This document shows, piece by piece, positions 1 through 36,067 of a stretch of 36,067 nt of DNA. The notes under the pieces are model-generated. The model saw only the letters and a list, made by a program, of their open reading frames with translations. It was not told the DNA's origin and searched no databases. Origin of the DNA: a virus (lineage: Duplodnaviria > Heunggongvirae > Uroviricota > Caudoviricetes); IMG/VR virus record IMGVR_UViG_2609460210_000005; one strand, written 5' to 3'. The position numbers and the translations under genes were made by a program. How positions within the stretch are numbered: position 1 is the stretch's first letter; each line of letters opens with the position of its first letter.

Positions 1-8437: not shown

Positions 8438-11229
8438 TATCCGGGTCGCTTTCAGCGCCGTTGACAGGCTGACCCGGCCTGCCGAAAACGCCCGCCGCCT
8501 GATGGGGCAGTTTGGTGACTCCATCCAGCGAACGCAGGGGGCGATCAAAAATCTCGAGCGTCAGGCGCGTTCATTTGAGCGCGCCCGCGACGCTGTCAGT
8601 AAAGCGGATGCGGGTATCGTGAAAGCACGACGCCAGCTTAACGCCCTTAATCAGTTACAACGCACGGGTACAGTGCTCAGCGAAAAACAACAAAAGCTGA
8701 TGCAGCAGTTAAGCACCCGGCTTGAACGCCTGAATGAATCGCGCACACGGGAAATTCAGAAAATGCGGGAACTTGGCGGAGAGCTGAAACGCCACGGCAT
8801 TTCCCTGACAGGCAGCGATAACACCATCCAGCAGGCCATCAGACGCACCGAACAGTACAACAACCAGCTTGAACGCGAACGGCAGGCGCTTGCGCGTGTA
8901 ACGCGGGCGCGTGAGCGGTATTCGCGCGCGCAGGAAACCGCGGGAAAACTGAAAACAGGTGGTGCGCTGGCAATTGGTGCGGCAGCGGCGGGCGGCTATG
9001 CTGTCGGGCGNTTTTTTGCAGCCTGCGATCGGGTTCGGCAAAGAGATGTCCCGCGTTCAGGCACTGACGCGAATCGACAAAAACAGCCCGCAGTTTAAGG
9101 CGCTGCGTGAGCAGGCGTTAAAACTTGGCTCTGAAACACAGTTTACTGCGAGTGATGCCGCCAGTGGGCAGAGCTTTCTGGCAATGGCTGGTTTTACTCC
9201 GCAGGCCATTCAGGCCGCATTGCCCGGTGTTCTTAATATGGCGCTGGCAGGTGGCGTCGAACTCGGCGAGACGGCTGATATAGGCTCCAATATCCTCACA
9301 CAGTTCAACCTGACAGCCGATCAAATGGACCGGGTGGGTGATACGCTGACAGCAGCATTTACCCGGACCAATACTGATTTACGCGCGCTGGGCGAAACCA
9401 TGAAGTATACCGGTCCGGTTGCTGCAAAACTTGGTATCAGTCTTGAAGAAGCGGCGGCCATGGCCGGGATGCTTGCCAATAATGGTCTTCGCGGAAGCGA
9501 TGCTGGTACGGCCATGCGCGCAAGTCTGTCCCGCCTTGCATCACCGCCAAAAGCTGCGGCTGATGCACTGAAAGAGCTGGGGGTGTCAGTTGCTGACGCC
9601 AGAGGCAAAATGCGCCCGATGGAGGATGTGCTGCTTGATCTCTATAAGGCGACACAAAAATACGGACAGGTGGACCAGGTCTCCTTCTTTAAGGACATCG
9701 CCGGAGAAGAGGCGTTCGTTGGTTTGCAGACGCTTGTTGCGGCGGCTGGTTCAGGAGAACTGCAAAAACTGACCAGAGAATTGCAGGGGGCAAGGGGAGA
9801 GGCCGATCGCGTTGCAAAAGTAATGGCCGATAATCTTGATGGGGACCTGAAAAATCTCGACAGCGCATGGGAAGGTCTTCGTATTCGCATCAGTGATCTG
9901 GTTGACGGTCCGCTGCGTTCTGTCACGCAGTGGCTCACGCGGGTGCTTGAAAAAATCACCTCGCTGGCGCAGGCCCATCCGGTACTGACGCGCCAGCTAC
10001 TGATAGCAGGCGGTGCGTTGCTGGCAATGACAGCAACGATTGGCTCGTTGTCGCTGGTTATTGGGGGGCTTTACGGGAAGCTGGCCACCCTGCGTCTTGG
10101 TTTCGACATTCTTACCCGGTCAATGAATGTCATCAGGGTGTTGCCTGCGCTGTGGGGAATGGTGACGGGTTCTGTTTCTTTGCTGGGAGGCGCTATCGGG
10201 GCGTTGTTCAGTCCGGTTGGTCTTATCGTNGCTGCGCTTGCCGGAGCTGCCGTTCTTATCTGGAAATACTGGGATCCCATCANGGCATTTTTTGCCGGGG
10301 TGTTCAGCGGGATTATGGAAAGGCTGACCCCGTTGCGCGAAACCTTTGAACGGTTTGGTCCTGTTTTTGACGCAATCGGGAGCGGGATCAGCCAGGTGTT
10401 TAACTGGTTTAAATCGCTGCTGTCACCGATGGAGTCCAGCAAGGAAACGCTGGATAAATGTACCAGTGCTGGCGAGATATTCGGTAACGTTCTTGGCGGT
10501 GCGTTACAGCTTGTTCTGACACCTGCAAAAATGCTGCTGGATACGCTGGCGTGGATACTTGAAAAACTTGGCGTCCTTCCGGATGAAGCGGAAAGGGCGC
10601 GCAAGAAAATCGAAGACGCACAGCGTGCGGCCATTCTTCAGGACAAGGTTGCCTTGCTTCAGGGGGACCTGGCGAAAATCAATCCGCCGAAGCCTGTGGA
10701 AAATGGCAATGGCACCGGAGGTGATAACCCCAAAGACAATAAACCGCTCACAGACAGCAATACCGGTACGCTGCGCAGACTCAGCAAAATTGCTGATAAC
10801 ACAGGTAAGCTGGTTGATGAGACGAAAAAACGCATTGGCCCCGGCGATATTGTCTTTAAGAACCTGCCCCGCGCACTTGCTGTTCGTGGGGAGTGGCAGG
10901 AGCGGAAGATTGCGCAGGTCAGTAAGCCCCCCGCAATTAATATCACACCCGCGGTCCCGGCTCCGCTGCCTCCGGCGCTGGTCCCTGTTGTTGCGGCCAG
11001 CTCCCGCCCGGTGGCGGAGGCCATACGATCTCCAGTGGCATCAGTTCCTGTAACTTCCCGTAACCGGGAGCCTGTTGCCTCCGGATTTGGTGGTGAAATT
11101 CATGTTCATCTGCATAACGTTGTTACGCAGAATCCCCGCGAACTGGCGAAACTGGTCGGTGAAATGGTCAGGGCAGAAATGGAACGGCGCGCCCGTGCCG
11201 GGCGTGGCAGTTTTTACGATAAAGATTGA
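8415..11229 (+). CDS. T: Tail tape measure protein T; frame ambiguity at N 9011 splits it into two track ORFs
   Basis: Coiled-coil N-terminus, conserved LAMAGF...GVELGE...ALGETMKY region, Gly-rich hydrophobic middle, length about 937 aa. Confidence 0.8.
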
Positions 11230-11235
11230 GGAGTC

Positions 11236-11700
11236 ATGACCATGATGATGATCTACGGCATGTTTGTTTTTGAGCTGCGCACGCTGCCGCATCAGCAGAT
11301 CCAGCAGAGCAAAACATGGCGACATGTGAAAAATGAGCGCATTAACCGCTCTGCAGCCTGGCAGTATATCGGTGCAGGTGATGACCAGATCACGCTGTCC
11401 GGTTTGCTGTACCCGGAAATTACCGGCGGTGAGGTGTCGCTGACACTACTGAACACCCAGGCCTACACAGGATGTCCCTGGCCACTGATTGATGGCACGG
11501 GGCAGATTTACGGAATGTACGTGATTACGGGATTACAGACCACCCGCTCCGAACTGGATCGTTACGGAAAGGCAAAAAAGATTGAGTTCTCCATCAGCTT
11601 TCAGCGGTGTGATGAGGATATGAGGGAGAGGTTTCAGTCTGCTTCTGCGGGCGAATTACTGAACACGCTTAAAGACAAAATGGCGACAGCGGCATTCTGA
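11236..11700 (+). CDS. U: Tail protein U
   Basis: MMIYGMFVFELRTLP...WRH...AWPLIDGTGQIYGMYVI closely resembles P2 gpU. Confidence 0.85.
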   Translation: MTMMMIYGMFVFELRTLPHQQIQQSKTWRHVKNERINRSAAWQYIGAGDDQITLSGLLYPEITGGEVSLTLLNTQAYTGCPWPLIDGTGQIYGMYVITGLQTTRSELDRYGKAKKIEFSISFQRCDEDMRERFQSASAGELLNTLKDKMATAAF

Positions 11701-11708
11701 ATAAAAAA

Positions 11709-11733
11709 AGAGGGAGTGTAAAAAGCACTCCCT
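11709..11733 (-). terminator. Hairpin AGGGAGTG/CACTCCCT preceded by an A-run on the plus strand, so it reads as a rho-independent terminator for leftward transcription
   Basis: Read directly; T-tract follows the stem only on the minus strand. Confidence 0.5.
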
Positions 11734-11824
11734 TATGGCCTTCATGGAAAAGAAGCAAAATGTTGTCAATACATTCTGACTATATATAAATCGCCCGATG
11801 ATGGCAATGGTGATATTCGGGAAA

Positions 11825-11848
11825 TAAAAAAGCCCTCATAAAGAGGGC
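11825..11848 (-). terminator. Hairpin GCCCTC-ATAAA-GAGGGC with T-tract on the minus strand
   Basis: Read directly. Confidence 0.45.
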
Positions 11849-12011
11849 AACATGCATTGTGTGAAGATTTAATTTTTCTGGTTGCAGGGGGATTATATTG
11901 AACGGGAATCATTTAATGCAATATTTTTAATTGTTATCGTCATCAATGAAAATGTTTTTCATGATTTTATTGCTCTGATTACAATTCTGTTTGTTACTGT
12001 GTCTTTATGGC

Positions 12012-12037
12012 AAAAAAAAGCCCGCACGGGGCGGGCA
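12012..12037 (-). terminator. Hairpin GCCCGC-ACGG-GGCGGGC with an 8-T tract on the minus strand
   Basis: Read directly. Confidence 0.5.
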
Positions 12038-12365
12038 AAGAATGTTGGCATGTGTAGAACACTACGGGATTATAAATAATTTCTGCGTTCTGAAAAGTCC
12101 TCCCTTTTAAGGAGGAGAGATCATACCGGTGTATTGTAATAACCCTCATCAACTCACGGAAGTGAAAGTCAACAACTGAACTTATTTTATGTATACAATC
12201 CACGCCGCCAGTTTAATTCTGTTTTCATCTCTGATTATGAGTGGCGGTAATTTACACAGCCCAGAGTTTTAATGTTGCCCGCTTTTATGATCTTTAAGCA
12301 CACCATATTAATCGCCTGCATATTACATCTGGTGCCATTTAAATACTTCTGACGCTGGTTTGAAA

Positions 12366-12480
12366 ATCTGGAGTTTACCGTCTGCTTTCAGTGGCGTGAT
12401 GTGGGGGATGAATTTTAGTTTGTTTCTGCGGGCGAATTACTGAATACGATTAGAGACGAATGGTGAAGGCTGCATTCTGA
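12366..12480 (+). pseudogene. Degenerate duplicate of the 3' end of gene U (roughly 80 percent identical to 11585-11700 by eye), frame-disrupted
   Basis: Anchors GCTTTCAG-GTGATG and TTCTGCGGGCGAATTACTGAA-ACG and GCATTCTGA shared between the two copies, each followed by a hairpin terminator. Confidence 0.7.
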
Positions 12481-12482
12481 AC

Positions 12483-12511
12483 AAAAAAACAGGGGCAAAT
12501 CCCCCTGTTTC
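12483..12511 (-). terminator. Hairpin ACAGGGG-CAAAT-CCCCTGT with a 7-T tract on the minus strand; terminator of the leftward tail-fibre operon
   Basis: Read directly; paralogous to the hairpin at 11709-11733. Confidence 0.55.
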
Positions 12512-12519
12512 CTGCTACG

Positions 12520-12804
12520 TCATACGACCAGCCAGACCAGCAGACATGCCACCACCGGCACTGCAAAATCCATCAGACTTGCCATATCCCACGCTCGTGG
12601 GTCAAAACCGCCCCACCACGGCATATTCATACGCCTGCCATGCCCGAACATTTCAATCCAGCGATATTCTGCCTGGGTGTGTTCACGCGCAATGAAGAAC
12701 GTGCAACCGGCTATCGCTCCGTAAGCCCAGTTTCCGGTAAAAAGACCCACCAGAAACTGAGTGGCCACCGCACAAAGTGCATGGAACACCGGTGTTAAGT
12801 CCAT
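12520..12804 (-). CDS. Small three-helix membrane protein of unknown function, translationally coupled to the tail fibre gene (occupies the position of P2 G)
   Basis: 94-aa ORF with three hydrophobic segments and a Trp/Gly-rich loop; start overlaps the stop of H. Confidence 0.5.
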   Translation of the reverse strand: MDLTPVFHALCAVATQFLVGLFTGNWAYGAIAGCTFFIAREHTQAEYRWIEMFGHGRRMNMPWWGGFDPRAWDMASLMDFAVPVVACLLVWLVV

Positions 12805-12806
12805 AA

Positions 12807-15653
12807 TTATTCCTCCAGTAAATCAACACGGCGGGTAAGTGCGCTGATACTCTCTGTCAGCGCATCCACCTGGCTGACAACAGCACGCAGACACCACCAG
12901 AGAAGCTCCTCTTTCCGGAAGCGATAACGGCTTCCTGCTTCGGTTGCAGGACGAACAAGAACCCTTTCCGCCTGTCGGGTAAGCACACGGGTTGTCCCGC
13001 TCAACAGCTCCCCTTCATCCGAATAAATCGCTGGCTGAACCGGAATATCTTCATACTCTTCCGGTATATCTTCGTACTGTGCCTCCTCCGCTTCCCACGA
13101 ATCCAGACAAAATGCGCTGTATTTCCGCCAGTCCAGACCGTGTTTCTCCATCACGGCTATCGCGGCCTGGACTGTCGGCCCGGCGTGCAGACGCGCGTCC
13201 TCGCCCTCCTCCTCAATTCTCTGTAACCAGCGCCACACGCCCGGAAGCCGTGCTATTTCTGCAAATGCCGCGTTTTCGGCTGCCGTCGCATCGCGCGGTG
13301 TATCCTTTAACGTCGCATCCGACACAATGGTCGGCGAGTTGCAGAGATACACGCTCCGGAATGCTTTGTTGGGCGCACCCAGGTCGCTGGTATTGTTAAC
13401 CGATGGCCGGAATGCACCGTTAATATCTGTATCCATCTGCATGAATGCAGTGCCGTCACTACGGGCTGCAATTACATAAGCGTCAGCAGAATCGTCATAA
13501 ATACCCAGATTCCCGGCTGTTGATACCTGGAAAGCTCCCGCCTTCAGCGTGGTGCTGATGGCCATGCGCTTCTGGGTTTCGTCATCCGATTTAATATTCA
13601 CGCCCTGCAGGTATGCCACATTCCAGCGATTTGGCGATGACCCCAGATTCATTGCCTTGTCCTGGTCGGGATGAAATGACGGCGAGACCGGACTCAATAA
13701 TACAGACCAGGTTTCACTGCCATCGGTGCAATAAAGCCTTGTGCGTCCCGCCGACTGAGTATCGTTCATTGAGTAAAGGTTAATCCCGCCACCGCTCAAC
13801 AAATCCACGTCAGCGCGTATTTCCAGACAATCGTGCACGTCGTTCAGGCGGTGTTTCCACTGAACGAAGCGGCCTGTGTATTCTCCGGTTCGGAACGCAT
13901 CCCCGAACAAACGAAAAACAGCAGCAGAAGTGTCTGTATCCGGAGCCTCCTTTCTGACCTCAAATAACGGGCGATGCGAGCGCAGATTCTGCTCATAGGC
14001 TGCCACCTGGAAGTCTTCATTGGGTGACAGGGCTATATTTACAGCATTGGGACTCAGAAAAAGGCTGGCATGGCTATCAGGAAACGCCACGCCGGAGTCC
14101 ACCAGATAGCCTGTGCCGTCGTAAGCCTCCACGGAAACCACAGCTTTGCTGCGTTTTGTCGCCACACCACACGTATAAGACTTCGTGGCATCATATTTCG
14201 TTGCAGCCGCCGTTCCATATGCTGTAGGCGTCCAGTAAGATGGATTCACCGGGGAACGGCCAGAAAAATTTGTTGCACGTGCTGCAAAGTATGCCCCCTC
14301 AAAAGAAACCACATCGGCTGTCTGACACCAGAAATCCATATCGAGCAGATACAGTTTTCCGTTATGGAGAGCCAGCCCTTCGGCTTCCTGCAAAACGGGA
14401 TACCCCAGCTCTGCATTCCCCAGCATTTTCTGGCGACCATACCTGGCACGAACGCCATCCACATTGAACTGTCTGACAACTTCGCCCGTTGACAGGTTAT
14501 ATACAACAATGCGGTGAGTCAGAAATACGCCTGTATAACCGTAATAAGCAAAAAGATAATGACCATCGCTGGCCATCCCCTGAAATGCCTGCGACACCAT
14601 TGGCTGGGTGGACAGATAAATCCGGTGTTTAAACGTCAGAGAGGCGCGATCGAAAACATAAACTGTGCGGCGATCATCCCTGTTGTAATGAAGATGGACG
14701 GCCTCATCACCTGACTGAACAATTAACAGGCTTCCGTCTGCCGACAATGCCACCGTTATAATTTCATCCCCGGTAAAAAAGTCAGAGGTGAAAATCTCCG
14801 TACGGGTGACATCTGTCAGACTGGTGTCAGCCCCATTCCAGTTGATGATATTCACACCCTTGCCGTCAGCGGTCGGGGTATACAGCATCACGCGATCGTC
14901 TTCACATACAGCCCCGATACTCTGGTGACCAATATCAGCGAAAACGGGAGAAAACGAAATGACCGTCGGGTTTTCGTTTTCTCCGTCAGGGTTAAATATC
15001 GTTTCAACAATCCTTACGCCACCCGATACAGGCTGATGCAGAAACATTCGGGTTCCCTGCGGCGTATCACAGATACAGAACCCCTGGCTCATCTTATCCG
15101 CGCCGTCAAAAATCCCGGTGTAGTCAATATCGTGGACAACTTTATGCTGAAGAACCACATCATCAATGATGGCGCGGTGCAGGCCGGAGATGGCTTCGTT
15201 AACATATTCCTGTGTTGCGGCAATGACGCTGCTGTCCACTGACAGATTCACCGCGTTCATATCGCTGATGATGATGAACATGCGGCAGACCATTGAGCGC
15301 CCCGAACCTTCGGCGAGTAACGGCTTGTAGCTTTCTGCCATATTGGCGACGGCAATCAGGGTTCCGCTGTCGTCATACAACCCCAGCTCCCGCATCCAGA
15401 AGCCGCCAACTTCCGGAGGAATAACCAGTTCCGCAATCACCTGATTTGGCGCTTTGCTGTTCTGTGTAATTTTATTCAGCGTCCCGCGCCAGACTTCATT
15501 GTTCAGGGCGGTCTGTGAGGCCGATGGTTCCGGGAGATTTCCATTACCATCTCCCACGGCCATGTGAGTGATGTTCAGCTTCTGGCCTGTTGCTGTTGTG
15601 GCTGCAGCAAGCCTGGCAGCGCCAGCCGCTGTGATAATGGCACCATATTTCAT
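12807..15653 (-). CDS. H: Tail fibre protein H: P2 gpH-like N-terminal anchor, large divergent central domain, C-terminal intramolecular-chaperone-like (S74-type) segment
   Basis: N-terminus MKYGAIITAAGAARLAAA...ITHMAVGDGNG...AELVIPPEVGGFWMRELGLYDD matches gpH; C-terminus has SDATLKD followed by a conserved-looking tail. Confidence 0.8.
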   Translation of the reverse strand: MKYGAIITAAGAARLAAATTATGQKLNITHMAVGDGNGNLPEPSASQTALNNEVWRGTLNKITQNSKAPNQVIAELVIPPEVGGFWMRELGLYDDSGTLIAVANMAESYKPLLAEGSGRSMVCRMFIIISDMNAVNLSVDSSVIAATQEYVNEAISGLHRAIIDDVVLQHKVVHDIDYTGIFDGADKMSQGFCICDTPQGTRMFLHQPVSGGVRIVETIFNPDGENENPTVISFSPVFADIGHQSIGAVCEDDRVMLYTPTADGKGVNIINWNGADTSLTDVTRTEIFTSDFFTGDEIITVALSADGSLLIVQSGDEAVHLHYNRDDRRTVYVFDRASLTFKHRIYLSTQPMVSQAFQGMASDGHYLFAYYGYTGVFLTHRIVVYNLSTGEVVRQFNVDGVRARYGRQKMLGNAELGYPVLQEAEGLALHNGKLYLLDMDFWCQTADVVSFEGAYFAARATNFSGRSPVNPSYWTPTAYGTAAATKYDATKSYTCGVATKRSKAVVSVEAYDGTGYLVDSGVAFPDSHASLFLSPNAVNIALSPNEDFQVAAYEQNLRSHRPLFEVRKEAPDTDTSAAVFRLFGDAFRTGEYTGRFVQWKHRLNDVHDCLEIRADVDLLSGGGINLYSMNDTQSAGRTRLYCTDGSETWSVLLSPVSPSFHPDQDKAMNLGSSPNRWNVAYLQGVNIKSDDETQKRMAISTTLKAGAFQVSTAGNLGIYDDSADAYVIAARSDGTAFMQMDTDINGAFRPSVNNTSDLGAPNKAFRSVYLCNSPTIVSDATLKDTPRDATAAENAAFAEIARLPGVWRWLQRIEEEGEDARLHAGPTVQAAIAVMEKHGLDWRKYSAFCLDSWEAEEAQYEDIPEEYEDIPVQPAIYSDEGELLSGTTRVLTRQAERVLVRPATEAGSRYRFRKEELLWWCLRAVVSQVDALTESISALTRRVDLLEE

Positions 15654-15655
15654 AT

Positions 15656-16195
15656 TCAGACAACCTCTCCCGGATAAACCTCAATAGTGTCGCCGCAAAA
15701 TACCGCCCCGCCGGCGTACACATCCCCGTAAATGTCCTGCACAATATTTAATCCGGTAAGATGGCGACTCACCGGGCGGGCATCATCGATGAGGCGCTCC
15801 AGCTCGGTATAGGTCGCAGCGGAGATACCGGTATCCAGTACACCGATGTCCAGCCGGAAAGTCCCTCGCGGATCGCCGGTTTCCCACCATTCCGTCACGT
15901 TAATGACATAGCCAAAGGGTTCAACCACACGCCTGATGGCGCTGATGGTTCCCTTATGGCGGTGGATTGCCCAGGCATCACGGATCACCTGGCGCTTTGT
16001 TTCTTCCGTCCAGTCACGATCCCACCTGTCCACGGACAGCGCCCACGCCAGATAAGGCAGCAGGGCCACCGGGCAGGTGTCAGGATCCCAGAGCTGATTA
16101 AGGCTGACAGGTAATGCTGACAACCGGGTAGCCCCCCGCTCCACGCAGCGCATGAAATCGCTGGCTGAAGGGGGGAGAAGTGACGGTTCACTCAT
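15656..16195 (-). CDS. I: Baseplate/tail protein I; start placed at MSEPSLLPP
   Basis: LWDPDTCPVALLPYLAWALSVDRWD...GTISAIRRVVEPFGYVINVTEWWE matches gpI. Confidence 0.8.
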   Translation of the reverse strand: MSEPSLLPPSASDFMRCVERGATRLSALPVSLNQLWDPDTCPVALLPYLAWALSVDRWDRDWTEETKRQVIRDAWAIHRHKGTISAIRRVVEPFGYVINVTEWWETGDPRGTFRLDIGVLDTGISAATYTELERLIDDARPVSRHLTGLNIVQDIYGDVYAGGAVFCGDTIEVYPGEVV

Positions 16196-17084
16196 TGGTT
16201 CCCCCTGCGCTGACCGAAAACGATGTGCAGTACGCTGACTGCACATCACTGATAACAATATTCTGTGCGGGGCTGGTCAGTTCCACGCGCTGAACGCCCT
16301 GAACATGCAGCGCGGCCATGATGGCGGAAAGCGCCACATCGCGACCGATTTTGCCCTGTTCGGCAAGCCAGGTTTCCAGATTGTTTCTGGCGGCATTCAG
16401 GATAGGTTCCGACTCCGGCCCCGGATAAAAGTAAAGCCGGGCATCAATCTGATACCGGATGATTTCTGCGCTCTGCACCGTCAGACGGTCACCGACCGGG
16501 CGAACGTCTTCGGCATTCAGCGCATTTCTGACCGTCGTCAGGAGTGCTTCGGTCGCCGTACCGTCGCCTTCCGTGGACAGCACCGCCACCACCACTTCCG
16601 CCGGTGCGGGGCTGGTAGCGCGTGCGTCCGCCACCTGACCGCTGGCACTGCGGGCAAAATATTCATACGCCCCGGTGGGACCGGCCACGCTGAGGCCATC
16701 AAACGCAGACTGTGCACGCAGCCGCAGGGCTGTGTCGCTTTCCATGACGGCCTCCGCGGTGTCCGTGGCCGGTGTGATGACCAGTCGCGCGGTGTTCATG
16801 TTGGCGGCGAGGTTATCCAGGTCGTCACCTGTGGAATGGCTCAGCATACAGGCCGCTGCCCCTTCATTAATTCGCTGGCGAAGTAGCAACTCACGCAGTG
16901 CAAATGCCTGAGCGATGACCGTGAGCGGTTCGGACTCCAGCGCCATGGCTGACCGGACGGCAGCCTGTTGTGTCTGCGGGAATGCCGTAATCATGCTTTC
17001 TTTCACCTCCGCCAGGATGACTTCAAAATCCGGCGTTTCAATAATCTGTGGTGTCGGCAGTTCCGACAGGTCAACGGCTGGCAT
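16188..17084 (-). CDS. J: Baseplate assembly protein J
   Basis: 298 aa; gpJ-like; position between W and I. Confidence 0.8.
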   Translation of the reverse strand: MPAVDLSELPTPQIIETPDFEVILAEVKESMITAFPQTQQAAVRSAMALESEPLTVIAQAFALRELLLRQRINEGAAACMLSHSTGDDLDNLAANMNTARLVITPATDTAEAVMESDTALRLRAQSAFDGLSVAGPTGAYEYFARSASGQVADARATSPAPAEVVVAVLSTEGDGTATEALLTTVRNALNAEDVRPVGDRLTVQSAEIIRYQIDARLYFYPGPESEPILNAARNNLETWLAEQGKIGRDVALSAIMAALHVQGVQRVELTSPAQNIVISDVQSAYCTSFSVSAGGTNE

Positions 17085-17436
17085 TGTCGCTCCTGAGTGT
17101 CAGTGTGTTCTGTACGGTTTCCAGGCTTTCTGTCAGCGTGCCGGTGAGAGTGATAACGGCTTTTCCGCCCGCCTCCCACTGAATATCAACGGCATTCAGG
17201 GCGATGCGCGGCTCCCACTGCGTCAGGGCAATTACCACGGCACTCATGCACTGAAGGCGGGTGGTGGCATTCATCGGTGCATCCAGCAAATCCGGCAGCA
17301 GGCTGCCGTATTCCCGGCGCATCACCCGGCTGGCGAGCGGTGTCAGCAGAATATCCCTCACGCTGTTCCACAGATGGTCCGTGTCGCTGAGCGTGCCGGT
17401 GGCTTCGGGGTTCATCCCCAGAAAACGTGCACTCAC
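17071..17436 (-). CDS. W: Baseplate protein W (gp25-like)
   Basis: MSARFLGMN...ILLTPLASRVMRREYGSLL resembles gpW. Confidence 0.8.
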   Translation of the reverse strand: MSARFLGMNPEATGTLSDTDHLWNSVRDILLTPLASRVMRREYGSLLPDLLDAPMNATTRLQCMSAVVIALTQWEPRIALNAVDIQWEAGGKAVITLTGTLTESLETVQNTLTLRSDNASR

Positions 17437-18014
17437 TGCGGGCCTCCTGTGGTGTCGCCGCCGCTCTTCACGCCACTGTGTTTGTGCGTGTGCAGCGTCA
17501 CACCGTTGGAGGTGAAATCACCGCCGCTGTGCGAGATATTGCCGCTCAGGGTTCCGCCTTCTGTCACCTCAAACGTTGCCGTCTTCAGATGATTTGTGCA
17601 GGTGACGGTGGGGGTGTCCAGCGTCACGCCCGTTCCGGCCTGAATGGTGGCGGTTCTGATTCCGGTGGCGCTCAGTGCACCTGCGTCCGCATCGTAGCGG
17701 AACACCGCGCCGTCAGGCGCTGTGACCACGATTTCTTTCAGGCTTTTGCCGGGGGCCGGATTGGCATCACTCCACAGGCTGCCAATTATCATGGCGGTTT
17801 CCGGGTTGCCGCCAATGCAGGCAATTACCACCTGTTCGCCGGGTGATGGCGGCAGCCACACATTGAAGGCTCCCGCGCGCGTGGTGTTCCATCGCAACCA
17901 GCCTGTTTCCAGTTCGCCGCTGCGAACGCGCACGCGCCAGGACTTCTCATCAACTTCAGAGATGATCCCGGTGCGGATGATGTTGCTCAGCAGTCGCATG
18001 AGTTCTGCGCTCAC
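17433..18014 (-). CDS. V: Baseplate spike protein V
   Basis: 193 aa; Gly/Thr-rich C-terminus; position as in P2. Confidence 0.75.
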   Translation of the reverse strand: MSAELMRLLSNIIRTGIISEVDEKSWRVRVRSGELETGWLRWNTTRAGAFNVWLPPSPGEQVVIACIGGNPETAMIIGSLWSDANPAPGKSLKEIVVTAPDGAVFRYDADAGALSATGIRTATIQAGTGVTLDTPTVTCTNHLKTATFEVTEGGTLSGNISHSGGDFTSNGVTLHTHKHSGVKSGGDTTGGPQ

Positions 18015-18655
18015 CGTACAGCCTCCGCAATCCGGCCCAGCACCGTGTTATAAATCAGGCGTTCATCTGCCTGACTGATGCCCAACAGCTCACGTACCGG
18101 GTAATCGGTGAAAATGCCTGGCGCAACCTGATCGCGCTCACCGAACTGATGAACGCGTGCAATACGTGCAGCCACACCGCTGTAACCCACCGTCACACCG
18201 GAAGCATCTGCTCGTGCTTTCAGGTAGCGGGTGGTGCGCAGTTTTACGAACATGGGGACGCGCTTTGTGCTGTCCTGGTTGATGCGCCGGGTGCGTATTT
18301 CCAGAAAACGGTCGATGTCATCCCGGTAAAACGTGCGGATATTGTTTTTATCCTCATCCCACCCGGTAATGGTTCGCCCGTATTTCCCCGTGTCGTGATG
18401 CCAGTTTTTCAGCGTGCGTGCTTCGTTATTCCAGATAAAGCGAATGCGCTCCTGTATCCGGGTTACGCGGCGTCTGCGTGGTGTCCATGCGGTCCCGTCC
18501 GGCGCTTTCTGTGACCGGATACGTGCCTGCTGGGCGCGGCGTAAATCCTGTGCCAGCTTTCTGGCGATGTTATTGATGGCCTGCTGATTCAGGCTGTCGC
18601 GGATGGCCTCAAAGGTTTCATCCACGCGGGTGAATGCCTTATCCATCGCTTTCAC
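18011..18655 (-). CDS. S: Tail completion / virion morphogenesis protein (gpS-like); longer than P2 S
   Basis: Position between R and V; VHQFGE motif region. Confidence 0.6.
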   Translation of the reverse strand: MKAMDKAFTRVDETFEAIRDSLNQQAINNIARKLAQDLRRAQQARIRSQKAPDGTAWTPRRRRVTRIQERIRFIWNNEARTLKNWHHDTGKYGRTITGWDEDKNNIRTFYRDDIDRFLEIRTRRINQDSTKRVPMFVKLRTTRYLKARADASGVTVGYSGVAARIARVHQFGERDQVAPGIFTDYPVRELLGISQADERLIYNTVLGRIAEAVR

Positions 18656-19106
18656 CCCACGTCACATCCTGGAATACATGCGACCAGTCGCCTTCGGAAG
18701 ATGGCAGGCGGGGTTTTGGCTCCGGCAGGTGTTCTGCCTGCGGTGTGCCCTGACTGCTGCGCGTGATGCGAACGCGTTCCCGCAGGGGGAGCGTAAACAG
18801 GAGATCGGCGCTGTCATCGTCATTGATAACGGCGGAGAATTTGATGTCCTGATTACGCTCCGGATTGAGCAACAACTGTGGCTGATTTTCGGATAACCAC
18901 GCCAGCAGCGGCAGCGTGAGGTCGTCCAGCTCTCCGGCGTAATCCATGACAAACATCACCATCTGATAGCGGTAAACAAACGAGGGCGTTTCTCCGGTCG
19001 TTTCAATGTTGCCGCTCTCCACGAAAATGGTGAATTTTTCCGGGTTAGCCTGACACCATCGGCATGAACGGGTCATGGCTTCACGCAGGGAATCAGTTTT
19101 CAGCAT
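18639..19106 (-). CDS. R: Tail completion protein R
   Basis: MLKTDSLREAM...LAWLSENQP matches gpR. Confidence 0.8.
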   Translation of the reverse strand: MLKTDSLREAMTRSCRWCQANPEKFTIFVESGNIETTGETPSFVYRYQMVMFVMDYAGELDDLTLPLLAWLSENQPQLLLNPERNQDIKFSAVINDDDSADLLFTLPLRERVRITRSSQGTPQAEHLPEPKPRLPSSEGDWSHVFQDVTWGESDG

Positions 19107-19383
19107 GGTTGTTGTCCTCGTTGTTCAGTCGTTGCAGCCTGCGCTGTTCCAGTAATTCAATGGCCCGTTTATCCGCGTTACAGGTTTCCAGTGCATCCAG
19201 AAGGCGGTCGNCCCATATACCGAGATTTCCCCATGTGGGAGTGTCAGGGAANGGGGGAGGCGTTACCGGTATGGTCAGCGTCTGCGGTATAAGCCGGACT
19301 GACGGCGCTGGCAGTGGCGCGTTCTGCGTGCCTGCGCAGCCTGTCAGTAAAACGAGCGTCAGGCAAAGCGTGGGCGCATTCAT
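19093..19383 (-). CDS. Outer-membrane spanin lipoprotein (Rz1/LysC-like); start placed at MNAPTLCLTLVLLTGC; two N bases in the gene
   Basis: Lipobox LLTGC, Pro-rich body, overlaps the 3' half of the i-spanin gene in another frame. Confidence 0.55.
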   Translation of the reverse strand: MNAPTLCLTLVLLTGCAGTQNAPLPAPSVRLIPQTLTIPVTPPXFPDTPTWGNLGIWXDRLLDALETCNADKRAIELLEQRRLQRLNNEDNNHAEN

Positions 19384-19651
19384 CTTTTGCAATATCGTTG
19401 CGTAGCTGTTCACGTCTTACCTCTCCGTCCTGATTGCGTTGCTGATTTTCCACGCGGAGTTGCGCCAGCACCTGCTGCATATCCTGTACCCCGGCGCTGA
19501 TGATATTCAGGGTGTCGGCGGTACTTTTCAGGGTGCTGGCCTGCGCTTCGTTTCTGGCGTTCTCCCGGCCCAGCGACCACGACAGACGCATGGATGTTCC
19601 CCATCCGGCAATCAGAAGGAAAGCGACGCCAAGCGTGGGCCAGAGCTTCAT
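19244..19651 (-). CDS. Inner-membrane spanin (Rz/LysB-like); start placed at MKLWPTLGVAFLLIAGWG
   Basis: N-terminal transmembrane helix followed by charged coiled-coil region; position after the endolysin gene. Confidence 0.55.
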   Translation of the reverse strand: MKLWPTLGVAFLLIAGWGTSMRLSWSLGRENARNEAQASTLKSTADTLNIISAGVQDMQQVLAQLRVENQQRNQDGEVRREQLRNDIAKDECAHALPDARFTDRLRRHAERATASAVSPAYTADADHTGNASPXP

Positions 19652-20040
19652 GCCGGATAGGCTCCGTGTGGTAACTGAAAATGCGGTCCGTCTTTCAGGG
19701 TCTTCCAGTCGCCGCCCCATTCCACCGGAATATTCAGTTCCCGGCTGGCCTGTCTGAATGCGGTTGCGATTTTTTCGTACAGCGGCCATTCCCATGACAC
19801 CTGGCTGCCGATATAAGCCACAACATCCACGGCATGACCCGTAAGGTGGCGGCTGTTCATGGTCTGGCTCTTACCCGTGGCCACCAGTTGCTTCTGGCGG
19901 TAACGGCTGCGCAACCCTTCGGTGATACCAAAATCCACTTCCGAGATTTCCAGTGCCCGTCGGGTCACTTTCACCAGATCAGGATTTACGCCCTGCAAAT
20001 TCTTTTCGCTCCGGCTGCTGAATTTAAATGTGTTGCTCAT
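19648..20040 (-). CDS. Endolysin, peptidase M15 (zinc D-Ala-D-Ala carboxypeptidase-like) type
   Basis: SRHLTGHAVD and GDW...DGPHFQ motifs (His-x6-Asp, His); position between the holin and spanin genes. Confidence 0.7.
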   Translation of the reverse strand: MSNTFKFSSRSEKNLQGVNPDLVKVTRRALEISEVDFGITEGLRSRYRQKQLVATGKSQTMNSRHLTGHAVDVVAYIGSQVSWEWPLYEKIATAFRQASRELNIPVEWGGDWKTLKDGPHFQLPHGAYPA

Positions 20041-20360
20041 TCGTCCTTCTCCTTCACCCTGCGATTAAAGGCCGCAATAACCTTGTCGCGTGCTTTCTCT
20101 GCCCCCATAAAACCGATTGATGCGCCGATAAACGTCACGGCATCTTCAGGAAAACCGAAGAAGCGCAACGACCCGGCCACGGCCATGGCAAGAACGCCGC
20201 ACGCCAGCGATCCCGTTACGGTCTGAACCAGTGTTCGTCCGTCATAAAGACTCATCAGCGCGGAAATGCTGACCGCCGCGCCTACTGCATACACCGTTGG
20301 CAGGTGGTCAAAGAGCCATGCAATAACCTGCTCTGTGATCCCTGTTTGAATGGTGTTCAC
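20037..20360 (-). CDS. Holin (GTG start with GGGGGGAG Shine-Dalgarno); the ORF track extends upstream to 20579
   Basis: About 108 aa with hydrophobic transmembrane segments and a charged C-terminus; position between X and the endolysin. Confidence 0.6.
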   Translation of the reverse strand: MNTIQTGITEQVIAWLFDHLPTVYAVGAAVSISALMSLYDGRTLVQTVTGSLACGVLAMAVAGSLRFFGFPEDAVTFIGASIGFMGAEKARDKVIAAFNRRVKEKDE

Positions 20361-20362
20361 TG

Positions 20363-20563
20363 CTACTCCCCCCACAACTGAATCATTTCTCGTTTCTTCT
20401 TCTCCGGCTCCGGCATCTCCACGTCCTGCCCGGCGTCCAGAAATACCTGCTGACAGAGTCCGGGGTTGGCATCCAGCACCTTTTCGGTGACGCCCTGCGT
20501 CGTGCCGTAGTACCGGAAACAGAGCGAATCCACGGTGTCGCCTTCCAGTGCCTTCACTTTCAT
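20363..20563 (-). CDS. X: Tail protein X (LysM-like)
   Basis: MKVKALEGDTVDSLCFRYYGTTQGVTEKVLDANPGL resembles P2 gpX; start overlaps the L stop (TGATG). Confidence 0.8.
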   Translation of the reverse strand: MKVKALEGDTVDSLCFRYYGTTQGVTEKVLDANPGLCQQVFLDAGQDVEMPEPEKKKREMIQLWGE

Positions 20564-21066
20564 CAGCACAGCTCCGCAAAAATTCGCGGGCGGCGCAGAA
20601 TGTCAGAGATGGCCCAGCTCACATCGCGCCACAAATCCGATGTCTGTATATCCAGTGCGTCCGCCCGGCGGTCGCCCTTGTCCGTTGTGTCCGCATCGCG
20701 GTAACGCTCCAGAATCAGGGCGCGTGTGGCGGTATAAACGGCATTGCGCCAGTGCCAGAGATTGACGCTTTCTCCGTTAATTACGGGTGCCGGAACATCG
20801 GCCAGCGTCTGATGGCCAGCCGCCTGCTGTTCCTGCTGCCACGCTTCCAGTTCGCGGGTAACGTGTGCCACGGCCCCGGTGGCGGTATGCAGCAGGCGGG
20901 AGGTGGTCACACGGCCCGGCAGTCGTATCGCCAGACGCAGCTCACGCAGCACAATATCCGGCCAGAATGCGCCCGCTGAAATACGGGTATCACCATCATC
21001 GGTATCGGTGATGTCGTCCTCTGCGGGTCCGGGTTCAGTTCTGGCAACCATACTCATGGGGTTCAC
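20563..21066 (-). CDS. L: Head completion/stabilisation protein L
   Basis: 167 aa, gpL-like; position after M. Confidence 0.75.
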   Translation of the reverse strand: MNPMSMVARTEPGPAEDDITDTDDGDTRISAGAFWPDIVLRELRLAIRLPGRVTTSRLLHTATGAVAHVTRELEAWQQEQQAAGHQTLADVPAPVINGESVNLWHWRNAVYTATRALILERYRDADTTDKGDRRADALDIQTSDLWRDVSWAISDILRRPRIFAELC

Positions 21067-21158
21067 TCCTGAAAAAATCGGGCGGTGGGTGCGCGGTGTA
21101 AACGGTCACGGAGTCAAACCGGAACACCGCGCACGCCGCCCGCTGACGGGGTCAGTCG

Positions 21159-21959
21159 TTAACCGCGCTTCGCCTTCTGCGTCGCGGTGGTTTTTCGTGT
21201 TGCAGGCTTCCGCGTTGTCTTTTTACTTTTGCTGCTTTCGTCCTGCGTCTGCGGTGTGCTGGCATCTTCTGGTGCGGCTGCGGAATCAGCTTTTTTCAGG
21301 GCGCGGGAAAGGGTTGCAATCTCGCGTTTCACACCTGCGTTCGGGTTCAGGTGCATCGCTTCGCGCAGCAGCTTCAGTGATGAGGCCATGCTGTCCGCAT
21401 CGCTCAGGCCACGGCGGGCAAAGGCGCACGCCTTGCATAATTTGGCGCGCACTTCGTCCGGCATATCCTGGTTGGCGACAATTTCCCAAAGTGTGTCCAG
21501 TGGTTCGATAAAGGTGGACAAATCCGCGTCGGCATCCGCCCCGGCCTGCGTCAGTACCGGGTTGCAGATTTCTTCGGTCAGTACCGTGGCAGCAGTACGG
21601 CCAAAGTTATCCGGCATGATGAGGTTGTGACGGACCACATACGCACCAATACGCAGCGCCAGCGGAAGATCGCCGCAGTCAATCGCCCACACCATCAGCG
21701 TGGCAATCACTTCATCCTGCTGCCCGCCGTCAGCCTCCAGCGTTCCCTCAATCCAGCCGGAAAAGTCCGGCAACAACTCTTTTTTGATGGCGGCTTTGGC
21801 ACTTCTGGCCTGTACGNCCTTAAGCCGGGCCTGTGCCAGACGCAGACGATACAGCACCTCTTCATGCGCGGTACGCGCGGCGTGGTCCACGCCTTCATTC
21901 GCCCGGCCTGCGCGCTGTGCCATCACGTTCTGCCAGTGTTGCTGTGCAGGAGTAATCAT
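21159..21959 (-). CDS. M: Terminase small (endonuclease) subunit M
   Basis: 266 aa, gpM-like with basic Lys/Thr-rich C-terminal tail; one N at 21818. Confidence 0.75.
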   Translation of the reverse strand: MITPAQQHWQNVMAQRAGRANEGVDHAARTAHEEVLYRLRLAQARLKXVQARSAKAAIKKELLPDFSGWIEGTLEADGGQQDEVIATLMVWAIDCGDLPLALRIGAYVVRHNLIMPDNFGRTAATVLTEEICNPVLTQAGADADADLSTFIEPLDTLWEIVANQDMPDEVRAKLCKACAFARRGLSDADSMASSLKLLREAMHLNPNAGVKREIATLSRALKKADSAAAPEDASTPQTQDESSKSKKTTRKPATRKTTATQKAKRG

Positions 21960-22004
21960 TTTTTCTCTCCGTTACAGGCGGGCATGATGCCCGCCGTGAG
22001 TTGA

Positions 22005-23057
22005 TTAGCTGTCGGCGAACTTCAGGCCAGTGACCATCGCGCACTTGCCATAGTCTTCAACGACATAAGCGTCATTGATGGACTGGTAGGTGGCGATGCG
22101 GTTGTATTCCGGTTCATCTTTCATCAGACGACGCATTGAACCTTTCTGCCAGTAAATCGACAGGTTGTTGAACGAGGTGATCAGCATCGTTGAATCCGGG
22201 AAGAACGGCGCAAGGAACACGCCCAGCCCGCCAATGGTGCGCGATGACAGAATGAGCTGCCCGGCAAGTAATTCCGCATTGGGATTCTGGCCGCTGATGC
22301 TGTTCAGCACGGGCAGACGCAGCGAGTTAAACAGGTTGCGCCCCATAATCACCACGAGGTCGTCAGCTTCCTTGTGCCATTCATCCAGCAGGGATGAGCG
22401 CGCGTCCTGTACCAGTGCATCAGCGTTCGCATACTTACCCGCGTGCGCCACGGTGTTGTCCATGTTACGGGAGGTCAGCGTCACGTCATTCATAACGCGT
22501 TCGCTGGCGTCGGTTCTGATGTGCTCCAGCCACCCCACGTTAACGTCCTGAAGCAACTTGTTGGTGCTGAAGTTGGACTCATCCGCGTGAGACGTGCCGT
22601 TGAAACCGATCATGATGCGGTCAAGTGCCACCTGTCGGGCAATCTGTGCGCTGATGCGGGACTGAAAATCAGGGTGTGCCGACCAGGCATCAAGCTGCGG
22701 ATACGAAATAAACGTGTCGTAGTTCACCTGTTCGCACTGGTATTTGCGGTTTTTCAGATCAACCACGTTATTCGGGTTACGGCGTTTTGTGCCGTCATAA
22801 CTGGTATTCGTGCGCGCAATCGGTCCTGTGGTATCCAGGAGGATTTTTTCGCCTTTCTGGTCGGTCACGCCGATCACGTTAATTCTTTTCGTAAATTCGG
22901 TACTTTCCTTTGAGGCGTTTTCAAAACGCTGCTGCACCGCGGGTTCCACGGTAAATCGCGATACCAGTGCAGAAACCGGGATATTGTTAAGCGACGCCTG
23001 CTGCGCCATATAGCAACCCAGCTTGTTGCGGGTAATATCTGACATCACCAGATTCAT
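22005..23057 (-). CDS. N: Major capsid protein N (true start may be MSDITRNK at 23045)
   Basis: FTVEPAVQQ...RINVIGVTDQKGEKI...IGFNGTS...NLSIYWQ matches P2 gpN. Confidence 0.85.
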   Translation of the reverse strand: MNLVMSDITRNKLGCYMAQQASLNNIPVSALVSRFTVEPAVQQRFENASKESTEFTKRINVIGVTDQKGEKILLDTTGPIARTNTSYDGTKRRNPNNVVDLKNRKYQCEQVNYDTFISYPQLDAWSAHPDFQSRISAQIARQVALDRIMIGFNGTSHADESNFSTNKLLQDVNVGWLEHIRTDASERVMNDVTLTSRNMDNTVAHAGKYANADALVQDARSSLLDEWHKEADDLVVIMGRNLFNSLRLPVLNSISGQNPNAELLAGQLILSSRTIGGLGVFLAPFFPDSTMLITSFNNLSIYWQKGSMRRLMKDEPEYNRIATYQSINDAYVVEDYGKCAMVTGLKFADS

Positions 23058-23080
23058 AAAAAATTTGCTCCTTTGTCTTA

Positions 23081-23917
23081 TCAGAAGTCAGCCAGCTGGT
23101 CGGAGGCTGCACCTGTTGCGGTGAACCGGTTCTGCGGATCGCCGTCCTGCGTGCGCAGTTTTTCCTTCAGTGCTGCCAGCTCTGTGGTCAGTAAAGTGAT
23201 TTTCTGGCTGTCCTGCTGATGGCGGGTTTCCAGCACATTAAAACGGTCGATAATGTCGGCCTGTGACGTTGCGACACCTTCCACCGCTTCCTGAATACGG
23301 GAGAAACTGGCGTCATCCGCTTTGCGGCCACGGCCAATAATCCCCATAACGCGGTTAAANCACTGGGTGCCTTCTTCCTGACGTTGTTCGGTGAGTTCGA
23401 TAAGTTCTGACTCCATAGCGGCGGTAAACATCGCCACGTCTCCCTGCTGACAGTTGAATGTCATCAGTTGCATACGTTGTTGTGCCGCAAAGGCCAGACG
23501 TTCCGTGCCCAGGCTGGCAGGGGTGTCGGTCATTGCCAGCCCGCGCAGGTAAGGGCCTCCCGTGATGGTTGACTGTGGTTCCAGCTCAATACTGGAGTAA
23601 ATTTTTTTACCATCGTTAAGCAGGGACATCATGCGAGCGGTCGGCTCAATTTCGGCATACAGTGCCGTGCGGCCTGCCAGCGGGCCATCGGTTATGTCTT
23701 CGGTGCTCAACCCCACAACATCGCCCATAGCGGAAAACTCGCTACCGGGGAGTGGTGACAGGATGTGCTCAATATTCACACGTGCACCATAAACGGACGG
23801 GTTATAACTGGTGGCGGCAGCTTTCAGCATGTCGCCGTTGATTTCGCGCCCGTCTGCCGTTACACCGGAGACAGCCACGCGAAACTTTTTGCGGGATGTC
23901 TTTTTTTCATTAGCCAT
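23081..23917 (-). CDS. O: Capsid scaffolding protein O; start placed at MANEKKTSRKKFRV
   Basis: gpO-like; RVNIEH...YSSIELEP...YLRGLAMTDTPASLGTE motifs. Confidence 0.8.
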   Translation of the reverse strand: MANEKKTSRKKFRVAVSGVTADGREINGDMLKAAATSYNPSVYGARVNIEHILSPLPGSEFSAMGDVVGLSTEDITDGPLAGRTALYAEIEPTARMMSLLNDGKKIYSSIELEPQSTITGGPYLRGLAMTDTPASLGTERLAFAAQQRMQLMTFNCQQGDVAMFTAAMESELIELTEQRQEEGTQXFNRVMGIIGRGRKADDASFSRIQEAVEGVATSQADIIDRFNVLETRHQQDSQKITLLTTELAALKEKLRTQDGDPQNRFTATGAASDQLADF

Positions 23918-23950
23918 AGTTTTTGCCCCTCTGACTGGTTCTTCAGTCAT

Positions 23951-24071
23951 GATGGCAAAGCGTAACAGGCTGATACAAAGGGCTTTTGTTGTAAGAAAAC
24001 GGCCAGAACAGGGGGTTAAGGAGAACAGTTTCGCGCGCGGGTAATCTTCCTGTAATTACTCAGGGGGAGCA
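23951..24071. promoter_or_regulatory. Divergent late promoter region between O (leftward) and P (rightward)
   Basis: Inferred from divergent operon layout as in P2; no exact TGT-N12-ACA Ogr site confirmed by eye. Confidence 0.4.
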
Positions 24072-25823
24072 ATGATTCAGGACGCTTTTGTGCGCCAGCG
24101 TGCGCGGCAACTTTACTGGCAGGGTTATCCGCCCGCAGAAATATCACGTCTGATGGGAATAAACCCGAACACGATTTATGCGTGGAAAAAACGCGACCAG
24201 TGGGATGAAACGCCACCCGTGCAGCGTGTCACGCAGTCCATCGATGCGCGCCTCATCCAGCTCACTGAAAAACAGAATAAAACAGGTGGTGACTTCAAGG
24301 AAATAGACCTGCTGACCCGGCAGCTTAAAAAACTGCATGATGGCCAGCCGGATGCGACGGCCACAGGAAAGAAAGGCCGGGCGAAAAAGCTTAAAAATCA
24401 TTTCACGCCGGAACAGATTGCCGCACTGCGGGAAAAAATCATCAGCAGGCTGGAGTGGCATCAGCGGGGCTGGTTTGACTCCCTGACCCTTTGCAGGGAA
24501 GCAGGGATACGTAACAGGATGATCCTGAAATCCCGACAGATTGGGGCGACCTGGTATTTTGCACAGGAAGCGCTGCTGATGGCGCTGCGTGACGATGTGG
24601 CGCAACCTTACCAGCGTAACCAGATTTTTTTGTCTGCGTCGCGTCGTCAGGCGTTCCAGTTTAAAAGCATTATTCAGAAGGCCGCGGCTGAAGTTGATGT
24701 GGAGCTGAAAGGGGGCGATAAAATCATCCTCTCCAACGGCGCAGAGCTGCATTTTCTCGGCACTTCTGCTGCGTCGGCACAGTCCTATACGGGCAATTTT
24801 TATTTTGATGAATTTTTCTGGGTCAGTCGCTTTGCTGAACTGCGCAAAGTGGCTGGCGCTATGGCAACCCTCAGCGGACTGCGGCGCACCTACTTCTCCA
24901 CGCCATCCACCGAAACGCACGAGGCATACGCCTACTGGAACGGCGACCGCTGGAACGAGAAAAAGGCCACGCATAAACGCCAGCGTTTTTCTGTGGACTG
25001 GAAAACGCTGCATAACGGGCTTATCTGNCCTGACCGGACGTGGCGGCAAATTGTCACGCTGGAAGATGTGGTTAATCACGGCTGGGAACACACCGATATC
25101 GACGAAATTCGTGATGAAAACACCGAAGACGAGTTCCTCAATCTCTATATGTGTGAGTTTGTCCGCGAAGGGGAATCGGCATTTAACCTGAATATCCTGA
25201 TTGGCTGCGGTGTTGACGGATACGACGACTGGAAAGACTGGAAACCTTTTGCTCCCCGCCCGATGGGAAATCGTCCGGTATGGATTGGATATGACGCAAA
25301 CGGCAGCAGTGGCAACGGCGACAGCGGCGCTGTATCCGTGGTGGTTCCTCCGGCTGTTCCTGGTGGCCGTTTTCGAACGGTGGAGACGCGACGCGTTCAG
25401 GGGCTGGAGTTTGAAGAACAGGCCAGAGTCATTGAAGAGTTCACGTGTCGCTACAACGTGGAACACATCGGCATTGATGTGACGGGCGGGAACGGGGAGG
25501 CTGTTTATCAGATAGTGAAACGGTTTTTCCCTGCCGCTATTCCGTACACCTTCACGCTGTCATCAAAACGGTCGCTGGTACTGAAAATGCTGCAAATAAT
25601 GCGTGCCGGGCGGTGGGAATACGATCGCGCCGAACGCGAGCTGGTCGCGGCCTTTAACGCCGTGCGTAAGGTGAAAACACCGGGCGGCTTTATCACTTAC
25701 GAAACGGACCGTGCGAGGGGGATCAGCCACGGCGACCTTGCGTGGGCAACCATGCTTGCTGTCATTAACGAACCGATTGGCGGCGAAGGAGAAAACGAGC
25801 GTTTCACGGTTATGGAGTTCTGA
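24072..25823 (+). CDS. P: Terminase large (ATPase) subunit P
   Basis: 583 aa, gpP-like; GGGGGAG ribosome-binding site. Confidence 0.85.
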   Translation: MIQDAFVRQRARQLYWQGYPPAEISRLMGINPNTIYAWKKRDQWDETPPVQRVTQSIDARLIQLTEKQNKTGGDFKEIDLLTRQLKKLHDGQPDATATGKKGRAKKLKNHFTPEQIAALREKIISRLEWHQRGWFDSLTLCREAGIRNRMILKSRQIGATWYFAQEALLMALRDDVAQPYQRNQIFLSASRRQAFQFKSIIQKAAAEVDVELKGGDKIILSNGAELHFLGTSAASAQSYTGNFYFDEFFWVSRFAELRKVAGAMATLSGLRRTYFSTPSTETHEAYAYWNGDRWNEKKATHKRQRFSVDWKTLHNGLIXPDRTWRQIVTLEDVVNHGWEHTDIDEIRDENTEDEFLNLYMCEFVREGESAFNLNILIGCGVDGYDDWKDWKPFAPRPMGNRPVWIGYDANGSSGNGDSGAVSVVVPPAVPGGRFRTVETRRVQGLEFEEQARVIEEFTCRYNVEHIGIDVTGGNGEAVYQIVKRFFPAAIPYTFTLSSKRSLVLKMLQIMRAGRWEYDRAERELVAAFNAVRKVKTPGGFITYETDRARGISHGDLAWATMLAVINEPIGGEGENERFTVMEF

Positions 25824-25844
25824 TGAGCAGNAAAAAATAAAAAA

Positions 25845-26870
25845 GTGCGCATGAGTTCACGCATTGATCTCGCTGATGCGCTCAGGAAAGAATCATCGCT
25901 CAGTGCATTCACATTTGATGGTCCTTATCGCCTGACCGGGCATGACCTGCTGGACAATATGTACTGTGCTGATAACGGGCGGTGGTATGAAACCCCGGTG
26001 GACTGGTACGGTCTGGCAAGAGCTGCCCGGCAAACGTCCTGGCATCAGTCTGCGCTTTACTTTAAGCGCAATGTATTACTCGGTTGCTACATCCCGCACC
26101 CGTTGCTTTCCCGGCAGGATTTCTCGGCGCTGGCGCTGGACTGGTTTGTGTTCGGTAACGCATTCCTTGAGCTTCGAAGCAATATGCTCGGCGAACCGCT
26201 TAAATTACGGCACGCCCTGGCGAAATACATGCGACGCGGAAGCGATCTTGAATCATGGTGGTATGTGCAGGATGGCAAGGACGCGTTTCAGTTTCGCCCT
26301 GGCAAAGTGTGCCACCTGATGAATCCTGACATTAACCAGGAAATCTACGGCATGCCGGAATATCTCGGCGCATTACTCTCGGCCAGCCTGTCTCATTCGG
26401 CGGACATGTTCAGAAAACTGTATTACGACAATGGATCCCACGCCGGGTGCATCATCTACATCGGTGCAGCGCAGGTAAACCGCGAAAGCATGGACTCCCT
26501 GAAAGAAACGCTACAGGGGGCACGTGGTGGTGGTGCGTTTAAAAACGTGCTCATTCATGCGCCTAACGGGGGCAAAGAGGGGGTGCAAATTTTGCCGTTC
26601 CAGCAGATCACCGCAAAGGATGAGTTCATGAATGTTAAGGCGGCATCCCGTGATGATGTGCTGGCTGCGCACCGCGTTCCGCCGCAACTGATGGGGGCGA
26701 TGCCGGGCGAAAAAAGTGCGTTTGGTGATGTGGAGAAGGCCGCGCGGGTTTACGCAATTAACGAGCTGATGCCCGTCATGGAGGCCATGAAGCACATCAA
26801 TGACTGGCTTGGCGAAGAGGTGATCCGCTTTAACCCTTACGCACTGTTAGACACCCAGCCCACATCCTGA
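25845..26870 (+). CDS. Q: Portal protein Q
   Basis: 341 aa, gpQ-like. Confidence 0.85.
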   Translation: MRMSSRIDLADALRKESSLSAFTFDGPYRLTGHDLLDNMYCADNGRWYETPVDWYGLARAARQTSWHQSALYFKRNVLLGCYIPHPLLSRQDFSALALDWFVFGNAFLELRSNMLGEPLKLRHALAKYMRRGSDLESWWYVQDGKDAFQFRPGKVCHLMNPDINQEIYGMPEYLGALLSASLSHSADMFRKLYYDNGSHAGCIIYIGAAQVNRESMDSLKETLQGARGGGAFKNVLIHAPNGGKEGVQILPFQQITAKDEFMNVKAASRDDVLAAHRVPPQLMGAMPGEKSAFGDVEKAARVYAINELMPVMEAMKHINDWLGEEVIRFNPYALLDTQPTS

Positions 26871-26895
26871 CGCGCTTCGCTTGTCTGCTGCTTCG

Positions 26896-26922
26896 CCGGG
26901 GCATAAAAAATTTATGCCCCGA
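26896..26922 (+). terminator. Hairpin CGGGGCATAAAAAATTTATGCCCCG downstream of Q
   Basis: Read directly. Confidence 0.5.
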
Positions 26923-27221
26923 CTCTCCAGCTCCTGTATCAGTCAGATAATTTCACGATGCTTTCCTGCTGATTGCCATCATCGACAGTCAGACTCTTAC
27001 ACAATCCCACCGCGTTGACTGCATGTTCTCGCCGCCTCAGTGCGATTTTGACGGCCTTATCTTCCACTCCATCAAATCAAAAGCCCTCACGTCTTTTTCA
27101 CGCTCAGCGTGAGAAATACAGCCATTCTGTTGTGTCGCTGCGACATCGTTCAGGGGATGCTATTTACCCCCTGAAACGCGGGCTGTTCCCCCGTCACCTG
27201 CGCGCAGAAAAAGCGCGTTTT

Positions 27222-27324
27222 TTTGTGCACGCACGGATCCTTGACGGATCCAGCCGCCATGCGGGCCGGAAGGGTAAAAAGTCGTTCAAAAAAATTGTGC
27301 AAATTTGTGCACTTTTGTGCAAAC
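27222..27324. repeat. Four copies of TTGTGCA, three of them phased about 10-11 bp apart (27294-27324) and one about 70 bp upstream; candidate protein-binding iterons in the cos-proximal region
   Basis: Read directly: TTTTTTTGTGCACG, AATTGTGCAAAT, TTTGTGCACTT, TTTGTGCAAAC. Confidence 0.5.
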
Positions 27325-27347
27325 AAAAAGCGCCCCTGAGGCGCTTT
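27325..27347 (-). terminator. Hairpin GCGCCTCAGGGGCGC with T-tract on the minus strand; terminator of the leftward A/early operon
   Basis: Read directly. Confidence 0.55.
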
Positions 27348-27381
27348 AGTGTTTTATAGGTTGTGTATATTTGCTGGGTCC

Positions 27382-27645
27382 TTATCCTGCTGTGCTTTCA
27401 ACTGATGAGGGGAACAAAATCTTTTCATCAAACCCTGCATTCATATCATGGACAGCAACACACCAATCCATTGACGAACGATTATCAAGAGCCTCCATGA
27501 TTTCATCCATGCGGCGTAGGTCATACAGGTAAATGCTTTTATCGCCAATGGTGTAAAAACCAATTTTTTTCGGTGATGGACAGCGATCAAGAACGTCCTG
27601 TAATTCGCTCAACCATGCTTGTTCTTTTTTTGTCAAAGTTGCCAT
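27382..27645 (-). CDS. Hypothetical 87-aa protein, translationally coupled to the upstream ParM-like ORF (GGAGAG Shine-Dalgarno inside its 3' end)
   Basis: ORF with RBS; no family recognised. Confidence 0.5.
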   Translation of the reverse strand: MATLTKKEQAWLSELQDVLDRCPSPKKIGFYTIGDKSIYLYDLRRMDEIMEALDNRSSMDWCVAVHDMNAGFDEKILFPSSVESTAG

Positions 27646-27646
27646 A

Positions 27647-36067: not shown

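Follow-up and report, generated by a model that had tools for sequence, protein, structure and literature searches.

A probable scar of tail-fibre cassette replacement where two late operons converge in a P88-like Escherichia coli prophage

Introduction

The DNA considered here, a stretch of 36,067 nucleotides from IMG/VR that is called the window below, comes from an Escherichia coli prophage with a P88-like gene order (Xuanwuvirus, Peduoviridae). In its late region the rightward genes for sheath, tube, E, E', the tape measure (T) and U converge on leftward baseplate and fibre genes, and RefSeq has no annotation between U (11236-11700) and the convergent gene of a 94-residue protein (12520-12804). 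The whole of 11236-12810 is found with 100% identity in the chromosomes of several E. coli strains, ST131 among them. What, then, does this gap of about 0.8 kb contain?

The original prediction, made by reading the letters alone, was that the gap is a moron: a single AT-rich piece of variable cargo, bounded by a duplicate of the end of U, holding four leftward terminators and no convincing open reading frame, and possibly encoding small RNAs or very small proteins. Morons in the sense of Hendrix, and the Z/fun locus of P2, an AT-rich slot of variable content that lies between G and FI, are known models for such an element. The analysis described here leads to a different main reading. With a probability of about 0.8, the segment after U is a composite scar at the meeting point of two convergent late operons, left by the replacement of a tail-fibre cassette, and in it the ends of the old and the new operon are stacked one behind the other. 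The left part of the segment does contain an AT-rich insert, and a 121-bp block within it is conserved to an extent for which the scar gives no account.

Results and discussion

Gene U, on the plus strand, is the last gene of the rightward sheath-tube-E-T-U operon and was identified (Pfam Phage_P2_GpU, 9.5e-40; phrog_76; RefSeq 'phage tail protein'). The base composition beyond it is as had been described: GC is 0.33-0.42 over 11700-12500, compared with 0.50-0.62 on either flank. At the far side of the gap lies the present fibre cassette, on the minus strand. Its last gene (12520-12804) encodes the 94-residue hydrophobic protein (phrog_1443, 1.9e-55) and has a counterpart in lambdoid coliphages whose DNA is about 88-93% identical. 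The gene before it (12807-15653) encodes a tail fibre of 948 residues (Phage_tail_fib, 3.6e-54; Peptidase_S74, 1.9e-9), whose N-terminal collar domain is common to the relatives and whose foreign C-terminal part ends in an intramolecular chaperone domain (Peptidase_S74).

The key to the right part of the gap is L011, an IMG/VR contig in which U is followed by a 380-bp spacer, an intact convergent fibre-assembly gene, Tfa (Pfam Caudo_TAP, PF02413, 3.5e-20; phrog_136), and a fibre of 1055 residues. L011 and the window are 85% identical over 11092-12235, where the homology breaks, to resume at 15202 in the fibre collar domain. When the Tfa sequence of L011 was compared with the window by tblastn, 25 of 49 residues were identical on the minus strand of 12095-12235 (E 1e-8), with four stops in the alignment. 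The segment 12083-12235 is thus the remnant of the C-terminal 50 or so codons of a Tfa gene, interrupted by four in-frame stops, and a 70-residue fragment at the same position in TUM9803 still matches PF02413 (6e-8) and is annotated in RefSeq as 'tail fibre assembly protein'.

The other end of the same gene is preserved further to the right. A search with 11701-12365 gave matches to P2, to SfMu and to hundreds of E. coli genomes, all confined to 12261-12352, and in each case the match falls precisely where the fibre gene ends and the assembly gene starts, on the minus strand; the relic is 80% identical to the H/G junction of P2 and SfMu. Alignment to P2 assigns 12322-12360 (minus strand) to the last 40 or so nucleotides of a P2 H-type fibre gene and 12250-12321 (minus strand) to the 5' end of a P2 G-type Tfa gene, which has its ATG at 12306, a one-nucleotide deletion and a stop after 23 codons. 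The start of the G-type relic reads MVCLKIIKAGNIKT in the window, compared with MMHLKNIKAGNAKT in P2. In SCU-172 about 330 bp more of the middle of the Tfa gene is retained, also frameshifted, and this piece is missing from the window.

The relic is a chimera, its 5' end being of the P2 G type and its 3' end of the type seen in L011; no direct ancestor was found. Its C-terminal homology places it in the Tfa family, and its position agrees: the 3' stub of a fibre gene stands directly before its start, and a Caudo_TAP gene is found in this place in L011 and, as the next gene after U, in seven of eight tested relatives from other genera (the eighth has a resolvase-type invertase). No intact frame of about 175-210 codons is left, and the relic reads as a pseudogene, not a working member of the family. 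By these alignments 12083-12360 is a dead Tfa gene with a fibre stub. The right 40% or so of the segment thus consists of decayed resident genes, Tfa and fibre relics and not variable cargo, and the view of the whole as one inserted moron cannot be upheld: the comparison with relatives that had been proposed as a check places 12083-12235 inside a longer gene that is intact in L011, which is the very finding named in advance as speaking against it. The AGGAGG motif sequestered in a TCCTCC/GGAGGA hairpin at 12098-12117, to which attention had also been drawn, is present (-12 kcal/mol), but it lies in the last codons of the Tfa pseudogene, folds no better than shuffled sequences (z -1.7) and, being limited to the window and EC0026B lineages, is not conserved.

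Between these relics and the present cassette lies a second copy of the end of U. The alignment of 11576-11714 with 12363-12494 falls into three gapless pieces, each 76-83% identical, between which lie indels of 6 bp and 1 bp; the overall identity is about 78%. Copy 2 (12363-12480, plus strand) corresponds to the last 39 or so codons of U and is dead, as had been noticed: it has a 6-bp deletion, a nonsense codon (CAG to TAG) and a frameshifting one-nucleotide deletion. The hairpins behind the two copies had been called paralogous. All that they have in common is TGAAyAAAAAAAsAGGG, which covers the A-tract and the beginning of the stem; because the stems themselves differ, the two are positional equivalents, not clear paralogues. 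Likewise, the duplicate does mark a boundary, as proposed, but what it bounds is not one unit: the dead U end and its terminator (12363-12512) adjoin the present fibre cassette on one side and the relics of the old module on the other.

Copy 2 is absent from L011. Four other E. coli prophages have it at the same junction and next to the same Tfa relic, beside a different fibre cassette consisting of a fibre of about 593 residues and two small genes. A search of 5,426 E. coli genomes and 50,697 phage records revealed neither a closer intact parent of copy 2 nor a donor in which an intact U adjoins the 94-residue gene, and for this reason a local duplication of the U end is a conceivable origin of copy 2, alongside its arrival with the foreign cassette.

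The segment was predicted to contain four leftward hairpin-plus-T terminators and all four were located, on the minus strand, as intrinsic (Rho-independent) terminator sites with stems of 5-8 bp and runs of T6 to T8. Their folding energies range from -12.7 to -16.4 kcal/mol (z -1.8 to -4.0), and terminator-like sites as a class number 10 in 2.2 kb compared with 2.2 ± 1.5 in shuffled sequences. T4 (12484-12512, site 12505-12491; T7 run; -16.4 kcal/mol, z -4.0) lies a few bases past the stop of the 94-residue gene, from which we infer that it serves the present fibre operon as its working terminator. T3 (12012-12036, site 12036-12020; hairpin GCCCGC/GCGGGC with a T8 run) has an invariant stem and lies about 50 nt beyond the Tfa stop, in the window as also in L011, where Tfa is intact; the operon that it is predicted to terminate is the ancestral one of fibre and Tfa. 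T2 (11826-11848, site 11848-11832; hairpin GCCCTC/GAGGGC with a T6 run), another predicted leftward terminator, has a stem that is invariant in all relatives. T1 (11703-11733, site 11733-11711; -16.2 kcal/mol, z -2.8), an 8-bp hairpin formed by AGGGAGTG and CACTCCCT and followed by a T7 run, is a good predicted terminator in the leftward direction and a poor one for U, because only TTATGG comes after it in the plus direction. None of the four hairpins makes a convincing rightward terminator, so none is seen for the U operon.

These observations can be put together as follows. The ancestral layout would have been U, a spacer and convergent Tfa and fibre genes, an arrangement that L011 retains and that is usual in other genera. 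A foreign cassette would then have replaced the fibre from the collar domain outward, through one crossover in the conserved N-terminus of the fibre and, at the other end, through an illegitimate join of the last 40 or so nucleotides of the old fibre gene to the tail of a U gene. This U tail probably arrived with the donor's U/fibre junction and T4. Because the present fibre has its own Peptidase_S74 chaperone, the old Tfa would have become dispensable and free to decay, by internal deletion, frameshifts and stops, and in sister lineages later exchanges of the cassette may have taken place beside the same debris. In the resulting arrangement T4 would end the present fibre operon, while T3, together with T2 and T1, would block leftward read-through before it could enter U in the antisense direction. 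The left 280-380 bp would be an older AT-rich insert, whose 121-bp core may hold regulatory or small-RNA signals.

Such a scar is ordinary and well-understood phage mosaicism. The exchange of tail-fibre and fibre-assembly modules among phages of the P2, Mu, P1 and lambda types is the classical H/G mosaicism, and the window resembles it in the crossover in the conserved N-terminal domain of the fibre, in the replacement of the distal fibre together with an accessory gene, in the junction sequence of the P2/SfMu H/G type and in the accessory gene itself, the 94-residue one, which is common to lambdoid phages. It differs from the usual case in that remnants of the swap are still visible: the dead Tfa, 40 nt from the 3' end of the old fibre gene and the dead U 3' end. 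With P88 the window has in common the convergence of sheath, tube, E, E', T and U on the fibre genes, and the two U genes are 80% identical over the first 393 nt. At this junction, however, P88 has a DNA invertase along with an invertible fibre segment, neither of which is in the window, and the AT-rich spacer of the window has no match in any phage record. The occupation of the same junction by different elements bears out the suggestion that it is a variable locus.

The interest of the scar lies mainly in annotation and in the reading of phage mosaics. The unannotated 0.8-kb gap in ST131 and other E. coli prophages would be accounted for as debris of an old module together with terminators, and it offers a clean example of a fibre swap in which a self-chaperoning (S74) fibre comes in, the resident assembly gene is made redundant and decay follows. 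It also cautions against giving the name of cargo to gaps merely because they are AT-rich and rich in hairpins.

The left part, 11701-12085, is a spacer of about 380 bp with a GC content of 0.33-0.40. No homologue of it was detected by nhmmer or blastn in 52 U-containing loci from other genera, where the distance from U to the next gene is mostly 40-150 bp with a GC content of about 0.5, and the roughly 280 extra AT-rich bases therefore appear to be specific to this lineage. The spacer occurs in 72 of 5,426 complete E. coli genomes and in no phage record and no plasmid, and a search for distant copies in GTDB genomes, IMG/VR and metagenomes (exact patterns) returned the same four E. coli lineages only. 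As far as these comparisons reach, the left 280-380 bp is an AT-rich insert particular to this E. coli lineage.

It is to this part, from about 11740 to 12010, that the notion of a moron can still be applied, since only here is DNA of deviant GC inserted between genes that are adjacent in relatives. The left 280 bp or so resembles morons and the P2 Z/fun slot in being AT-rich, in lying between near-adjacent genes of relatives and in being flanked by terminators and promoter-like sites. Of the two signals that a moron would bring with it, the terminators are clear; the promoter-like sites are no commoner than in shuffled sequences, although two of the -10 boxes are invariant. The segment differs from morons in having no credible protein-coding gene and in that its right part consists of decayed resident genes.

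The reading frames of the spacer are those described before, one of 65 codons on the plus strand (11882-12079) and one of 69 codons on the minus strand, and the judgement that neither is convincing holds good. No coding signal was detected in any of the six frames, either by codon position or by counts of synonymous and non-synonymous changes. A small hydrophobic membrane protein encoded by the plus-strand frame (44 residues from an ATG in the L011 group) is nevertheless worth weighing; it would make the frame either a genuine moron gene or the gene of a type I toxin, against which unit C or A (see below) might act as antisense. In its favour, six of seven relatives keep 44-65 codons of the frame free of stops despite about 20% divergence in AT-rich DNA, its product has the predicted hydrophobic core ...IFLIVIVI...ALITILFVTVSLW, and a plus-strand promoter-like sequence (TTGTCA-16-TATAAA, read by eye) lies within the most conserved 40 bp. 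Against this, the frame has no Shine-Dalgarno sequence and starts with TTG or ATG according to the lineage; owing to two compensating indels, the frame in which its first 15 codons are read varies between lineages; its C-terminal tail varies with the length of an A-run; and it is broken in EC0026B. Its variable columns are distributed 12/8/11 over the three codon positions, with no excess at the third. Pfam, PHROGs and NCBIfam contain nothing for spacer frames of 25-65 residues (the best profile score, to phrog_31727 with E 0.031, was disregarded), and a database of 5.8 billion sequences yielded just three near-identical proteins, all from this same locus. Failing in this way on codon periodicity, on conservation of frame and start, on family searches and on homologues beyond the locus, a protein-coding gene is very improbable here. 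The more specific idea of a type I toxin-antitoxin pair was dropped on the same grounds, namely the missing Shine-Dalgarno sequence, the unconserved start and N-terminal frame, the broken frame in one lineage and the lack of a family.

The spacer is not evenly diverged. A non-coding block of 121 bp (11755-11875), which holds T2, a promoter-like site and, on the minus strand, the invariant stretch TTAAATCTTCACACAATGCATGTT, has a mean pairwise divergence of 3.1%, compared with 14.4% at third codon positions of U. It has 11 variable columns out of 122, whereas the third positions of U have 48 out of 152 (Fisher p = 6e-6), and 11761-11800 contains a single variable column. To its right an AT-rich stretch that overlaps the 65-codon frame (11876-12011) evolves fast, with a divergence of 18.6%, and 12012-12085 shows 6.3%. 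The divergence of the block is low in every pair among the four lineages, including the EC0026B-type decayed prophage remnant, and in each pair both of its flanks are several-fold more diverged. Purifying selection on 11755-11875 is most likely, judging from this pattern. No dyad of the P2 Ogr-type late promoter (TGT-N12-ACA) was seen in the block by eye.

What might be selected is a set of small RNAs. Three minus-strand promoter-like sites can be paired with the three left-hand terminators. Site B (TTGCCA-17-TATAGT, 11779-11807; 10 of 12 consensus matches), which lies in the conserved block, would give a leftward RNA of about 70 nt ending at T1. Candidate promoter A (TTGCAT-18-TATAAT, 11921-11892, found by eye) would give unit A, of about 60 nt and ending at T2. 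Site C (TTTTCA-16-TATAAT, 12069-12096), which overlaps the end of the old Tfa gene (its final codons and stop), would give unit C, of about 50 nt and ending at T3. On this basis it is possible, if tentative, that between one and three small RNAs are transcribed leftward from 11700-12100, each from a separate sigma-70 promoter and up to a separate intrinsic terminator. They would act by base pairing to host or phage mRNAs, and their presence would be compatible with the scar in the right part. The clearest candidate for a member of such a cluster between U and T3 is the RNA of about 60 nt whose 3' end would lie at 11826 and whose putative seed is the almost invariant single-stranded stretch UUAAAUCUUCACACAAUGCAUGUU. 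In the 24 nt upstream of T2 only one column varies, and that is the one at its start (11873).

Two other accounts of the left part have to be compared, that it holds a functional small RNA or some other regulatory element, which we regard as a possibility of the same modest order as the RNA cluster itself, and that it holds nothing of the kind. On the latter account no part of the segment would have a function: recent homogenisation by recombination, or low mutability, would explain why the block has diverged so little, and the additional hairpins would be remnants of earlier module ends. The region does hold demonstrable gene fragments (Tfa and the P2 H/G relics), T2 and T3 are 76% alike over 25 nt, as similar operon ends might leave behind, and the element is limited to some 72 of the 5,426 E. 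coli genomes. Low divergence in all pairs of the four lineages, with several-fold higher values on both flanks, is on the other hand not what a single recent transfer would give, and the stem of T1 has undergone one compensatory change, from G-C to C-G, in TUM9803. Inertness of the whole is, on balance, doubtful.

The case for small RNAs draws on the same conservation, which exceeds that of U synonymous sites in every lineage pair, even with the EC0026B remnant, and on the lack of a protein-coding signal. It is further favoured by the invariance of the minus-strand TATAAT boxes at 11897-11892 and 12074-12069, the first of which stands within a stretch that is otherwise 41% variable, and by the presence of T1 and T2 downstream of the strong T3, where a plain operon end needs neither. 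The promoters themselves argue in the other direction: six promoter-like sites were counted compared with 3.1 ± 1.5 expected, which is not above chance, and candidate promoter A misses the -35 criterion of the scan. A search of Rfam over 11200-13000 (E up to 10) gave only chance matches driven by terminators (best 22.7 bits, E 0.31). RNAalifold applied to the stretch from T3 to T2 recovered T2 as the sole conserved structure in unit A, with an unfavourable covariation term and no covarying pairs, in a comparison of four lineages, all E. coli, that has no real covariation power. The covariance search proposed for structured RNA thus turned up no Rfam family and, in these four lineages, nothing beyond a terminator. 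Units A and C were also considered as paralogues, and this was rejected, the alignment being convincing only over the terminator and TATAATCCC. In the literature nothing relevant was found on small RNAs at this position in P2-like prophages.

If the small-RNA reading were true, the cluster would be one that selection keeps even in decayed prophage remnants, and from this it would follow that its RNAs serve the lysogen, for example by acting on host mRNAs or against other phages, and not the assembly of virions. The 121-bp block is in any case a testable candidate for a small RNA or regulatory element in a clinically common lineage. Small RNAs of the Hfq type are encoded by prophages, as in DicF and in AgvB and AsxR of EHEC prophages. 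The units proposed here differ from these in matching no Rfam sequence or structure and in having putative promoters that are only consensus-like. They resemble them in being short, in lying in AT-rich intergenic DNA of a prophage and in ending at a strong predicted intrinsic terminator with a U-run, and one of them has, as the known RNAs do, a conserved unpaired stretch just before its terminator.

The 413-aa ORF on the minus strand at 4880-6121, which spans positions 1-446 of the compared locus L001 (minus; about 5236-5681 of the window), is a gpD/VgrG-like gene. It is divergent from the sheath gene and lies upstream of it, a placement shared by P88-like phages. In P2, by contrast, gpD follows U. 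As the gpD/VgrG-like gene is not found 3' of U, U (11236-11700, plus strand) is the final gene of its operon in the window. No canonical rightward intrinsic terminator was found 3' of U on the plus strand of 11700-12520, and in all four hairpins of this interval the T-run lies on the minus strand alone. At 19 positions the window has ambiguous bases (1202, 1225, 5033, 6653, 8168, 9011, 10230, 10283, 19211 and ten more), which appear as X in translations, e.g. that of the tape-measure gene, and ORF calls close to them are therefore unreliable.

In EC0026B-type strains a heavily deleted prophage remnant adjoins copA (L004, NZ_OX460329 3457980-3464646; also L009 and L010). Its order is an ogr-like gene, U, the entire probable recombination scar as far as T4, the predicted leftward terminator at 12484-12512 in the window, and then a portal gene. 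The remnant diverges from the window by 1.7% in the conserved non-coding block (11755-11875) and by 24% in the adjoining AT-rich stretch (11876-12011).

Within this AT-rich stretch a 10-codon ORF (11946-11978, plus strand; MKMFFMILLL) is open in six of seven relatives, among which the amino-acid changes give MKMFPVILLL and MKMFLVFLLL. No Shine-Dalgarno sequence precedes it, and chance in T-rich DNA probably accounts for it.

In the sister lineages L005, L006, L007 and L008 the dead U copy (12363-12480 in the window) is followed by a long hairpin (GCCACCACCTC...GAGGTGGTGGC) unlike that of the window. The cassette beyond it also differs and comprises two small genes (97-98 aa and 92 aa) and a fibre of about 593 aa. 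In several of these four loci gpI is annotated as a pseudogene.

The window's own cassette encodes, on the minus strand, a 948-aa fibre (12807-15653) with a P2-type collar N-terminus and a Peptidase_S74 (endosialidase-type) intramolecular chaperone domain at residues 778-840, to which about 100 residues are C-terminal. The cassette ends with a gene for a 94-aa hydrophobic protein (12520-12804, minus strand; phrog_1443), the DNA of which is about 88-93% identical to a gene in many lambdoid coliphages (the Lambda_ev series, 2G7b, Tritos and PhiR11_1). This identity implies that the accessory gene is exchanged between the fibre loci of myoviruses and those of siphoviruses.
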